Origin: Candidatus Omnitrophota bacterium
GTDB lineage: Bacteria > Omnitrophota > Gorgyraeia > Zapsychrales > JANLHA01
NCBI GenBank assembly: GCA_023247795.1
Contig: JAHFFT010000003.1
Location: 12,769-76,768 of the forward strand
Reading direction: 5' to 3'
DNA: 64,000 nt
The position numbers were made by a program, and so were the translations under genes. Below the pieces are notes generated by a model. That model was not told the DNA's origin, did no database searches, and saw only the letters and a program-made list of their open reading frames with translations. How positions within the stretch are numbered: position 1 is the first letter of the stretch; each line of letters begins with the position of its first letter. Positions 1 to 64,000 of this stretch are shown here, piece after piece.

Positions 1-318
1 AGCAAGCCAGTGGTCTTGGTGGGCAAGACCAATGTCATGGAGCTGGCGGTCCTGATTAAAAAGTGCCGGGTTTTCATTACCCCGGATTCCGCGCCGATGC
101 ACATTGCCGCGGCGATGAAAACCCCTTTCATTGCCTTTTTTGGGCCAACCAGTTCGGTCCGACATCTTCCACCGGCGGATTCCTTTGTTGTCTTGGAACA
201 AAAGCCCCTTTGCGCACCGTGTTACAGCGCCCAATGCAAAATTTTAACTCACGCCTGCATGAAAGAGATCAAGCCAGAAGAGGTCGTCAAGCGGGTTTAT
301 CAATTGATGGAGAGGTAG
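1..318 (+). CDS. ADP-heptose:LPS heptosyltransferase (GT9 family), C-terminal fragment; 5' end lies outside the window
   Basis: ORF 10..318 is open to the window edge. The C-terminal motif ...FITPDSAPMHIAAAMKTPFIAFFGPTS... is the conserved GT9 (RfaF/WaaC/WaaQ) nucleotide-sugar binding end, also seen in the three paralogs downstream. Confidence 0.7.
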   Translation, partial: SKPVVLVGKTNVMELAVLIKKCRVFITPDSAPMHIAAAMKTPFIAFFGPTSSVRHLPPADSFVVLEQKPLCAPCYSAQCKILTHACMKEIKPEEVVKRVYQLMER

Positions 319-319
319 G

Positions 320-1420
320 ATGCGAATTTTATTTTTAACAACACACTTCAACTCCGGAGGGATTACCCGTTACATCCTGACTTTGGGAAAGGGTTTGGTT
401 GATCATGGCCACCAGGTCAGTGTGGTCTCGTGCGGCGGGGATTGTGTGGATCAATGCCGAGACGCCGGAATTGTTCATCACACTTTCAACATCTGCACAA
501 AATCAGAACTGAACCCAAAAATTTATTTGGCCTTAATAAGGTTAGGGCAGTTGATCAAAAAAGAAAAGATCGATGTTATCCATGCCAACACGCGCGTGAC
601 TCAGGTGATGGCCGCTTGTGTCAGTCGGTTGACGCGGGTTCCTTATGTTTCAACCGGACATGGCTATTTTCGGCCGCATTTTTTCCGTCGATCCATTCCT
701 TGCTGGGGCAAACGGGTGATCGCGATCAGCTCGGCGGTCGTTGAGCATTTAGAAAATGATTTTGGTGTTCCCGCCCATCGGATCACGTTGGTCCCGACGG
801 GTGTAGAGTTTGATCGATTCGCGTTGGTGACACAGCAGATGAGAGAGCAGACGCGCCAATTGCTTGGGATCAATAAACGGCAGGTGATCGGAATCATTGC
901 ACGATTATCCGAAGAAAAAGGACATGACACTTTGATCAAAGCCCATCAGAAAATTTTAAAACGGTTTCCCGATGCGTTGCTGATTATCGTTGGTGAAGGG
1001 CGGTGCGAACGACGGTTGAAGCAGCTCGTGCAGGATTTGAATCTGGATGGGGCTGTTCAATTTTACCCGCAGGTTAATCAAACAGCAAAATTTTTGCCCA
1101 TCTTTGACGTTTTTGTTTTGCCATCGATCAAAGAGGGCCTTGGGCTCTCGGCCCTAGAGGCCCAGGCCGCCGGTCTTCCTGTGATTGCCTCGAGAGTGGG
1201 GGGGCTCGTGAATTTGATAGAAGACGGTAAAACCGGTTTGCTGGTCGAGCCGGGCGACGACGCGCTTTTGGCGCAATCTATTTCTTTTTGTTTAGGCAAT
1301 CCGTTAGAGGCAAACGCGATGGGGTTACGGGCCAGAGAATTTGTGCAGAAAAACTTTTCCGTTCAGCAGATGGTGGAGAAGGTCGTGAAGGTTTATGAGG
1401 AAGTGAATGGCAAATTATGA
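320..1420 (+). CDS. GT4-family (GT-B fold) glycosyltransferase, likely LPS core glycosyltransferase
   Basis: 366 aa. N-terminal MRILFLTTHFNSGG and C-terminal EGLGLSALEAQAAGLPVIASRVGG...E..TGLLV are classic GT4/RfaG-type motifs. Embedded among heptosyltransferase genes. Confidence 0.8.
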   Translation: MRILFLTTHFNSGGITRYILTLGKGLVDHGHQVSVVSCGGDCVDQCRDAGIVHHTFNICTKSELNPKIYLALIRLGQLIKKEKIDVIHANTRVTQVMAACVSRLTRVPYVSTGHGYFRPHFFRRSIPCWGKRVIAISSAVVEHLENDFGVPAHRITLVPTGVEFDRFALVTQQMREQTRQLLGINKRQVIGIIARLSEEKGHDTLIKAHQKILKRFPDALLIIVGEGRCERRLKQLVQDLNLDGAVQFYPQVNQTAKFLPIFDVFVLPSIKEGLGLSALEAQAAGLPVIASRVGGLVNLIEDGKTGLLVEPGDDALLAQSISFCLGNPLEANAMGLRAREFVQKNFSVQQMVEKVVKVYEEVNGKL

Positions 1421-2451
1421 AAAAACGATTCCTCGTCGTCAATGTTAATTGGTTGGGAGATGTGGTTTTTTCAACACCGATCTTCCGGGCCATCAAGGAA
1501 CATGATCCGGATTGTCACTTAGCGTGTCTGGCGGTGCCGCGGGTGAAAGAGGTTTTGGAGTGTTGTCCATTTCTTGACGAAGTGATTTTGTATGACGAGC
1601 GGGGAAAAGACCGTGGGTTGTTTCCAAAGCTGCGTTTGATTTGGCAGTTGCGTACGGGAAAGTTTGATGCCGTATTCCTGTTGCATCGTTCTTGGACCAG
1701 GTCGCTGTTGGTTTTTTTGGCCGGAATTCCGCGACGGGTCGGGTACCCAGATAAAGGACGAGGGTGGTTATTAACCGATCGTATCAGCCGCTCTTTGCGG
1801 CCTATGCACCGCAGTGACCAATATCTGAAAATCATTGAGGATTTTGGGATAGCGGTGAGAGATCGTCACTATCAGTTGAATGTGGATGAGACGGCTAAAA
1901 TGGCTGTTCAATCGATCCTGCGTCAGCAGCAGATCACTGATCGGGAGCGTCTCATCGTGATCCATCCCGGTGGCAACTGGGATTTGAAGCGATGGCCGGT
2001 TGCTCATTACCGCGATTTGATCAGTCAGCTGACAGCAGAATCTTACTTTGTGATTTTGACGGGAGCGAAAAAGGAGCAAACTCTGGTAGAGCAAATCGTT
2101 AAAGATTTGCCTCAGTCACCGCTTGTTTTGACCGGAAAGATTTCTTTGAAAGAGACAATTGCGTTAATGCAGCAGGCGAAGCTTGTCATCAGCGGTGACT
2201 CCGGACCTTTGCATTTAGCGTCGGCGGTGGGAACCCGAACGATCGGGATTTTCGGCCCCACTCGTCCGGAACTGACCGGCGCCCGGGGCATGGGGGAGGC
2301 GACCGTTTTACAAAGGGATGTCGGTTGCAACCGCGCTTCCTGTTATTACCTCGACTGCCCGGACAACGTTTGCATGCAGGCCATCAAGCCAGCCGACGTC
2401 TTGATGCAGGTAAGAAAATTTGTGGGCCAGCAAGCACGCAGTAATGTTTGA
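1417..2451 (+). CDS. LPS heptosyltransferase (GT9 family)
   Basis: 344 aa. N-terminal LVVNVNWLGDVVFSTPIFRAIKE and C-terminal GDSGPLHLASAVGTRTIGIFGPT are GT9 signatures. Overlaps the upstream gene by 4 nt (ATGA). Confidence 0.8.
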   Translation: MKKRFLVVNVNWLGDVVFSTPIFRAIKEHDPDCHLACLAVPRVKEVLECCPFLDEVILYDERGKDRGLFPKLRLIWQLRTGKFDAVFLLHRSWTRSLLVFLAGIPRRVGYPDKGRGWLLTDRISRSLRPMHRSDQYLKIIEDFGIAVRDRHYQLNVDETAKMAVQSILRQQQITDRERLIVIHPGGNWDLKRWPVAHYRDLISQLTAESYFVILTGAKKEQTLVEQIVKDLPQSPLVLTGKISLKETIALMQQAKLVISGDSGPLHLASAVGTRTIGIFGPTRPELTGARGMGEATVLQRDVGCNRASCYYLDCPDNVCMQAIKPADVLMQVRKFVGQQARSNV

Positions 2452-2522
2452 ATTTTGATGCTAATGATTTCCGGCGAGAATGAGGTCGTAGAGTTCAATT
2501 CGTCGGAGATGATTTTCAACCC

Positions 2523-3533
2523 GTGGACGTTATGATCAAAGACTCCGCAAAAATTAAAAATATTTTAGTCGTATCGCTCACCAACATCGGCGATGTGGTC
2601 TTGACTTTTCCAGTCATCGATGTTTTAAAGCAGGATTTTCCGCAAGCGAAGTTGTCGGTCATCATCGGGCCGAAGGGGGCGCCGTTGTTGGCTCATAATT
2701 CCATGATTCATAAAATTTATATTTACGATAAAAAAGTTTCGTTCTATAAGACCGTGGCCTGGTTCTTAAATTTGCGCAAAGAAAAATTTGACCTCATCAT
2801 CGATCTGCGCAATACCGCGCTGCCGTTTTTTCTTTTTGCCCATCAACGCACCTCACCATTCCTCAAACGGAATTTTCAGGAACATATGCGTCTGCAGCAC
2901 CTGAAACGGTTAGCATCGATCTATCCATATCAACGAGAAGCGGCTCATCGTTTCGCGCTCAATTTGGATCAGCGGGATAAAAAATACATCCATGATTTGT
3001 TAACCCCGCATTTGGGCCCTGATCCTTTGTATGTTGTTGTCAGCCCGGGCGCGGCCGATGACGCTAAGCGATGGAGTGAAGAAGGTTTTGCCAAGGTTTG
3101 CGAGCAGATCAGCGAACGGTATTTCTTAAAGATTGTTTTGGCGGGAGATGAAAAGGATAGAATTGTTGGTGAAAAAATCGCGGCAAAGATGAAAATTCAG
3201 CCGCTCAATCTCTGCGGCAAAACCAGTTTAGCGCAGCTGGCTTGTTTGTTGCAACGTTCGCAGTGGGCGCTGGTGAATGACAGCGGAATTATGCATCTGG
3301 CCAGTTATTTGGATGTTCCGGTCATCGCTCTTTTTGGCCCGACCGACCCTCATCGCTACGGCCCCTGGAGTTCGCAAAGTCAGGTGATTGAAAAGCGTTC
3401 GAGTTGTGAAGAAAAAAATGTTCCCATCCGCGAATGGATCCACGCCATTGAGCCAAAGGATGTTTTAACGGCTGTTGAGGATCTCATGCGGCAAAAAAAT
3501 TTTGTTAGCAATCATGAAAAAAAACTATTCTAA
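2523..3533 (+). CDS. LPS heptosyltransferase (GT9 family)
   Basis: 336 aa. ILVVSLTNIGDVVLTFPVIDVL ... NDSGIMHLASYLDVPVIALFGPTDP are GT9 motifs. Confidence 0.8.
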   Translation: MDVMIKDSAKIKNILVVSLTNIGDVVLTFPVIDVLKQDFPQAKLSVIIGPKGAPLLAHNSMIHKIYIYDKKVSFYKTVAWFLNLRKEKFDLIIDLRNTALPFFLFAHQRTSPFLKRNFQEHMRLQHLKRLASIYPYQREAAHRFALNLDQRDKKYIHDLLTPHLGPDPLYVVVSPGAADDAKRWSEEGFAKVCEQISERYFLKIVLAGDEKDRIVGEKIAAKMKIQPLNLCGKTSLAQLACLLQRSQWALVNDSGIMHLASYLDVPVIALFGPTDPHRYGPWSSQSQVIEKRSSCEEKNVPIREWIHAIEPKDVLTAVEDLMRQKNFVSNHEKKLF

Positions 3534-4557
3534 CATTTTGGTCGTTCGCACCGACCGCATCGGTGATCTGGTCTTGACCACTCCCGCGATTCAGGCCATT
3601 GCTGAGGCCTTCCCACAAAGCAAACTGACGGTCTTGGTTGCCAAAGACAATCTGGCGCTCGTCCAAGGCAATCCATTTATCGACGAGATTATGCTTGAGG
3701 ATCGCAAAAATGAACATCGGGGCGTTTTTGGGTTTTGGCGGCTGGTTGGTGAAGTCAAAAAAAGAATATTTGACTGCGCCGTGATTTTTCATACCAAGCG
3801 TCGTACGAATTTGTTGTGCTTTTTGGCCGGCATTCCTGAGCGAGTCGGGTATCATTTTTATAAATTGGGATTTTTGCTCACGAAGAAAATTCCGGATACC
3901 AGGCACCAAGGCTTGAAGCACGAAGCGCAATATTGCTTGGATGTCCTTAAAATTTTAGGGGTCGATGCTGATTTGAAAAGGCCGTTTTTGCCTCTTCAAC
4001 CTAAGGCCGAAGAATGGGCTTGCCAGTTTCTCGCCAAAGCAAAAGTTGATCCCGGTAAAAAGATTTTTGCGATTCATCCAGGTGCCAGCTGCCAGACGAG
4101 ACGTTGGCCGCCTCAGCGCTTCCGGGAATTGATTCAGTTGTTGATACCCCGATTTGACTGTCAGTTCTTTTTGATTGGTTCTTCGGAATTCGGGCCGATT
4201 GCGAAGGCGATTCAGTCCCAACTCGATCATCCGATGATTGATCTAATCGGTCAGACCAGTGTCGCTCAATTAGTGAGTCTGCTTAAGCGCTGTGCTCTGT
4301 TAGTTTCGGTCGATTCCGGGCCAGTCCATGTTGCTGACGCGTTGGGAATACCGGTGGTATGCCTTTTTACCCGTAATCAGCCCGGTATCAATCCCGAACG
4401 TTGGCGGCCTTTGGGAGAGAAATCGCGGATCGTTGTCACCCCTTTTACGGGTAAGATGTCCTTTGCCAAGAGTCAGCCAGTGGATTCTCAATACTTAGAG
4501 CTTATTAAGGCCGAACAAGTCTTGCAAGCTGTTGACGCCTTATTTAAACTGTGTTAG
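3514..4557 (+). CDS. LPS heptosyltransferase (GT9 family)
   Basis: The track ORF starts at a TTG at 3475. The ATG at 3514 gives MKKNYSNILVVRTDRIGDLVLTTPAIQAI..., a typical GT9 N-terminus, and overlaps the upstream gene by 20 nt. C-terminal VDSGPVHVADALGIPVVCLF. Confidence 0.75.
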   Translation: MKKNYSNILVVRTDRIGDLVLTTPAIQAIAEAFPQSKLTVLVAKDNLALVQGNPFIDEIMLEDRKNEHRGVFGFWRLVGEVKKRIFDCAVIFHTKRRTNLLCFLAGIPERVGYHFYKLGFLLTKKIPDTRHQGLKHEAQYCLDVLKILGVDADLKRPFLPLQPKAEEWACQFLAKAKVDPGKKIFAIHPGASCQTRRWPPQRFRELIQLLIPRFDCQFFLIGSSEFGPIAKAIQSQLDHPMIDLIGQTSVAQLVSLLKRCALLVSVDSGPVHVADALGIPVVCLFTRNQPGINPERWRPLGEKSRIVVTPFTGKMSFAKSQPVDSQYLELIKAEQVLQAVDALFKLC

Positions 4558-4608
4558 AATTATCAACTTGTGTGCTTTAATTCATAAAATTCATCATTAT
4601 TCCCTAAC

Positions 4609-5634
4609 ATGAATGCTCTCAAGAAGATAGTCTCCAAGTTCAAAGGCAGAAATATTCTGGTTATTGGCGATCTGATTTTAGATCAGTATATCCGCGGCAG
4701 TGTTTCGCGGATCTCTCCTGAGGCGCCGGTTCCGATTGTCCTTCAGGAAGAGGAACCGATTTTTACCCCCGGAGGCGCTTCAAACGTAGCCAAAAATTTG
4801 CAAAGTTTGGGTGCTAAAGTAACGATCATTGGAAAAGTTGGGAAGGATGCCGAGGGGAAAGTCCTCTTGGGCGGATTAAAAAAGCAGGGAATTTCTACCA
4901 GTGAAATTTTCGTCGATCCCCTTTCGCCAACCATTTTAAAGACCCGGATCATTGCCCGCCATCAGCAAGTTTTGCGGATTGACCGCGAAAAAATCCAAGA
5001 AAGCCTGAGCGAGAGTTTGTTAAAAAAAGTTTTGCGGTTTGCAGAAGTCCATATGCGGTCTTTTGACGCTGTGATCCTTTCTGATTATGGAAAAGGAATG
5101 GTGACGCCGCAGATCATTGAAGGGGTTTGTGGCCTGGCAAAAGCTTTGGGCAAGATTGTCACCGTTGATCCTAAAGTAGGGCATTTCGCTTATTATCGTT
5201 CGGTGACCGCCATTACCCCCAATAAGAGCGAAGCGGAAAACGCTATTCGCAATATCAAGGTCACTCAATCGGATGGTGGGAAATTGTTAGTTGATACCGA
5301 CCGGCTGCGCGATATGCACGACGTCAAACAGGCTGGCGAGCAACTATTGAAATTTTTAGATTTGGAATCGGTCTTGATCACCCTCGGAGAAGAGGGGATG
5401 TGTTTGTTCGTCAAAGATCAAAAGCCGGTTCATATTCCGACGAAGGCGCAGGATGTTTTTGATGTGACTGGTGCTGGGGATACGGTCATCGCGGTTTATA
5501 CGATAGGGTTGAGTGCTGGAGCGACCAAACTGCAAGCTGCTGAGTTGGCCAATTACGCCGCCGGGATTGTGGTCGGTAAGATGGGCGCGGTCGCGGTATC
5601 AGCTCAGGAACTGATCGCGAGCCTCAAGGGATGA
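4609..5634 (+). CDS. hldA: D-glycero-beta-D-manno-heptose-7-phosphate kinase (RfaE domain I / HldA type, PfkB carbohydrate kinase). No adenylyltransferase domain II is attached
   Basis: 341 aa. ILVIGDLILDQYIRGSVSRISPEAPVPIV (HldE kinase-domain hallmark), GGASNVA, and the C-terminal DVTGAGDT anion-hole motif of PfkB kinases. Confidence 0.8.
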   Translation: MNALKKIVSKFKGRNILVIGDLILDQYIRGSVSRISPEAPVPIVLQEEEPIFTPGGASNVAKNLQSLGAKVTIIGKVGKDAEGKVLLGGLKKQGISTSEIFVDPLSPTILKTRIIARHQQVLRIDREKIQESLSESLLKKVLRFAEVHMRSFDAVILSDYGKGMVTPQIIEGVCGLAKALGKIVTVDPKVGHFAYYRSVTAITPNKSEAENAIRNIKVTQSDGGKLLVDTDRLRDMHDVKQAGEQLLKFLDLESVLITLGEEGMCLFVKDQKPVHIPTKAQDVFDVTGAGDTVIAVYTIGLSAGATKLQAAELANYAAGIVVGKMGAVAVSAQELIASLKG

Positions 5635-6356
5635 AAACCATTGGTGTCATACCGGCCCGTTGGGGCTCAAAGCGGTTTGAAGGTAAAGTTTTAGCCAAGA
5701 TTCTTGGCAAGCCCATGATCCAGCACGTTTGGGAACGGGCCCGGCAGAGTTCTTTGTTAGAAGAAGTGATCATTGCCTGCGACGATCAGCGCATCCAGGC
5801 GCAGGCCGAGCGATTTTCGGCCCAAGTGGTGATGACCTCGAAAGACCATCCATCGGGGACCGAGCGGATCATTGAGGCGGTTAAGGATATTGAATGTGAG
5901 ATCGTGGTCAACATTCAAGGCGATGAACCGCTGATCCATCCAAAGACCATTGATGCCTTGGTACGGGCTTTGCTCGTCGATAAATCCTGTCTGATGGCAA
6001 CCGCGATTTTTCCACTTAAGGACAAAAAATTGGTTCAAGACCCAAATGTGGTGAAAGTGGTCATTGACCGTTTGGGTTATGCCCTCTATTTTTCTCGGGC
6101 CGTTGTTCCTTTTCCCCGTGATTCTGACCTCGCGGGTCAGAAATATTATAAACATATCGGTCTTTACGCTTATCGCAAATCATTTTTAATGACCTATCAA
6201 AATTTGCCGGCTTCTTCATTAGAATCGACGGAAAAATTAGAACAGCTGCGGGTGCTGGAGGCTGGGTTTCGCATCAAGACCATTGAAACAGCCCACGATT
6301 CTTGTGGCGTTGATACGCCGGAAGATTTAAAATCCATCGAGAAACAGCTGTCGTAA
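5631..6356 (+). CDS. kdsB: 3-deoxy-manno-octulosonate cytidylyltransferase (CMP-Kdo synthetase)
   Basis: 241 aa. N-terminal [33 protein letters not shown] is the KdsB signature. ATGA overlap with hldA. Confidence 0.9.
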
Positions 6357-6387
6357 GGATCGGGGAGAAGTCCTCACAGAAAATGTC

Positions 6388-7212
6388 ATGATGAAAATTG
6401 TCCGTATCGGAAAAGTTAGCATTGGCCATCAGCAGCCACTGGCGTTGATCGCCGGGCCCTGTGTGATTGAGTCGAGGGCGACAACGTTAAAAATCGCCCA
6501 GGAGCTTAAAAAAATCGCTCAGCGTTTGAAAGTCCCTTTGATTTTTAAGGCCAGTTATGATAAAGCCAATCGCACGTCGATCAAATCGTTTCGCGGGCTG
6601 GGTCGCGCTGAAGGGTTGGCGATTTTAGCTGAGGTCAAAAAACTGACTGGATTACCGGTTTTAAGCGACGTGCACACAGTTGAAGAAATTTCAGAGGCAG
6701 CGTCGGTGCTTGATGTCTTGCAGATACCGGCCTTTTTGTGCCGTCAGACTGATTTGATTGTGGCGGCAGCCAAGACGGGTAAGCCAGTCAATATCAAAAA
6801 GGGGCAATTTTTAGCGCCATGGGATATGAAGGCGGTGTTGGATAAAGCAGTGGCTGCAGGCAATCATAATTGTTTGCTTACGGAACGCGGCGTCAGTTTT
6901 GGTTATAACACCTTAGTCAGTGATTTTCGATCTTTGGCAATCATGCGGAATTGGGGTTATCCGGTCGTGTTTGACGCGACCCACAGTGTGCAGCAGCCCG
7001 GTGGGTTAGGGAATGCTTCCGGGGGAGAACGCGAGTTCATTCCCTTATTGAGCCGTTGCGCCGTTGCCGCAGGCTGCGATGCGGTTTTTATGGAAGTCCA
7101 TACCAATCCCGACAAGGCGTTTTCCGACGGGCCGAACATGCTAGCGATCAAACAGGTGGAACCTTTGCTCAAACAATTGATCGCGATCCATCAAACAGTA
7201 AGCGACCATTGA
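6388..7212 (+). CDS. kdsA: 2-dehydro-3-deoxyphosphooctonate aldolase (Kdo8P synthase)
   Basis: 274 aa. [23 protein letters not shown] and FMEVH are KdsA/DAHP-synthase-family motifs. Confidence 0.9.
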
Positions 7213-7213
7213 C

Positions 7214-8173
7214 ATGACGATTCAGAAAGCCAAAGAAGTCATTGCCATTGAGGCGCAGGCGATCAAAGATTTGGCCTTGCGGCTTGATAAAAATTTTTTA
7301 AAGGCCATTGACCTGATGGCCCGCTGCCCATCGCGTGTGATCGTGACCGGCATGGGCAAGACCGGAATCATCGGCCGTAAAATTGCCGCAACCTTATCAT
7401 CAACGGGGACCCCGAGCATTTATATGCACAGTGCCGAGGCGGTCCACGGCGATTTGGGACAAGTGACCAAACAGGATGTGCTGATGATCATCTCTTACAG
7501 CGGTGAGACTGAGGAGACGACCCGTCTACTTCCGCTCATTAAAAAAATTGGGGTCAAAACCATTGCCTTGACTGGCAATCCAAAGTCCAGTCTGGCGAAG
7601 TACAGCGACGTGATCATCAATGTGCAAGTCAAGAAAGAAGGATGTCCGTTGGGGTTGGCGCCGATGGCGTCGACGACCGCAACCTTGGTGATGGGTGATG
7701 CCATGGCCGCTTGTTTGATTGAGCGCAAGGGATTTCAAAAAGAAGATTTCGCCTTTTTTCATCCCGGGGGAGCGATCGGCCTGCGATTGTTGTTAAAGGT
7801 TGAAGATATCATGCGCAAGGGCTATCATTACCCGCGTGTTCAATTGAGCGATAAGGTCAAGAAGGTGCTTTTGGCCATCACCAAAACACGTTGTGGTTCG
7901 GCCTGTGTTGTTGACGGTAAGGGTCGATTGGTTGGGATTTTTACCGACGGTGATTTGCGTCGGCATGTCGAGAGTGATCAAGGACTGTTGAATAAAAAGG
8001 TCCAAGAGGTCATGACCAAGACGCCAACGTCGATCTTACAAAGCAAATTGGCGGTCGAGGCTTTTGCTCTTTTAAAAGAAAAAAAGATCGATGAACTTCC
8101 GGTGGTCGACCAAAAGGGGAAGTCGGTGGGGTTGCTTGATATTCAGGATTTGCTGAAAGCGGGATTATTCTAG
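7214..8173 (+). CDS. kdsD: arabinose-5-phosphate isomerase (SIS domain plus tandem CBS domains)
   Basis: 319 aa. SIS-domain core RVIVTGMGKTGIIGRKIAATLSSTGTP followed by CBS pair. Sits between kdsA and kdsC. Confidence 0.85.
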   Translation: MTIQKAKEVIAIEAQAIKDLALRLDKNFLKAIDLMARCPSRVIVTGMGKTGIIGRKIAATLSSTGTPSIYMHSAEAVHGDLGQVTKQDVLMIISYSGETEETTRLLPLIKKIGVKTIALTGNPKSSLAKYSDVIINVQVKKEGCPLGLAPMASTTATLVMGDAMAACLIERKGFQKEDFAFFHPGGAIGLRLLLKVEDIMRKGYHYPRVQLSDKVKKVLLAITKTRCGSACVVDGKGRLVGIFTDGDLRRHVESDQGLLNKKVQEVMTKTPTSILQSKLAVEAFALLKEKKIDELPVVDQKGKSVGLLDIQDLLKAGLF

Positions 8174-8692
8174 ATGACGGACATTGAACGGAAATTGAAA
8201 AAGATAAAAGTTTTAGCGCTGGATGTTGACGGGGTGTTGACCGACGGGAAAATCATTGTTGACAGTGCGGGCAAAGAGATCAAGAATTTTGATGTCAAAG
8301 ATGGGTACGCGATTGTGTTGTTCCGTAAGGCCGGGTATCAAACCGCGATCATTTCGGCCCGTAAGGCAATCCCGGTGACGGCCCGAGCCAAAGATTTGCT
8401 GATTGATAGGGTTTATCAGAATGCTTATCCGAAGATCGATTTTTATCAGAAGCTGTTGAAGGATTTGCGCGTGAAAGATGACGAAGTTTGTTTTGTCGGC
8501 GACGATCTGCCGGATTTGCAAGTGATCAAGCAGGCGGGTTTGGGGGTTGCGGTGAATGACGCGGTATTGGAAGTCAAACGCGCGGCTGATTATGTGACGA
8601 GGAAAAAGGGTGGGCGAGGCGCGGTGAGGGAAGTGATTGAACTGATCTTAAAAGCGCAGGGCAAGTGGGAACACATAGTGAAGAGTGCGTAG
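8174..8692 (+). CDS. kdsC: Kdo-8-phosphate phosphatase (HAD superfamily)
   Basis: 172 aa. LALDVDGVLTDGKII (HAD motif I) ... FVGDDLPDL. Start codon abuts the kdsD stop. Confidence 0.9.
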   Translation: MTDIERKLKKIKVLALDVDGVLTDGKIIVDSAGKEIKNFDVKDGYAIVLFRKAGYQTAIISARKAIPVTARAKDLLIDRVYQNAYPKIDFYQKLLKDLRVKDDEVCFVGDDLPDLQVIKQAGLGVAVNDAVLEVKRAADYVTRKKGGRGAVREVIELILKAQGKWEHIVKSA

Positions 8693-8798
8693 TGAAGAAG
8701 GAATGGAGATGTTGGTTTTGTCTCCGCAATGTCGTACAGAAGTTATTGATAAGCATTTCCGGCGATGAGAATTTTATGACCTGATTCGCCATCGTTTG

Positions 8799-8863
8799 TC
8801 GAGGCACAACTCATTCGTGTCAAGGAGCCTTCGGCTCCAATTCCACTCATGAGCTGTGCCTCG
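8799..8863 (+). ncRNA. structured stem-loop element: 16-bp stem with one G-U pair, enclosing an inner GGAGCC-UUCG-GGCUCC tetraloop hairpin. Function unknown (possible small RNA, terminator-like or REP-like element)
   Basis: TCGAGGCACAACTCAT ... ATGAGCTGTGCCTCGA are near-perfect inverted repeats. Inside is ggagccTTCGgctcc (a UUCG tetraloop hairpin). Lies in the 198-nt non-coding gap after kdsC. Confidence 0.35.
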
Positions 8864-8890
8864 ACCGGCACCATTTGGTGAGGCTTTATA

Positions 8891-9407
8891 GTGGAGATTA
8901 AAGCAGTAGTAACAGTTGATGATTATTATAAGTTTCTTGAATTTTGTGGGAAAAGAGTCATGAGCGTTAAGCCGAAATTTTGGAAAAGATTGAAAACCCT
9001 TCTTTTATATCTGTTATCGGGAGGTGTATTAGAAGTGATAATGGCATTTGCCAAAATTCCTATCCATTTACCAAGTGTTTTCTTAGGAGGGTTTATTTTT
9101 ATTTGGACATGGATGTATATGCGAATCAGTAATATAGAGAAAATTTAAGGCCAGTTTATCTGTCGATAGCAGTGGAATCATGCTTGGTGAGAAAGTTGTG
9201 AAAATATCACCAGAATCGATCGAGGTGTCGACTCATGGTCACCAATCGATTACAGAATGGAGAGTTGTTAAATCCATTGAAGAGACCTCAGCATATTTTT
9301 TTGTTTTTATTGATAACCTTTTAGCTTACATTATTCCGAAAAATTCATTTAAGGATAAAGACGGATTGGAACAATTTAAAAATTTGATGTTTGAACTTGA
9401 TTTATAA
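8891..9407 (+). pseudogene. YcxB-like (bPH-fold, two-TM) protein gene split into two ORFs (8891..9148 and 9180..9407) by a frame change. Candidate pseudogene, or a sequencing or programmed frameshift
   Basis: ORF1 (85 aa) has the YcxB-type N-terminus (..DDYYKFLEF..) and two hydrophobic helices. ORF2 (75 aa, different frame) has the YcxB-like C-terminal motif ..AYFFVFIDNLLAYIIPKNSFKDKDGLEQFKNLM... The region is markedly AT-rich relative to its flanks. Confidence 0.4.
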
Positions 9408-9460
9408 AAAGTGAGATTCCTCTCCCTTGATGGGAGAGGTTAGGTGAGGGTGGTGGAATC

Positions 9461-10291
9461 ATGAAGAAAATAAATGTATCAATAATGCTCGTGAGTTTGG
9501 TGTTGATTTTTGTCGGTCCAGGGATGGCCGAGGACGTTCCGCAGAAACTCGATAAATTCAATCTCCAAGGATACGCTGACAACGGGGACAAGGCTTGGGA
9601 TGTCAACGGGGATCATGCCAACATCGAAGGGAACAACATCGATATCACCAACGTTGATGCCAACCATTTTGGTAACCAAGACATCAATTTGAAAGCGAAA
9701 AAGGGCACGATCGATAAGGCCTCGGGGAAAATCCATTTGGAGAAAGATGTTGTTATCACCAGCGAAAGCGGCAGTACGATGAAGACCGATTCTCTGGACT
9801 GGGAAAAGGAAAAAGATTTGGTCAGCACCGACGATCTGGTTGTGATCACTGATAAAGGTATGCAGGCGGTTGGCAAGGGGTTGACCGCGCACCCTGGTCA
9901 GCAGACCGCGCAGATGCACAATGATGTGACGGTCAAGGTCAATACCGAACCGGAAAAACTTTTGGATGGACGGATCGTGACCGTTACCTGCGACGGGCCC
10001 ATGGAAGTGGACCAGGCTAAAAATATGGCGGTGTTTAACGACAATGTGGTTGCCGTGCAAAGTGATCGCACGCTGAAAGCGGATATAATGGAACTTTATT
10101 TTGATCCGACGACCAAAAAGATCAAGCAAACGATTTGCATTGGTCACGTGGTCATCGTGCAGGGCGAAAATAAGACTTACGCGGACAAGGCGGTTTATGA
10201 TGGGCCATCGCAGAAACTGACCCTTACGGGCCGGCCGAAATTGATCATGCTCACCGAAGGGGAAGGGTCGATTGGCTCTTTCAAACAATAA
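9461..10291 (+). CDS. lptC: LptC/LptA-family (OstA-like fold) LPS transport protein with N-terminal membrane anchor. Possibly a fused LptC-LptA
   Basis: 276 aa. N-terminal TM helix. The central part resembles LptC. The C-terminal part (..LKADIMELYFDPTTKKIKQTICIGHVVIVQGENKTYADKAVYDGPSQKLTLTGRPKL) is a classic OstA_N/LptA motif. Synteny kdsD-kdsC-[lptC-lptA]-lptB as in E. coli. Confidence 0.7.
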   Translation: MKKINVSIMLVSLVLIFVGPGMAEDVPQKLDKFNLQGYADNGDKAWDVNGDHANIEGNNIDITNVDANHFGNQDINLKAKKGTIDKASGKIHLEKDVVITSESGSTMKTDSLDWEKEKDLVSTDDLVVITDKGMQAVGKGLTAHPGQQTAQMHNDVTVKVNTEPEKLLDGRIVTVTCDGPMEVDQAKNMAVFNDNVVAVQSDRTLKADIMELYFDPTTKKIKQTICIGHVVIVQGENKTYADKAVYDGPSQKLTLTGRPKLIMLTEGEGSIGSFKQ

Positions 10292-10302
10292 GGACTGATT
10301 TC

Positions 10303-11025
10303 TTGAATCTCTTAGAAACAAAAGGTTTGGTCAAAGCGTACGGCGGCCGCCGGGTGGTTGACGGTTTGAGCATCTCAGTCAACCGGTCCGAGATCGTCGG
10401 TATTTTGGGCCCCAACGGCGCAGGTAAGACGACATCCTTTTACATGATTGTGGGGATCATTGCTGCCGATGAGGGGCAGATTTTTTTTGATCAAATGGAC
10501 ATCACCAAAAAACCGATTCATGATCGTTGCCGTTTGGGGATCGGTTATCTCGCCCAGGAAACCTCCATCTTTCGCAAATTGACCGTCGAGGAAAACATCA
10601 TGGCGATTTTAGAAACCCTCGCGATCAGTCCACGGGAACGTCATCGTCGTTTAGAATCCCTTCTTGAGGAGTTGAACATCACCCATTTGGCCAAGAGCAA
10701 GGCCTATACGTTATCGGGTGGTGAACGCCGCAGGCTAGAAATCACTCGGGCGCTGGTGACCAATCCCTCTTTCCTTTTATTGGATGAGCCGTTTTCTGGA
10801 ATCGACCCGATCGTGGTGGCAGAGGCGCAGGAGATCATCAGAGATTTAAAGAAACGGGGCTTAGGGATTTTATTGACCGACCATAATGTGCGTGAGACCC
10901 TGGCCATTACTGATCGTTCTTATCTGGTCGCTGACGGCCGGCTTTTGGTTTCGGGGACGTCGGAAGAGCTGATCAACGACCCCAAGGCCAAACGGATTTA
11001 TCTGGGTGAAAAGTTCAAAATGTAA
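10303..11025 (+). CDS. lptB: LPS export ABC transporter ATP-binding protein
   Basis: 240 aa. TTG start 8 nt after an AAGGA. Walker A GPNGAGKTT, ABC signature LSGGERRRLEI, Walker B LLLDEPFSGIDP. Confidence 0.9.
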   Translation: MNLLETKGLVKAYGGRRVVDGLSISVNRSEIVGILGPNGAGKTTSFYMIVGIIAADEGQIFFDQMDITKKPIHDRCRLGIGYLAQETSIFRKLTVEENIMAILETLAISPRERHRRLESLLEELNITHLAKSKAYTLSGGERRRLEITRALVTNPSFLLLDEPFSGIDPIVVAEAQEIIRDLKKRGLGILLTDHNVRETLAITDRSYLVADGRLLVSGTSEELINDPKAKRIYLGEKFKM

Positions 11026-11033
11026 ATAAAAAT

Positions 11034-11130
11034 GCGACAAGTTTCAGGTCGCAAGTTGCAAGCAAAAATTACTTGAGACGGGAGACTTGCGACAGGCCAC
11101 TTTTAAAAGGGACTTGAGACTTGTCACTTG
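11034..11130 (+). repeat. cluster of nested inverted and direct short repeats (GCGACAAGT, GTCGCAAGT...ACTTGCGAC, ACTTGAGAC x2, ACTTGTCAC) in the lptB-tig intergenic region. Members of a recurrent motif family
   Basis: Read directly from the sequence. GTCGCAAGT (11053) pairs with ACTTGCGAC (11087). GCGACAAGT (11036) pairs with ACTTGTCAC (11123). ACTTGAGAC occurs twice. Followed by CUUUUAAAA. Confidence 0.45.
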
Positions 11131-11155
11131 TTGCTGTTAAAGAAAGTGAGTTCGT

Positions 11156-12058
11156 ATGAAAGTCGTTGTCAAAAAATTGGATTCATTAAGGCGAGAGCTG
11201 TCTTTTGAAATTCCCAAGGAACGTGTTTCACTAAAGCTCGAGGAGGTTTATAAAGATCTCAGTAAAGTTGCCAAAGTCAAAGGTTTTCGCGAAGGCAAAG
11301 CCCCGCGGCAGGTCATTGAAAGGCAGCACGGTGAGTTAGCCAAAGAAGAAACCGTTAAAAAATTGATTCCGGAAGTTTATCATGAGGGGATCAAGCAGGA
11401 AAACATCGCCCCTTTGGACCTGCCGGAGATCCACGACGTGAATTTTAAAGATGGGATCATCACTTTCAAGGCGCAGATTGATTTAAAGCCCGAGGTCAAA
11501 ATCAAAAGTTATAAAGGAATCAAAGTGCAGCGCAAGAGTGCTAAGGTCACTGACGAAGAAATCAATAAGACGTTGGATTATTTCAAGAAGAGCACGGGGC
11601 AGGACGAAAGTTTGGCGATTGATGATAAATTCGCTAAGGGGTTAGGTTATCCCAGTCTCAACGCTTTCAAGGAATCGATCTCCCGGCAAATGGAGATGGA
11701 TAAAGACCGTCATAATCGCCTTGATGTTGAAAACCAGATCGTCGATCATTTGATCAAGGAGTCAAAACTCGATGTTCCTAAGTCGATGATTAAACGCCAA
11801 CTTGAGCATCGTCTGCAGGAATCCAAGAAACGGATGAAGCAGCAAGGTGTCGCTGAAGACGAAATCAAGAAAAAGGAACCAGAAGTGATTGAGGAACTGG
11901 AACCCATTGTTGAAAAAGATGTTAAAATTTATTTAATTTTTGATAAAATAGCCGAGCTCGAAAGCATCACGGCCAAAGAAGGCGAGCCGTTCACGCAAAA
12001 GGTCATGGAATTTTTGTTGAAGGAAGCCGAGTGGCGGGAAGAACAGAGTGTCAAATAA
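11156..12058 (+). CDS. tig: trigger factor, short form lacking the PPIase (FKBP) domain
   Basis: 300 aa. N-terminal ribosome-binding domain with the TF signature GFREGKAP. The sequence then runs directly into TF C-domain-like sequence (..IDDKFAKGLGYPSLNAFKESI..) with no FKBP-type domain in between. Confidence 0.75.
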   Translation: MKVVVKKLDSLRRELSFEIPKERVSLKLEEVYKDLSKVAKVKGFREGKAPRQVIERQHGELAKEETVKKLIPEVYHEGIKQENIAPLDLPEIHDVNFKDGIITFKAQIDLKPEVKIKSYKGIKVQRKSAKVTDEEINKTLDYFKKSTGQDESLAIDDKFAKGLGYPSLNAFKESISRQMEMDKDRHNRLDVENQIVDHLIKESKLDVPKSMIKRQLEHRLQESKKRMKQQGVAEDEIKKKEPEVIEELEPIVEKDVKIYLIFDKIAELESITAKEGEPFTQKVMEFLLKEAEWREEQSVK

Positions 12059-12131
12059 CAAGTCGCAAGTGACAAGTTGTTGATCAAATTTGTAATAAAT
12101 TCAAAAACTGTTAGCAAAGGAGAATCGCGTC

Positions 12132-12737
12132 ATGCAGCCTCAATCACAAACATTAGTTCCTATGGTCGTCGAGAAATCCGGACATTCCGAGCGGGCTTAT
12201 GATATTTATTCCCGCTTGCTCAAAGACCGGATCATTTTTATCGGGACTCCGATCGACGATAATGTGGCCAATTTGATCATTGCCCAAATGCTCTTTTTGC
12301 AGAGCGAAGACGCCAACAAAGATATCAACGTTTATGTCAATTCTCCGGGTGGATCGGTTACGGCGGGATTGGCGATTTATGATACGATGCAGTACATCAA
12401 ACCCGATATCCGAACATATTGCCTGGGGCAGGCCGCGAGCATGGGAGCGGTTCTTTTAGCGGCCGGCAGCAAGGGTAAGCGTTATGCCCTTCCTTATTCA
12501 AGGATCATGATCCATCAACCCTGGGGCGGGGCGCGCGGATCAGCGAGCGATATCTCCATCCAGGCCAAAGAAATTTTACGCATGAAAGATGATTTGAACA
12601 AACTGCTGGCTCGGCATACCAAACAGCCGCTTGAGAAGATCGAAAACGACACTGACCGTGATTATTTCATGTCGGCCGCCGAAGCCAAGGATTACGGTTT
12701 GGTCGACGAGGTTTTAGAGTTTAAGAAAGGAAAGTAG
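12132..12737 (+). CDS. clpP: ATP-dependent Clp protease proteolytic subunit
   Basis: 201 aa. GQAASMGA (active-site Ser), IMIHQP (His) and catalytic Asp region. High similarity to the ClpP consensus throughout. Confidence 0.92.
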
Positions 12738-12740
12738 TTT

Positions 12741-13892
12741 ATGAAACGCAATTTGTTATTGACGCCCGGACCAACCCAGGTTCCGGCGAGGGTCTGCGAG
12801 GCGTTGAGCCGTCCGATCATCCATCACCGAACTCCACAGTTCCAGGTTTTTTTAAAAGAAGCGATCGAGGGTTTGAAAGAAATCTATCAAACCAAAAACG
12901 ATGTCTATATCTTGGCCTCCTCGGGAACCGGGGCCATGGAGGCCAGTGTTTGTTCTTTATTGTCTCCTGGTGACAAGGTGATGATTGTTGAAGGCGGAAA
13001 ATTCGGTGAACGCTGGACAGAGATCTGCCAGGCTTATGGGATCCAAACGCAAGTCATCAAGGCTGAGTGGGGGAAGGTCGTTGATCCGAAAATGGTTGAG
13101 GCGGCGCTCAAAAAAGATAAAACGATCAAGGCGGTTTTTACCACTTTGGCGGAGACATCGACGGGTGTGACATTTGACATCAAAAGTTTGGGGAAGGTGG
13201 TCAAGGAAACTCCCGCGGTTTTGGTCGTTGACGCGGTCAGTGGATTAGGTGTTGAAGACTTGAAGACCGATGCTTGGGGTGTTGATGTTGTGGCATCAGC
13301 TTCACATAAGGGGTTGATGTTGCCACCGGGGCTAGGATTTGTTTCCTTGAGTGCAAAGGCCAAAGCCTTGATGGTCCATTCCAAATGTCCAAAGTATTAT
13401 TTTGATTTGCGAGCTTATGAGAAAGCCCTTGCAAGCGTTGACACTCCTTACACGCCGGCGATTGGTTTGGTCGTGGCGTTGCTTGAGAGCCTGAAGATGA
13501 TTAAGGAAGCGGGGCTGGATAACCGATTCGCTCATTACCGGCGGCTGGCACAGGCCACCCGTAAGGGTGCTTTGGGGCTGGGGTTGAAACTTTACGCGGA
13601 TGAATCTTGCGCCTCCAATGTTTTGACGTCCATTTGCGTCCCGAAAGGGATCGACGGAGAAAAGCTGGTCAAGATCATGCGCGATCAACATGGTGTCAGC
13701 ATTGCCGGCGGTCAGGCCGAACTTAAGGGCAAGGTCATTCGGATCGCGCATATGGGCTGTCTTGACGAATACGATCTTTTAACCGGGATCGCTTGTTTGG
13801 AAAAAGTATTGCGAGAGCTCGGGTACCGATTTGAACTGGGCGCCGGCGTTGCTAGCGCGCAGAAATTTTTAAATGGGGGACTGTCCCTTTAG
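12741..13892 (+). CDS. class V aminotransferase (serine-pyruvate / archaeal-type phosphoserine aminotransferase family)
   Basis: 383 aa. PLP-dependent fold with the SASHKGLMLPPGLG lysine motif. Sits immediately upstream of serA, which suggests a phosphoserine aminotransferase role. Confidence 0.75.
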   Translation: MKRNLLLTPGPTQVPARVCEALSRPIIHHRTPQFQVFLKEAIEGLKEIYQTKNDVYILASSGTGAMEASVCSLLSPGDKVMIVEGGKFGERWTEICQAYGIQTQVIKAEWGKVVDPKMVEAALKKDKTIKAVFTTLAETSTGVTFDIKSLGKVVKETPAVLVVDAVSGLGVEDLKTDAWGVDVVASASHKGLMLPPGLGFVSLSAKAKALMVHSKCPKYYFDLRAYEKALASVDTPYTPAIGLVVALLESLKMIKEAGLDNRFAHYRRLAQATRKGALGLGLKLYADESCASNVLTSICVPKGIDGEKLVKIMRDQHGVSIAGGQAELKGKVIRIAHMGCLDEYDLLTGIACLEKVLRELGYRFELGAGVASAQKFLNGGLSL

Positions 13893-13905
13893 GGGCTGTC
13901 CGCCA
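13876..13905 (+). repeat. copy A of a shared 3'-end element GGGACTGTCCC-TTTA-GGGGCTGTCC, overlapping the stop codon of the aminotransferase gene
   Basis: gggggactgtccctttaggggctgtccgcc matches 39755..39779 (ggcggtccctttagggactgtccccc) at 18 of 19 core positions. Both contain the 11-bp palindrome GGGACTGTCCC. Confidence 0.5.
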
Positions 13906-13926
13906 AAAAAGAAAGAGGTTGTTTTC

Positions 13927-15510
13927 ATGAAGATTCTCATCAGCGATTCGCTGGCGCAGGAAGGGATCGCAATTTTAACCGCGACTCCGGGGTTCCAGGT
14001 TGACTGCAAATTTGGATTGAAGCCCAATGAACTCAAGGCCATCATTAAAAATTATGATGCCCTGATTGTCCGCAGCGGGACCAATGTGACCGCTGATATT
14101 ATCGAGGCAGCATCGAGTTTGAAAGTCATTGGACGGGCTGGTGTTGGTATGGATAACGTGGATTTGAAAGCCGCGACCAGAAAAGGTGTTGTGGCCATGA
14201 ACACCCCATCGGGTAATACCACGTCGACCGCCGAACATACCATGAGTTTGATTTTGGCCCTGGCCCGCAATATCCCGCAGGCTTGCTCGTCGCTGAAAAG
14301 CGGATTGTGGGAACGTTCCAAATTCAGTGGTGTCGAACTTTACGGCAAGACATTAGGGATCATCGGTCTGGGCCGGATCGGATCAACTGTCGCCAAGATG
14401 GCGAAGGGGTTCGGTATGAAGATCATTGCCTATGACCCTTATCTCACCAAGGATGTGGCGGATAAGATGGAAATTGCCATGGTCTCTTTTGAAGGATTGC
14501 TTGAGCACTCCGATTTTATTACGATCCATATCCCCAAAGCCTCTGACAATAAGAGCCTGATTTCTGATATCGAACTTGACATGATGAAACCTTCGGTCCG
14601 TTTGATCAACTGTGCCCGAGGAGGAATTGTCGACGAGCAAGCCCTTGTGCGCGCGCTGAAAGCGAAAAGGATTGCCGGATGCGCCGTGGACGTTTTTGAA
14701 CAAGAACCGCTGCCGGCGGGTTCGGAATTGTTAAAGTTAGATAATTGTGTGCTGACCCCGCATTTGGGGGCAGCCACGTCGGAAGCGCAAATCAATGTGG
14801 CGATCGAGATCGCGGAAGCGGTGCGCAATGCTTTGTTAGGTAAGGGAATCGTTAACGCGGCGAATTTTCCGTCGGTCACGGCCGAGGCCTATAAAATCCT
14901 TGAGCCATATATTGATTTGGCGGAACGGATGGGGAAATTTTCCGGACAACTCGTCGAGGGCGCGATCTCCCATATCAAAATCATTTACAGCGGTGAGATG
15001 ACAAAACACAAAATCACTCCGGTCACCATGGCCTTTGTCAACGGCATTTTATCACCCATCTTGGGGGACACCGTCAATTCGATCAACGCGGTTGATATCG
15101 CCCGCGAGCGCGGGATTAATGTTCAAGAAATCTTGTCGAATAAAGAAGAAGAATTTGTGAATTTGGTCAACGTCGAAATCAAAAGTGAGAAAGAGGATTT
15201 CACGATCTGGGGGACGCTGTCAGGAAATTCGCAGCCGCGCATTGTTAAAGTCAACAACGTTTACGTTGAGGCCAGCCCACACGGGAACGTGATTTTTATT
15301 AACAACAATGACAAGCCCGGCATCGTCGGTGCCGTGGGGATGATCCTTGCCGAGAATAAAATCAATATCGCGGGGATTACTTTTGGCCGGGAAGCCCCGG
15401 GTGGATTAGCGGTCAGTGTGGTCAACGTGGATAGTGATGTCTCTGCGGCGACGATCGAAAAAATCAAGAAAACCAAAGATATTTTGTTTGCCAAATTGAT
15501 CAAGATTTGA
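13927..15510 (+). CDS. serA: D-3-phosphoglycerate dehydrogenase with C-terminal ACT domain
   Basis: The track ORF starts at 13873, but the conserved N-terminus MKILISDSL begins at 13927. NAD-binding GLGRIGSTVA and catalytic region are present. About 528 aa. Confidence 0.88.
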   Translation: MKILISDSLAQEGIAILTATPGFQVDCKFGLKPNELKAIIKNYDALIVRSGTNVTADIIEAASSLKVIGRAGVGMDNVDLKAATRKGVVAMNTPSGNTTSTAEHTMSLILALARNIPQACSSLKSGLWERSKFSGVELYGKTLGIIGLGRIGSTVAKMAKGFGMKIIAYDPYLTKDVADKMEIAMVSFEGLLEHSDFITIHIPKASDNKSLISDIELDMMKPSVRLINCARGGIVDEQALVRALKAKRIAGCAVDVFEQEPLPAGSELLKLDNCVLTPHLGAATSEAQINVAIEIAEAVRNALLGKGIVNAANFPSVTAEAYKILEPYIDLAERMGKFSGQLVEGAISHIKIIYSGEMTKHKITPVTMAFVNGILSPILGDTVNSINAVDIARERGINVQEILSNKEEEFVNLVNVEIKSEKEDFTIWGTLSGNSQPRIVKVNNVYVEASPHGNVIFINNNDKPGIVGAVGMILAENKINIAGITFGREAPGGLAVSVVNVDSDVSAATIEKIKKTKDILFAKLIKI

Positions 15511-15520
15511 GCGCGCGGCT

Positions 15521-16270
15521 ATGAATCTGAGCTGGGGTGAATGGATGCGTTTTGCTGCTCTTCCGGCCTTGCGGGCGGGATTAGCTGATAGTGTCAATCC
15601 GGGAGGGCTGTTGGCCCTGCTGCTTTTTATTTGTTTTCTTTATTTTGTATCAATGGTGGGGGGCAGGATTTTTTATTCCGGCTGTGTTTTTTTAGTGGCC
15701 GCCGTCATCTTGACCACTGTTCTTAATACGGGACTGTTTGATGGGTTTTTGATTTGCAAGATCTATGATCGTTTTTTGCACTGGAGTTTGGTATTTTTTG
15801 TGACGTTTGATTTTATCATTGGCATCATTCTTTTGCGGGACTGGTGGATTTATCTGAGATCTCATCGGGAAGAGCGGTTGCTGGTGCCGTTCCCCTTTCT
15901 TGATCAAGCGCGAGATGTCGTCAAGTCTAAGAGCCATTTGCAGAATAGAGCGGTCCTCTTGCTTTTGTCGTTGCTGACCGCGGGGGTCACCATGCTTTTG
16001 GCCGTTGCCTGGCCTCCCAACATCTATGTCACCATTATTCTCTATCAGTTGACATTGCCGGGATATTTGTTGAGGGCAGGATTTTTGTTGTTGCTTTATA
16101 GTTTGGGAACGATCGTGCCGATGTTAACCGTCTTGCTGATCCTTGATCGGATCTTCATTTCCAGGATGAGAGTTATCCGTTTGCAAAATGTTCTCAGTAA
16201 GGTCCAAATCATCTCGGCAGCGGTTTTTTTATCCTATGCCATTTCGTTCATTTTCTTCTATATATGGTGA
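15521..16270 (+). CDS. hypothetical polytopic integral membrane protein
   Basis: 249 aa with about 6 hydrophobic helices. No recognisable family from sequence alone. Confidence 0.45.
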   Translation: MNLSWGEWMRFAALPALRAGLADSVNPGGLLALLLFICFLYFVSMVGGRIFYSGCVFLVAAVILTTVLNTGLFDGFLICKIYDRFLHWSLVFFVTFDFIIGIILLRDWWIYLRSHREERLLVPFPFLDQARDVVKSKSHLQNRAVLLLLSLLTAGVTMLLAVAWPPNIYVTIILYQLTLPGYLLRAGFLLLLYSLGTIVPMLTVLLILDRIFISRMRVIRLQNVLSKVQIISAAVFLSYAISFIFFYIW

Positions 16271-16280
16271 GGTGATCCAA

Positions 16281-17555
16281 ATGAATACTGTTGTTGTCGG
16301 TGCGCAGTGGGGAGATGAGGGCAAAGGAAAACTCATCGACTTCCTTTCGAAAGATGTTGATATCACCGTGCGCTATCAGGGGGGAAACAATGCTGGCCAC
16401 ACGGTTGTGGTTGGAACCGAAGAGTACATTTTTCATCTGTTGCCGTCCGCCATTCTGCACAGTGATAAGGTCTGCGTGATCGGCAATGGTGTTGTCGTCG
16501 ATCCTCCGGCACTGCTCAGTGAACTCAAAGACCTTAAGAAGCGCGGCATTACGGTAACACCAAAACAATTGAAGATCTCCGGGTTTTGTCATGTGGTGAT
16601 GCCGTATCATCGGATTCTCGACAGTCTGCGGGAATCGGTCCGTAAAAACAAAATTGGCACGACTGGCCGCGGCATTGGTCCTTGCTATGCCGATAAGGTG
16701 GCCCGCTGCGGGATCCGCATGATTGATCTTTTAAATCCGCGGATTTTAAAGTCAAAACTGGAAGACAACTTGGCCGAAAAGAACCAGATTTTTAAGAAAG
16801 GATTTGGTGCCAAAGAGTTTGTTTTCGACGAGGTCTATCGCGATTACCTCGCTTACGGCCGCAGAATCAAACCCTTTATTTTTGATACGGCGATTTATTT
16901 GAACCGGGCCATTGATCAGAAAAAATCCATTTTGTTTGAAGGGGCGCAAGGGACTTTTCTCGACATTGATTTTGGAACGTATCCTTTTGTCACATCCTCC
17001 AATTCGATCGTAGGAGGAGTGTCTCCTGGCAGCGGCGTGCCGCCGATGAAGATTGATAAGGCTGTGGCCGCGGTCAAGGCCTATACGACGAGGGTGGGGG
17101 AGGGGCCGTTCCCAACCGAATTTTCCACTCGCCTGAAAGACATCGTACAGAAGGCCGGAAAAGAATTCGGAGCGACAACCGGCCGGCCTCGACGCTGCGG
17201 CTGGTTTGACAGCGTCTTGGTGCGCTATTCGCTAATGATCAACGGGATTTCGGAGCTGGCGATTATGAAGCTCGACGTGTTGGATATTTTAGAAAACATT
17301 AAGATCTGTACTGCGTATCAGTATCGGGGTAAGACCTTTAAAGAATTTCCAATGGATTTTGAAGTGTTATGCAAAGCCAAGCCGGTTTATGAAACGCTGC
17401 CGGGATGGAAATGGCCTACCAAGGCGGTGGAGGAGTATAGCAAACTTCCTGGCAATGCTCGTCGTTATTTGGAGCGGCTTGAGGAGCTGTTAAAAGTCAA
17501 AATCCGTTATGTCTCAACTGGTTCCAAGCGACATGAAACAATTATCCGATATTAG
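16281..17555 (+). CDS. purA: adenylosuccinate synthetase
   Basis: The conserved start MNTVVVGAQWGDEGKGK (P-loop of PurA) is at 16281. The track ORF begins upstream at 16188. GNNAGHT and the remaining PurA motifs are present. About 424 aa. Confidence 0.9.
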   Translation: MNTVVVGAQWGDEGKGKLIDFLSKDVDITVRYQGGNNAGHTVVVGTEEYIFHLLPSAILHSDKVCVIGNGVVVDPPALLSELKDLKKRGITVTPKQLKISGFCHVVMPYHRILDSLRESVRKNKIGTTGRGIGPCYADKVARCGIRMIDLLNPRILKSKLEDNLAEKNQIFKKGFGAKEFVFDEVYRDYLAYGRRIKPFIFDTAIYLNRAIDQKKSILFEGAQGTFLDIDFGTYPFVTSSNSIVGGVSPGSGVPPMKIDKAVAAVKAYTTRVGEGPFPTEFSTRLKDIVQKAGKEFGATTGRPRRCGWFDSVLVRYSLMINGISELAIMKLDVLDILENIKICTAYQYRGKTFKEFPMDFEVLCKAKPVYETLPGWKWPTKAVEEYSKLPGNARRYLERLEELLKVKIRYVSTGSKRHETIIRY

Positions 17556-17556
17556 C

Positions 17557-17584
17557 TTGACTTTAAAAAAGTGCTATGATAATG
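17557..17584 (+). promoter_or_regulatory. sigma70-type promoter: TTGACT, 16-nt spacer, GATAAT. Followed by an AAGGAGGA RBS before the OmpA-family gene
   Basis: cTTGACTttaaaaaagtgctatGATAATg, then aaggagga 5 nt before the ATG at 17609. Confidence 0.5.
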
Positions 17585-17608
17585 TGAAAAATATCTAAGG
17601 AGGAAGAC

Positions 17609-18259
17609 ATGTCAAAAATTTTTCGCGCGATAACCCTTTTAACAGGACTCATCTTCATATCCATCAATTTAGCTGGTTGTACGGTGATCTTTCAAAAAGG
17701 GCGCCGGAAAGATGTTGAAAGGATTTCTGCGTTAAAACAGGAACTTTCGGAGTTGGAGCGGGCCAAACAAGAGCTGGAAAATCGTCTACGAAACGAAATC
17801 AATGATAAAGAAGTTTCGGTACAAATGGCGGAACGGGGTTTGGTCATCACCTTTGTTGCCGAGGTTCTTTTTGATTCAGGAAAAGCGGAATTGCGTCAAG
17901 AAGCGTTTGAAAGGTTGGATAAGGTCTCCAGCGTCCTGCAGACAACCGTCAGGGATCTGAGTGTTGGGATTGAAGGGCACACCGATAACGTCCCCATTAA
18001 GGTTTCCAATTGGAAGTCCAATTGGGAATTGTCTTCAGCCCGGGCCATGAGTGTTTTGCATTATTTGATTGAAAATCATCAAATCGATCCGGCCCGTCTG
18101 GCCGCGACCGGTTATGGAGAATTTCGTCCGGTGGATACCAATGACACAGTTGAAGGCCGTCAGAAAAATCGACGGGTTGAAATTGTGATCCTGCCCAAGA
18201 CAGCGAAGACGGCGGGACAGGAACCGGAAGTTGCTCCATCGTCGGAAAACCTCAAATGA
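17609..18259 (+). CDS. OmpA/MotB-family peptidoglycan-binding lipoprotein with coiled-coil region
   Basis: 216 aa. Lipobox NLAGC. Coiled-coil segment. C-terminal OmpA_C domain (GHTDNVPI...NWELSSARAMSV..YL.....RL...GYGE..P....). Confidence 0.75.
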   Translation: MSKIFRAITLLTGLIFISINLAGCTVIFQKGRRKDVERISALKQELSELERAKQELENRLRNEINDKEVSVQMAERGLVITFVAEVLFDSGKAELRQEAFERLDKVSSVLQTTVRDLSVGIEGHTDNVPIKVSNWKSNWELSSARAMSVLHYLIENHQIDPARLAATGYGEFRPVDTNDTVEGRQKNRRVEIVILPKTAKTAGQEPEVAPSSENLK

Positions 18260-18675
18260 TTTTAAAAAGGATTGAACGCAAGCAAGGAGGAGAACCCGTG
18301 AAAAGTAGAGCGTTGCCGGTAGCTGTTGCTGTAGCGATCATCGGATGTGTTTTGGCGGTCAGTGCCAATGTCACCACCAGTAAGATGCAGGATCAATTGA
18401 TGCAGGAGCGTTATTTACGGATGGTGGCGGAACGAAATTTAGAAAAGGCCAAAGGACAGATTCAAGGCCTGGAATCGGATTTGGCGGATGCCAAAAATAA
18501 GATCGATAATATTCAAGGGATTTTAACTCAAGGAAAATCGGCGAGTGTCCAAATGAATTCCGAATTGAGTTCTTTGCGTCAAGAAAGTCAGACATTGCGA
18601 CAGCAGGTCGTTAATCTTCAGCAGGAACTTCAGCAGGAAATGGATAAGCAGCAGCAAGCCGCGAGTACCAATTAG
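18256..18675 (+). CDS. hypothetical membrane-anchored coiled-coil protein
   Basis: 139 aa. N-terminal hydrophobic anchor, then heptad-rich Q/L/E sequence. ATGA overlap with the OmpA-family gene. Confidence 0.45.
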   Translation: MILKRIERKQGGEPVKSRALPVAVAVAIIGCVLAVSANVTTSKMQDQLMQERYLRMVAERNLEKAKGQIQGLESDLADAKNKIDNIQGILTQGKSASVQMNSELSSLRQESQTLRQQVVNLQQELQQEMDKQQQAASTN

Positions 18676-18734
18676 CCTTCGACGTTTTTGCTATTGTGTC
18701 GATCGTATGTCGTCGCGATAGTCCTTTCATAGAT

Positions 18735-18761
18735 GCCCCGCCTCGGCGGGGCTAATTTTTT
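18735..18761 (+). terminator. Rho-independent terminator
   Basis: GCCCCGCC-tcg-GCGGGGC perfect GC stem followed by TAATTTTTT. Confidence 0.7.
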
Positions 18762-18801
18762 AATCCCGCTTCGCGGAAATTTTGGACGTCAATCATGACG
18801 C

Positions 18802-19536
18802 ATGAGGATGATGTTAACAGCGAATTTGCCGAGACACATTGCTATCATTATGGATGGGAACGGGCGTTGGGCCAAGCAACGGGGGTTGCCGCGTTTTCAA
18901 GGGCATTTGGAAGGGGTTAAGCGGGTTGAAGAAATTGTGGAGAGCGCCAGCCGTTTGGGGATCAAGGTCTTGACCCTTTTTACTTTCTCGACGGAAAATT
19001 GGAAGCGCCCGCCGACGGAAGTCGCGATGCTGATGAAGACCTTCAGTTCGGCCTTGGAAAGCAAGATGAAGCGAATGATGGACGGGAACGTGCGGCTTAG
19101 CATGATTGGGCAGCATGAGGGGATCCCGGCCGACGTCCATGAACGATTGCAGAGGGCGACAGAGTTAACGAAAAAAAATTCCGGGTTGATTTTAAATTTG
19201 GCGTTCAATTATGGTTCCCGACTGGAAATCATTCAGGCGGTCCGTGTTCTCGCGCAAAAGGTTCAAGATGGAAAATTGCAGCCCAGTGCTATTGATGATG
19301 AAATGTTGAGCGCGCATCTTTATACCAGCGCTCTGCCGGATCCGGATCTTTTGATTCGCACGTCAGGAGAGCAGCGGATCAGTAATTTTTTATTGTGGCA
19401 GTTGTCTTATACTGAATTTTATTTTACGCAAACCCATTGGCCGGACTTCAATGAAGAGGAATTCAAAAAGGCCTTAGAGGTTTATCAACAACGGGAACGC
19501 CGTTACGGGCAAGTGACAACGTCTCCTCAAAAGTAA
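18802..19536 (+). CDS. uppS: undecaprenyl pyrophosphate synthase
   Basis: 244 aa. HIAIIMDGNGRWAKQRGLPR signature plus downstream cis-prenyltransferase motifs. Confidence 0.9.
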   Translation: MRMMLTANLPRHIAIIMDGNGRWAKQRGLPRFQGHLEGVKRVEEIVESASRLGIKVLTLFTFSTENWKRPPTEVAMLMKTFSSALESKMKRMMDGNVRLSMIGQHEGIPADVHERLQRATELTKKNSGLILNLAFNYGSRLEIIQAVRVLAQKVQDGKLQPSAIDDEMLSAHLYTSALPDPDLLIRTSGEQRISNFLLWQLSYTEFYFTQTHWPDFNEEEFKKALEVYQQRERRYGQVTTSPQK

Positions 19537-19554
19537 AAGGAATGCCCTAAACCG

Positions 19555-20376
19555 ATGTCCTTTAACCGACTGGTGAGTTCAACGATCTTGATTGCCATGA
19601 CGACGATCGCGGTCATCAATCAATGGATTTTTCTGATTGTTGTTTTGTCCTTGACCCTCGGTGGATTATACGAGTTTTTTTATATGGTCAAGAAAAAAAA
19701 TATCCCCATTTACAGTTATGTGGGGATTTTCATCGGGGTCTTGATCCCCTTGTCCATTTTTTTTCGTTTTGAACCGACCAAGAATTGGGAACTGTTGTTC
19801 ATTGTTCTCGCCTTTTTGACCATTTTGTTTTTACAATTCGCCCGTCATGACAATAGCAATGCCATCATCGGCATTTCCACCACGATGTTTGGCGTGTTTT
19901 ATGTTTCTTGGGCTTTCAGTTTTTTGATCAAGATACGTTTCCTTTTGCCTGGCACCGATGGGGTAAAATTGTTGGCGTTCATTCTTTTGGTCACCAAATG
20001 CGGTGATATGGGTGCTCTATTGATTGGTTCGTGGCTGGGCAAACATCCTTTGTTCCCGCGGATCAGTCCGAATAAGTCGGTGGAAGGAAGTGTTGGCAGT
20101 TTTGTTTTTAGCATTGGGTCGGCCTTGATCTTCAGTTCATTTTTGCCAGGTGACATTGCTTTTCCGCTATGGCACGTGGTGCTGATCGGAGCCTTTTTTG
20201 GCGGCATTGGACAGGTGGGAGATTTATCCGAATCGCTCATCAAACGCGATTGCAACGTGAAAGATTCCGGAAAATTCCTGCCGTCGCAGGGAGGGGTGCT
20301 GGATATCATCGACAGTCTGCTTTTTTCCGCACCAGCATTTTACCTTTACATGAGTTCGGTTTTGAAGACCGTTTAA
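19555..20376 (+). CDS. cdsA: phosphatidate cytidylyltransferase
   Basis: 273 aa polytopic membrane protein with the CdsA signature SPNKSVEGSVGS...KRD..VKDSG. Confidence 0.85.
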   Translation: MSFNRLVSSTILIAMTTIAVINQWIFLIVVLSLTLGGLYEFFYMVKKKNIPIYSYVGIFIGVLIPLSIFFRFEPTKNWELLFIVLAFLTILFLQFARHDNSNAIIGISTTMFGVFYVSWAFSFLIKIRFLLPGTDGVKLLAFILLVTKCGDMGALLIGSWLGKHPLFPRISPNKSVEGSVGSFVFSIGSALIFSSFLPGDIAFPLWHVVLIGAFFGGIGQVGDLSESLIKRDCNVKDSGKFLPSQGGVLDIIDSLLFSAPAFYLYMSSVLKTV

Positions 20377-20411
20377 GAATTTTGGATTGGATCGGACCTT
20401 AAGCGCGTGCT

Positions 20412-21572
20412 ATGAAGCAAAAGGATTTTAAAAAAGTTGTTATTTTAGGTTCCACTGGTTCGATTGGCATCAGCACCTTAAAGGTCATTGCCCGTTATTC
20501 AGAACAATTTAAGATTGTTGGGTTGACCGCGTACAACAACATTGACATTTTACTAAGGCAGGTCAAAAATTTTCAGCCCCGTTATGTGGCTGTTCCTCGA
20601 GCGGGACAGGCTAAGCTTAAAGCAGGCCTGAACGGTTTTTTGGTAAAGATTCTCGATGTGAATTGTGATCTCCCCGAACTGGTAAGCCGGCGGGAAGTGG
20701 ATATCGTGGTGATTGGTATGCGGGGCAGTGAGGCCTTAATCCCGTTTCTGAGCGCTGTGCGCGCTGGGAAGACCGTTGCCCCGGCCAACAAAGAAGCCCT
20801 GGTGGTGGCTGGTGATCTCCTGATGAAGGAGGCGCAAAAGCACGGGGCCAAGATCATTCCTGTTGACAGCGAGCAGAGCGCGATTTTTCAGTGTCTGGAG
20901 GGGCGTCCGCACAAAGAAATCAAACGCGTTTATCTGACGGCTTCTGGAGGGGCCTTACGCAAGGTTCCCCAGCGAAAATTCGCTGAGTTGACGGTGAAGG
21001 AAGTTTTAAATCATCCTCGCTGGCGGATGGGAAAAAAAATCACTGTGGATTCAGCGCTTTTGATGAATAAGGGTTTTGAGGTCATTGAAGCAAAGCGGCT
21101 GTTCCAGCTTGACGTCAATCAGATTGAAGTGGTGCTTCATCCCGAGGCGATCATTCACTCAATGGTCGGTTTTAAAGACGGATCGGTTTTGGCGCAATTG
21201 GGGGTGACTGACATGCGCCTGCCGATCCAATATGCCTTGACTTATCCGCGGCGTTTGCCGACCGGACTTAAAGATTTGAATTTTTTTGAATTGAAATCTT
21301 TGACTTTCGAACGGCCAGACATTAAAAAGTTTCCAGCGCTTTCGTTGTGCCTGGAGGTGGCAAAAGCGGACGGTACGCTGCCCAGTGTTCTCAATGCCGC
21401 TGATGAGGTGGCGGTCGAGGCCTTTTTAGACCTGCAGATTTCATTCTCGCGGATTTATCCGTTGGTTGAAAAGGTCGTGCGTCGGCATAAGAATTGCCGC
21501 CATCCCCAATTGAACGACATTCGCAATGCCGATCTGTGGGCGCGAGAAGAGACCAAAAGATTATTAAATTGA
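20412..21572 (+). CDS. dxr: 1-deoxy-D-xylulose 5-phosphate reductoisomerase
   Basis: 386 aa. N-terminal ILGSTGSIGISTL NADPH motif and DXR catalytic regions. Confidence 0.9.
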   Translation: MKQKDFKKVVILGSTGSIGISTLKVIARYSEQFKIVGLTAYNNIDILLRQVKNFQPRYVAVPRAGQAKLKAGLNGFLVKILDVNCDLPELVSRREVDIVVIGMRGSEALIPFLSAVRAGKTVAPANKEALVVAGDLLMKEAQKHGAKIIPVDSEQSAIFQCLEGRPHKEIKRVYLTASGGALRKVPQRKFAELTVKEVLNHPRWRMGKKITVDSALLMNKGFEVIEAKRLFQLDVNQIEVVLHPEAIIHSMVGFKDGSVLAQLGVTDMRLPIQYALTYPRRLPTGLKDLNFFELKSLTFERPDIKKFPALSLCLEVAKADGTLPSVLNAADEVAVEAFLDLQISFSRIYPLVEKVVRRHKNCRHPQLNDIRNADLWAREETKRLLN

Positions 21573-21585
21573 AAAGGAAAACCCG

Positions 21586-22665
21586 ATGAGTTTGATTATT
21601 TTTTTAACTGTTTTGAGCATTTTGATCATTGTGCATGAGTGGGGGCATTATATCGCCGCCAAAAAGGTGGGGGTAACGGTTGAGAAATTTTCCGTCGGGT
21701 TTGGTCCAAAATTATTTTCAAAAAATTTTCAAGGGACCGAGTTCATGGTTTCGGCGATTCCCTTGGGCGGATTTGTTAAGTTGGCTGGAGATGAGCGTAG
21801 TCAATGCAAAGGCGATCCGAGAGAATTCTATTCTCATCCAGTGTGGCATCGGGCCTTGATTGTCTTGATGGGCCCGGTGATCAATGTGGTCTTTGCTTAT
21901 CTTTGTTTTTATTGCATTTTTTTGACCGGGTTTCCGATGCTTTCGACAACCATCGGCAAGGTGATGGACGGATATCCGGCCGCGGAAGCGGAGTTACGAG
22001 AGGGAGATAAAATCCTGCAGATCAATCATGTCCCGATTCTCGGTTGGGACGACGTGCAAAAGATGGTCCGCTCGTCGAATGGAACGATGAATGTTGTTTT
22101 TGAGCGCAACGGTCAAGAGTTGACGAAGGTGATTGAGCCGCAAGTCAGCGAGGTCCCCAATATTTTTGGTCAAAAGCAAAAATTGCACGTGATTGGAATC
22201 CAACCGACCGAGCAAATCGTTTTTTTGAAATACGGCCCTGTTCAATCCATCGGCAAAGCTTATCAGCAGATTGTGGATTTGACCACGATGACAGTGAAAT
22301 CGCTTTATTATGTTTTTGTCGGTGCTTTGCCGGCCAAAGACGCCTTGGCCGGTCCCATTCGGATTTTTGACGTGATTAAGAATGCCGCGGACAAGGGATT
22401 GCCGTATTTGATTTATATCATGGCCGTGATCAGCCTCAGTCTGGCGATTTTTAATTTGTTTCCGATCCCGGTCTTAGACGGCGGCCATCTGTTTTTGTTG
22501 GCCGTCGAAAAAGTCAGGGGCCGGCCGCTTTCGGTCAAGATGGAAGAGGGGTTGACGCGGGCGGGGTTCAGCTTGATCCTGTGTTTGATGGTTTTTGTCC
22601 TTTATAATGATGTGGTGCAGGTCGGCTGGGTCGACGCTGTTAAAGGGTTTTTTCATAAGTTGTAA
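21586..22665 (+). CDS. rseP: RIP site-2 metalloprotease (M50 family) with PDZ domain
   Basis: 359 aa. HEWGHYIAAK (HExxH) in the first TM. PDZ region. LDGG motif near the C-terminus. uppS-cdsA-dxr-rseP synteny is conserved. Confidence 0.85.
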   Translation: MSLIIFLTVLSILIIVHEWGHYIAAKKVGVTVEKFSVGFGPKLFSKNFQGTEFMVSAIPLGGFVKLAGDERSQCKGDPREFYSHPVWHRALIVLMGPVINVVFAYLCFYCIFLTGFPMLSTTIGKVMDGYPAAEAELREGDKILQINHVPILGWDDVQKMVRSSNGTMNVVFERNGQELTKVIEPQVSEVPNIFGQKQKLHVIGIQPTEQIVFLKYGPVQSIGKAYQQIVDLTTMTVKSLYYVFVGALPAKDALAGPIRIFDVIKNAADKGLPYLIYIMAVISLSLAIFNLFPIPVLDGGHLFLLAVEKVRGRPLSVKMEEGLTRAGFSLILCLMVFVLYNDVVQVGWVDAVKGFFHKL

Positions 22666-22779
22666 ATTACTGACTTTTTCAAAAGTAAGAATTTTTATTG
22701 TAGTCAGTATAACGACCTTCGTTTTTTAAAAATTTTGTTCTATTAGCTGTACGAAGGTCAATGAACGAAAGGATGATCC

Positions 22780-24069
22780 ATGAATGAGAAGGAACTCAGA
22801 GCGCTTGTTCATCGGTATTTGATTGAACGCACCGATTTTTTAATTAAAAAAGATAAAATGTCGGATGATCAAATGCGGACATTTATTGACCGGGCGATTA
22901 CCGATTTGTGTTATGAAAAAGAAATTGAACTGCCAACGGAGCTGCGGATTTCTTTGATCCGGGACATCGTGAGTGCTATGGTCAGTTTGGGGCCGATCCG
23001 TTCACTCATTGAAGATAAGGACGTGACCGAGATCATGATCAATGGCGCGAATTATGTTTATGTTCAGCGCCAGGGTGTCATCGAACGGACCAATGTGAAG
23101 TTTAACAGCAATCAGGAACTGACGCATACGATTCAAAAGCTATTGTCGAATTCCGGCTCCAACCGTCGGGTTGATGAATCATCCCCTTATGTTGATTTTT
23201 CGCTGGCGGATGGTTCGCGGGTCAATGTGATTTTGCCGCCGGTTTCTTTATCTGGACCAGTCATGACCATTCGTAAATTCGCATCGGATATCACCACCAT
23301 CGACGATCTTTTGACTAAACAGATGTTGAATAAGGAAATGGCGGTTTTATTGATCTCGGCGATGAAGGCGAAACTCAACGTTGTTTTCTGCGGGGCCACG
23401 GGTACGGGAAAGACGACCGCGCTCAACGTTTTGTCGCGGCATATCCCGGAAAAGGAACGGATCATTACCATTGAAGATACCCCGGAATTGCGGCTTTTGC
23501 AGGAACATGTGGTGTCTTTGCAGGCCAAACCCGCCAACATCGAGGGCAAGGGCACGATCAGCATTCGAGACCTTTTCATCAATTCGCTGCGGATGCGTCC
23601 GGATCGGATCATCCTCGGTGAGGTGAGAGGCCTGGAAATGTTGGATTTGATCCAATCGATCAGCAGCGGACACGCGGGATCGCTGGCGATTGTGCATGCT
23701 GAATCGCCGGAAGACTGTTTTAACCGGATGGTCACGATGATGCTCATGTCCGGGATCCAATTGGGAACCCAGGAAATCCAAAAACAGATTGCCCGCGCCA
23801 TTGATCTGATCGCGCATATCGAGTTGTTTCCAGACGGAGTTCGTCGCATTACGAATTTGACCGATATCCGTTTCGATAAAGCGATCCAAAAAACGGTCCT
23901 GGAGGATGTTTTCTCTTTTAAACAGCAAAATGTTTTAGAAGACGGCCGGATCGTTGGTCAATGGATCAAAAACAGCCGCTGCCCGTCTTTTTATAAGAAA
24001 TTCGCGAAACGATTTGTTAAACTTCCCGATGGGTTTTTCAGCGCGGACGTCATCAGCGAGGACAGTTAA
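22780..24069 (+). CDS. CpaF/TadA-family type II/IV secretion system ATPase, with no cognate Tad/pilus genes nearby
   Basis: 429 aa. Walker A GATGTGKTT, Asp box, Walker B, and His box RMRPDRIILGEVRG typical of CpaF/VirB11-type hexameric ATPases. Confidence 0.75.
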   Translation: MNEKELRALVHRYLIERTDFLIKKDKMSDDQMRTFIDRAITDLCYEKEIELPTELRISLIRDIVSAMVSLGPIRSLIEDKDVTEIMINGANYVYVQRQGVIERTNVKFNSNQELTHTIQKLLSNSGSNRRVDESSPYVDFSLADGSRVNVILPPVSLSGPVMTIRKFASDITTIDDLLTKQMLNKEMAVLLISAMKAKLNVVFCGATGTGKTTALNVLSRHIPEKERIITIEDTPELRLLQEHVVSLQAKPANIEGKGTISIRDLFINSLRMRPDRIILGEVRGLEMLDLIQSISSGHAGSLAIVHAESPEDCFNRMVTMMLMSGIQLGTQEIQKQIARAIDLIAHIELFPDGVRRITNLTDIRFDKAIQKTVLEDVFSFKQQNVLEDGRIVGQWIKNSRCPSFYKKFAKRFVKLPDGFFSADVISEDS

Positions 24070-24072
24070 GAC

Positions 24073-25278
24073 GTGTATTGGAGCAAATATTTCATACCCA
24101 CTTTGAAGGAAACGCCGGGAGGGACCGAGGCCATCAGTCATCAGTTGTTGTTGCGGGCTGGTCTGGTCAATATGCTTACGTCGGGGGTGTATTCTTATTT
24201 GCCTTTGGGCTTGCGGGTCTTGCGTCGGATCGAAACCATCATCCGCGAGGAGATGGAGATCATCGGCGCGCGAGAATTGTTCTTGCCGTGTCTGCAGCCG
24301 ATTGAGTTATGGCACACCACCGGCCGTGACCAGACGTTCAAAGAAGTGATGATCCGGTTTGAAGACAAACGCGGTCGTCCGATGTGCTTGGGGCCAACGC
24401 ATGAGGAAGTGATCACGGATTTGGTTAAGCAATACGTTCAATCTTATCGGCAGCTGCCGGTGACCTTGTATCAAATCCAGACGAAATTTCGCGACGAGAT
24501 CCGACCACGTTTTGGGATCGTTCGCGCCTGTGAGTTTATGATGAAGGACGCTTATAGCTTTGATCGTGATCAGGCCGGCCTGCAAAAAAATTATGATTTG
24601 ATGTTCGTGGCATATAAAAAAATTTTTAGACGATGTGGTTTAGATGTCGTGATCATCGAGGCGGATTCGGGAGCCATGGGTGGAAGTCTGTCGCATGAAT
24701 TCCTTGTTCCCGCCCCTATCGGTGAGGATGAGGTGGTCATTAAAAAAGAAGGGAAAGAAGAACGCCAGGTCGCGATTGAATTGGGGCATATTTTTCAGCT
24801 GGGTACGAAATACAGCCAGGCCCAGCAGGCGTTGTTCCTCGATGAAGACGGTAAGCGCAAACCTTTGATCATGGGTTGTTACGGGATTGGCGTGAGCCGT
24901 TTGATCGCGGCGGTCATTGAAAAAAATCATGATCCGGCGGGAATCGTCTGGCCGCGGGAAGTCTCGCCCTTTGATGTCCAGATATTGCCTGTGCAAGTTA
25001 AAGAAAAGGAGTTATTGCAGGTCAGTGAAGAGATCTATCGAGAGTTAGAAAAACAGGGTTTTCAGGTCCTCTTGGATGACCGGGATGAAAGCGCCGGCCG
25101 CAAGTTCAACGATGCTGATCTGATTGGGATTCCTTATCGGATTGTGCTAGGAAAGCATTTCCTTAAGGAAGGGAAGCTGGAGATAAAAGATCGTCGGTCC
25201 GGAACCACGGAAATGGTTGACAAAGCCGGGCTGATTGCTACAATGCACCATCTCCTGAAGAACCGGCAAGTGAGTTGA
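24073..25278 (+). CDS. proS: prolyl-tRNA synthetase, short bacterial-type lacking the INS editing domain
   Basis: 401 aa. Class II motifs (..FRDEIRPRFG..., ..GCYGIGVSRL..) and C-terminal anticodon-binding domain. Length is consistent with an INS-less ProRS. Confidence 0.85.
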   Translation: MYWSKYFIPTLKETPGGTEAISHQLLLRAGLVNMLTSGVYSYLPLGLRVLRRIETIIREEMEIIGARELFLPCLQPIELWHTTGRDQTFKEVMIRFEDKRGRPMCLGPTHEEVITDLVKQYVQSYRQLPVTLYQIQTKFRDEIRPRFGIVRACEFMMKDAYSFDRDQAGLQKNYDLMFVAYKKIFRRCGLDVVIIEADSGAMGGSLSHEFLVPAPIGEDEVVIKKEGKEERQVAIELGHIFQLGTKYSQAQQALFLDEDGKRKPLIMGCYGIGVSRLIAAVIEKNHDPAGIVWPREVSPFDVQILPVQVKEKELLQVSEEIYRELEKQGFQVLLDDRDESAGRKFNDADLIGIPYRIVLGKHFLKEGKLEIKDRRSGTTEMVDKAGLIATMHHLLKNRQVS

Positions 25279-25757
25279 GGACGGCCATGACGTTAATCGA
25301 TGAGCTGAAAGAGAAAGTTCAGGATTGTGTCGTTACGATTTTAGTGGGTTCAGAGATTGATTTGGTGCATTTGCGGGTTAAGCGCAGGAACCGGGATTTT
25401 CTCATTGAGGTCTTTGTTGACAAACCTCTGGGGGGGATCACACTCCAGCAGTGCGCGGAATTGAATAAAATCATTATTCAGAAGATTGATGAAGGAAATT
25501 TGGTCGCCGGAATCGCGGGAAATTATTTTTTAGAGGTCTGTTCGCCCGGGATTGATTGGCCGATGAAGACAGAAAAGGATTTCTTACGGGCCTTGAACCG
25601 TCGGGTTCGTGTGTTTTTGAATGAACCGGTTGATCGTCATCTCGAATTTGAGGGAGTCGTTCAAGCCGTTAGCCACGAAGATGTTTCGATGGGCATGAAA
25701 CAGGGCGTTATGGCCATCCCCTTTTCAAATATTAGGAAGGGTATACAAGTTGTCTGA
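25275..25757 (+). CDS. rimP: ribosome maturation factor RimP
   Basis: 160 aa. Lies upstream of nusA-infB. RimP-like N- and C-domains. Overlaps the proS stop (ATGA). Confidence 0.75.
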   Translation: MRTAMTLIDELKEKVQDCVVTILVGSEIDLVHLRVKRRNRDFLIEVFVDKPLGGITLQQCAELNKIIIQKIDEGNLVAGIAGNYFLEVCSPGIDWPMKTEKDFLRALNRRVRVFLNEPVDRHLEFEGVVQAVSHEDVSMGMKQGVMAIPFSNIRKGIQVV

Positions 25758-25895
25758 AGAATAAAATTGAGTCCCGAATCCAATATCCTGTGTAACCCAG
25801 TTATTTTGTGTGAAGGTATTCATAAAGTGGGAATCTTTTTACGAACTGGGAATCTGGGTATCGGGGACGTTGGGTAACTATTAAGGAGAGGAAAG

Positions 25896-27122
25896 ATGGA
25901 TAATCGAGAATTATTGGGAATTTTAGAGCAATTGGAAAGAGATAAAGGCATCAATAAAGAGGTGCTCATTCAGGCGGTTGAGGCCGCGGTTGCTTCAGCG
26001 GCGAGAAAAGTCGCAACGGTTGGCAAAGAGGAAGATGTTCGCGCGGTCTTTGATCTTGCCACCGGACAGCTTAAGGCTTTCGCCGGAAATCATGAGATCC
26101 GTTCCAGTGAATTTGGCCGGATTGCGGCACAGACGGCGAAACAGGTGGTCATTCAGAAAATCCGTGAAGCGGAAAAGGACGTGGTGTATCACGAATACAA
26201 TGCCCGTATTGGGACCATTATCAGCGGCAGCGTCTATCGTTTTGAGCGCGGTAACATCATTGTGGATTTAGGAAAGACCGAAGGATTCATTCCGCGAAGC
26301 GAGCAATCCCCGAAAGAAGAGTTTCGTCAGGGCGATCGTGTTCGCGCGTATGTCTTGGACGTCAACCGCGAGAACCGCGGGGCGCAGATCGTGCTTTCGC
26401 GTTCCAATCCGCAGTTTGTCCGCAAGCTGTTTGAGTTGGAAGTTCCGGAAATTTATGAGGGGATTGTTGAGGTCAAAGCGATCGCGCGCGAAGTCGGCGA
26501 GCGAACCAAGATCGCGGTTTATTCCAAGGACGAGAAGGTGGACTGCGTTGGGGCCTGTGTGGGGATGCGCGGTTCACGGGTTAAAAATATTGTTTCCGAG
26601 CTGCAAGGAGAAAAGATTGATATTGTCCGTTACTCCGATGATATCAAGGAATACATTCAAGCAGCGCTTTCCCCGGCGGAAATTTCACAGATTCAAATCG
26701 ATTCCGATGACAAACGGGCCAATCTTATTGTCGCTGAGGACCAGCTGTCGCTGGCGATCGGCAGAAGGGGCCAGAATGTCCGTTTGGCCAGTGAGCTGGT
26801 GGCCTGGGAACTTAACATCTTCACGGCCAAACAATGGGAAGAAAATCAAAAGGAAGCGAATCAAAACGCTGCTGACGAAAGTGCCAAGGCGGCGACAAAG
26901 GCCAAGAAAAAAGTATCCGCGGACAAGCCGGCAAAAAAGTCAGAGGCTTCTGAATTGCGGAAGTTGAAACGAGTTGGCGTAAAAACGATAAAGGCTTTGC
27001 AGGAAAAGGGTTTTGATTCTTTAAAAAAGATCGCTGAGGCCTCTGCTGATGATTTGGCACAGGTTGAGGGGCTGGCGAAGACCAAAGCTGAGAAGTTGAT
27101 TGAGCAAGCAAAGAAATTTTAG
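25896..27122 (+). CDS. nusA: transcription termination/antitermination factor NusA
   Basis: 408 aa. N-terminal NusA domain, S1, tandem KH. C-terminal helix-hairpin-helix region. Confidence 0.9.
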   Translation: MDNRELLGILEQLERDKGINKEVLIQAVEAAVASAARKVATVGKEEDVRAVFDLATGQLKAFAGNHEIRSSEFGRIAAQTAKQVVIQKIREAEKDVVYHEYNARIGTIISGSVYRFERGNIIVDLGKTEGFIPRSEQSPKEEFRQGDRVRAYVLDVNRENRGAQIVLSRSNPQFVRKLFELEVPEIYEGIVEVKAIAREVGERTKIAVYSKDEKVDCVGACVGMRGSRVKNIVSELQGEKIDIVRYSDDIKEYIQAALSPAEISQIQIDSDDKRANLIVAEDQLSLAIGRRGQNVRLASELVAWELNIFTAKQWEENQKEANQNAADESAKAATKAKKKVSADKPAKKSEASELRKLKRVGVKTIKALQEKGFDSLKKIAEASADDLAQVEGLAKTKAEKLIEQAKKF

Positions 27123-27138
27123 TAAGGAATAAAGAAAT

Positions 27139-29496
27139 ATGAAAGTTTCAGAATTAGCTAAAGAATTGAAGACGACCAACGCAGCGGTTCTCGAGCAGCT
27201 TAAGGCCTTGAAATTAAAAGCCAAGGACGGCAATCAGGAATTGAATGGTGCGGTCTTGAGTGTTTTGCGCAGTGCTTTGGCAAAACGGCCGAAAGCGCCT
27301 GCTCAGGAAGAACCGCAGAGTCCTCCCGAGAAGGTCGTGGCTGAGAAAGAGAAGAAAGTCAGTACGAAAAAGAAGACATCGATAAAAGCTGTTTCTAAAA
27401 AATCGGAAGAATCCGCCGCGTCCAAAAAGAAAGAAGTTGCAGCAGCGACGGTGATCAAGGATAAAACTAAAGCAACGACTAAGGAAGTTGACCGGGACGT
27501 CAAGGCGAAGCCGAGGATCAGCCCGCAGCCTTTTGTCGCGCTCAAACCTTTTGCCAAGCGCAAACGAAAAACGCTTGGTAGGGGGGGGAGGGATGAATCT
27601 ACTTCGGAAACACCTGGGGTGTTGAGAAAAGACAGTGAAGACTTTCCCAGACCCATCGGGGATAGCGCTTCGCTTCAGTCTAACGCCGGAGTGCCGACAA
27701 TCGCCTCGGAACAATTGCAGGAAATTGAGATCAATGTTCCCATTTCGGTCGGTGATTTCGCGGTTAAGGTCAAGCAGAAACCCAATGTTGTTTTGAAAAA
27801 ACTTTTATTGATGGGGTTCTTTGCCAACATCAATCAGAATCTCGATCAAGACGTGGTTCAGCGGCTGGCGCAAGATTTCGGATTCAGTCTGGCAAAGGTG
27901 CGAACGCAGGAAGAGCAGATTGTTGAAGAGCATAAGTTTGAAGGAGAGCAGGAAGAGCTTTTGGAGACACGAGCACCAGTCATCACTTTTATGGGACACG
28001 TTGATCATGGCAAGACCTCGCTTTTGGATCAGTTTCGCAAAAGTCGTTTGGTTGATGATGAGCACGGCGGGATTACTCAGCACATCGGCGCATATTCCAT
28101 CAATCTGCCAAAGGGCAGGATCACATTTTTAGATACGCCAGGTCATGAGGCTTTTACAGCGATGCGGGCGCGCGGAGCGTACATCACGGATTTGGTTGTT
28201 TTGGTGATTGCCGCCGACGAGGGGATCATGCCGCAGACCGAAGAAGCCATCAACCATGCCCGGGCCGCTCAGGTACCGATTGTTGTCGCGTTGAACAAGA
28301 TTGATCGGCCGGGAGCCGATATCGACCGGGTTAAAAAACAGTTGAGCGATCACGATTTAAGCCCGGAAGATTGGGGAGGAAAAACGATCTGTGTCGGCGT
28401 TTCCGCCAAGACCGGAGAAGGATTGGATCGGCTTTTGGAAATGATCCTTTTGGAGTCGGAACTTTTGGAATTGCGGGCCAATTCGCAAAAGAAAGCATCT
28501 GGCATTGTCGTCGAGGCGCATTTGAGTCAAGGACGCGGACCGGTTGCCAGTCTCATTGTTCAAAGCGGAACGCTTCGTCCCAATGATTTTGTGGTGGTCG
28601 GACCGTATTATGGCAAGGCGAAAGCCATGTTTGATGATTTGGAGCGGCCGATTTCCGAGGCCGGGCCTTCCACACCCGTCGAGATTCTGGGATTGCCCGG
28701 GGTGCCCGAGGCCGGTGAAATGTTTTATGTGGTGAAAGATGAAAAGCAGGCCAAGGAAATCACGGGAAAGCGTCAAGAGAAATTGAAAGACCAAAAAATG
28801 GGCGCTTATAAAAAGATGATCACCCTGGAAGATATTTATACCCGCATTCAAGAAGGGAAATTGAAGGAATTGAGCATCATCATCAAAGCGGATGTGCAGG
28901 GATCGCTTGAGGCCCTCAAAGATTCTTTGGAAAAGATCCCCAGCGACGAGGTCAAACTCAAATTGATCCACGGCGGGATCGGTGATGTCAACGCCTCCGA
29001 CGTGATTTTGGCCAACGCCTCTTCGGCGATCATCATTGCCTTTCATGTCGATGTCGATCATCGGGCCGTGCAGGAAATGGAAAAGCAACCGGTGGATGTC
29101 CGCCAATACCGCATCATTTATGATGCCGTCAACGATGTGCGTAAGGCCATGGAAGGGCTGCTTGATCCCACCAAGAAACGTAAATTTTTGGCGAAGGTTG
29201 AAGTGCGCCAGGTTTTCAAATTGAGCAAGTCTGGTATCGTGGCTGGCTGTTTTGTCACCAAGGGCAAAATCACTAGGAAGGCGCGTATCGACGTGAAACG
29301 CAACGGCGAAGTTGTTTTCAACGGCACGATTTCTTCGGTGAAACGTTTTAAAGACGACGTGAAAGAAGTTTTGGAAGGGTTTGAATGTGGGATTACCATC
29401 GATAAGTTCAATGCCTTTGAACCCGGCGACATTTTGGAGGCTTACGAAGAGGAAACGATTGCCAGAACGTTGCAGGCAGTGAAGAGTGAAAAGTGA
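27139..29496 (+). CDS. infB: translation initiation factor IF-2
   Basis: 785 aa. Lys/Ala-rich N-terminal region. G-domain [12 protein letters not shown] ... DTPGHEAF ... NKID. IF2 C-terminal beta-barrels. Confidence 0.92.
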
Positions 29497-29594
29497 ATGG
29501 TGAATGGTAAAAAGCGTTTATTCTTCGATCTTGTGAAACGATCCTCAAGCTCCGCATAACCGCATGATCGTTAGAACAGCGAGGAACACCTCCC

Positions 29595-30590
29595 TTGAAG
29601 AAAAATAATCCAAAGGAAAAACGTGTTTTCAGTGCCATGCGTCCGACGGGCAAGCTGCATTTGGGCCATTGGGTGGGTGCTCTACAAAGTTGGCTCTTGC
29701 TTCAGGAGCAGCATGAATGCATTTTTAGCATCGTGGACTGGCATGCCTATATGGGAGAGTATGCGCAGAGTCACGAGATATCGGAACATATCATCGATAT
29801 GGCTGCGGACTGGCTCGCTTGCGGGATCGATCCGGACCGCTCGGTCCTTTTTGTCCAATCGGAAGTGCCCGAACACCTCGAACTTTATATGATCCTTTCC
29901 TGCATCACTCCGCTCGGCTGGCTCGAGCGCAATCCAACGTATAAGGAGCAGTTGAGAGAAATCAAATCCCGGGATTTGCAGACCTTTGGATTTTTAGGAT
30001 ATCCGGTTCTTCAGGCCGCTGATATATTGCTTTATAAAGCCAATGTCGTCCCGATTGGCGAAGATCAACTCCCGCATCTGGAATTGGCCCGCGAGATTGC
30101 CCGTCGGTTTAACAGCATTTACAAGACGGATATTTTTCCGGATTGCGAACCGGTCCTCACCAAGACGCCGCGGCTTTTGGGCGTCGATGGCCGTAAGATG
30201 AGTAAGAGTTATGACAACGCGATCAATCTCGCTGATTCCCCACACGAGATCCAGAAAAAAGTCAGCCGCATGTTTACCGATCCAAAGCGGATCAAAATAA
30301 CCGATCACGGTCACCCCGAGGCCTGCAATGTCTACAGCTATTATCAAGTTTTTGCCCAGCAAGAATCCAAGGCCGTGTATGATTGGTGCACAGGAGCAAA
30401 AAAGGGGTGTACTGAGTGCAAGGCCTTCCTCGCGCAGTCGATTCTGATGCAGCTCGCTCTCTTACAGGAAAAAAGAGAAACATTAATGAAGAACAAAGAC
30501 CGGATTCGTGATATTTTAAATATGGGGCGGAAGAAGGCCCAGGCCATGGCCCGCCAGACGCTCGAGGAAATCAAAGAAATCATTTTTTAA
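29595..30590 (+). CDS. trpS: tryptophanyl-tRNA synthetase
   Basis: 331 aa with TTG start. HIGH-region GKLHLGHW and KMSKS motifs. Confidence 0.9.
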   Translation: MKKNNPKEKRVFSAMRPTGKLHLGHWVGALQSWLLLQEQHECIFSIVDWHAYMGEYAQSHEISEHIIDMAADWLACGIDPDRSVLFVQSEVPEHLELYMILSCITPLGWLERNPTYKEQLREIKSRDLQTFGFLGYPVLQAADILLYKANVVPIGEDQLPHLELAREIARRFNSIYKTDIFPDCEPVLTKTPRLLGVDGRKMSKSYDNAINLADSPHEIQKKVSRMFTDPKRIKITDHGHPEACNVYSYYQVFAQQESKAVYDWCTGAKKGCTECKAFLAQSILMQLALLQEKRETLMKNKDRIRDILNMGRKKAQAMARQTLEEIKEIIF

Positions 30591-30601
30591 CCCACTTCCC
30601 C

Positions 30602-31348
30602 ATGAGTTATAAATTGCAACTTGACATTTTTGAAGGCCCGCTCGATCTTCTGCTGTATTTGATCAAGAAGAATGATATCGATATTTACGATATCCCGATC
30701 GTCAAAGTCACTGAGCAGTACATGCAGCACATCGAGATGATGAAGCTGTTGGATTTGGAAGTTGTGGGAGATTTTTTGGTGATGGCCGCCACCCTCATCC
30801 AGATCAAATCGAGGATGCTGCTCCCGCCAGACCCGAACGAACAGGAAGACGCGCAATTGGACCCGAGAGAAGAGTTGGTGAAGCGGTTGCTCGAATATAA
30901 AGTTTACAAAGAAGTTGCCGAAGAGTTGAAGGTGCGGGCGGCACAATGGCAGAATTATTTTCCCCGCAATCCCGACGAGGAACGAATGCAGGAGATCAAA
31001 GCCGATGCCACGGAAATCCATTTTGAGGCCAATCTCTTCGATCTCATCAACGCCTTTACCAAAGCGCTCAAGCGGTTTGCCGACAATCCGATTCATGAGG
31101 TGATGCATGAAGAATTCACCGTTGAAGATAAGATCCATGAAATTCTGCATCAGATGCTCAAACGTCCGCGGATGATGATTTCGGAATTTTTCGCCGCGGC
31201 CCGCAGCAAAACCGAAATGGTCGTCTTATTTATGGCCATGCTGGAATTGATCCGGCTGAAGGAAATCAAGGTTGTGCAAAAGCGTATGTTTGCCGATATC
31301 GAAGTCATGCAAAATAAGGAAAAGATGTCGGCCGTAACCGAAGAATGA
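30602..31348 (+). CDS. scpA: segregation and condensation protein A
   Basis: 248 aa. N-terminal LDIFEGPLDLLLYLIKKNDIDIYDIPI is the ScpA signature. Confidence 0.85.
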   Translation: MSYKLQLDIFEGPLDLLLYLIKKNDIDIYDIPIVKVTEQYMQHIEMMKLLDLEVVGDFLVMAATLIQIKSRMLLPPDPNEQEDAQLDPREELVKRLLEYKVYKEVAEELKVRAAQWQNYFPRNPDEERMQEIKADATEIHFEANLFDLINAFTKALKRFADNPIHEVMHEEFTVEDKIHEILHQMLKRPRMMISEFFAAARSKTEMVVLFMAMLELIRLKEIKVVQKRMFADIEVMQNKEKMSAVTEE

Positions 31349-32391
31349 TGGAAGAACGCCGTAAGTTGGTATTCAATCAGGAGTCCGAAGAAGACAAAAT
31401 CGTCAGCCTTTCTTTGCGTCCTTCCCGGCTGGCCGAGTTCATTGGTCAGAAAGATCTCGTTGAAAATCTCAAAGTGGCACTCACCGCCGCGAAACAGCGC
31501 AACGAACCCTTAGAACACATGCTTTTTTCCGGCCCGCCCGGGCTGGGTAAGACCTCTTTAGCGTACATCATTTCCCATGAGATGGGTTCTCGCATCACCA
31601 TCACGTCTGGGCCGGCCATTGAACGGGCCGGGGACTTGATTGGCATCTTGACGAATCTGGAACAGGGCGATATCTTGTTCATCGACGAGATCCATCGCCT
31701 GTCAAAGACCGTGGAAGAATTTTTATATCCGGCCATGGAAAATTTCAAGATCGATTTCATCGTCGATAAAGGCCCTTACGCGCGGACCATCAATTTCAAT
31801 CTCAAACCGTTCACCATCATCGGTGCCACGACCCGCAGTGGTCTTTTGGCTTCTCCGCTCCGTGACCGATTTGGGATTTTTCACCATTTGGATTTTTATT
31901 CTCCGGAGGATTTGAGCGTGATTGTCCAGCATTCCGCGCAAAAGCTCAGTGTCGACGTTGATGCCGAGGCTGCGGCGGAAATCGCCCAACGTGCCCGCGG
32001 GACGCCGCGGATCGCGAACCGGCTTTTACGACGGGTCAGGGATTATGCCCAGGTCAAAACCAAGACCGCAAAAATTTTCAAGGCGGTTGTTGTGCAGGCC
32101 ATGCAGTCGCTGGGCATTGACAGCGAAGGGCTTGATGACGTTGATCGCCGGATCCTCAAGGTGATCCAAGAACATTACAAAGGTGGCCCAGTTGGGATCG
32201 AAGCGCTGGCGGCGACTTTGAATGAAGAAATCGATACGATCGTCGATGTGGTGGAACCGTTCTTGCTCAAACGCGGGTTCCTGAAACGGACCGCCCGCGG
32301 CCGGGAAATCACGGAACGGGCTTTAGCGCATCTTAATATTTCTTTAGCCAGCCGGGTCGCTCCATCGGAATTATTTTCGAAAGGACAATGA
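31345..32391 (+). CDS. ruvB: Holliday junction branch migration ATPase RuvB
   Basis: 348 aa. LFSGPPGLGKTSLA Walker A, sensor motifs, and C-terminal winged helix. Confidence 0.92.
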   Translation: MMEERRKLVFNQESEEDKIVSLSLRPSRLAEFIGQKDLVENLKVALTAAKQRNEPLEHMLFSGPPGLGKTSLAYIISHEMGSRITITSGPAIERAGDLIGILTNLEQGDILFIDEIHRLSKTVEEFLYPAMENFKIDFIVDKGPYARTINFNLKPFTIIGATTRSGLLASPLRDRFGIFHHLDFYSPEDLSVIVQHSAQKLSVDVDAEAAAEIAQRARGTPRIANRLLRRVRDYAQVKTKTAKIFKAVVVQAMQSLGIDSEGLDDVDRRILKVIQEHYKGGPVGIEALAATLNEEIDTIVDVVEPFLLKRGFLKRTARGREITERALAHLNISLASRVAPSELFSKGQ

Positions 32392-32606
32392 TGGCCGAGC
32401 TTGGGAAAATATTGTTGGTTACGGGGTTGCTCTTGGCCGGTTTGGGACTGCTTTTTATGGCGCTCAACAAATTTCCCAGCGGATGGAGGGTGCCGGGAGA
32501 TATTTTCATTAAGAAGGAAAATTTCAGTTTCTATTTCCCCTTAGGGACCTGCATTCTTTTAAGCCTGTTGCTGAGTTTTATTTTTCAGCTATTTCATCGT
32601 CGATAA
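32388..32606 (+). CDS. DUF2905-like small membrane protein
   Basis: 72 aa. Two TM helices flanking ..VPGDIFIKKENFSFYFPL.. (LPGDI/FYFP motif of DUF2905). Position directly after ruvB matches known synteny for this family. Confidence 0.55.
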   Translation: MMAELGKILLVTGLLLAGLGLLFMALNKFPSGWRVPGDIFIKKENFSFYFPLGTCILLSLLLSFIFQLFHRR

Positions 32607-32611
32607 TTAAA

Positions 32612-33805
32612 ATGACCATGCATTCTAAACTGTTTCAACGAACCTGTAGGTTTCTACTTTTTATTTTTATCGTGTTATGTTCTTCGCGACTCGTTATGGG
32701 TGACGAACTGTCACGACCGATTTTGGTCCGCGTTGCTGTTTTGCAAAACGCTCTGGAGGTCAAATTCAATATTCGGGGACGGGCTGACATCATGGATGTC
32801 AACAGTGGACAGTTGCTGGATCAGGCTGGCCGTGCCAGCCTTCTGGCTGTTAAAGTGAATGAACAAGGAAACATTGTCTTTGGTGATCGGACATTTTCGA
32901 CAAGCCATATCCGGATCCATCCTGACCGGGATTTGGAGTTGTCCGTCGAAGGGAAAGAGCAGATGTATCGAGGAGACATTGATTTGCGTAAGACCGAAGA
33001 CAATAAGCTCCTGGTGATCAATGTTTTGGATTTGGAAGAATACATTCGCGGAGTGCTTTACCATGAAGTTTCCCATCGTTGGCCCATGGCGGCCTTAAAA
33101 GCGCAGGCGGTGGCCGCGCGCTCTTACGCGCTTTATCAAATTCAAAACAATTCGGCCAAGCCTTTTGATGTGACCAATGATGTTTATTCCCAGGTTTACG
33201 GCGGGCGATTGTCGGAACGCTATCGGACAAATTTGGCCGTCAGTGAAACAAGGGGAGAGGTCATGCTCTATCAAAACAAAGTACTGCCCGCGTACTATTC
33301 TTCCAATTGCGGCGATTATACCGAAGACAGCCGCGAGGTCTGGAATTCGCAAGAGTTGATTCCGCCCTTACAGGGTGGCCGCTGCATTTACAGCCGCTTT
33401 GCCCCGCATTATAACTGGAAGAAAAATATGCGTCTGGCAGATATTCAAGAAACCTTAAACGCGAACGGCTACGCGCTGGGGACAATCAAAGAGATCAATG
33501 TCGTTGAACGCAATAACAGTTATCGCGTCCGGACCCTTGCTTTCATTACCAGCGACGGAAAAGAAACGCAAATCACGGGAAAAAGATTTCGTGAAATCAT
33601 GGGCGCGAATTTGATTAAAAGCAACAACTATGAGGTCGTAATGAAAGGGTATTATTGCGATTTTTTAGGCAAAGGGTGGGGGCATGGGGTTGGGATGTCG
33701 CAATGGGGGGCGTATGTCATGTCACGGCACCGGTTTCGTTACCAGGACATTCTTCTCTATTATTACCCGGGTGTGAATTTCGTGGACGATCAAACGCTGG
33801 AGTAG
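32612..33805 (+). CDS. SpoIID/LytB-domain protein (amidase enhancer family), secreted
   Basis: 397 aa. Signal peptide. SpoIID core ..LEEYIRGVLYHEVSHRWPMAALKAQAVAARSYAL.. and C-terminal ..GHGVGMSQWGA... Confidence 0.8.
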   Translation: MTMHSKLFQRTCRFLLFIFIVLCSSRLVMGDELSRPILVRVAVLQNALEVKFNIRGRADIMDVNSGQLLDQAGRASLLAVKVNEQGNIVFGDRTFSTSHIRIHPDRDLELSVEGKEQMYRGDIDLRKTEDNKLLVINVLDLEEYIRGVLYHEVSHRWPMAALKAQAVAARSYALYQIQNNSAKPFDVTNDVYSQVYGGRLSERYRTNLAVSETRGEVMLYQNKVLPAYYSSNCGDYTEDSREVWNSQELIPPLQGGRCIYSRFAPHYNWKKNMRLADIQETLNANGYALGTIKEINVVERNNSYRVRTLAFITSDGKETQITGKRFREIMGANLIKSNNYEVVMKGYYCDFLGKGWGHGVGMSQWGAYVMSRHRFRYQDILLYYYPGVNFVDDQTLE

Positions 33806-33811
33806 TCCTTA

Positions 33812-34831
33812 ATGCGGCCCACCGAATTAGCATTTTATGATTATCAGCTTCCGGATGACCTGATTGCCCAGACGCCCCTAAAGTCGCGGCAAGACGCGCG
33901 CTTGTTGATCGTCGACCGAAAGACCAAAAGTCTTTGCCATGATCAATTTAAGAGTTTAGCTAAGTATCTTCCTCCGTCGAGTTTTTTGGTGCTGAATAAC
34001 AGCAAGGTGGTCCCGGCGCGTTTATTGGGAACGAAGTCCCGCACTGGCGGGAAGGTGGAAATCCTTTTGTTGAAACGGCGATCTCGGCCGGATACCTATG
34101 AAGCGTTGCTACGTCCTTTTCGCAGAATCCAACCCGGCGAAGAGATCATTTTTAGTAACAGTTCGTTACGGGCTACGGTTGTTGATCCGCAACAGCGTCT
34201 GATCCGATTTAACCGGAAAGATGTGACCAAAGATCTTAAGAAAATTGGGCACATGCCGCTTCCCCCGTATATCAAACGGGCGGATGACTCCGAAGATCGG
34301 GAATTTTATCAAACTGTTTACGCCCGTTATGCCGGCTCAGTTGCCGCACCGACGGCAGGGCTGCATTTTACTGAACAGCATATCCAGGAATTGAAAGGGC
34401 AGGGGTATGAATTTGGCCAGGCCACGTTGCATATCAATCACGCGACCTTCAAACTGATCACGGCATCAGACATCCGTCAGCATCTTATGCATACCGAGCA
34501 GTTTTCAATGTCCCAACCGGTTTATCAAAAAGTCAAACAAGCAAAGCAGCAGAAACGAAAGATCGTGGCCGTGGGCACGACCAGCTGCCGCGTTTTAGAA
34601 ACCGTAGGCCTTCAAGGTAAGTTCCGAGGAGAAACGAATCTTTTCATTTTTCCTGGATATGATTTTCGATTGACCGATTGCTTATTGACCAATTTTCATT
34701 TACCCTTAAGTTCGTTGTTGATGTTGGTTTATGCCTTTGGTTCGTCGGATTTGATCAAGCAGGCCTATCAAGAGGCGATTCAACAGAAGTACCGTTTTTA
34801 CAGTTATGGCGATGCGATGTTGATCGTATGA
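33812..34831 (+). CDS. queA: S-adenosylmethionine:tRNA ribosyltransferase-isomerase
   Basis: 339 aa. FDYQLPDDLIAQTP N-terminus and AVGTTSCRVLE motif. Confidence 0.9.
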   Translation: MRPTELAFYDYQLPDDLIAQTPLKSRQDARLLIVDRKTKSLCHDQFKSLAKYLPPSSFLVLNNSKVVPARLLGTKSRTGGKVEILLLKRRSRPDTYEALLRPFRRIQPGEEIIFSNSSLRATVVDPQQRLIRFNRKDVTKDLKKIGHMPLPPYIKRADDSEDREFYQTVYARYAGSVAAPTAGLHFTEQHIQELKGQGYEFGQATLHINHATFKLITASDIRQHLMHTEQFSMSQPVYQKVKQAKQQKRKIVAVGTTSCRVLETVGLQGKFRGETNLFIFPGYDFRLTDCLLTNFHLPLSSLLMLVYAFGSSDLIKQAYQEAIQQKYRFYSYGDAMLIV

Positions 34832-34883
34832 TACCAAACTTCGGTCTAATCCCTGCGAGTTCGAAACGTTCAAAGAGAGCCAC

Positions 34884-36032
34884 ATGCATTTTCAATTATT
34901 AAAAACAGATCACAAAACTAAAGCACGGCTGGGTATTTTGACCACGTCCCATGGCAAATTGGAAACACCATTTTTTATGCCCGTCGGTACTAACGCGACG
35001 GTCAAAGGTTTGTCCAGTTTGGATTTGAAGGAAATGGGGTCGGGGATTGTACTTTCTAACACCTATCATCTTTATCTGCGTCCAGGTATGGAGGTCATCA
35101 AGCATTACGGAGGGCTGCACGGATTTATGAATTGGGACCGGGTGATCTTGACGGACAGCGGCGGGTATCAGGTTTTCAGTTTATCAAAATTGAGAAAAAT
35201 GAGTGATCAAGGTGTTGAGTTCCAATCCCATATCGACGGGAGCAAGCATTTGTTTACGCCAGAAAAGGTGATGGAGATTGAGAATATTTTGGGTTCGGAC
35301 ATGATCATGCCGCTCGATGAATGCGCGCCGTTCCCTTGTGATCGCGAAATGGCTGAAGAGTCGGTAAGACGGACAACCCAATGGGCGATGCGTTCCAAAG
35401 AGGCCTTTGCTGGTCTGCCGGATCGCGGTCAGCTTTTGTTTGGGATCATTCAGGGTTCGACATACGCGGATCTTCGTGAACTGTCGGCCCGGCAGATCAC
35501 AGGAATAGGGTTTTCCGGATACGCCATCGGCGGTGTCAGTGTTGGAGAATCGGTGCCATTGATGTTTACAGCGATTGACCAGACCATGCCTTATCTGCCA
35601 GCAGATCATCCACGCTATTTGATGGGGATCGGTTTACCTGATCAGATTGTGCGCGCCGTTGGTGAGGGCATCGATATGTTTGATACAGTGATCCCGACGC
35701 GTTACGGACGTCATGGCTCAGCCTTTACAAGGAAGGGCAGAATCATTATACTGAACGCGGAATTCACAAAAGACCTTCGGCCGCTTGATGAACAGTGCGG
35801 TTGTCAGGTTTGTCAGAATTTTTCTCGTGGCTATTTACGGCATTTGATTAAGGCCGGTGAAATTCTAGGATTGCGATTGGTTTCCTATCACAATGTGCAT
35901 TTTTACATCCAACTGTTAGTGGATATCCGTAAAGCGATCAAGGCCGGCAGCTTTGCGGAGTTTCAGAAGGATTTTTTAGCGGCGTATCGTAACGAACCGC
36001 TTAACACCGAAGGACAAAAAGTTTCATCATAA
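34884..36032 (+). CDS. tgt: queuine tRNA-ribosyltransferase
   Basis: 382 aa. ..TPFFMPVGT.., ..[11 protein letters not shown].., and the zinc site CxCxxC...H ([16 protein letters not shown]). Confidence 0.9.
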
Positions 36033-36033
36033 T

Positions 36034-36717
36034 ATGTTACGTTTTGATATTGTCACCATATTCCCAGCGATGTTCGCCCCGATTCTTGATGAATCGATTT
36101 TGAAGCGCGCTCAGGAAAATAAAAAAATAGCGATCAGGGTTCATGATTTGCGGGATTTCACTTTGGACAAACACCGAAAAGTCGATGATCGTCCGTTTGG
36201 CGGCGGGCCAGGCATGGTGATGATGCCGCAGCCTTTTTTTTCCGCGGTTAAAAAGATCAAAGGCCGCCGCAAGGCCAAGGTGATTTTGACCAGCCCGTCG
36301 GGTGAGCCGTTGACACAAAAAAAAGCCAAGCAATTGGCCAAATTGAAAGATATCATTCTGCTTTGCGGCCATTACGAAGGGGTCGACGAGCGGGTGCAGA
36401 GCAAATTGGCAGATGAGATCATTTCCATCGGTGATTATGTGCTGACCGGCGGCGAGCTAGCGGCGATGGTGATTGTTGATTGTGTGGCCCGTCTGGTGCC
36501 AGGGGTCCTTGGCAAGGCGGCATCATTAAAAGATGAATCTTTTGAGGAAAATCTTTTAGAGTATCCGCAATATACCCGTCCGGCTGATTTTCAAGGGATG
36601 AAAGTCCCGAAAGAACTCCTGACCGGCCATCACCAGGACATCGAACGCTGGCGGCAAGCCCAGTCTATGGCGCGAACCAAGAAATCTCGTCCCGATTTGT
36701 TGAGAAAAGCGGCTTGA
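36034..36717 (+). CDS. trmD: tRNA (guanine37-N1)-methyltransferase
   Basis: 227 aa. SPOUT knot motifs ..[14 protein letters not shown].. and ..[16 protein letters not shown].. Confidence 0.9.
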
Positions 36718-36739
36718 TGCAACAGGTGAAAAATCCCAG

Positions 36740-36768
36740 TTGACAGGACGGTCTTTCTAGGGTAGAAT
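36740..36768 (+). promoter_or_regulatory. sigma70-type promoter: TTGACA, 17-nt spacer, TAGAAT. Upstream of rplS
   Basis: agTTGACAggacggtctttctagggTAGAATtc. RBS CAGGAG. GTG start at 36812. Confidence 0.5.
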
Positions 36769-36811
36769 TCAACCCTCGTCAGAAGAATTTGCAATTCAGG
36801 AGAACAAAACA

Positions 36812-37189
36812 GTGGATACTGGAAAATTAATCAGCGAACTTGAAGTCAAATACCTACGCAGTGATCTTCCCAAGATTGAAGTTGGCGACGAGATCAAGAT
36901 GCGTGTTAAGGTTGCGGAAGCAGATAAAATACGTGTTCATCCCTTTGAAGGAACGGTCATCTGCAAATCCGGAACCGGCATGCGCGAGACGTTTACGATC
37001 AGAAAAATTTCTTTCGGTGAAGGAGTGGAGAGGACATTCCCGATTCATTCTCCGGTCATTGAAAAGATTACGGTTGTCAGTCAAGGTCAAGTCAATCGAG
37101 CCAAACTTTACTATTTGCGGGACCGGGTTGGGAAAAAGACCCGTGTCCAAAGAAGTGGTCTGCAAGTCAATCAAAACCCCAAAGCATAA
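36812..37189 (+). CDS. rplS: 50S ribosomal protein L19
   Basis: 125 aa. GTG start. ..[16 protein letters not shown]...VHPFEGTVI.. matches L19 throughout. Confidence 0.9.
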
Positions 37190-37201
37190 CATCAATATTC
37201 G

Positions 37202-37867
37202 GTGACAGCGGCCAAACCAAGCCAAGTCACGCTCAACCATGAACTTGAGGCTGAGCGTAAAGGGTTTCGTCTCATTTTAGGCATTGATGAGGCGGGTCGC
37301 GGGCCGCTGGCTGGTCCGGTTGTGGCTGCGGCGGTTGCTTTGAAAAGTTCCCAATTTTCGATCCCCGTTGACGATTCCAAAAAATTAACTCCCCAAAAAC
37401 GCGAGTCATTATTTCAGGAAATTCTGGCCCAGGCTTATGTGGGAGTCGGAGTTATGAACGAAAACGTGATTGATGAATACAATATTTTGCGGGCCACTTT
37501 TATGGCGATGGAAACCGCAGTATATCAATTGTTGAGCAAACTTCCCCCAGATGACTTTAAGGCAGAGGATTTCTCAAAACAGATTTGTCTTTTGATTGAC
37601 GGCAACCAGTTTAAGACCGAACTGCCCTATGTTTATGAAACGATTGTTGCCGGGGATTCTTTGAGTCTTTCGATTGCCTGCGCTTCAATCATTGCCAAGG
37701 TGACGCGCGATCGGATATTGAAAGTTTACGATCGGATTTTTCCCCAATACGGATTCGCCCAGCACAAAGGATATGGCACGCTGCAACACCGGCAAGCCAT
37801 CCAGCGCCACGGCCTTTCCTCAATCCATCGTCGGAGTTTTGTCGAGAATTTTTTGGCCACGGCCTAG
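37202..37867 (+). CDS. rnhB: ribonuclease HII
   Basis: 221 aa. GIDEAGRGPLAGPVVAAAV ... DDSKKL motif set of RNase HII. Confidence 0.88.
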   Translation: MTAAKPSQVTLNHELEAERKGFRLILGIDEAGRGPLAGPVVAAAVALKSSQFSIPVDDSKKLTPQKRESLFQEILAQAYVGVGVMNENVIDEYNILRATFMAMETAVYQLLSKLPPDDFKAEDFSKQICLLIDGNQFKTELPYVYETIVAGDSLSLSIACASIIAKVTRDRILKVYDRIFPQYGFAQHKGYGTLQHRQAIQRHGLSSIHRRSFVENFLATA

Positions 37868-37928
37868 GTAAGGTTTTTAATCGTTTGAACATTTCTATTA
37901 TTGGGGAACATCATTTCATTTTCATAAG

Positions 37929-38309
37929 ATGACTTTTTTTCGACAACAGCTTGGCCGGCAAGGAGAAAAGCTGGCCCAGGATCATTTGAAATCGTTAGGG
38001 TTTCGAATTTTGGCGGTCAATTATCGGACTGTCAACGGCGAAATTGATATCATTGCCCAAAAGCGTAAATGGTTGTGTTTCATTGAAGTCAAAACCCGGC
38101 GCAACGATACGTATGGGCTTCCCCGCGAATCGGTCCACAGGAACAAACAGCAAAAAATGATTCGTGCCGCGGAATTTTTTCTCAGCAAAAATCAATTCGA
38201 AGATCATGATCTGCGTTTTGATGTGATTGAAGTCTATCTTGAAAACGAAACGTGCCAACGCATCGAGTTTATTGAAAACGCCTTTGAAATTATTGACGAG
38301 AATGATTGA
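37929..38309 (+). CDS. yraN: YraN-family (UPF0102) predicted endonuclease
   Basis: 126 aa. ..GEKLAQDHLKSLGFRILAVNYRTVNGEIDIIA..FIEVKTR.. is the YraN signature. rnhB-yraN synteny is common. Confidence 0.8.
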   Translation: MTFFRQQLGRQGEKLAQDHLKSLGFRILAVNYRTVNGEIDIIAQKRKWLCFIEVKTRRNDTYGLPRESVHRNKQQKMIRAAEFFLSKNQFEDHDLRFDVIEVYLENETCQRIEFIENAFEIIDEND

Positions 38310-38372
38310 AAAAGGGACTTGTTTTCGTTATATTGAATCTCAGCGCGATGGATTGGTCGTGGATGGTGACGC

Positions 38373-38867
38373 GTGAAGAAGAATCTAAAAAATTTCACAT
38401 TGCATGAATACAATCTGGCTTTGGCAAGCAGAATGCCAACCCCGGGAGGTGGATCTGCCTCGGCCCTCAGTGCCGCTTTAGGGGCCAGCTTGATTGCTAA
38501 GGTCGCGAATTATTCTTTGGGGAAAGGGTGCCCGCAGCCGATTGAACAAAAAATCAAAACGGCTTTGCAAAGGGTAGAAAAAATCCGTGACCAGCTTTTA
38601 GAATGTGTTGATTTGGATGCGCAGGCTTATCAGGCCGTGGTTGACGTGAGAAAAAAAGGGACTTCGGTCATGAAAAAGGCATTGAAGCAGGCCCAGGCCG
38701 TCCCGCGAAAAGTCTGCTTGTTAAGTTATCAGGCGTTGGAATTGGCGCCGATTCTCATCGAGCATGGCAATAAATATTTGCTCAGCGATATTGAGGTGGC
38801 CCTGGAGTTGTTGTCCGCGGCCCATCAATCGGCCTTGATCAATGTTAAAGTGAATCAGCCGTCATAG
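38373..38867 (+). CDS. FTCD_C-family cyclodeaminase/cyclohydrolase domain protein (FchA-like methenyl-THF cyclohydrolase candidate)
   Basis: 164 aa. ..LASRMPTPGGGSASALSAALGASLIAKVANYS.. is the FTCD C-terminal domain signature. Lies immediately upstream of folD. Confidence 0.65.
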   Translation: MKKNLKNFTLHEYNLALASRMPTPGGGSASALSAALGASLIAKVANYSLGKGCPQPIEQKIKTALQRVEKIRDQLLECVDLDAQAYQAVVDVRKKGTSVMKKALKQAQAVPRKVCLLSYQALELAPILIEHGNKYLLSDIEVALELLSAAHQSALINVKVNQPS

Positions 38868-38879
38868 AAAGTTGTTAAG

Positions 38880-39767
38880 ATGTCCGGTCAGATTTTAGAT
38901 GGTAAACTGTTAGCGAAACGGATTAACTCGGAGTTGTCGGCCGAGGTCCAGGTCTTGAAAGATAAGACCGGACAGGTCCCGCATTTGGTTAATCTCATGT
39001 TAGGCAATGAACCAGAGGCGTGTGCTTATGCCAATTCTCAAAAGCGAACGGCAAAGCAGATTGGAATCCGTTATGACTTGGTTCAACTCCCGTCGACAAC
39101 GAAGCAGCTTGAGTTGGAAAGCCATATTCAAAAACTCAATAAGGACCCCGCGGTCCATGGGATCATGATCCATAAACCGGTTCCCAGACAGATCGATTAT
39201 CGTCATATCGGCAATTGTGTCGCGATTGAAAAGGACCTTGAAGGGGTCAACGTTAGCAATATCGGCAAGATGATGTTGGGCGAGACCCTGATCATTCCCT
39301 GCACTCCGGCGGCGGTGATGGAACATATCAAATCCACCGGTATCAACCTGCGCGGAAAAGAGGCAGTGGTGGTTGGTGCCAGTGAAATCGTCGGTAAACC
39401 ACTCAGTTTGTTATTATTGCGGGAATGGGCAACGGTTTCGGTTTGTCACATCGCTACCAGTGAAACCGGACGTTTGCGGGAACACATTGCCGGCGCGGAA
39501 ATTTTAGTGGTTGCCGTTGGTAAGGCTGGACTGATTAAGGGGGAATGGATTAAAAAAGGGGCCATTGTGATCGACGTCGGCATCAATCAGGTCAATGATC
39601 ATATCGTCGGTGATGTGGAATTTGAATCGGCAAAAGAGCGGGCGGCTTTCATCACACCGGTGCCGGGAGGGGTAGGGCCAGTAACGGTTGTCATGCTCAT
39701 GCGAAACGGCATTGAGGCGTATAAATACCAGAAATTACAAAATAAGGTTGGGAGGCGGTCCCTTTAG
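38880..39767 (+). CDS. folD: bifunctional 5,10-methylene-THF dehydrogenase / methenyl-THF cyclohydrolase
   Basis: 295 aa. ..ILDGK..A..I........PHL..GN.PEA.AY.. and ..VVVGASEIVGKPLS..PGGVGP.T. motifs. Confidence 0.9.
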   Translation: MSGQILDGKLLAKRINSELSAEVQVLKDKTGQVPHLVNLMLGNEPEACAYANSQKRTAKQIGIRYDLVQLPSTTKQLELESHIQKLNKDPAVHGIMIHKPVPRQIDYRHIGNCVAIEKDLEGVNVSNIGKMMLGETLIIPCTPAAVMEHIKSTGINLRGKEAVVVGASEIVGKPLSLLLLREWATVSVCHIATSETGRLREHIAGAEILVVAVGKAGLIKGEWIKKGAIVIDVGINQVNDHIVGDVEFESAKERAAFITPVPGGVGPVTVVMLMRNGIEAYKYQKLQNKVGRRSL

Positions 39768-39779
39768 GGACTGTCCCCC
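39755..39779 (+). repeat. copy B of the GTCCC-TTTA-GGGACTGTCCC element, overlapping the folD stop codon
   Basis: ggcggtccctttagggactgtccccc (see copy A at 13876..13905). Both genes end with ..SL-stop, encoded by tccctttag. Confidence 0.5.
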
Positions 39780-39796
39780 AATCATTACGGAGTCTT

Positions 39797-40792
39797 ATGA
39801 AAAATATCTGTATTATTGGGAATTCTTTTTCGTCGGTAAAGGCAGCGCAAAGTTTAAGAGAAAAACTTTCGGAAAGTCAGATCCATCTTTTCCCCATGGA
39901 ACAACATCTTCCTTATGATCGGACCAGACTTTGGCAGCTGATCAATCAAGACTGTTCTTTTAAGGAGTTATCTTATCAGGAGGCCGCGTTTTATGAGGAA
40001 TTGAAAGTTCAAGTTTACACGGAGCAGAAAATTCAAAAGATCAATACCCATCGTCAGTACGTCACGACCGAAGACAAGCAAAAATTCCTTTATGATTTTT
40101 TATTGATCGCGGATACCGGTGCTGTGCAGTGGCCTGAGGTTAAGGGCGTTCAAAAAAGCGGAGTTTTTCATTTGAGAACAGCGGCAGATGCCTCGTCGCT
40201 GCTAAAGCATTTGAGTTTGAGTGAAACCGTATGCTTGCAGTCCAACAGTCTGCTGGGATTTAAGATCGCTGTTGCTTTACGGAACAAAGGAAAGGATGTG
40301 GTTTGGTTGACAGGGTCGATGGGATTAAGGGAAGAATATTACCCAAATGCCGAACGTGAAAATTTAAAAAGGGATTTGGAGGAAAAGGGTATTCGACTTT
40401 TGGAAGGTGAGTGCATTGCCGAAATCCTCGGTGATTTCGACGTGAAAGCGGTCCGGCTTCAATCCGGAAAGGTTCTGGCCGCACAGGCGATCCTTTTTCC
40501 AGACGCAGGGCCGCAGTTGCGGATTTTTAAAGAAACCGATATTGTTGTCGAGAACGGAGTTCAGTTGAATGCTTTTTATCAGACCAGTGTCGCGCAAGTC
40601 TATGGTTTCGATCGCTTGACCGTTGAGGCAGCCCTTGCCGAAGGCACGGGTCATTTTTCTGAAGTCTTAGAAAAGCAGGTGCAGGTTATTTGTCAGCATA
40701 TCTTGGGGAAAACACAGCCGACCGAACCAGAATCAGTATCTTCGGCTTCTTCAGCTCTCGATGATTCCTCGAAGGTGACACATCTTGTTTAG
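39797..40792 (+). CDS. hypothetical protein with pyridine-nucleotide-disulfide-oxidoreductase-like (Rossmann) architecture and degenerate dinucleotide-binding motifs
   Basis: 331 aa. N-terminal ICIIGNSFSS occupies the position of GxGxxG. A second Rossmann-like stretch lies around residue 150. Weak family resemblance only. Confidence 0.4.
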   Translation: MKNICIIGNSFSSVKAAQSLREKLSESQIHLFPMEQHLPYDRTRLWQLINQDCSFKELSYQEAAFYEELKVQVYTEQKIQKINTHRQYVTTEDKQKFLYDFLLIADTGAVQWPEVKGVQKSGVFHLRTAADASSLLKHLSLSETVCLQSNSLLGFKIAVALRNKGKDVVWLTGSMGLREEYYPNAERENLKRDLEEKGIRLLEGECIAEILGDFDVKAVRLQSGKVLAAQAILFPDAGPQLRIFKETDIVVENGVQLNAFYQTSVAQVYGFDRLTVEAALAEGTGHFSEVLEKQVQVICQHILGKTQPTEPESVSSASSALDDSSKVTHLV

Positions 40793-40856
40793 TTAAGCTT
40801 GGCAAGGGGCAGACTCAGCCAAGAATGCTAAATTAATACTTGTCAAATCCACCAAT

Positions 40857-41711
40857 ATGTATTATCCTTTACCTAAGTGTAGATTAAGATTGGCTCTTCG
40901 GAAATACACCGCCTTATACGTCTTATCAATATCCATACTTAGCTTTTCGCAAAAATCAAATGCTAGTGTTTTAGAGCAGACCGCTGAGCAATATCGTGCC
41001 AAAGGTTATGAACAACAGCAGAATGGGAATTACGGTAAGGCTCTGGATTATTATTTGAAGGCGGTTTCTTTGGGGGTGGAAAGTGCCCCGCTCTACAATG
41101 ACATTGGCGTGATCTTTGAACAGATGAAAATGCCGGACAAGGCCCAGGCCAATTATTTGAAGGCCTTGGATCTTGATGGCAATTACCTGCCGCCATATAC
41201 CAATCTGGCCTATTTGCATTTGGACCATGGAAATGTTCAGCAAGCGATTGTCTTGTTTGAAGAGCGGCTTAAGCGGGCCCCGGCGGGAGACCCCTGGATC
41301 TCAAAAATCGATTCGCTCCTCATTGATATTGACCCAAAACGGCGTAAGGAAATTTTTGATAAACAGGTGCGCGGGCTTCAATCGGAAGTTGTTCAGAAAA
41401 ATCGCGATGAATTTTATTTAGAGGTGATCCGCGGTGAAAAACATTATCATCAGGGTCAAGAGTACCTCAACAATAAAAATTATGACCGCGCCATTGCAGA
41501 GTTTGAACGGGCATTGAGTGTGACCCCGCAAAATCCCAAATTGTTAAAAGCCATTGAAGAAGCCAAATATTTCCAAAGGGTTGATGGTTTGAAGAAAGAA
41601 GCGCTTGAAGCAGTAAAGGATTTGGAAGCTGGAGAGATGCAGGCAGCAAAAGAAAAGATCAAAAATTTACTCGCCAACATCCCTGACGAGTCCAATCGTT
41701 CGTCCGATTGA
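40857..41711 (+). CDS. TPR-repeat protein, probably exported
   Basis: 284 aa. N-terminal hydrophobic segment. Several 34-aa TPR-like repeats (..YGKALDYYLKAVSL.., ..AQANYLKALDLDGNY.., ..YDRAIAEFERALSVTP..). Confidence 0.55.
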   Translation: MYYPLPKCRLRLALRKYTALYVLSISILSFSQKSNASVLEQTAEQYRAKGYEQQQNGNYGKALDYYLKAVSLGVESAPLYNDIGVIFEQMKMPDKAQANYLKALDLDGNYLPPYTNLAYLHLDHGNVQQAIVLFEERLKRAPAGDPWISKIDSLLIDIDPKRRKEIFDKQVRGLQSEVVQKNRDEFYLEVIRGEKHYHQGQEYLNNKNYDRAIAEFERALSVTPQNPKLLKAIEEAKYFQRVDGLKKEALEAVKDLEAGEMQAAKEKIKNLLANIPDESNRSSD

Positions 41712-41758
41712 TCCAACATGTCGCTCATTATTCATAGCAATACGTAAAAGAATGACTC

Positions 41759-44344
41759 ATGGTTAATTCCCAATTGTTTCTGATCGACGCGCACGCGCTT
41801 TGTTATCGTTCGTTTTACGCTTTGCCGGAATTGACCAACCGCCATGGCCAGACCACTCAGGCCGTGTATGGATTTTTGAAAACCCTGCAAAAGATTTTAA
41901 GAGATTTTCAGCCAAGCCACATGGCGGTGTGTTTCGATAAAGAAGGAAAGACCCGTCGCCAGCAAAAGTTTGCCGAATATAAAATCCAACGGCCGGCCAT
42001 GCCAGATGGTTTGATCAGTCAAATGGCGTATATCCAAAGGTTGGTCAAGGCGTATCAGCTGCCGCTTTTTGAATGCGCTGGTTATGAGGCCGACGATCTC
42101 ATTGCCACGATTGTCAAAGGGGTCAAGAAAAAAAATATTGAAACCATCATTGTCAGCGACGATAAAGATATGTATCAATTGGTGAACCATCAGGTCAAAG
42201 TTTTCAGTGCCCGCAAAAACGAATTCTTTGATTCCGAGGCCGTAAAAAAACATTTGGGTGTGGAGCCGGGACAGGTGGTTGATTTCATCGGCTTGGCAGG
42301 AGACAGCACCGACAATATCCCGGGGGTGCGCGGCATCGGAAAGGTGTCTGCCCAAAAATTATTAATGGAATTTGGTTCGCTGCAGAATGTTTTCAGCGAC
42401 CTTGAAAAGGTGAGTTCACCGAGCTTAAGAATGAAATTGAAAGAACAACAAGATTTGGCTTTGGTCAGCCGGGATTTGGCTTTGCTGGAAGACGCAGCCC
42501 CGATTGATTTTGATTTGCCGATGATGGCCGTCAAAGAACCGGATTACGCGAAGCTGCTTGAGCTTTTCACGGAACTTGAATTTCATCGCGATGCCAAAGG
42601 GATTGCCGGTCGTGGTTCGCCAGCGCAAACGGTTGAATTCATCGAGCATAAGTTGGAAAAGGAAGCTGATTTTAAAAAGTTTGTGCAGATGTTGCAAAAG
42701 CAAAAGGTGCTCTTTTTTTTGGCAGACTTGCCTGATGAAGAATCCGAACAGCATCTTCTTGTTGAGGGTCAGATCTATGTGACCACAGATGGGAAAGACA
42801 TTTATTCATTCCCGAAAGAAAAGCTTTCTAGCTTGAATGATGTGTGGGCAGATCAAGAAATCGTTAAGATCACGTTTGATTATAAAAAGCATTTGCGAAT
42901 ATTTCCATCGGAGAAATGCGTTGCCGGTACGGTTTTTGATGTCCTGATCGCGGCGGATCTGTTACTTGCCTCGCGGACAAATGAAGGTCTTCCTTCGATC
43001 GCTTGGCAGTATCTCAAACGTTCTATCAAAGAACAGGAAAAGCCGGCTGAGTTGGCGTCCTTGCTGGTTCAACTTTACGCGGTCTTAAGCCGGGAGCTTA
43101 AGGAAAAGGATTTGGAGAAATTGTTCGTTGAGATTGAGATGCCGCTGGTGAGTGTGCTTTATCGGATGGAGCGAGAAGGGGTCTGCTTAGATACACAGCT
43201 TTTGCAGGAACTTTCTCGTGAGTGCGAGAAGAAAATTGCAGTCCTTTTAAAAAATATTTTTGAAATTGCGGGTGAGGAATTCAATCTCAATTCTCCCAAA
43301 CAGCTCAGCAGGGTGCTTTTTGAAAAATTGGGTTTGCCGGTGATTAAAAAAATCAAGACCGGATTTTCGACCAACGAAGAGGTGTTGCAGCAGTTGGCGG
43401 AACAGCATGCCATTCCGTCGCACATTTTAGAATATCGGCAATTGGCGAAATTGAAATCAACTTATATCGACGCCTTGCCGAAGCTCCTTGATTCGCGGAC
43501 CGGACGCATCCATGCCTCTTTCAATCAGACCGGCGCCGAAACCGGACGATTGAGTTCCAATCATCCGAATTTGCAAAATATTCCGATTCGGACCGAATTG
43601 GGCAAACAGATCCGCAAGGCCTTTGTTCCTTCAAAAGCCGACCGAGTTCTCATTGCCGTGGATTATTCGCAGGTGGAACTGCGGATTCTGGCGCATTTGT
43701 CATCGGATGTGAATTTGAAGAAGGCGTTTCAGGAAGACCAGGACATTCATCAGTACACGGCCTCGTTGATCTTCAATGTCGACTTAGCGGACGTGACTGA
43801 TGAGATGCGCGATTCAGCCAAGCGGGTCAATTTCGGCATCATTTACGGGATGAGCGCTTTTGGCCTGGCGAAAGATTTGCGCATTTCGCAAGGTGAAGCC
43901 CAGACCTTCATCGACACCTATTTCGCGCGCTACGCGCAAGTGAAAAAGTTTATGGACCAGACCATTCAGGATTGTGAAAAGAACGGATATGTGACAACGC
44001 TTTTTCACCGTCGACGGTATCTGCCGGAAATCAACAACAGCAATTTGAGTGTGCGACAGTTCGCGCAACGCCAAGCGATCAATACTCCGGTCCAGGGTTC
44101 GGCAGCGGATTTGATGAAATTGGCGATGTTTAAAATTCAGGAAGACATTGATGGGCGCAAGTTGAAGTCAACAATGATCATCACGGTTCACGATGAATTG
44201 GTTTTTGACGCGTTAGCGACGGAAGAGAAGGATTTGATTGATCTGGTGAAACAGCGCATGGAGAACAGTTTGATTTTGAGCGTTCCCATCAAGGTTGCCG
44301 TCAAGCGCGGTAAGAATTGGCTGCAGATGGAGAAGGTCCGATGA
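41759..44344 (+). CDS. polA: DNA polymerase I
   Basis: 861 aa. 5'-3' exonuclease N-domain with HhH. Family A polymerase motifs A (..DYSQVELRILAHLS..), B (RRxAKxxNFGxxYG) and C (..HDE..). The canonical 3'-5' exo DTETT-type motif is not evident. Confidence 0.9.
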   Translation: MVNSQLFLIDAHALCYRSFYALPELTNRHGQTTQAVYGFLKTLQKILRDFQPSHMAVCFDKEGKTRRQQKFAEYKIQRPAMPDGLISQMAYIQRLVKAYQLPLFECAGYEADDLIATIVKGVKKKNIETIIVSDDKDMYQLVNHQVKVFSARKNEFFDSEAVKKHLGVEPGQVVDFIGLAGDSTDNIPGVRGIGKVSAQKLLMEFGSLQNVFSDLEKVSSPSLRMKLKEQQDLALVSRDLALLEDAAPIDFDLPMMAVKEPDYAKLLELFTELEFHRDAKGIAGRGSPAQTVEFIEHKLEKEADFKKFVQMLQKQKVLFFLADLPDEESEQHLLVEGQIYVTTDGKDIYSFPKEKLSSLNDVWADQEIVKITFDYKKHLRIFPSEKCVAGTVFDVLIAADLLLASRTNEGLPSIAWQYLKRSIKEQEKPAELASLLVQLYAVLSRELKEKDLEKLFVEIEMPLVSVLYRMEREGVCLDTQLLQELSRECEKKIAVLLKNIFEIAGEEFNLNSPKQLSRVLFEKLGLPVIKKIKTGFSTNEEVLQQLAEQHAIPSHILEYRQLAKLKSTYIDALPKLLDSRTGRIHASFNQTGAETGRLSSNHPNLQNIPIRTELGKQIRKAFVPSKADRVLIAVDYSQVELRILAHLSSDVNLKKAFQEDQDIHQYTASLIFNVDLADVTDEMRDSAKRVNFGIIYGMSAFGLAKDLRISQGEAQTFIDTYFARYAQVKKFMDQTIQDCEKNGYVTTLFHRRRYLPEINNSNLSVRQFAQRQAINTPVQGSAADLMKLAMFKIQEDIDGRKLKSTMIITVHDELVFDALATEEKDLIDLVKQRMENSLILSVPIKVAVKRGKNWLQMEKVR

Positions 44345-45762
44345 AAATCGCGTTTTGCAGCTCAGAGGCGGTTCCCTTTGCCAAGACCGGTGGGTTAGCG
44401 GATGTTTGCGGGACACTGCCATTATCGTTGGAAAAGCTCGGGCATGAAATGATCATCTTTTTACCGTATTACCAATGCGCACGAGAGTTCGGTCTTGATA
44501 CGGTGAGGGTTCACAACGAGGTTTTGTTGGCCAGACTGGGAAAAGATATCAAAGTTTACCTGATCGAAAATGAGAAATATTTTGATCGATCGGGTCTTTA
44601 TGGTGATGACGATGGTGATTATCCAGATAATCTGGAACGTTTCAGTTTTTTTTGTTTGAAGGTCTTGGAATTGATCAAACGATTTCATCCGGACCTAGAT
44701 ATCGTTCATTGTCATGATTGGCAGACGGCCTTGATCCCCGCCTATTTGGCGTTTAAGTTTTATTTTGATGAGGATCTGAGGAAAGTCATGACGATTTTCA
44801 CAATCCATAATTTGGCTTATCAGGGGGTTTTTCCAGCCAAGGAATTACCTAAGTTAGACCTTCCGCGTTCGGTGCTGACACCAGAGGGGATCGAGTTTTA
44901 CGGAAAAATCAATTTGTTAAAAGCCGGGATCATTTACAGCCGCATGGTGACCACGGTGAGCGAGAATTACGCGAAGGAGATCCAGACGACGGAGTTTGGC
45001 TGTGGGTTGGAGGGCGTGCTCAAAAATCGAAGAGAAGGTATTGTTGGCATCTTAAATGGAATTGATCAATCGATTTGGAATCCAGCGACCGATTCCTTGA
45101 TCGCAAAGAACTATGACGGATATGATCCATCGGCGAAACAGCATAATAAGAAAAATTTAAGAGCGATTTTCAATCTGCCTGATGAACAAGACTTGCCGAT
45201 TTTTGGTTTTGTCGGCCGTCTATCGCATCAGAAGGGGTTGGATTTGATTTTAGAATCCCTGGTCTCGGGAGAGGCTACCAAAAATATAAGATGTCAGATG
45301 GTTTTTTTAGGGTTGGGTAACAAAACGTATATCAAGGAACTGAAAAAATGGGCTAACCAATGTCCGCGGCAGGTGGCTGTGTGTTTTGAATTCAGTGAAA
45401 AAACCGCTCATCAGATCTATGCCGGCTCCGATTTTTTTCTGATGCCGTCGGTCTTTGAACCCTGTGGGTTGAGTCAGATGATCAGTCTTCGTTACGGAAC
45501 GATTCCGGTGGTTCATGCCGTGGGTGGATTGAAGGATACGATTCAAGATGTGAAGGCCAAGGGGAATGGCATTGTCTTTGAAGAGCATTCAGTGAAAGGG
45601 CTCACGTCGGCTTTGCAGCGGGCCATCAAAATTTATCAGCAGAAGGAACTGTTTCAGCGGTTGGTTAAAAAGGCGGCCAGGTACGATTTTTCCTGGGAGC
45701 GTTCCGCCCAAAAATATGAACAGCTTTACGCTTCTTTAACGGTCCGTCAGAAGAGGATGTAA
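44341..45762 (+). CDS. glgA: glycogen synthase (ADP-glucose type)
   Basis: MKIAFCSSEAVPFAKTGGLADVCGTLP (KTGGL motif) at the ATG overlapping the polA stop. GT5 C-terminal motifs. About 473 aa. Confidence 0.88.
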   Translation: MKIAFCSSEAVPFAKTGGLADVCGTLPLSLEKLGHEMIIFLPYYQCAREFGLDTVRVHNEVLLARLGKDIKVYLIENEKYFDRSGLYGDDDGDYPDNLERFSFFCLKVLELIKRFHPDLDIVHCHDWQTALIPAYLAFKFYFDEDLRKVMTIFTIHNLAYQGVFPAKELPKLDLPRSVLTPEGIEFYGKINLLKAGIIYSRMVTTVSENYAKEIQTTEFGCGLEGVLKNRREGIVGILNGIDQSIWNPATDSLIAKNYDGYDPSAKQHNKKNLRAIFNLPDEQDLPIFGFVGRLSHQKGLDLILESLVSGEATKNIRCQMVFLGLGNKTYIKELKKWANQCPRQVAVCFEFSEKTAHQIYAGSDFFLMPSVFEPCGLSQMISLRYGTIPVVHAVGGLKDTIQDVKAKGNGIVFEEHSVKGLTSALQRAIKIYQQKELFQRLVKKAARYDFSWERSAQKYEQLYASLTVRQKRM

Positions 45763-45763
45763 G

Positions 45764-46360
45764 ATGTTGATCATCGGTGTGACCGGAAATTTGGGTTCGG
45801 GAAAAACATCGGTGACAAAAAATTTTGGGGCGTTGGGTGCCAAAATGATTTTTTCCGATGATGTCGTTCATGATTTGCTAAAAGAATCGACGGTGGTGAA
45901 AAGGGACATTGTTAAGCTATTCACGGAATCGGTCCTGACGAAGGGGATGATCGACCGTCAGAAATTGGCAAAAATTGTTTTTAACGAAAGGAGTCAATTG
46001 CAGCAGCTCGAAAGTATCCTTCACCCCCGTGTCATTCAGACGATCCGCCGGCAATTATCTCGTTATCAGCGTCGGAAGGTCAAAGCCGTTGTGGTTGATG
46101 TTCCTTTGTTGTTTGAGGCCAAGATGGAATCGTTGTTTGACGCGATCATCGCGGTCAGCTCAACAAGAGAGGAACAAATCCAACGGGCAAGACAACGGTT
46201 AAAGATTTCAAAAAGGGAAGCTTTGCAAAGGTTACAACGCCAGTTACCGGCAAAAGAAAAAAATCTTTTGGCGGACTTTATTATAGATAATGGTGGAACA
46301 CGGTCTCAGACCAAAAAGCAGGTCGCTGTTGTTTGGCGGGAACTGGTTCCTAAAAATTAA
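45764..46360 (+). CDS. coaE: dephospho-CoA kinase
   Basis: 198 aa. [16 protein letters not shown]-loop. CoaE fold. Confidence 0.85.
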
Positions 46361-46389
46361 AATTCGAAAACAAAATAAGAGGTAAGGAA

Positions 46390-47784
46390 ATGGCAAAAGT
46401 AGCATCGAAAGAAGTGAAAGACAATAAAACCAAGACGCAGGGGGAAAGTCAAATGGAAAAATCCAGTACAACCAAAACCGTGGAAAAAGAAGCTGACCGG
46501 CCGATCAGAAATGATCCGCCGAAAGGGGATGAGCAGCTCGACATCACTAAGTTGAAGGACTTGAAAATGTCGGAGTTGACCAAGATCGCCCGGGATTTGA
46601 ATTTAGACGGCGTTAGCGGAATCAAAAAACAGGAACTGATTTTTAAGATCCTTCAACATAAAGCGGAGAAGGCGGGCCTCATGTTCGGCGAGGGGACACT
46701 GGAAATCCTTTCCGAAGGGTTTGGCTTTTTACGCAGCGCCAATTACAATTATTTGCCTTGTCCGGACGATATTTACATTTCTCCGTCGCAAATCCGCCGT
46801 TTTGATTTGAAGACCGGAGACAATGTCAGCGGGCATATCCGTCCTCCTAAAGAAGGCGAGAAGTATTTTGCTTTGCTTAAAGTGGAAGCGGTGAATTACG
46901 AAAATCCCGAGCAGTCAAAGGACAAAATATTTTTTGATAATTTGACGCCGCTTTATCCGCATGACCGGGTCAAATTGGAGACGAAACCAGAAGAAGTCTC
47001 AATGCGGATCATGGATCTGTTGACTCCCATTGGCATGGGGCAGCGCGCCTTGATTGTCGCTCCTCCGTACAGTGGCAAGACGGTATTGTTGCAAAAAATC
47101 GCGAATTCGATCACAGAGAATCACCCGGACGTGATTATGATTGTCTTGTTGATTGACGAGCGTCCAGAAGAAGTGACGGACATGCAACGTGGAGTTAAGG
47201 GCGAGGTCATTGCCTCGACCTTTGATGAGCCGGCGGAACGGCATGTCCAGATCGCCGAGATCGTGCTGGAGAAAGCCAAACGTTTGGTGGAACATAAGCG
47301 CGATGTGGTGATCTTGCTCGACAGTATCACGCGTCTGGCGCGGGCGTATAACACGGTCGTTCCGCACAGTGGAAAGATCCTTTCCGGCGGTGTAGATTCG
47401 AACGCGTTGCACAAACCCAAACGGTTTTTTGGTGCGGCCCGTGCCGTTGAGGAGGGTGGCAGTTTGACGATCATCGCGACTTCGCTGGTTGACACCGGCA
47501 GCCGCATGGATGAAGTCATCTTTGAAGAATTCAAAGGAACCGGTAACATGGAGTTGCAGCTGGACCGCAATCTGTTTCAGCGTCGGATTTATCCAGCCAT
47601 TGATATCAAACGTTCCAACACCCGTCACGAAGAATTGCTGCTGTCGCAAGATGATCTTTCGCGGGTTTGGCTGTTGCGTAAGGCCATCAATGATTTGAAC
47701 GCGGCCGAGGCCATGGAATTGTTGATTGATAAGGTTTCAAAATATAAGACGAATAAAGAATTTTTGGCAAACATGAACAAGTAA
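46390..47784 (+). CDS. rho: transcription termination factor Rho
   Basis: 464 aa. N-terminal insertion/Lys-rich region, the usual start of the Rho N-terminal domain (..[27 protein letters not shown]..), cold-shock-like RNA-binding domain, Walker A (..PPYSGKT..), Q and R loops. Confidence 0.92.
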
Positions 47785-47785
47785 A

Positions 47786-47875
47786 ACCAGGGACTATCTT
47801 TGGAAAGCAACAAGTCCCAAACTGCAAGTCCCAAGTTGCAAATGACTTGCGACATGCGACATGAGACTAATGAGG
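47786..47875 (+). repeat. structured repeat region downstream of rho and upstream of rpmE: GGGACT...AGTCCC inverted repeat, CAAGTCCCA x2, CAAGTTGCAA, ACTTGCGACATGCGACATGAGAC. Shares words with the 11034..11130 cluster
   Basis: Read directly. GGGACU (47791) can pair with either AGUCCC copy. Shares GTTGCAA and ACTTGCGAC with the lptB-tig region. Confidence 0.4.
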
Positions 47876-47888
47876 GAGGTAACAAACA

Positions 47889-48128
47889 GTGAAACAAGAA
47901 ATTCATCCTAACTACGAACAGACCACCATCACCTGTGGTTCCTGTGGCCATGTGCTGCACACCCGCTCGACAAAGAAGAATATCCGTGTGGAGATCTGTT
48001 CCCATTGTCATCCGTTTTTCACCGGAGAAAAACGTTTCGTTGATTCGGCTGGACGGATTGAGCGTTTCAAGCAGCGCTATACGGAAACGGCGACCAAGAA
48101 GTCAGATAAGACTCCGAAGAAGAAGTGA
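47889..48128 (+). CDS. rpmE: 50S ribosomal protein L31 (zinc-ribbon type)
   Basis: 79 aa. MKQEIHPNY...CxxC...CxxCHPF.TG. Confidence 0.9.
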
Positions 48129-49192
48129 TGTTTGATAAATGTGAAAAGAACGCTCAGCGTCTTGTGGAATTGGAAAATCTGCTTGGTGATCCAAAGGTTA
48201 TCGCGGATAAACCGCAATACCAAAAGTTTGCCAAGGAATTTTCCGACTTATTTCCGGTGGTGGAGGCCTTTCGCAATCATCGGAAACTGACTCAACAAAT
48301 CGTCGAGCTGCAGGTTCTGCTCAAAGAAAAGCATGACCAGGATTTTAAGGAATTGGCCAGGTTGGAGCTCAAGGACCTCGAGGAGCAAAAGTTGGCCCTT
48401 GAAAAAAAACTTGATGACATCCTTAATCCGAAAATCCAAGAGCAGGATGTCGATTTGATTTTTGAAATCAGGGCAGGGACCGGCGGGCAAGAGGCCAGTC
48501 TTTTTGCCGCGGATTTGTACCGGATGTATTCTCGCTACGCGCAGGTCAAAGGTTGGAAGGTGGATTCTTTGAGCAGCCACGAATCAGACGCTGGTGGATT
48601 TAAAGAAGTGATCTTCGGTATTAGCGGCAAGGGGGCCGCCCGTCGTCTCAAATGGGAGGGTGGCATTCATCGCGTGCAGCGGGTTCCTTTGACGGAAGCC
48701 TCAGGGCGGATTCATACCTCGGCGGCCACGGTCGCGGTTTTGCCCGAACCGCAGGACATTGAAATCAAGATTGATCCCAAGGATTTGAAAATTGATGTGT
48801 TTCGCTCTTCCGGTCCCGGTGGACAAAGTGTGAACACCACTGATTCCGCCGTGCGCATCACACATTTAACGTCGGGCATTGTGGTGGTCTGCCAGGATGA
48901 ACGTTCACAACTCAAAAATAGATTGAAGGCGATGCGGGTGTTGCGCGCGCGTTTGCACGACAAAATCCTCCGTGAGAATTTTGAGAAGGAAACCCAAAGC
49001 CGTAAGGCGATGGTGGGGACCGGCGACCGCAGTGAAAAAATTCGTACTTATAATTTCCCCGACCGGCGGGTCACGGATCATCGCATTGGTTTCACCACCC
49101 ATCAGTTCCAGAAGATGCTTGACGGAGATTTGGATGAAATCACCGATGCTTTATTGAAAGCGGAATTAGAGAAAAAGGGGAAGGCTCGATGA
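48125..49192 (+). CDS. prfA: peptide chain release factor 1
   Basis: 355 aa. GGQ motif (SGPGGQSVN). PxT-type RF1 region. In-frame throughout with no frameshift (not RF2). Confidence 0.9.
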
Positions 49193-49977
49193 CGGAACAG
49201 GAATTGATTCTGACCGCGATCTTGGGCTGTGAACGCGTTGATTTGTATCAAAAAGAATTGTCGTTCACGACGGTTCAGCAGGAGCGTTATCAAGATATCA
49301 CGTTCCGACGGTTGCAAGGAGAACCTTTGCAGTATCTTTTGGGAGAGACCGAGTTTTTTGGGCTGCGATTGCAGGTTGACCGCCGCACGTTCATTCCTCG
49401 TCCAGAAACCGAGGTGTTGGTGGAAACGATTTTAGCGCGCGTTCAAAATAGAAAAGCAAAAATTGACATTTTGGAGTTGGGAACGGGATCGGGGAATATC
49501 GCGGTGAGTTTGGCCAAACATCTTCCCGGGGCCAGGATTGTTACGGTTGATATCTCGGACGGGGCCTTAACCGTTGCTAAGCAAAATGCAGTCCATCATG
49601 GGGTGGCCGAGCAAATCCTTTTTCTACAAGCCGATATGGTGGATTTTTTGGCTGGACGATCAGGGGATCTTTTTTACGATTGTGTTGTGAGCAATCCGCC
49701 CTATATCCCTTCGGGACAGTTGTCGGATTTGCCAAGGGATGTTCAACAGGAGCCGCGTTTGAGTTTAGACGGAGGAGTGGATGGTTTGAAATTTTATCAT
49801 CCGTTGATTAAGGCCTGGTCATTGCTGAAAGAACAGGGGCGATTATTTTTTGAATTTGGAGATGGACAACGCCGCGCCCTAGAAGTTATATTACAGAATA
49901 AAATGGACACCTATTCCTACGAATTTGTTCAGGATTTGAGCGGTCGTGATCGGAGTGCGGTCCTACAAAAAACCTAA
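49189..49977 (+). CDS. prmC: release factor glutamine N5-methyltransferase
   Basis: 262 aa. SAM-MTase motif I (..[12 protein letters not shown]..) and NPPY motif. Follows prfA with an ATGA overlap. Confidence 0.88.
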
Positions 49978-49983
49978 TTCCCA

Positions 49984-51249
49984 ATGTTAGAAAAACTTGT
50001 CATTGAAGGTCAGCATCCTCTCAAAGGAACGGTTGAAATCAGCGGGTCAAAAAACGCGGTGTTGCCGATTCTGGCGGCCACCTTATTGACCGAGGGAACA
50101 TGCATCATCGAAAACGTTCCCCGTCTGCGCGATACCTTAACCATGATCGCTTTGCTGCGTTCACTGGGGAAGGACGTTGACTTCACGAAAAATACCGTTA
50201 CCGTCGGTGGGAACAAACCGTTAAAGCACATTGCCGAGTATAAATTGGTTTCGACGATGCGCGGTTCTTTTTGTGTCTTAGGGCCGCTTTTGGCAAAATT
50301 GAAAAAGGCCAAGGTCTCGCTGCCGGGCGGTTGCGTGATTGGCGTCCGTCCCGTCGACTTACATTTGAAGGGGCTCAAAACACTGGGCGTCAAATTCGAG
50401 ATTGATGGCGGGTATGTGATCGGTCATGCCCCGCGGATGAAGGGGAGTCAGATTTATTTAGGCGGGGTCTTTGGCTCATCGGTTTTAGCGACGGCCAATC
50501 TGATGATGGCCGCGACCTTGATCAAAGGAGAAACCGTGATTGATTCTGCCGCGTGCGAGCCAGAGATTTATGATCTTGGATGTTTTTTGAGTAAGATGGG
50601 GGCGCAAATAACTGGCTACGGGACGCCACGGATCGTTATCCAGGGGGTGAAGGAACTTAAGGGTGCTCATTATCGCATTGGTCCGGATCGGGTGGAAGCG
50701 GGGACGTATATTTTGCTGGCGGCCGCGACAAAAAGTTCGATCACTTTAAAAAATGCTGATTGTTCGCAGTTGGTCGCGTTGAAGGATAAATTGGAAGAGC
50801 ATGGTGTGGAACTTCAGTGTGACGCGCAAACCATTGTTGTCAAACCGAAATTTTTAAGACGTCCGACGAGCATCACCACCTATCCTTACCCAGGATTTCC
50901 TACTGATTTGCAAGCACAGTTTATGGCCCTGATGGCAAATACACCGGGAGTCAGTGTGATCACTGATAAAGTTTTTCCCGATCGGTTCATCCACATTGCC
51001 GAGTTGAACCGTATGGGCGCGCAAATCCGCCGAGAAGGAAGCATCGCGGTCGTCGAGGGGGTCCGGGTTTTGCATGGGGCTCCGGTCATGGCCTCGGATC
51101 TGCGGGCCTCAGCCGCTTTAGTGATTGCCGGACTGGCGGCAAAAGGTAAAACCGAGATCCATCGTGTCTATCATTTGGAGCGCGGCTATGAAGGGATTGA
51201 ACATAAATTGCAAAAGATCGGGGCCAAAATCAATCGGGTCAAGGAATGA
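49984..51249 (+). CDS. murA: UDP-N-acetylglucosamine 1-carboxyvinyltransferase
   Basis: 421 aa. ..GSKNAVLPILAA..L.. N-terminus. Catalytic Cys-region loop (..LPGGCVIGVRPVDLH..). EPSP-synthase-like fold. Confidence 0.92.
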   Translation: MLEKLVIEGQHPLKGTVEISGSKNAVLPILAATLLTEGTCIIENVPRLRDTLTMIALLRSLGKDVDFTKNTVTVGGNKPLKHIAEYKLVSTMRGSFCVLGPLLAKLKKAKVSLPGGCVIGVRPVDLHLKGLKTLGVKFEIDGGYVIGHAPRMKGSQIYLGGVFGSSVLATANLMMAATLIKGETVIDSAACEPEIYDLGCFLSKMGAQITGYGTPRIVIQGVKELKGAHYRIGPDRVEAGTYILLAAATKSSITLKNADCSQLVALKDKLEEHGVELQCDAQTIVVKPKFLRRPTSITTYPYPGFPTDLQAQFMALMANTPGVSVITDKVFPDRFIHIAELNRMGAQIRREGSIAVVEGVRVLHGAPVMASDLRASAALVIAGLAAKGKTEIHRVYHLERGYEGIEHKLQKIGAKINRVKE

Positions 51250-51255
51250 CCCCGG

Positions 51256-51276
51256 TTCTGACCTGCGAGGTCAGAA
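51256..51276 (+). other. perfect 8-bp stem / 5-nt loop hairpin (TTCTGACC-tgcga-GGTCAGAA) in the 44-nt murA-trpG spacer
   Basis: Read directly. There is no canonical U-tract after it (gttgggttcaataattt), so the terminator call is uncertain. Confidence 0.35.
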
Positions 51277-51293
51277 GTTGGGTTCAATAATTT

Positions 51294-51866
51294 ATGTTGT
51301 TGATCATCGATAACTATGATTCTTTCACCTATAACCTGGTTCAATATTTTGGTGAGCTCAAAGCAGACCTTAAGGTCTTTCGCAACGACGCGATCTCTTT
51401 GCGAAAAATCAAACAGCTCAAGCCAAAGCAGATTGTCATCTCTCCTGGACCTGGCCGACCGGAAGACGCCGGCATTTCCGTCGATCTGATCAAAACCTTT
51501 GCCGGAACAATCCCCATTTTAGGTGTTTGCCTTGGTCATCAAGCGTTGGGTTATGCTTATGGCGGAAAGATCGTCGCTGCCAAGCGCTTAATGCATGGGA
51601 AGACCTCGTCGATCCAGCATAATGGAAAAGAAATTTTTCAATCCATTGAAAATCCCTTTGATGCCACACGTTACCACTCCTTGGTGATCGAAAAGCGCAG
51701 TCTGCCAAAATGTCTGGAAGTCACGGCCGTCACCAAAGACGCGTACCGTGAAATCATGGCGGTTCGCCATAAGACCCTGCCGCTGTGGGGTGTCCAGTTT
51801 CATCCAGAATCGATCCTTACTCAGGTTGGAAAGAAAATTCTAAAAAATTTTTTACAGATTTCATGA
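51294..51866 (+). CDS. trpG: anthranilate synthase component II (class I glutamine amidotransferase). Could also serve as PabA
   Basis: 190 aa. ..[10 protein letters not shown].. (catalytic Cys) and ..QFHPES.. (His). Sits directly upstream of trpD-C-F. Confidence 0.85.
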
Positions 51867-52873
51867 GACAATTCATTGAAAAGGTCCGGAACAAAGAAAA
51901 TTTAACGCATGCCGAGATGGAAGCGGTTATGCGTCTGATCGTTGATGGTAAGGCCGCGAATCAAGAAATCGCGGATTTTTTATTGGCCCTCAACGCTAAA
52001 GGCCCGACGGTGGAAGAGATCACCGGTGCCGCGAAGTCTTTGCGTTCCTTTGCCATCCCGGTGCCGACGAAGCATAGAGTTGTTCTTGATACCTGTGGGA
52101 CCGGAGGGGATCGCAAAGACACTTTCAATATTTCTACTGTCGCGGCATTGGTTGTTGCCGGGGCCGGTGTTGTTGTCGCCAAACACGGGAATCGTTCCAT
52201 CACCAGCCGTTGCGGGAGTGCCTGCATTTTGGAAGCTTTGGGAGTGAATCTCAACGTCGAAGAAAAGCGTTTGGGAACATGCCTGGATGAGATTGGGATT
52301 GCTTTCCTTTTCGCTCAGCGACTGCATCCGGCGATGAAACGGGTGGCTGTGGTGCGTAAAGAATTGGGTGTGCAGACCCTTTTCAATTTGTTGGGTCCGC
52401 TGCTCAACCCCGCCCGAGCGACCCATCAGATGATGGGGGTGAACCATCGGGATTTGGTCGAGCCCATGGCGCAGGTGTTAAAGAATTTAGGGTTGAAGCG
52501 GGGCTTGGTTGTGCATGGCAGCGATGGGCTTGATGAAATCACCACCACCGCAAAAAGTTTTGTCAGTGAATTTGCGGATGGACAGGTGCGGTCTTACACG
52601 ATTGAGCCACGGGAAGTGGGTATTCCTTTAGCTAAGGAAAATGATTTGAAGGGCGGCGGTTTGCCGGAAAATAGGAAGATTTTCAAAGCGATTTTGCAAG
52701 GTCAGCCTGGTCCCAAACGCGATATCGTGGTTCTCAATTCCGCCTATGCGTTTTATACCGCCGAGCGGGTCAAAGATATTAAAGAGGGGATCGCCTTAGC
52801 TGAGCAATCCATTGATTCTGGTAACGCTCAAAAGAAACTGGACGCTTTGATTTCTTATACTCAACAGAGTTAA
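51863..52873 (+). CDS. trpD: anthranilate phosphoribosyltransferase
   Basis: The ATG at 51863 (MRQFIEKV..) overlaps the trpG stop (ATGA). ..[17 protein letters not shown].. and ..VAKHGNRS.. motifs. About 336 aa. The track ORF starts upstream at 51785. Confidence 0.9.
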
Positions 52874-52896
52874 GACGGTTTGCAGAGGGCTAATTT

Positions 52897-53700
52897 ATGT
52901 CGTCGGATTTTTTAAAAGAAGTCGTTCAGTATAAAAAAAAGCTTAACAAAAAGAAAGAGGCCTTTTACGAAGGCTTAAAGAGAAACACGACGAAGACCAA
53001 GCTCACCCGTTATCGTCTTTTTAGAGAAGCGATCTCCAAACCCCGTCGGATCAATCTCATTGCGGAAATCAAAAAAGCCTCACCATCACAGGGGCTGATC
53101 TGTAAAAAATTTGACGCGCTTAAAATTGCCGACACTTACGTTGAGAATAAGTGCGACGCCATTTCAGTCTTGACCGAGGACAAGTTTTTCTTGGGGAGTT
53201 TTCGCTATTTGAGGCAGGTCACGGACCAATTTGCCGTTCCGGTTTTAACCAAAGATTTTATTATCGAGGAAGGGCAGGTTTATGAGGCCTTTTGTTTCGG
53301 CGCAAGTGCCATTTTGTTGATTGTGGCGATCTTGAGCGATGAGCAACTCACAACGCTCATGCAAATCGCCGCTCGACTTGATCTTGATTGTCTGGTTGAA
53401 GTCCACGATGAAAAGGAATTGGACCGGGCCTTGCATGCCAAGGCTGATATCATCGGGATCAACCACCGCAATTTGCGCACGTTGGATGTGGATTTGAATG
53501 TCAGCGAAAAGCTCATTCCGCGGATACCGTCGGGAAAGATCATTGTCGCGGAAAGCGGGATCAAGAGCCATCAAGATGTCCTCCGATTAAAGGAGCTGGG
53601 CGCCCATGCTGTTTTGATTGGGGAAAGTTTTTTACGAGCAGATGATGTGGGTGCCCGGTTAAGAGAAATTATGTATGGCGACACGGATAAGCGGCCATGA
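52897..53700 (+). CDS. trpC: indole-3-glycerol phosphate synthase
   Basis: 267 aa. ..IAEIKKASPS.G.I.., ..ISVLTE..FF.GS.., ..GINHRNL.T.. motifs. Confidence 0.9.
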   Translation: MSSDFLKEVVQYKKKLNKKKEAFYEGLKRNTTKTKLTRYRLFREAISKPRRINLIAEIKKASPSQGLICKKFDALKIADTYVENKCDAISVLTEDKFFLGSFRYLRQVTDQFAVPVLTKDFIIEEGQVYEAFCFGASAILLIVAILSDEQLTTLMQIAARLDLDCLVEVHDEKELDRALHAKADIIGINHRNLRTLDVDLNVSEKLIPRIPSGKIIVAESGIKSHQDVLRLKELGAHAVLIGESFLRADDVGARLREIMYGDTDKRP

Positions 53701-54308
53701 CCAGAGTCAAGATTTGCGGGATCACCAATATTGAGGATGCCTTGCTGGCAAGCGATCTGGGGGCCTGGGCGCTGGGATTCATTTTTTACAAAAAAAGTCC
53801 GCGCTACGTTGGGTCCAAAAAAGTCAAAGCGATCATTAAGCAATTGCCGCCTTTTGTTACTCCGGTCGGGGTTTTTGTCAACGAAAAAGCAGATGTTGTT
53901 AACAAAACAGCGGATTTTTGCGGACTGAAGGTGTTGCAGTTTCATGGGGAAGAGAGTCCGGCGTATTGTCGTTCATTCAAAGCCTATCGAGTGATCAAGG
54001 CCTTTCGGGTTAAGGGTACGTTTGATTTGAAGGTCCTGAAGCCCTATCAGGTTTCTGCGTATCTGTTTGACACCTATCAGCATGATCAATATGGTGGAAC
54101 TGGCCAGTCTTTTGATTGGCAGTTGATAAAATCGGTCAAGAAGACCGGCATTCCAATGATTCTTTCTGGCGGCCTTCATATTGGCAATTTGGGGGAGGCA
54201 ATTAAAGCAGCTCAACCCTATGCGGTTGATATCTCAAGCGGGGTAGAGTCCTCTCCAGGCAAAAAAAGCGAATCAAAATTGAGGCAGTTATTTAAGAATG
54301 TTCTTTAA
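53697..54308 (+). CDS. trpF: phosphoribosylanthranilate isomerase
   Basis: 203 aa. MTRVKICGIT N-terminus and ..LSGGL...N..EA.. C-terminal motif. ATGA overlap with trpC. Confidence 0.88.
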   Translation: MTRVKICGITNIEDALLASDLGAWALGFIFYKKSPRYVGSKKVKAIIKQLPPFVTPVGVFVNEKADVVNKTADFCGLKVLQFHGEESPAYCRSFKAYRVIKAFRVKGTFDLKVLKPYQVSAYLFDTYQHDQYGGTGQSFDWQLIKSVKKTGIPMILSGGLHIGNLGEAIKAAQPYAVDISSGVESSPGKKSESKLRQLFKNVL

Positions 54309-54323
54309 GAAAAGCATTGCGCC

Positions 54324-55673
54324 ATGAGAGAATCCGAAACAATCGAATTCAAGAAATCCACCACCGAGGTTAAGGCGGGGGTTACTTCTATTGTGGCAAT
54401 GCTCAATAAGCATGGCCGGGGAGAGGTGTATTTTGGTATCAATGATGACGGTAAGGTTTTAGGGCAGACCCTCGGGCGGACAACGATCAAGGATATAACG
54501 CAGGCGGTGGTGGATAATACGGAGCCGAAGGTTTATCCAAAGGTGGAGGCGCGGCAGATTGAGGGTAGAGAATGTATTGTTGTGGAGGCCCATGGGAGCG
54601 ATAGTCCATATTTTGCTTATGGCCGGACATACATCCGCGTTGGGGATTCGGACAAAGCCATGAGTCCGCAGGAAATTGAAACACGCATACTCAACAGGAA
54701 GAAACTGCTTTGGGAAAAAGAAATATCTGAAAAGACCTTTGCCGATGTCAATGAGGATACGGTCAAGGAATTTATGCGTAAAGCTAAGGCGGCCAAGCGC
54801 ATTGATTTTGATTTCGTCGATGTTAAAACCACGTTAAAAAAGCTTCATCTACTGCATAAGAATCAATTGACCAATGCGGCTGAGGTTTTTTTTTGTGATG
54901 AAAATTCAATGGAAGTCCAAGCGGCAATTTTTGCTGGGACGGACAAGCTGACTTTTTTGGATATTAAGTCTTTTAAGGGAAATCTTTTTAGCTTACGTCA
55001 GCAGGCGGAGATTTATGTTGAAAGTAATATGAAATGGCGTGCGGATTTAAGTGAAAGCCGTCGCAAAGAAATTCCAGAAATTCCCGTGCGGGCTCTTGCG
55101 GAGGCAATCGGGAATTCGTTGTGCCACAGGGATTTTACTAATCCTAAGGGTAATGAAGTGGCCATTTATAAAGATCGGATTGATATTTATAACCCGGGCT
55201 TATTCCCGGAAGGGATCAATCCAGAGGATTTTTTTAGCGGTGAAGAACAATCAATTTTACGAAATCCTTTGATCGCGGAAACGATGTTTAAGTCTAAAGA
55301 TATTGAAAAATGGGGAAGCGGCATTAAGCGCATTCATGATGAATGTGTGGCCGCTGGCGTTAGGGTTGTCTTTAATAGGCGCAAAACGGGTTTTGTGGTT
55401 TCTTTTTATCGGCCTAAGTGGGAAGATGGGGAAGGTTTAGGTGAGGATGGCCCAAAAACTATCAAGAAAACTATCGAGAAAACTATCAAGAAAAATAGTC
55501 AGAAAATTTTAGATTTGGTACGTCAAAATCCAAAGATTACGGCGGAAGAATTGGCTAAAGCAACAGGGTTAAGCAGTGTCGGCGTTAGGTACAATTTAAA
55601 TAAGTTGAAAAAAGAAAATGTGCTAAAAAGGGTCGGCCCCGACAAAGGTGGTCATTGGGAGGTTGTTGGGTAG
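54324..55673 (+). CDS. AlbA_2 (Schlafen-like divergent AAA) + HATPase_c_4 + C-terminal winged-HTH protein (the family often annotated as 'RecG C-terminal domain-like transcriptional regulator'). Inserted between trpF and trpB
   Basis: 449 aa. N-terminal ESETIEFKKS...GGEVYFGINDDGKVLG (AlbA_2 signature). Central ..ALAEAIGNSLCHRDFTNPKGNEVAIYKDRIDIYNPGLFPEGI.. (HATPase_c_4 signature). C-terminal ..ILDLVRQNPKITAEELAKATGLSSVGVRYNLNKLKKENVLKRVG.. (wHTH). Contains an in-frame 3 x 12-nt tandem repeat at 55455..55490. Confidence 0.75.
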   Translation: MRESETIEFKKSTTEVKAGVTSIVAMLNKHGRGEVYFGINDDGKVLGQTLGRTTIKDITQAVVDNTEPKVYPKVEARQIEGRECIVVEAHGSDSPYFAYGRTYIRVGDSDKAMSPQEIETRILNRKKLLWEKEISEKTFADVNEDTVKEFMRKAKAAKRIDFDFVDVKTTLKKLHLLHKNQLTNAAEVFFCDENSMEVQAAIFAGTDKLTFLDIKSFKGNLFSLRQQAEIYVESNMKWRADLSESRRKEIPEIPVRALAEAIGNSLCHRDFTNPKGNEVAIYKDRIDIYNPGLFPEGINPEDFFSGEEQSILRNPLIAETMFKSKDIEKWGSGIKRIHDECVAAGVRVVFNRRKTGFVVSFYRPKWEDGEGLGEDGPKTIKKTIEKTIKKNSQKILDLVRQNPKITAEELAKATGLSSVGVRYNLNKLKKENVLKRVGPDKGGHWEVVG

Positions 55674-55869
55674 TTGCGAGAGATTATTTATAGATGATAC
55701 TATGGTCGCGGGGTTTAAAATTTTTTAACATATTTTTCAACCTTATTTTGAGCAAATGATATTTTAAAATATTTGTAAAATATTGTAATTAAACAACTTA
55801 CATTTTTAGTAAAAATTTAAAATACTGCTTTTACGGGTTGTCATCTCAAAAACAATGTGCTATGCTTAA

Positions 55870-56066
55870 AGAGCCGATAAAGGCAAACCCGGGGAAACCC
55901 GGGGACGCAAAACTACAGACCTACGTTATCTGAAAACCGGAAAGGCCCTTTAAGGCAACTGTGGCGCCTTTGGGCATAGTAGACTTGAACGGTGTAAGTA
56001 GGATGATATGGTGGCTGTGTTGCCGAAGTGCTGGGGAACTGATATGACCCCCACTTTATCGGCCTT
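55870..56066 (+). promoter_or_regulatory. candidate c-di-GMP-I (GEMM) riboswitch upstream of the secreted-protein gene. The 5' half at 55882..55913 matches the aptamer core GGCAAACC-[4-bp stem + GAAA tetraloop]-GGGACGCAAA(A)C. The element is bracketed by a 10-bp inverted repeat (GCCGATAAAG / CTTTATCGGC) and followed by a U-rich tract
   Basis: aGGCAAACC-CGGG-GAAA-CCCG-GGGACGCAAAAC compares with the V. cholerae Vc2 sequence GGCAAACC-AUUC-GAAA-GAGU-GGGACGCAAAGC as recalled from memory. A downstream GUUGCCGAA (56018..56026) resembles the conserved 3' GGUUACCGA region. The second hairpin could not be assigned by eye. Confidence 0.4.
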
Positions 56067-56084
56067 CTTAATTTTTTCCCCAAT

Positions 56085-56837
56085 TTGAAAATGAACAAAT
56101 TAGCGACCTGTTTTTATCTTATTCTGCTGGCATTCTGTTTTTTTGCCTCACCGGTATTTTCACAAGAACAAAATCTTGAACAAAACAATCAGGCCAATCT
56201 TGATGAGCCAACGGCCCAACCCATTGAATTTAACAGTGCAAAATTTGGGGTCACACTGACTTTTCCGACTGGGTGGGTGGTTGAGCCGCAGGAAGATAAA
56301 AGAGCAGCAAAGGCCGAAGAAGTTCAGGGTGTCTATTCTCGAGAGAACTTAACCGATCGGACCAAAGGTCTGTTGGGCCAGCCACTTTTTCCTGGCGGCG
56401 AGGAAGAGCAAGCCATCGATCAATTGGTGGGCGATTTAACCAATGCCTCGGTATCAGCGGTACCGATCGTCTCTGCTTATCACAACGATCCGCAGCAGAT
56501 TGAAATCGCAGAGCGTCCGCATATCTATCTTCGGGTGAAACCCATTAGCAGCAACGATCCCTTTGCTGAAGAAAGGAGTGCCTGGCAGCTCAGCGTCAAA
56601 TTTGCTAAAGGAACATTTGTGGTTCCCCCAAATGAGTTTAACCATAAGGGTATCGACGCTATCGGGACCATTTACAATTATCAATCCCTGTCCTCCGGTG
56701 TCGAGATCACCCAAGAAGATTACGCGTTTCGCCATGGACAGGAATTGCTGACCCTTTCTTTAATTGCCCCATCATCAGAAGTCGAAAGTCTTCGAATGGA
56801 TTTTGACTCTGTTCTCGACAGCCTTGTTTTAAGATAA
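56085..56837 (+). CDS. hypothetical secreted protein (signal peptide)
   Basis: 250 aa. N-terminal MKMNKLATCFYLILLAFCFFASPVFSQ signal peptide. No recognisable domain. Sits downstream of the riboswitch-like element. Confidence 0.55.
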   Translation: MKMNKLATCFYLILLAFCFFASPVFSQEQNLEQNNQANLDEPTAQPIEFNSAKFGVTLTFPTGWVVEPQEDKRAAKAEEVQGVYSRENLTDRTKGLLGQPLFPGGEEEQAIDQLVGDLTNASVSAVPIVSAYHNDPQQIEIAERPHIYLRVKPISSNDPFAEERSAWQLSVKFAKGTFVVPPNEFNHKGIDAIGTIYNYQSLSSGVEITQEDYAFRHGQELLTLSLIAPSSEVESLRMDFDSVLDSLVLR

Positions 56838-56906
56838 TTCTTAAGAAGGCAATAATCCGCCATCCTTTCTTGAGATAACTTTTGAAAATCCTTTCCAAAG
56901 ATTCAA

Positions 56907-56918
56907 TTGTGGTATAAT
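56907..56918 (+). promoter_or_regulatory. extended -10 promoter element (TGgTATAAT) 9 nt upstream of the ATG at 56928, implying a near-leaderless transcript for the Zn-ribbon/M20/DUF3108/trpBA unit
   Basis: caattgTGgTATAATatcggtttcATG. A weak -35-like TTTCCA lies 15 nt upstream. Confidence 0.4.
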
Positions 56919-56927
56919 ATCGGTTTC

Positions 56928-57230
56928 ATGGTCAACAAATTCATTCGTGTTTATCAGGAAATTGATATTCAGGATGTCAAGACGCACAGCCTCATTTTTG
57001 GCGATCTCTCCGGAAATTGTTCCCAATGCAAGGCCATCAGCATCAAGCTTTCCGCTAGCCAGTGTCCCGAATGTCAAACGACTTTTAAGTACATTGCTTT
57101 TCGAAACATGAAGAGCCACCAGGCCAAGGTCCATAAAATCAAAGCGGAACGTCCCAGCCTGATTTTGATTGATTATGACGATTATAAGATTGCGACCAGC
57201 ATTTCGAAGGCCGAGGAGTTGTTTGGATGA
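56928..57230 (+). CDS. hypothetical small zinc-ribbon protein (two CxxC pairs)
   Basis: About 100 aa from ATG 56928 (MVNKFIRVYQEIDIQ...). CSQC...(12 aa)...CPEC. The stop overlaps the start of the M20 peptidase gene (ATGA). The track ORF starts at an upstream TTG inside the promoter. Confidence 0.5.
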   Translation: MVNKFIRVYQEIDIQDVKTHSLIFGDLSGNCSQCKAISIKLSASQCPECQTTFKYIAFRNMKSHQAKVHKIKAERPSLILIDYDDYKIATSISKAEELFG

Positions 57231-58378
57231 AAAAAGAAGATAAAAGGGTCATTCAGCTCTTACAAAAAATCGTTCGCTATAATTCGGAAAATCCCCCAGG
57301 GAATGAATGGGAGCTGGCAAAATTCATTGAGCATGACCTGCGTTCGTTAGGGCTGGAAGTTAAGATTTATACCTATGCCAAGGCCAGGCCGAACATCGTT
57401 GCCACTTTGAAAGGAATTTTACCCAGGCAGCAAGCCAAGAGCGGGGCACTGCTGTTAACCCCGCATTTTGATACCGTGCCGATTGGAAAGGGGTGGAAGC
57501 AGGACCCGCTCGGCGGAAAAATCATTGGCAATAAAATTTATGGACGGGGAACGTCCGATGATAAGGTCAACGTCGCGGTGGCAATGGAAGTGATGCGGCG
57601 GCTCGTTGAGAAACGGGTCCGGCTGAAAAAGGACGTTATCATGGCCGCGACCGTTGATGAAGAGACCGGCAGTCAATACGGCATCATTCCACTTCTTGAG
57701 AAAGGGATCTTAAAACCCAAGGCCGCGTTGATTTTGGATGCCAATGAATTTGACGCGACCGTCGCGCAAAAAGGGCTTTTTCATACGCGGATCCAAATTT
57801 TTGGCAAACAGGCGCATGGGGCTTATAACTGGCGGGGTGTCAACGCGATTGAGATTGCGGCACGCGTGATTGAGAAGATCAAAAAACATCAATTTACTTT
57901 TAAGCGTCATCCCTTGTTGCGTCCTCCGACGATGAATATCGGGACCATCCACGGCGGGGACAAAGTCAATATGGTGGCGGGTTTTTGTGAATTCTCGCTG
58001 GATAACCGTTTTATGCCGGGCATGACCGGCGCCGAGGTTTTGAAAGTCATTAAAAAAATTATTCGCAGTGAAACCAAAAGATTTCAAGTGATCATCAGCG
58101 ATAGCCAGAAACCTTATGAGATTTCCGCGGAACATCCCTTTGTTAAGACGTATTTAGCGACCGCAAAAAGGATGAAAATCAAGTCAACCCTTTGCGGCAG
58201 CGAAGGGGCAACGGTCATGACATTCTTTCAGGAATTTAAGATCCCGGCATTTGCAACCGGTTTTGGCGCGCATGGAACGGCCCATACCGTCGATGAATAC
58301 GCTAAGGTCGATCTTTTGGTCAAGGGCGCTCAGTTTTTGGAAAGGGTTGTAAGGGATTTTGATGAGGTTGGCTCATGA
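57227..58378 (+). CDS. M20-family metallopeptidase (ArgE/DapE/acetylornithine deacetylase - succinyl-diaminopimelate desuccinylase-like)
   Basis: 383 aa. ..LLTPHFDTVP.G..W..DP.., ..YGRGTSDDK.. (metal-binding Asp), dimerisation-domain insert, C-terminal ..HT.DEY.. Confidence 0.75.
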   Translation: MKKEDKRVIQLLQKIVRYNSENPPGNEWELAKFIEHDLRSLGLEVKIYTYAKARPNIVATLKGILPRQQAKSGALLLTPHFDTVPIGKGWKQDPLGGKIIGNKIYGRGTSDDKVNVAVAMEVMRRLVEKRVRLKKDVIMAATVDEETGSQYGIIPLLEKGILKPKAALILDANEFDATVAQKGLFHTRIQIFGKQAHGAYNWRGVNAIEIAARVIEKIKKHQFTFKRHPLLRPPTMNIGTIHGGDKVNMVAGFCEFSLDNRFMPGMTGAEVLKVIKKIIRSETKRFQVIISDSQKPYEISAEHPFVKTYLATAKRMKIKSTLCGSEGATVMTFFQEFKIPAFATGFGAHGTAHTVDEYAKVDLLVKGAQFLERVVRDFDEVGS

Positions 58379-59103
58379 AAATTTGGACCGGAACGGCTCT
58401 GGGTTGTCTTCTGGTGATTTGGGCTCCGGGCCAACTGCCGCTGGCACTGAGGGCGGCCGGCCAGAGCCAGGCCGTGGCGGTCGTTGCCGTCGGTGAGAAA
58501 GTAACGTACTCTATCAAGCAGTTAGGGATCACGTCAGGAACCGCGACCCTGGTTTATCAAGGCCAGGCGCCGGGAGAAGCCGCGGATGTTCATCTCATTG
58601 TCTTCACTGCGGATGGCATGAATTTTTATGATCAGGAAAAAATCTATTTTCACCACCAGTCTTTTCTTCCGATGAGGGTCGAGCGGGACATCAATATTTT
58701 CGGCAAGAAAGAAAAGATCATCGAATATTACGAGCCTGATCAGGAACGGATTCGGATTGTCAAGACCATCGGTAAAGCGACCGAGGAACAGATCATTAAA
58801 AAAGCAGGGCCGATTGACAATATTTATTGCTTCATTTATCGCTATCGGCAAAACGGCCAGTTTGCCTTGAATGAAGCGTTGAACTTGCGTCTGCCCACAC
58901 AGGATGTCGCGATGAGCATTGTTGATCAACCAAAGCTTAAGGTCGCCGGAGAGTTGTATGATGCGTTTTATCTGCAAAGCCATCCGGAAAAATATCATAT
59001 CTGGTTTGACGGGAGCGAGAAGAAAATTCCTTTGCGGATCGACGGCGCGATTGGTTTTGGTAAGACCGCGATGATCATGAGCAAATACGAAAACCCGAGT
59101 TAA
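58375..59103 (+). CDS. hypothetical exported protein, tentatively DUF3108-like
   Basis: 242 aa. N-terminal signal-like hydrophobic segment. Beta-rich composition. Family assignment is from overall resemblance only. ATGA overlap with the M20 gene, and trpB starts 3 nt after its stop. Confidence 0.45.
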
Positions 59104-59105
59104 AA

Positions 59106-60293
59106 ATGAAAACATTCCCTGATAAACACGGACATTTCGGTGAATTTGGCGGACAGTTTGTCCCCGAGACCTTGATGTCGTGTCTGGCTGATCTTAAAAA
59201 GGCTTTTGCGACTTTGCGTAAACAAAAAGCGTTTCAACAGGAGCTCGCGCATTATTTGAACGATTATGCCGGAAGGCCGACCAAGCTGTATTTTGCCGAG
59301 CGGCTGAGCCAAAAGTTTAAAAATTTGAAAATTTATTTAAAGCGGGAAGACCTTCTGCATACGGGTGCGCATAAGATCAATAATACCTTGGGGCAGATTT
59401 TATTGGCCAAACACATGGGCAAGACCCGCATCATTGCCGAGACCGGTGCTGGTCAGCATGGGGTCGCGACCGCGACCGTGTCAGCGCTTTTTGGCCTCAA
59501 GTGTCAGATTTATATGGGACAGCAGGACATGGAACGTCAGGCGCTGAATGTTTTTCGCATGCAGTTGTTGGGGGCAACGGTTGTCCCGGTGACCAGCGGT
59601 TCGCAAACGCTCAAGGACGCGATGAATGAAGCGATCCGTGATTGGGTGACGAATGTCCGAGACACGTTTTACATCATCGGTTCGGTTGCCGGCCCGCATC
59701 CCTATCCTTTGATCGTCCGGGAGTTTCAGTCGATCATTGGGCGGGAGGCGAGGATGCAGTTTTTGTTGAAGGAGAAGAAATTGCCGGATTATCTCGTCGC
59801 CTGTGTTGGTGGAGGGAGCAATGCCATGGGATTGTTTCATGCGTTTTATCAAGATCACCGGGTTCAGATGATTGGAGTTGAGGCAGCTGGCCGCGGGGTC
59901 AACACCGACCATCATTCGGCAACGTTGTCGAGCGGAAGCATCGGCGTTCTGCATGGAAGTAAAAGCGAACTTTTACAAACCAAAGACGGACAGATTCGGA
60001 TCGCCCATTCGATTGCCGCGGGGTTGGATTATCCCGGAGTGGGGCCAGAACACGCGTATTATAAAAAAATCGGGCGCGCTCGGTATGAGTCGGTCACTGA
60101 TCAAGAGGCGTTGTCTGGGCTGAAACTTTTATCGGAAACCGAAGGGATCATTCCAGCACTGGAAAGCTCGCACGCGATTTTTTATTTAACGAAAATGAAC
60201 CGGCAGGTCAAGAAAAAGTCTTCGGTGATTGTCTGTTTATCCGGACGCGGGGATAAGGACATGCACACGGTGCGCGAGAAATTATTAAAATGA
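59106..60293 (+). CDS. trpB: tryptophan synthase beta chain
   Basis: 395 aa. ..[13 protein letters not shown].. (PLP lysine) and ..GGGSNA.G.F.. motifs. Confidence 0.92.
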
Positions 60294-60320
60294 AAAATCG
60301 TATTCAACAAAAATTTCCCA

Positions 60321-60359
60321 CACTCCCAGGGTTCAACCCCCGGGGCAACCCCGGGAGTG
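60321..60359 (+). repeat. 39-nt palindromic element (CACTCCCAGGG-TTCAA-CCCCCGGGGCAACCCCGGGAGTG) lying between two near-identical copies of the trpA 5' end
   Basis: The outer arms CACTCCC / GGGAGTG and the inner CCCGGGG / CCCCGGG are self-complementary. It is flanked by atgaaaaatcgtattcaacaaaaattt (60290) and atgatcaatcggatcaagcagaaattt (60371), which are about 22/27 identical. Related to aaacccggggaaacccgggg at 55886. Confidence 0.5.
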
Positions 60360-60370
60360 AAGAGGATGTC

Positions 60371-61180
60371 ATGATCAATCGGATCAAGCAGAAATTTGTA
60401 GAATTGAAAAAATGGCAGAAGAAGGCGTTCATTGCTTATATCGCCGCCGGCGATCCCAACCTCGGGACCACGGTAGAGCTGGTTAAGGCCTTTGATCAAG
60501 CCGGGGTGGATATTGTTGAGCTGGGTGTTCCTTTTTCTGATCCGTTGGCCGACGGAACAACGATTCAGATGGCGTCGCAACGGGCGCTCAAGCAAGGAGT
60601 GACGATCAACAAAATTTTACAAATCGTTCAGCGAATCCGCCAAACCAGCCAGATTCCTATTGCTTTAATGACCTATTACAATCCAATTTTTCATTATGGA
60701 TTAGCCGCCTTTTTGAAGAAGGCCCGGCAGGCCGGTGTCGATGGAGTGATCGTGCCTGACCTTCCTCCAGAAGAAGGGCAGGACTTGATCAGAGAAGCAA
60801 AAAAATTTGATTTAGCGACGGTATTTTTTATTTCCCCAACGACCCAGGTCCATCGAATGGCCCGGATCGCCAAGGCCAGCACCGGATTTGTATATTATGT
60901 TTCCGTGACCGGCATCACCGGCGCGCGCCAAATTCTCCCAAAAGAGCTCATCGAGAATATCAAAAAAGCCAAACGCTTGACGGATAAACCGATTTGCGTT
61001 GGTTTCGGGGTTTCAACCCCTGAACAGGTCAAGCAATTGTCGCAAGCGGCCGACGGTGTCATTGTTGGAAGTGCAATCATTAAGCAGATTGAGAAACATC
61101 GCGGTAAGAAGGATTTGATCAAATCGGTTTCGCGTTTTGTTCAAGAGCTAGCCAAGCCTTTAAGAACACATGAAAGATAA
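60371..61180 (+). CDS. trpA: tryptophan synthase alpha chain
   Basis: The ATG at 60371 gives MINRIKQKFVELKKWQKKAFIAYIAAGDP, which aligns with TrpA N-termini. An in-frame upstream ATG at 60290 (overlapping the trpB stop) would add 27 aa spanning the palindromic element. About 269 aa from 60371. Confidence 0.85.
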   Translation: MINRIKQKFVELKKWQKKAFIAYIAAGDPNLGTTVELVKAFDQAGVDIVELGVPFSDPLADGTTIQMASQRALKQGVTINKILQIVQRIRQTSQIPIALMTYYNPIFHYGLAAFLKKARQAGVDGVIVPDLPPEEGQDLIREAKKFDLATVFFISPTTQVHRMARIAKASTGFVYYVSVTGITGARQILPKELIENIKKAKRLTDKPICVGFGVSTPEQVKQLSQAADGVIVGSAIIKQIEKHRGKKDLIKSVSRFVQELAKPLRTHER

Positions 61181-62456
61181 TCCTTACAAACTAACTCTAT
61201 TGGATAATGGTCTGCGGGTTGTTACTCACCAAATGAAAGATCGGGTGAGTGTGGCGGTGGGGATTGGGATTGCCGCTGGCGGCCGTTATGAAAATGATGA
61301 GAACAAAGGGGTTGCCCACTTTCTTGAGCACATCCTTTTCAAGGGGAGCGAGCATTACAGTTGTTCAGCGATCAAGGAAGAGGTCGAGGGTGTTGGAGGA
61401 AGTCTCAATGCCTTTACTTCCGAGGAGCAAACCTGTTATTACGCGAAAGTCCCGGCGGCTTATCTGCACCGGAGTTTTGATGTCTTGGCTGATATGGTGA
61501 TCTCTCCGAAGATACCGAAGCCGGAGTTCGAAAAAGAACGCAACGTCATCCTCGAAGAAATCAAGATGTATCATGACTTACCACAGTACCAGGTCATGGA
61601 AATGCTCGACGAGCTGATGTGGCCGAATCAGCCTTTGGGGAAAAGTTTGGCCGGCACAGCGGAATCCGTGCAAATGCTTAAGCAGAAAGATTTGCGTCAT
61701 TTTCATCAAAGCCATTATGTGGCCAAGAATATTGTGGTGGCTGCTTGCGGTGCTGTAAATCACAATTCGTTTGTAACGGTTGTCCGGTCAAAATTCAAAG
61801 CGCTGCCGCGTGTGGATGTTCAGACCTTTTCGCCAGCGAGCATTTCCGACGGCAAACAAAGGTTACGAATTTTTACTAAAGAGATCGAGCAAACCCATTT
61901 AGCCTTTGGCGTTCCTGGGTTAGAAGAAAAGCACCCGGACCGTTATGTCTATTACCTATTGCACATCATTTTAGGCGGCAATATGTCCAGCCGGCTTTTT
62001 AATGAGGTCAGGGAAAAGCGCGGGTTGGCGTATTCGATCTCAAGCGGAATCAAGGCCCTCAGGGATACGGGTATGTTTTTGATCAGCGCCGGGGTGGATA
62101 AAGACAAGCTGGTGGATGCGGTTGAGGTGATTTTACAGCAGCTTAAAAAAATCGCAAAGTCAGGTGTTGAAAAAGATGAATTCAATCGCGCGAAAGAATT
62201 TTATTTGGGTCAAGTCCAGTTGAATTTGGAAAGTACCACCAATCAGCTGTTTTGGGCGGTGGGGATGATCATGATCGACGATGAGCTGCGCACGCTTTCA
62301 GACGTGGTCAAAGCGGTCAAGAAGATCACCGTGTCAGATGTCCAACGGGTGGCGAAAACGCTTTTTAAGGACGAGCGATACCGCCTGGCGGTCATCGGGC
62401 CCGTTAAGAAAGATCAGACCGAACAATTGGAAAAATTGTTCGCGGTTTCGCGTTGA
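61170..62456 (+). CDS. M16-family zinc peptidase (insulinase/pitrilysin-like)
   Basis: 428 aa. Inverted zinc motif HFLEHILFKG (HxxEH) and downstream glutamate region. Overlaps the trpA end by 11 nt. Confidence 0.8.
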   Translation: MKDNPYKLTLLDNGLRVVTHQMKDRVSVAVGIGIAAGGRYENDENKGVAHFLEHILFKGSEHYSCSAIKEEVEGVGGSLNAFTSEEQTCYYAKVPAAYLHRSFDVLADMVISPKIPKPEFEKERNVILEEIKMYHDLPQYQVMEMLDELMWPNQPLGKSLAGTAESVQMLKQKDLRHFHQSHYVAKNIVVAACGAVNHNSFVTVVRSKFKALPRVDVQTFSPASISDGKQRLRIFTKEIEQTHLAFGVPGLEEKHPDRYVYYLLHIILGGNMSSRLFNEVREKRGLAYSISSGIKALRDTGMFLISAGVDKDKLVDAVEVILQQLKKIAKSGVEKDEFNRAKEFYLGQVQLNLESTTNQLFWAVGMIMIDDELRTLSDVVKAVKKITVSDVQRVAKTLFKDERYRLAVIGPVKKDQTEQLEKLFAVSR

Positions 62457-62467
62457 AATTTTTTTTT
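62440..62467 (+). terminator. candidate intrinsic terminator: short CGCG-guuu-CGCG hairpin followed by a T10 run
   Basis: tcGCGGtttCGCGttgaaaTTTTTTTTTT immediately after the M16 stop. The stem is weak. Confidence 0.35.
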
Positions 62468-62538
62468 TAAATTGACAAGATAATTTTTATCAGTTAGACT
62501 CAGAACAAATTTAATTTTATAATCAACAGGAGGCACGA

Positions 62539-62709
62539 ATGGAAGAATTATCGTTTTACGATGTTAAGTCAAAGAAGAAATTCAACAGTTCAGAATACAG
62601 TGTGAAGCAAAAAAGTGGTCGTTTTTTTGCAGTCACAAAATCCAAAGCTGGTCCGCACGAATGCTGGCGCGTATTGAGCAAAGATCAAGCCGCAAAAATT
62701 AAAAAGTAG
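62539..62709 (+). CDS. hypothetical small basic protein (56 aa) absent from the ORF track (below its length cut-off)
   Basis: Strong SD (AGGAGG) 7 nt upstream of the ATG. MEELSFYDVKSKKKFNSSEYSVKQKSGRFFAVTKSKAGPHECWRVLSKDQAAKIKK. Upstream TTAGAC-18-TATAAT promoter-like pair. Lys-rich, which suggests a nucleic-acid-binding protein. Confidence 0.45.
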   Translation: MEELSFYDVKSKKKFNSSEYSVKQKSGRFFAVTKSKAGPHECWRVLSKDQAAKIKK

Positions 62710-62724
62710 TCACTGGTAGGATTA

Positions 62725-63123
62725 TTGACAACACAAAGAAAAAGTCCTTCAACAAAAAGGGCAACCGCTACCGGGGCATCACTTAAATTAGCAAAGTCCA
62801 TTGCTGAGTTTGCGAATAACAAAAAGGCTTTCGATATCAAGATTCTTGATATGCGTAAAGTCGCAAACTTTTGTGACTTTTTTGTGTTGAGTTCTGGTAC
62901 GTCAACCCGGCAAGTCAAGGCCATTGCCGAAGGCATTGTAGAAGGGGTTGAGCAATCAGGAACAAGAGTTCGATTCAAGCAGGGAGTTTTAGAAGGACAT
63001 TGGGCCTTGATTGATTTAGGAACAGTCGTGGCTCATGTTTTTGATCAGGCTTCGCGTGAGTTTTACAGTCTCGATTATCTTTGGCAGGAAGCCAAGCAAG
63101 TCAGCATTGATTTGAAGAATTGA
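62725..63123 (+). CDS. rsfS: ribosomal silencing factor RsfS (Iojap family)
   Basis: 132 aa. ..KKAFDIKILDMRKVANFCDFFVLSSGTSTRQVKAIAEG.. and ..GHWALIDLGTVVAHVF..REFYSL..LW.. are RsfS signatures. Confidence 0.85.
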   Translation: MTTQRKSPSTKRATATGASLKLAKSIAEFANNKKAFDIKILDMRKVANFCDFFVLSSGTSTRQVKAIAEGIVEGVEQSGTRVRFKQGVLEGHWALIDLGTVVAHVFDQASREFYSLDYLWQEAKQVSIDLKN

Positions 63124-63217
63124 AGCGATTCCACCCCACCGTAAGGAAAAAATTAGCCTGCAAATATTTTTGTACCCCGCAGTCCCTATTTTGTAAGAAA
63201 AAAATTAAAGGAATTTC

Positions 63218-64000
63218 ATGCCGGCCTTGAAAGAACAACTCTGTCAAATCATTGATCAGGTGCTGCAGCCACTTTTTCATTCCAAAGGTGGAGTTCCTGG
63301 ACTTCGGCCCGAAATCCGTTTAGAAGTGCCGAATGACAAACAGCACGGGGATCTTTCCACCAATGTCGCTATGCAGGCGAGCAAGATTTTTAGAGAGCCG
63401 CCGCTAGAGCTTGCAGCACAGTTTCAAAAGCTCATCCAAGAAAAAATCAGTCAGTCCCCATTGAGAGATCAGGTCGTTAAGATAGAGGTGAAGTCACCAG
63501 GGTTTATTAACTTCACCTTTTCCAATCAAGCGCTTTTTACATTTTTACAGGATGTTTTAACACAGGCCGGAAATTTTGGTCGTTCCAAGGTTGGTGGTGG
63601 CAAAAAAATTCAGATTGAATTTGTCAGCGCGAACCCAACGGGGCCGCTCAGTGTGGCCCACGCTCGGCAGGCCGCGGTTGGTGACGCGCTGGGAAATATT
63701 TTGAACTTTTTAGGTTTCGCGGTGACAAAAGAATACTATGTGAATGACGAGGGGAACCAGATCAACATGCTCGGGGAGTCGATCTTAGCGCGGGCAAAAG
63801 AAATTTTGGGTGAGCCGACTGCGATTCCGGAAAACGGTTATCAAGGCGAATACATTCGCGACATGGCGCAGGAATTCTTGCAGAAAAAAAATGTCAAAGA
63901 CCTCATCGGAGTGAAAAGGATTGTCCGGGCGGAATTTTCTAGATTCGGCGTTGAGTATCTCATGGCGATCATCAAAAGGGAGTTGAAAGATTTTGGTGTC
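63218..64000 (+). CDS. argS: arginyl-tRNA synthetase, N-terminal part; 3' end lies outside the window
   Basis: Arg_tRNA_synt_N-like N-terminus (..PNDKQHGDLSTNVAMQ..). Class I HIGH-region equivalent (..VSANPTGPLSVAHARQAAVGD..). The ORF is open to the window end. Confidence 0.85.
   Translation, partial: MPALKEQLCQIIDQVLQPLFHSKGGVPGLRPEIRLEVPNDKQHGDLSTNVAMQASKIFREPPLELAAQFQKLIQEKISQSPLRDQVVKIEVKSPGFINFTFSNQALFTFLQDVLTQAGNFGRSKVGGGKKIQIEFVSANPTGPLSVAHARQAAVGDALGNILNFLGFAVTKEYYVNDEGNQINMLGESILARAKEILGEPTAIPENGYQGEYIRDMAQEFLQKKNVKDLIGVKRIVRAEFSRFGVEYLMAIIKRELKDFGV

Follow-up and report, generated by a model that had tools for sequence, protein, structure and literature searches.

In Bacillus subtilis the contiguous genes trpEDCFBA are nested among aro, his and tyr genes in the aromatic supraoperon. 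Trp operons may also be split, with unrelated genes conserved within the operon or next to it (Xie et al. 2003, as cited in Kagan et al. 2008, PMC2395257). One example is the order trpF-B-X-A in Burkholderia; another has truA/pyrF 5' of trpF, and accD-folC 3' of trpA (Xie et al. 2003, via PMC2395257).

Here we consider a 64-kb stretch of an Omnitrophota genome, called the window below, where trpGDCF and trpBA are separated by about 4.8 kb (Table 1). All ORFs, domain calls and junctions of the original prediction were reproduced. On the other hand, its view of the region 54324-59103 as an insertion and an unusual reorganisation of the operon is not supported for most of this segment, as the genes ZnR, M20 and DUF3108 form a native block of native composition, with an order common to relatives. 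Our reading combines an old backbone, a transcript led by ZnR, two cargo genes and a trpE gene encoded elsewhere; taken as a whole, it is quite probable.

Table 1. Features of the trp locus in the window (family calls from Pfam and NCBIfam profiles)
Feature	Position	Strand	Comment
Stable hairpin, murA-trpG spacer	51247-51286	+	-21.3 kcal/mol, z = -4.78
trpG	51294-51866	+	TIGR00566
trpD	51863-52873	+	TIGR01245; ATG at 51863, ATGA overlap with trpG
trpC	52897-53700	+	IGPS
trpF	53697-54308	+	PRAI; 4-nt overlap with trpC
AlbA_2/HATPase_c_4/HTH_24 (winged-HTH) protein	54324-55673	+	Pfam; 15 nt after trpF
Promoter-like site TTGTCA-17-TATGCT, TG extension	55838-55866	+	just upstream of the riboswitch; consensus match only
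c-di-GMP-I-class riboswitch	55868-56078	+	member of the conserved block
Sec250, secreted 250-aa protein	56085-56837	+	no known family; likely ATG 56091
Predicted extended -10 promoter TGGTATAAT	56910-56918	+	9 nt before the ZnR ATG
ZnR, 100-aa zinc-ribbon protein	56928-57230	+	first gene of the conserved module
M20 ArgE/DapE-family deacylase	57227-58378	+	TIGR01910, 226 bits (cut-off 217.6)
DUF3108, exported beta-barrel-like protein, signal peptide	58375-59103	+	weak Pfam match here; homologs carry PF11306
trpB (TrpB1 type)	59106-60293	+	TIGR00263, 635 bits
GC-rich hairpin, 77-nt trpB-trpA spacer	60316-60366	+	-26.3 kcal/mol, z = -2.1
trpA	60371-61180	+	TIGR00262; alternative in-frame ATG at 60290
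M16 peptidase gene	61170-62456	+	overlaps the trpA end; next backbone member, then sm56, rsfS

Gene order and composition of the locus

In tblastn searches with the window proteins, the representatives of 80 Omnitrophota species showed the order murA-trpGDCF-[variable slot]-ZnR-M20-DUF3108-[variable slot]-trpBA-M16-sm56-rsfS. With the riboswitch and further flanking genes, the phylum-wide backbone is rpmE-prfA-prmC-murA-[trpGDCF]-variable slot-c-di-GMP riboswitch-ZnR-M20-DUF3108-variable slot-[trpBA]-M16-sm56-rsfS-argS. The trpGDCF order directly 3' of murA was found in 21-29 other species, trpB lies downstream in 71 of the 72 loci reaching past DUF3108, and the gap between trpA and M16 is at most 30 nt in 43 of 56 species. 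The DUF3108 proteins of the dozens of species sharing the ZnR-M20-DUF3108 position are only 41-55% identical.

When GC content and tetranucleotides were checked over the supposed insertion, the deviation was confined to 54.5-57.0 kb (tetranucleotide z = 4.4, 3.5 and 2.6; GC z = -3). GC3 is 0.44 in the AlbA_2 gene, compared to 0.50-0.58 in its neighbours, and 0.45 in Sec250; ZnR, M20 and DUF3108 (0.55-0.58) are native and similar to the trp genes. No homologs of the AlbA_2 gene were found by tblastn in 85 other loci, where Sec250 had no match either. These two genes are lineage-specific, compositionally foreign cargo flanking the conserved riboswitch: the AlbA_2 gene fills the variable slot between trpF and the riboswitch, and Sec250 sits directly behind the latter. 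Lineage specificity, raised earlier as a question for the whole segment, applies to the two cargo genes only, not to the riboswitch and ZnR-M20-DUF3108. The AlbA_2 gene has weak, partial PADLOC matches only, and a sister species carries a gene of similar length (248 aa) at the Sec250 position.

In a reading along the lines of the original prediction, an intact trpGDCFBA operon was recently broken by one foreign 4.8-kb cassette that captured trpBA, and synteny between trpF and trpB in relatives had been named as a possible refutation. The deviant composition of the stretch with the AlbA_2 gene and Sec250, its absence from relatives and the tight junctions would agree with such an event. However, ZnR-M20-DUF3108, conserved in order, and the riboswitch, also counted as part of the insert, are at the identical position in dozens of species; the composition of the three genes is native; and neither an integrase, nor a tRNA, nor a flanking repeat was found at the segment. 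Synteny rules out a single-cassette insertion for 55868-56078 and 56910-59103, and the cassette scenario is extremely improbable. The 4.8 kb between trpF and trpB consist of conserved parts and two recent additions rather than of a single insertion.

The locus is similar to the B. subtilis supraoperon in that the trp genes lie within a longer co-directional string with internal promoters. However, in B. subtilis the trp genes are contiguous and have functionally related neighbours, whereas the Omnitrophota neighbours are unrelated housekeeping and envelope genes. With the split operons, as far as they are described in PMC2395257, the locus shares the canonical order and strand, the sub-clusters, and lineage-conserved unrelated genes at the breaks. 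Unlike the cases described there, it is split into G-D-C-F and B-A with trpE moved to the his operon, the intervening (ZnR, M20, DUF3108) and flanking (murA, M16, rsfS) genes are different, and a riboswitch lies in the break together with two variable slots for cargo.

The reported absence of trpE is true of the window: tblastn gave no matches there with E. coli TrpE at E <= 10 or with Omnitrophota TrpE at E <= 1e-3. It does not extend to the phylum, as Omnitrophota retain trpE directly after hisI, and 174-176 of 176 complete genomes are reported to carry the gene. It follows hisI in the relatives L083-L086; in L028, L050 and L069 its position is about 8 kb 5' of ZnR. The genome behind the window probably also encodes trpE elsewhere, directly after hisI.

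The spacer between murA and trpG is 44 nt long, as predicted, but it is not featureless. None of 200 shuffles folded as well as its hairpin, and no U-run was found 3' of it; possibly, this is a weak murA terminator or a stabiliser. An ATGA overlap between trpB and the upstream in-frame ATG of trpA (60290) was read directly in the sequence. The trpA start at 60371 is better supported, because the TIGR00262 match begins after it, GAGGA occurs 6-10 nt upstream, and trpA of the sister species is called 81 nt after trpB. The trpA 5' end is present in two similar copies, matching at 20 of 27 nt, one on each side of the hairpin in the trpB-trpA spacer.

The ZnR-M20-DUF3108 module and the riboswitch

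The start codon of ZnR is the ATG at 56928 rather than the TTG at 56907. The alignment of 71 orthologs is essentially indel-free, with CxxC...CxxC conserved in full-length members and nucleotide identities of 0.62, 0.75 and 0.38 at the successive codon positions. An antisense ORF is often called by gene callers in place of ZnR. ZnR and M20 overlap by 4 nt (ATGA) in 52 of 70 species; the window copy of this overlap was read directly, and it may couple translation of M20 to that of ZnR. The ATGA overlap between M20 and DUF3108 was derived from ORF coordinates. The predicted structure of DUF3108 (pLDDT 89.9) has Foldseek matches to the DUF1849 structure 6ntr (E = 1e-4) and to YmcC, LolA and LolB-like folds.

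The LysW/LysK amino-group carrier system also includes an M20 hydrolase and a small Zn-ribbon protein, and here too a gene for a small CxxC...CxxC protein is immediately 5' of an ArgE-like M20 gene. However, ZnR has 100 aa rather than approximately 55, its C-terminus (KAEEFLK, KAKGILG) does not carry the conserved EDWGE tail, and there are no adjacent LysX/Z/Y/J genes. ZnR is not a member of this system.

The element previously described as riboswitch-like is a genuine Rfam match (c-di-GMP-I-GGC, 55873-56028, 59.9 bits, E = 2.8e-12). It reaches the Rfam gathering scores of c-di-GMP-I (GEMM-I; RF01051 / RF03167); P2 is capped by GAAA, P3 shows covariation, and the AAAGGCAAAC junction is invariant. 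The differences from this class are threefold. Firstly, P3 contains a long insertion, accompanied in some species by one in P2. Secondly, the whole aptamer is closed by a 10-bp distal helix, in which the distal strand CUUUAUCGGC (56054-56063) is complementary to the 5' end GCCGAUAAAG (55873-55882); a U-rich tract follows. Finally, where the riboswitch adjoins ZnR, a terminator, not a gene, comes after it in 20 of 22 species tested. Rfam detects the riboswitch in seven of seven relatives tested. Our own covariance model R1 assigns 167.7 bits to the window element and gives a single strong match per locus in 36 loci, with 98.4% of cells paired and compensatory changes in 11 pairs. The riboswitch is upstream of ZnR in 35 of 60 species; in 12 species the distance exceeds 350 nt, and these intervals mostly contain genes. 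The site behind it is occupied in other species by a terminator or by other, mostly exported, cargo.

The predicted ZnR promoter and transcription of trpBA

A perfect TATAAT box 5-12 nt before the ZnR ATG was found in about two thirds of species (45 of 69), in 39 of them with a TG extension; TGnTATAAT is spaced 7-10 nt from the ATG. Boxes so placed are absent from 14 other cluster genes and occur at DUF3108 in 2 of 79 cases. In the window no TGnTATAAT other than TGGTATAAT stands shortly before a start codon with an ORF of 40 aa or more, and no other perfect TATAAT is located 5-12 nt 5' of an ORF of 80 aa or more. The promoter suspected at about 56913 is thus real in the comparative sense, and ZnR would open a transcription unit from this conserved extended -10 element. 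As the box abuts the start codon, the ZnR-led mRNA would be leaderless or nearly so. Leaderless mRNAs from -10 boxes abutting the start codon are known in Actinobacteria, Deinococcus and archaea. Similarly, ZnR lacks a Shine-Dalgarno sequence, and its -10 hexamer ends 7-10 nt 5' of the ATG. The difference is that in Omnitrophota the predicted box is found at one cluster gene and some trpB genes, with no visible genome-wide habit.

In the window, 2 nt separate the DUF3108 stop codon from trpB, for which no clear Shine-Dalgarno sequence was found. No terminator-like sites with a proper U-run were found between 56928 and 61180. Since trpBA are physically joined to the ZnR/M20/DUF3108 cassette, the ZnR promoter is conserved, and there is no intrinsic terminator from ZnR to trpA, the tryptophan synthase genes in this genome are most likely co-transcribed with the metallopeptidase cassette, as originally predicted. 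The polycistron led by ZnR would include trpB, trpA and M16 as its distal genes, and translation of trpB may proceed through termination-reinitiation.

Alternatively, the main source of trpBA transcription could be a promoter of their own within the 3' part of DUF3108, or else read-through from the trpGDCF genes, and the fusion would have little regulatory meaning. There is a weak sigma-70-like match inside DUF3108 (58603-58632), and read-through is possible since all genes are co-directional. Among the 41 species with a gap before trpB, eight (about 20%) have a -10-like box abutting this gene, compared to 3.6% at random ATGs. However, no such boxes were found in the 30 species with tight junctions or in the window, and the region has no excess of promoter-like matches over shuffles (22 versus 15.8 +/- 4.5 expected). 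This makes the alternative rather unlikely. Transcription of trpBA from the ZnR promoter is plausible in the window genome and not obligatory across the phylum, because 30 of 71 species (42%) have a tight junction between DUF3108 and trpB, and in 28 (39%) the two genes are over 500 nt apart. Given the -10-like boxes in some gapped species, trpBA can be independent elsewhere.

Optional genes occur at fixed positions in 11-21 other species; these encode a 147-aa membrane protein, a PD40/TolB-like protein and a 178-aa protein. Their apparent absence in this lineage would account for the junctions of -4, -4 and +2 nt, and the tight DUF3108-trpB junction is probably a gene-loss state. The opposite direction would be a gain of these genes in the other species.

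One more possibility is that ZnR and M20, perhaps with DUF3108, participate in tryptophan metabolism, for instance as a substrate-supplying or salvaging deacylase, and are kept beside trpBA for co-regulation. A functional link would indeed yield the almost universal position of the module upstream of trpBA, observed even in lineages with trpGDCF elsewhere, and the tight junctions fit as well. However, coupling of DUF3108 to trpB as a conserved functional link is contradicted by the long gaps, where the identified fillers are unrelated genes, and by the promoter-like boxes before some trpB genes. Moreover, L058 retains the module with neither trpBA nor trpGD at the locus, DUF3108 is an exported LolA/YmcC-like barrel, and M20 scores as ArgE/DapE. 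M16, sm56, rsfS and argS are equally conserved beside trpBA with no link to tryptophan. A role of the module in tryptophan metabolism is thus quite improbable. The linkage of trpBA to M20 and DUF3108 does not point to a shared biochemical role and reflects gene order conserved in a compact co-directional genome. The locus is a variant, specific to this phylum, of the familiar split trp operon.

Gene order around the split trp operon

All ORFs, coordinates and family assignments between trpG and trpA made in the original prediction were reproduced, and its ATGA overlaps and the 2-nt spacer between the DUF3108 gene and trpB were confirmed. The true start of the zinc-ribbon gene, ZnR, is the ATG at 56928 rather than the TTG at 56907. 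The trpG-D-C-F and trpB-A groups are both on the plus strand, 4.8 kb apart. Every sizeable real gene of the 64-kb window is on this strand, including the LPS-core, Kdo, lptC/A, serA, purA, dxr, nusA-infB, polA, glgA and rho genes, rpmE-prfA-prmC-murA and the trp block. This extreme co-directional, compact organisation helps to explain the overlaps between unrelated genes.

Features of the trp region, in window coordinates
Feature	Coordinates	Strand	Remarks
Hairpin filling the murA-trpG spacer	51247-51286		-21.3 kcal/mol, z = -4.8
trpG-trpD-trpC-trpF	51294-54308	+	family assignment; trpD ATG 51863, ATGA overlap with trpG
AlbA_2/HATPase_c_4/winged-HTH protein (AlbA)	54324-55673		starts 15 nt after trpF
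Tandem 12-nt units in AlbA	55455-55502		three units
AT-rich spacer, then c-di-GMP-I-class riboswitch	55873-56028		Rfam RF03167 (clan CL00126), 59.9 bits (gathering threshold 59); whole element 55868-56078
Riboswitch P2 hairpin	55888-55904
Sec250	56085-56837		250 aa, signal peptide, no family
ORF antisense to ZnR	56841-57134	-	92 aa
Extended -10 box of ZnR	56910-56918		TGGTATAAT
Zinc-ribbon protein (ZnR)	56928-57230		100 aa
M20 ArgE/DapE-family deacylase (M20)	57227-58378
DUF3108 protein	58375-59103
trpB, then trpA	from 59106	+
trpB-trpA spacer region with GC-rich hairpin	60290-60375		CCCGGGG-CAA-CCCCGGG
sm56	62539-62709		56 aa, no family

Homologs of the DUF3108 protein are assigned by their sources to Candidatus Omnitrophota. 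We aligned 36 of them and retrieved 80 loci with 10-kb flanks from GTDB species representatives; the window's own genome is not among these, and the top DUF3108 identity is 55%. Every window protein from rpmE to rsfS was compared with the 80 loci by tblastn. The recurring order is rpmE-prfA-prmC-murA-trpG-trpD-trpC-trpF-[gap]-ZnR-M20-DUF3108-[gap]-trpB-trpA-M16-sm56-rsfS, where M16 is a peptidase gene. The canonical order of the trp genes, their common strand and their separation into sub-clusters also occur in the 29 loci holding both trpGDCF and trpBA. In nearly all 80 loci trpB is preceded by ZnR-M20-DUF3108 and trpA is followed by M16-sm56-rsfS, and trpB is downstream of DUF3108 in 71 of the 72 loci that extend past the latter. 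The exception is L058 (CAZQQI010000003.1), which retains murA-trpC-trpF ... ZnR-M20-DUF3108-X178-M16 (X178 encodes a 178-aa protein) without trpG, trpD, trpB and trpA at this locus; here the trp genes are partly relocated or lost, and the backbone is intact. The interval between M16 and rsfS contains sm56, a conserved small protein with 70-80% identity across the phylum and a GGAGG box 6 nt upstream of its ATG.

The spacing between ZnR and M20 is -4 nt in 52 of 70 cases. M20 and DUF3108 are separated by 0 nt or less in 36/75 and otherwise often by about 400-600 nt; the distance from DUF3108 to trpB is 30 nt or less in 30/71 and exceeds 500 nt in 28/71; trpA is followed by M16 within 30 nt in 43/56. 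The gap between trpF and ZnR is never shorter than 112 nt, with a median of 1238 nt and a maximum of 7 kb. Some fillers recur at fixed positions. In 21 loci M20 and DUF3108 are separated by the gene of a 147-aa membrane protein; the DUF3108-trpB interval contains a PD40/TolB-like protein in 11 loci and a 178-aa protein in 17. The latter two make up the filler of about 1.6 kb between DUF3108 and trpB, which was considered as a candidate trpE and rejected. As the fillers occupy fixed positions elsewhere, the window seems to contain a stripped-down version of the block, and the abutment of DUF3108 and trpB in it is most simply explained as a gene-loss state. The slot between trpF and the riboswitch differs in content among species. 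Its occupants include a recurrent PolB-exo-like exonuclease, ZnuA/ABC, FIST, PMT_2, MORN-PAS and TPR proteins and giant unknown proteins, and in the window it is taken by AlbA.

The region 54324-59103 had been read as an insertion into the trp operon, with synteny in relatives named as the observation that would speak against it. By this measure the reading fails for most of the segment, as ZnR, M20, DUF3108 and the riboswitch are present in relatives. It survives only for AlbA and Sec250, which have zero tblastn matches in any of the loci, even without the coverage filter. The strongest tetranucleotide and GC deviation of the window is at 54.5-57.0 kb (z = 4.4, 3.5, 2.6; GC z about -3), and 57.0-59.1 kb matches the background (z from -0.9 to -0.15). 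The GC3 values are 0.44-0.45 in AlbA and Sec250, 0.55-0.58 in ZnR, M20 and DUF3108, and 0.50-0.58 in the trp genes. No tRNA was found in the window, no convincing repeats flank the segment, and neither domain search nor PADLOC found integrase or transposase domains. The PADLOC matches of AlbA were all weak and partial (SIR2-PNTD and wHTH regions), and Sec250, ZnR and DUF3108 had none. A sister species (62% identity) has a Sec250-sized gene upstream of M20, which would place the acquisition roughly at the genus level. The tandem units in AlbA encode the linker KTIKKTIEKTIKK between the HATPase_c_4 and wHTH domains.

The zinc-ribbon gene, its neighbours and its putative promoter

An essentially indel-free alignment of 71 orthologs, with nucleotide identity per codon position of 0.62 / 0.75 / 0.38 in its own frame, argues that ZnR is a real gene. 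The conserved motifs are C31xxC34...C46xxC49, FKYIAFRN and DYDDY. In public contigs, gene callers have replaced it by the antisense ORF, a frame that is open for at least 90 codons in only 15 of 60 species (about a quarter). A word-indexed protein search retrieved four ZnR proteins versus about 70 found by tblastn; the family is under-called, and ZnR is probably missing from many Omnitrophota annotations. It has no sequence relative in PDB, the only Pfam match is a sub-threshold Zn_ribbon_5, and the AlphaFold model, made from a four-sequence alignment, is poor (pLDDT 58.6).

The combination of a zinc-ribbon protein and a deacylase resembles the LysW/LysK pair. However, the LysW carrier is about 55 aa long, has an acidic C-terminal EDWGE tail and is encoded beside LysX/Z/Y/J, whereas ZnR has 100 aa, ends in KAEEFLK, KAEDFFK or KAKGILG and has DUF3108 and trpB as neighbours. 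These differences in length, C-terminus and neighbours rule the pair out. M20 scores 226.2 bits against TIGR01910 (cut-off 217.6), and the ArgE and DapE equivalog models are all below their own cut-offs. In the alignment with E. coli ArgE (7rsf) the corresponding motifs are PHFDTV/HTDTV, SDDK/ADMK, DEET/DEET and AHTVDEY/AHQPDEY, with Asp in place of the fourth-ligand Glu of the E. coli protein; we take them to be the metal-binding and catalytic residues (H-x-D, bridging D, E-E, E/D, H). Judged by these motifs, M20 has the ArgE/DapE metal ligands. The model of the DUF3108 protein is confident (pLDDT 89.9) and forms an open beta-barrel, with DUF1849 (6ntr) as the closest fold, followed by YmcC, LolA and LolB-like proteins. 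By this model it is an exported envelope protein rather than a tryptophan enzyme.

In 45 of 69 species a perfect TATAAT is found upstream of ZnR, its end 7-10 nt from the ATG; 39 of the 45 also have a TG extension. The same test gave no matches at 14 other genes of the cluster, and 2/79 at DUF3108. In the window the box reads TGGTATAAT. No other TGnTATAAT in the 64 kb is situated closely before a start codon that opens an ORF of 40 aa or more, and no other perfect TATAAT precedes an ORF of 80 aa or longer at a distance of 5-12 nt. Transcription normally begins about 7 nt past the -10 box. The position of the box thus predicts a leaderless or nearly leaderless ZnR mRNA, with transcription starting no more than about 3 nt from the start codon. 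The conserved box marks ZnR as the head of a transcription unit, in agreement with the promoter suspected here in the original prediction. In species without the box, its place is taken by GGAG-like motifs or by an upstream gene that overlaps. A scan for consensus promoters and terminators showed no enrichment over shuffled sequences; it missed the ZnR promoter because the latter has no -35 element.

Similar sites are found at other genes. Where there is a gap upstream of trpB (L003, L007, L008, L009, L012, L022, L035, L042 and L045), a box similar to a -10 element (TATTAT or TGnTTCAAT) is located with its end 4-8 nt from the ATG, in some cases together with the -35 element TTGACT. Such abutting boxes occur in 8 of 41 species with a gap, compared with 3.6% of random ATGs, and in neither the window nor any of the 30 species with a tight junction. 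Between the hairpin in the murA-trpG spacer and the trpG ATG there is a TTCAAT, 5 nt from the latter; this resembles TTGACT-N17-TGnTTCAAT-N7-ATG upstream of trpB in L022, L035, L042 and L045. By this resemblance, trpG, too, may be preceded by a promoter abutting its start codon. Operons of Omnitrophota may recurrently start from promoters of the leaderless type.

The c-di-GMP riboswitch and its downstream site

The riboswitch lies in the supposedly foreign stretch, and blastn finds it in about 35 loci. All seven of the relatives' loci tested have a match to the Rfam c-di-GMP-I clan, with 63-66 bits against a threshold of 35 (RF01051), or 59.1 and 63.5 bits against 59 (RF03167). A covariance model built from 26 sequences, which replaced a count by a too rigid regular expression, gives a single strong match per locus in 36 loci and another in the window, always on the plus strand. 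The riboswitch is present in 35 of the 60 species having at least 1 kb upstream of ZnR; it is part of the conserved block. In an alignment that was fitted to the model and thus favours the structure, 98.4% of the cells are paired and 11 pairs have compensatory changes on both sides; in slid controls 27-49% of the cells are paired. A distal 10-bp helix of GCCGAUAAAG with CUUUAUCGGC, followed by a U-tract, is 98.9% paired, its support being conserved complementarity only.

Classed by distance alone, the end of the riboswitch is at most 200 nt from the ZnR ATG in 19 species and 201-350 nt from it in 4. In 20 of 22 tested loci where it adjoins ZnR, a hairpin with a T-run forms a candidate terminator before the ZnR promoter, 37-68 nt from the riboswitch in 19 loci and 140 nt in one. 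Thus in most species the riboswitch appears to be insulated from ZnR. Inspection by eye revealed no pairing of the distal strand with the terminator further on that could account for an anti-terminator mechanism. The window has no such terminator between the riboswitch and ZnR, and Sec250 starts 22-28 nt past the distal strand.

In the remaining 12 species the distance to ZnR exceeds 350 nt, and mostly an ORF starts close behind the riboswitch. The cargo directly downstream differs among species, as seen in L003, L005, L053, L057, L059 and L073. Among the cargo are proteins of 1041 and 1215 aa with hydrophobic, signal-peptide-like N-termini, small Cys-rich proteins of about 90 aa (CCHCGACCGV), a 342-aa protein and, in the window, Sec250. 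The downstream side thus seems to serve as a site for cargo. ZnR is missing from L002 and L038, and there the riboswitch is directly upstream of the next gene of the block. The whole looks like a reusable c-di-GMP-controlled expression site, or a riboswitch RNA without an ORF.

One possibility, which we consider unlikely, is that the riboswitch, the terminator and the leaderless ZnR promoter form a single regulatory node by which a lifestyle switch based on a second messenger reaches the final step of tryptophan synthesis. The riboswitch would then be either an ORF-less c-di-GMP-sensing RNA, or a docking site putting newly acquired exported proteins under c-di-GMP control. It would gate ZnR-M20-DUF3108-trpBA in genomes like L002 and L038, and elsewhere act on these genes via read-through. 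If true, tryptophan synthesis would be linked to the lifestyle switch in a host-dependent phylum.

Expression of trpBA and the location of trpE

The junctions in the stretch from the ZnR promoter through trpA measure -4, -4, +2 and 77 nt, and no hairpin with a proper U-run was found in this interval; trpA and M16 overlap. The hairpin in the 77-nt trpB-trpA spacer is rich in GC and has no U-run (-26.3 kcal/mol, z = -2.1), and GAGGA precedes the trpA start at 60371. Two similar copies of the trpA 5' end, ATGAAAAATCGTATTCAACAAAAATTT and ATGATCAATCGGATCAAGCAGAAATTT, identical at 20 of 27 nt, flank the hairpin; this gives rise to the in-frame alternative start. The spacer has the look of a small insertion. 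Its hairpin core is similar to the P2 hairpin of the riboswitch, the two being the only matches in the window (0.01 expected by chance).

These data most likely correspond to three units. The first would be (murA-)trpGDCF-AlbA, the second riboswitch-Sec250, and the third a leaderless ZnR-M20-DUF3108-trpB-trpA-M16 transcript. The idea that trpBA are co-transcribed with the cassette survives for this genome at the sequence level.

The reported absence of trpE was confirmed by tblastn within the 64-kb window, and the few extra kilobases covered by short ENA and Logan contigs of the 98.7-kb source contig do not contain it either. Its loss is not supported, as Omnitrophota keep trpE beside the his genes. 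The E. coli TrpE probe matched only at the far-left ends of L028, L050 and L069, and an Omnitrophota TrpE fragment used as a query retrieved many full-length proteins named anthranilate synthase component I. There are two contexts: hisB-H-A-F-I-trpE-trpG-D-C-F followed by unrelated genes (L083, from Ca. Gorgyraea atricola, and L086), and hisD-B-H-A-F-I-trpE-rpsP-yajC-secDF (L084, L085). The ORFs from trpE to ZnR in L050 match the L084 string by size alone. Both contexts tie trpE to the his operon. Judging by these loci, trpGDCF either follow trpE or sit after murA, and trpBA stay with the ZnR block. No his genes were found in the window, and thus its trpE is expected elsewhere in the genome. 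According to a preprint, trpE/G/D/A/B are present in 174-176 of 176 complete Omnitrophota genomes.

There is good documentation of split trp operons whose break points hold unrelated genes conserved within a lineage (Xie et al. 2003, cited in PMC2395257). The Omnitrophota case is of the same kind; however, the split position and the neighbours differ. By gene order, the arrangement in the window is a phylum-specific variant of the split trp operon. For the original claim this is a deflationary result, since conserved foreign neighbours of split trp operons are textbook knowledge; as the arrangement is the normal state of the whole phylum, it provides no evidence for recent rearrangement or loss of anthranilate synthase. 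The value of the locus is in three other observations. Firstly, a strongly conserved, under-annotated zinc-ribbon gene is coupled to the M20 deacylase gene and is often missed or called on the wrong strand in Omnitrophota MAGs. Secondly, the extended -10 box abutting the start codon directly supports a promoter and leaderless transcription at the sequence level, which is rare for a phylum with hardly any cultivated members. Finally, the c-di-GMP riboswitch is positionally conserved, and what follows it, usually a terminator and sometimes large exported proteins, suggests that Omnitrophota may use this position as a reusable c-di-GMP-controlled expression site.

Follow-up and report, generated by a model that had tools for sequence, protein, structure and literature searches.

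A c-di-GMP-I riboswitch between trpF and trpB in an Omnitrophota genome and its putative long-range terminator

A preliminary description of this locus, made from the DNA letters, had proposed that a c-di-GMP-I (GEMM) riboswitch precedes a secreted-protein gene within an interrupted trp operon. The locus raises the question of which riboswitch class the element belongs to, how it may act on transcription and which genes it may control. To our knowledge, little is known about signalling in Omnitrophota-like organisms. The window, meaning the whole 64-kb stretch of DNA analysed, was scanned with Rfam models using cmscan. The only match at gathering score was 55873-56028 on the + strand, which was assigned to clan CL00126 with 59.9 bits and an E-value of 1.3e-11, far under the 0.01 that the preliminary description had named as the limit for its call. 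The match covered the full length of the model, and its E-value was 1e-13 when a 501-nt sub-window was scanned. c-di-GMP-II (RF01786) gave no match up to E 10 on either strand of 55700-56200. All of the sequence blocks that had been quoted in support of the call were present (Table 1), and the conserved ones were retained in related leaders.

The element was compared with the Vibrio cholerae Vc2 aptamer (RF01051). Both have GGCAAAC and GGGACGCAAA around a GAAA-capped hairpin (in the window, GGCAAA(C) and GGGACGCAAA flank P1a and span 55882-55911), a receptor on the second hairpin, a 3′ UGCCGAA and a short P1. Mapping via the model alignments placed G20, A47 and C92 (Vc2 numbering) at G55882, A55909 and C56023, and the interhelical C44-G83 pair at C55906-G56014, both bases of which were invariant in 21 relatives. 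The ligand-contact roles of G20, A47 and C92 and the conserved interhelical Watson-Crick C-G pair have been described (PMC4744006). At the level of sequence, 55873-56028 is confirmed as a canonical c-di-GMP-I (GEMM-I) aptamer, a newcomer to a known class with predicted ligand binding. The class is well known, and finding this copy with an Rfam scan is routine annotation.

The top-scoring Rfam model for the aptamer was RF03167, the c-di-GMP-I-GGC variant, whose cut-off of 59 bits was just exceeded, with 59.9 bits. This narrow pass would fit membership of the variant class, perhaps with another ligand preference. All helices and most conserved blocks are shared with RF03167, but where Vc2 has A47 the model consensus is G. 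We derived this meaning of "GGC" by comparing the two Rfam consensus lines (ACGCGAAgC in RF03167, ACGCAAAgC in RF01051). The window reads ACGCAAAAC, with the canonical A (A55909) at position 47 and a mismatch to RF03167 in that cmscan column, and no G47 core was present among 140 fetched loci. A second CL00126 model, presumably RF01051 (cut-off 35 bits), was also above its own cut-off on the same stretch and had been concealed by the clan filter. The scores of collinear relatives lay at 59-75 bits, RF01051 being the best model for some and RF03167 for others (62-75 bits where scored on RF01051), and relatives bearing A47 also alternated between the two. We consider it very improbable that the window aptamer belongs to the variant class; rather, score alone often places this lineage's canonical A47 aptamers in the GGC-variant model. 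Fold and clan are also shared with the c-AMP-GMP riboswitch (GEMM-Ib; 3′,3′-cGAMP), a class that reportedly has A at position 20, where the window has G55882.

The preliminary description had been unable to assign the second hairpin and the tetraloop receptor. P2a, the receptor and P2b were all assigned here (Table 1), with an insert at the tip of the arm. The receptor matches the RF01051 consensus CUAAg...uAuGa and also the 11-nt tetraloop receptor CCUAAG/UAUGG. The canonical helices were 94.6% paired across 21 relatives with compensatory changes in 11 pairs, which 0 of 500 shuffles equalled; the aptamer core of these relatives was largely fixed by the search patterns, and the covariation is informative in the unfixed columns only. 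Covariation was seen in 4 of the 6 P1a pairs, in 2 pairs of P2a and in 5 of the 6 P2b pairs, and the P1 core pairs (C-G, G-C) were invariant in the 21 relatives. The window aptamer departs from the c-di-GMP-I class at the P2 tip, which carries an insert of ~71 nt rather than the usual loop of ~4 nt. Two features of the insert are kept within the close clade, a GCCC/GGGC hairpin and, in part, the 5′ motif AACCGRGAAGGCC; it otherwise varies in length (63 nt in L096) and sequence. MAFFT and RNAalifold applied to the ~70-nt inserts of eight close relatives recovered only one 4-bp helix, GCCC/GGGC. A K-turn reading of a GAAGG motif, considered by eye, was rejected: its tandem G-A positions are lost in relatives. 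The CCCGGGG palindrome had been raised as a reason for caution about the call. This 7-mer occurs eight times in the window, and its copy near 60339 lies in the trpA coding sequence and is irrelevant to the riboswitch.

Table 1. Features of the riboswitch leader and downstream genes (window coordinates)
Feature	Position	Strand	Basis or detail
Promoter-like site TTGTCA, 17-nt spacer, TG-n-TATGCT (extended -10)	55838-55866	+	9/12 matches, TG present
5′ switching strand GCCGAUAAAG (GCCGATAAAG)	55873-55882	+	P1 5′ strand C55874/C55875/G55876, J1/2, G20 = G55882
Block AGGCAAACC-CGGG-GAAA-CCCG-GGGACGCAAAAC	55881-55913	+	Sequence
P1 (short)	C55875-G56025, G55876-C56024, and C55874-G56028 across AA bulge	+	Model alignment
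P1a hairpin CCCGGG-GAAA-CCCGGG	55888-55903	+	Sequence, model alignment; GAAA tetraloop 55894-55897
P2 (P1b) arm	55911-56021	+	Model alignment, covariation; G83 = G56014
P2a	55911-21/56010-21	+	One U55914-U56018 mismatch; U-A in relatives
Tetraloop receptor	CCUACG 55920-25 with UAUGG 56007-11	+	Match to RF01051 consensus
P2b	55925-30/56002-07	+	Model alignment
Distal insert	55931-56001	+	In place of P2 tip loop
Block GUUGCCGAA	56019-56027	+	Sequence
C92 and P1 3′ strand	56022-56029	+	C56023; C56024, G56025, A56026-A56027 bulge, G56028, U56029
Spacer hairpin UGGGG...CCCCA	56032-56053	+	Between aptamer and 3′ element
3′ switching element CUUUAUCGGC (CTTTATCGGC)	56054-56063	+	Perfect complement of 55873-55882
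U-rich tract CTTCTTAATTTTTT (CUUCUUAAUUUUUU)	56064-56077	+	Immediately 3′ of long-range helix
Secreted-protein gene (248 aa, PsbP/Mog1/DcrB-like fold), first downstream gene	56091-56837	+	7 remote homologues, structure prediction
Zn-ribbon protein gene	56907-57230	+	
ArgE/DapE-family deacylase gene	57227-58378	+	
DUF3108-like protein gene	58375-59103	+	
trpB	59106-60293	+	
trpA	60290-61180	+	

A perfect 10-bp inverted repeat closing the element, directly followed by a U-rich tract, had also been described. The repeat is real and conserved, although each arm lies one base off the position first given, and the U-rich tract does follow it directly. Its reading as P1 did not hold: the repeat overlaps the P1 5′ strand, J1/2 and G20, whereas the true P1 is short and closes with bases at 56024-56028. 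Since the long-range helix uses these same nucleotides, it and the ligand-binding fold exclude each other. The helix formed the minimum-free-energy fold at -70.7 kcal/mol; a local alternative reached -63.5 and the P1 state of the aptamer, with ligand energy excluded, -52.3. The 3′ element of the window paired with the 5′ strand at -18.0 kcal/mol and with its local partner at -16.3, a small advantage. All 24 leaders compared favoured pairing of the 3′ element with the 5′ strand over pairing with the P1 3′ strand, with means of -20.8 and -13.1 kcal/mol, respectively.

Taken alone, the 10-bp repeat is only modestly improbable: when the downstream 230 nt were shuffled 5000 times, 83 shuffles gave an anchored run of 10 or more pairs (G-U allowed). 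The score used here, an anchored contiguous run, replaced a 20-position G-U-tolerant score that had produced spurious T-rich matches. We judged the repeat to be beyond chance because it is conserved in relatives: the same 5′/3′ complementarity (anchored run of at least 7 pairs) was detected in 23 of 25 distinct scorable relatives, whose 3′ elements lie 9-129 nt past the aptamer. Among the 144 GEMM-I cores from all fetched loci, perfect complements of at least 9 nt occurred in this subfamily only, apart from two chance-like matches. The helix ends shift and covary among relatives (AGAG/CUCU, GGAG/CUCC, UAAG/CUUU), and one column pair is G-C in seven, A-U in six and G-U in three. A helix of this design, with compensatory changes, is present in ~20 leaders of Omnitrophota- or Planctomycetes-labelled MAGs and in no other sampled lineage. 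By eye, most relatives also have a small hairpin of unrelated sequence in the position of the spacer hairpin.

The helix is followed directly by a T-rich tail in 16 relatives, and the U-tract of the window is interrupted (CUUCUUAAUUUUUU). In about eight relatives, chiefly of the other clades, no T-run adjoins the long-range helix, and some of these show a separate hairpin and T-run farther downstream (by eye), so the helix is not a terminator stem everywhere. The 10-bp perfect stem of the window encloses 171 nt, unlike a standard terminator hairpin, and a simple terminator scan made no call on the + strand owing to its loop limit of 3-8 nt. Together, the helix and U-tract would constitute a putative split intrinsic terminator. 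The coupling to a termination decision suspected in the preliminary description would fit this arrangement, with a terminator function that we infer from helix and U-tract. A -10-like box ends 6-9 nt ahead of GCCGAT in nearly all relatives, and the promoter-like site of the window would place the transcript start at ~55871-55873, on the opening bases of the 5′ strand. The TGGCATGG boxes seen in the Planctomycetes-like clade were considered by eye as a sigma-54 promoter, a reading discarded because the GG-to-GC spacing is wrong.

On balance, we favour a transcriptional ON switch composed of the c-di-GMP-I aptamer and the split terminator at the transcript 5′ end, with termination predicted at the U-tract. 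Transcription would begin at the element's own extended -10 promoter, with the aptamer at the RNA 5′ end. When c-di-GMP is absent, the 5′ strand would be unoccupied, the long-range helix would form once the 3′ element is made, enclosing P1a, P2 and the spacer hairpin, which have folded by then, and transcription would end at ~56070-56077. As a weaker back-up, the 3′ element may pair with the P1 3′ strand, whose GCCGA is identical. When c-di-GMP is bound, P1, J1/2 and C92 would be held in the aptamer; the 3′ element would then have no partner, so that polymerase would read through into the secreted-protein, Zn-ribbon, ArgE/DapE, DUF3108, trpB and trpA genes. This resembles the pbuE adenine riboswitch and ON-type c-di-GMP leaders, in which the ligand-bound aptamer sequesters one strand of the terminator stem. 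In contrast to pbuE-type ON riboswitches, the strand in the window is the 5′-most of the aptamer, and the stem encloses the ~170-nt aptamer and spacer hairpin rather than forming a compact local hairpin. The window element also differs from the c-di-GMP-I class in that its switching sequence pairs with the aptamer 5′ strand, at the extreme 5′ end of the RNA. Several other lineages in the fetched set (for example L005, L024, L033 and L061; by eye) use the 3′ side of the aptamer as the 5′ half of the terminator.

Were the outer long-range helix to serve as P1 or extend it, as its description as P1 implied, ligand would stabilise the helix beside the U-tract and cause termination, giving an OFF switch. 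The helix in L023, L130, L129 and L088 covers just (A/G)GAGCCGAU(AA), leaving AAAG/G20 free, and could in principle coexist with the binding pocket. In the window and most relatives, however, it takes in A18-G20 and often G21-C22-A23, which the aptamer needs free or otherwise paired, and the CCGA behind C92, from which the canonical P1 forms, does not vary. The helix is moreover the most stable fold already without ligand, by 18 kcal/mol, so ligand can only compete with it. We regard an OFF switch as unlikely.

Slightly less likely still is that the helix and U-tract involve no ligand-controlled decision and close a stable, end-paired RNA of ~205 nt, with the downstream genes on other promoters; such an RNA might bind c-di-GMP as a standalone molecule or terminate the murA-trpGDCF unit that lies upstream. 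The predicted short transcript does begin and end with the paired bases, the element stays after trpF while the adjoining downstream gene varies, and the T-run is missing beside the helix in some relatives. Against this, the helix covers exactly the nucleotides needed for ligand binding, as is characteristic of a switching sequence, and the downstream genes lie on the same strand, 14 nt past the U-tract, without a convincing promoter of their own. The U-U mismatch in P2a and a score that is the second lowest among the scored subfamily members (59.9 bits; L088, 59.3) could point to a decaying or non-functional copy, and the U-tract ends ~13-14 nt before the ATG of the secreted-protein gene, which has no Shine-Dalgarno sequence, a spacing that could suit translational rather than transcriptional control. 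Yet the ligand- and tertiary-contact bases, promoter box, perfect 10-bp helix and U-tract are all intact, and the start codon was free in every predicted fold; we think that decay or translational control is improbable, and more so than the end-paired RNA.

The location inside a split trp gene cluster was borne out. A murA-trpGDCF unit lies upstream of the riboswitch, and ten related loci have the riboswitch downstream of trpF. Zn-ribbon and ArgE/DapE deacylase genes follow it in the three loci with enough sequence, and one full-length relative locus (L051) has the same order as the window after the riboswitch, including DUF3108-trpB-trpA. From this gene order, the position between trpF and trpB is one that appears to be kept in related bacteria. 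The genes at 56907-61180 mostly overlap, with no recognisable terminator between them. No terminator-like site was detected on the + strand at 56700-58380, and one weak pattern match lies beyond, at 58388-58402. The regulated operon would accordingly be predicted to extend by co-transcription from the secreted-protein gene through trpA. The trpF-trpB position in uncultured Omnitrophota-like bacteria suggests c-di-GMP control of the Zn-ribbon, ArgE/DapE-like deacylase and DUF3108 genes and possibly of tryptophan synthase. A scan of the window for c-di-GMP enzyme motifs returned no GGDEF and just two weak strings, one resembling EAL and one resembling PilZ, an uninformative outcome.

A broader proposal, which we put forward tentatively and hold to be possible rather than probable, is that the GCCGAU subfamily is a distinct type of expression platform, in which the terminator stem is built from the first nucleotides of the transcript and a distant 3′ element with the aptamer inside, and acts as a c-di-GMP-gated internal trp attenuator in an Omnitrophota-like clade. 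If the attenuator reading is true, expression of the Zn-ribbon, ArgE/DapE deacylase, DUF3108 and trpBA genes would be coupled to c-di-GMP. The ~20 leaders with a 5′-end helix enclosing the aptamer offer a natural test case for long-range co-transcriptional switching under kinetic control.

The link to a secreted protein stands for the window, where a signal-peptide gene is downstream, but holds for this genome only: the leader of the closest relatives lies directly before the Zn-ribbon and ArgE/DapE deacylase genes. Among the related loci compared, the secreted-protein gene appears as an insertion in this genome only. A 5′ leader before a secreted-protein gene is shared with the c-di-GMP-I class, and leaders of the subfamily also precede signalling and surface-protein genes. 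A word-indexed protein search for orthologues of the secreted protein returned the query alone, and orthologous leaders were gathered by DNA-pattern scans. The structural model of the secreted protein had a pLDDT of 82 and matched PsbP-family folds at E 1e-7. By inspection, seven full-length members of its family have a hydrophobic, signal-peptide-like N-terminus.

We scanned the whole 64-kb window with cmscan (Rfam 15), and exactly one match reached its gathering score, a full-length hit at 55873-56028 (+) to RF03167, the c-di-GMP-I-GGC model (59.9 bits, cut-off 59; E 1.3e-11). When a 501-nt sub-window was scanned the E-value was 1e-13, no other Rfam family lay close to the match, and the c-di-GMP-II model RF01786, suggested for a scan in the preliminary description, gave no match at all. 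The c-di-GMP-I (GEMM) call made in that description was right, and the sequence blocks it quoted are all present, namely AGGCAAACC-CGGG-GAAA-CCCG-GGGACGCAAAAC at 55881-55913 and the 3' conserved block GUUGCCGAA at 56019-56027. One more clan model exceeded its own gathering score on the same stretch and was masked by the clan filter; this is presumably RF01051, the canonical c-di-GMP-I model, since its cut-off is just 35 bits. The consensus segments of RF03167 (...GGGACGCGAAgC...) and RF01051 (...GGGACGCAAAgC...) differ at the position of A47 in Vc2, the Vibrio cholerae riboswitch. In Vc2, c-di-GMP is contacted by G20, A47 and C92; universal conservation is stated for an interhelical C-G pair (PMC4744006). 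By alignment, the window equivalents are G55882, A55909 and C56023, and the interhelical pair is C55906-G56014. The window thus has the canonical A where the 'GGC' variant has its defining base, and this column is a mismatch in the RF03167 alignment. Among 20 related leaders, all with A47, the best model was either RF01051 (62-75 bits) or RF03167 (59-68 bits), and this division argues that the 'GGC' label is a scoring artefact in this lineage. By its sequence, we file the window element as a canonical c-di-GMP-I aptamer and regard it as a real riboswitch, a new copy of a known class.

The second hairpin and the tetraloop receptor, which had not been placed by eye, could now be assigned as P2a and P2b with an insert at the tip (see table). 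The receptor fits the RF01051 consensus CUAAg...uAuGa. The P2b of the canonical model ends in a loop of ~4 nt; in the window the insert takes the place of this loop, as also in the related locus L096 (63 nt). P2a has a single mismatch, U55914-U56018, at a position that forms a standard pair in 20 relatives (U-A, C-G, U-G or G-C); this mismatch probably contributes to the window's last-but-one score among the scored subfamily members.

Features of the aptamer and of the surrounding gene cluster in the window
Feature	Position	Strand	Remark
P1a hairpin	55888-93 / 55898-903	+	
GAAA tetraloop	55894-97	+	
Junction pairs G-C, C-G	G55883-C55908, C55884-G55907	+	
P2a	55911-21 / 56010-21	+	
Tetraloop receptor	55920-25 with 56007-11	+	CCUACG with UAUGG
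P2b	55925-30 / 56002-07	+	
Distal insert	55931-56001	+	~71 nt
P1	C55875-G56025, G55876-C56024, C55874-G56028, G55873-U56029	+	last two pairs across the A56026-A56027 bulge
murA, trpG, trpD, trpC, trpF	49984-54308		upstream of leader
AlbA_2/HATPase_c_4/HTH gene	54324-55673		between trpF and leader
248-aa gene	56091-56837		first gene 3' of leader
~107-aa Zn-ribbon gene	56907-57230		next
ArgE/DapE-family deacylase	57227-58378		next
DUF3108-like, trpB, trpA			next, in this order

Because a protein search found no close homologues of the 248-aa downstream protein, relatives were sought with DNA patterns. Scanning genomes for long-P2 GEMM-I cores yielded 120 loci, and a metagenome scan tuned to the window's P2a yielded 20 more (L-numbers denote these loci). 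About 27 distinct leaders, in MAGs that bear the label Candidatus Omnitrophota or 'uncultured Planctomycetales/Planctomycetia', have the 5' sequence (A/G)GCCGAUAA(A/G)GGCAAACC together with the window's P2a. Across 21 of these leaders with the insert removed, the canonical secondary structure was 94.6% paired, with both-sided changes at 11 pairs in P1a, P2a and P2b, a signal that comes from the free columns because the search patterns had fixed many core columns. None of 500 column shuffles matched the structure's score, and slid controls were all <46%. The P2 insert differs in length and sequence among clades, and all that the closest eight relatives share is a GCCC/GGGC hairpin and the 5' motif AACCGRGAAGGCC. 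The window element is not alone in having a long P2: long tips were also seen in Anaerolineae, Chthonomonadales, Endomicrobia and others. Some tips are long, near-perfect hairpins of short tandem repeats such as CCAATG/CATTGG or CAGTRATCAGT units (L014, L048, L077 and L082 from one Chthonomonadales MAG; L106, L108, L059, L047, L095; L011, L039, L056 and L094 in Anaerolineae), with several copies in each genome. Four Endomicrobia/Elusimicrobia aptamers (L022, L114, L085, L065) seemingly have 1-2 extra hairpins that separate GCAAAGCC from the part of P2 with the receptor, an insertion site unlike the window's.

The preliminary description had also reported a 10-bp long-range repeat next to a U-rich tract and read it as P1. 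The repeat is real and perfect, and the tract adjoins it, with coordinates that had been off by one base: 55873-55882 pairs with 56054-56063, followed by CUUCUUAAUUUUUU at 56064-56077. In the fold of 55871-56080 this helix belongs to the minimum-free-energy structure (-70.7 kcal/mol), compared with -63.5 kcal/mol for a local alternative pairing 56022-26 with 56059-63 and -52.3 kcal/mol for the aptamer P1 state, ligand energy not included. The helix takes up the P1 5' strand, J1/2 and G20, is therefore mutually exclusive with a binding-competent aptamer and is not P1; we read it instead as a putative alternative terminator helix. The same complementarity was found in 23 of 25 scorable relatives (anchored run 7-15 bp), with the 3' element 9-129 nt past the aptamer and unrelated small hairpins intervening. 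The helix core, GCCGA/UCGGC, is invariant because the aptamer constrains the 5' strand. The helix ends shift and covary, being AGAG/CUCU in L023, L129 and L130, GGAG/CUCC in L088 and UAAG/CUUU in L079, L092, L121 and L140, and the helix reaches into GGGCAA in L013 and L137. Both-sided changes affect 4 of 16 helix pairs, and most compensatory changes fall in two column pairs (G-C 7, A-U 6, G-U 3; and A-U 14, G-C 3). Of the 144 distinct GEMM-I cores in all loci fetched, 20 had a stretch of at least 9 nt perfectly complementary to the 5' strand, all in this subfamily; outside it, two complements of at least 9 nt looked chance-like, and the background was 5-7 nt. The 3' element preferred the 5' strand over the look-alike P1 3' strand in all 24 leaders (mean -20.8 vs -13.1 kcal/mol; window -18.0 vs -16.3 kcal/mol). 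A T-rich tail directly follows the helix in 16 relatives and is missing there in ~8, mostly of other clades. By inspection, L131, L123/L126/L133, L017 and L138 have no T-run at the 5'-end helix and have a separate hairpin and T-run ~20-30 nt downstream, clear in L131 and L123/L126/L133. The freed 3' element of L131 (GCGCCUUU) could act as an antiterminator by pairing with the terminator 5' half (AAAGCGC), which, if true, would be a second way to wire the same switching helix.

In nearly all relatives GCCGAU follows 6-9 nt after the end of a -10-like box (TGnTATAnT; one clade has TGGCATGGT), so the RNA probably begins with the 5' strand of the helix; the window has a promoter-like site, TTGTCA-17-TGcTATGCT, at 55838-66 (+). 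We infer an ON switch, in which the 5' strand would leave the polymerase first and P1a and P2 would then fold. If c-di-GMP bound while the polymerase traversed the 27-nt spacer, P1, J1/2 and C92 would be locked, the 3' element CUUUAUCGGC would be partnerless and transcription would go on. With no ligand, the 3' element would pair with the free 5' strand, GCCGA of the P1 3' strand being the weaker option, and the resulting helix directly upstream of the U-tract would cause termination. This logic is familiar from known ON switches, but the geometry is unusual in that the terminator stem would enclose the whole aptamer; in several other lineages among the loci fetched (e.g. L005, L024, L033, L061, by eye) it is the aptamer 3' side that supplies the 5' half of the terminator. 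Weak points of the putative terminator are its enclosed 'loop' of 171 nt and the interrupted U-tract, and a standard terminator scan did not call it. The spacer upstream of the promoter (55720-55840) is extremely AT-rich (GC 18% vs 47% for the window). L130 has two GEMM-I aptamers (216-358 and 520-605) 160 nt apart upstream of a response-regulator gene, each with its own -10-like box and terminator; the first has the 5'-end helix, and the second, of standard 86-nt size and with a GGUAAACC core, has an ordinary local terminator.

Gene order in the window was established with NCBIfam and Pfam. A tblastn comparison places the riboswitch 0.1-2.5 kb 3' of trpF in L051, L079, L092, L096, L109, L121, L123, L126, L127 and L140. 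The full order in L051 is trpD-trpC-trpF, riboswitch, Zn-ribbon, deacylase, DUF3108, trpB, trpA; the riboswitch is followed by Zn-ribbon and deacylase genes in L092 and L127, and by a large secreted protein in L096 (with FG-GAP repeats) and L121. In these loci the riboswitch keeps its place while the next gene varies, and the conserved feature is thus its position within the split trp cluster. The proposed link to a secreted-protein gene holds in the window and is local to this genome: the 248-aa gene directly 3' of the riboswitch is an insertion seen here only among the compared loci, and other genes occupy the slot in relatives. Its product has seven remote homologues, a hydrophobic signal-peptide-like N-terminus is visible by inspection in the seven full-length family members, and the fold of its AlphaFold model (pLDDT 82) is PsbP/Mog1/DcrB/LpqN-like (Foldseek E ~1e-7). 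Other downstream genes in the subfamily encode a cNMP-binding patatin protein, a PAS histidine kinase, response regulators, an M48 peptidase and an RlpA-like protein, the usual GEMM mix. From the Zn-ribbon gene on, the window genes overlap or abut (gaps -4, -4, 2, -4, -11 nt), and no terminator-like site was found on the + strand in 56700-58380, with one weak pattern match further on (58388-58402). That the leader is a distinct '5'-end split-terminator' platform, with c-di-GMP gating the trp cluster's distal half, is a speculative and rather doubtful proposal.

The ~107-aa protein has two CxxC pairs, with a weak Zn_ribbon_5 match alone and no NCBIfam family, and its gene lies directly 3' of the riboswitch in three relatives. 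It is always followed by the M20 deacylase gene with overlapping stop and start codons, also in L051 (3072-4546), L092 (2798-4257) and L127 (7-1195), and the pair resembles a conserved functional unit. The window's AlbA_2 (Schlafen-like)/HATPase_c_4/winged-helix gene starts 15 nt 3' of trpF. Other genes fill the trpF-riboswitch slot in relatives: a ~224-aa protein starting M..V(I/V)FDIETVG, DnaQ-type exonuclease-like by eye, in L092, L096 and L140, and secreted proteins of 785 aa in L127 and 216 aa in L109. This gap has the appearance of a hot spot for insertions. On L137 (996-2648 and 3-920), a Planctomycetes-like contig, homologues of ilvD and ilvB, called from N-terminal sequence by eye alone, lie ~300 nt downstream of a subfamily leader, another instance of the riboswitch beside amino-acid biosynthesis genes.
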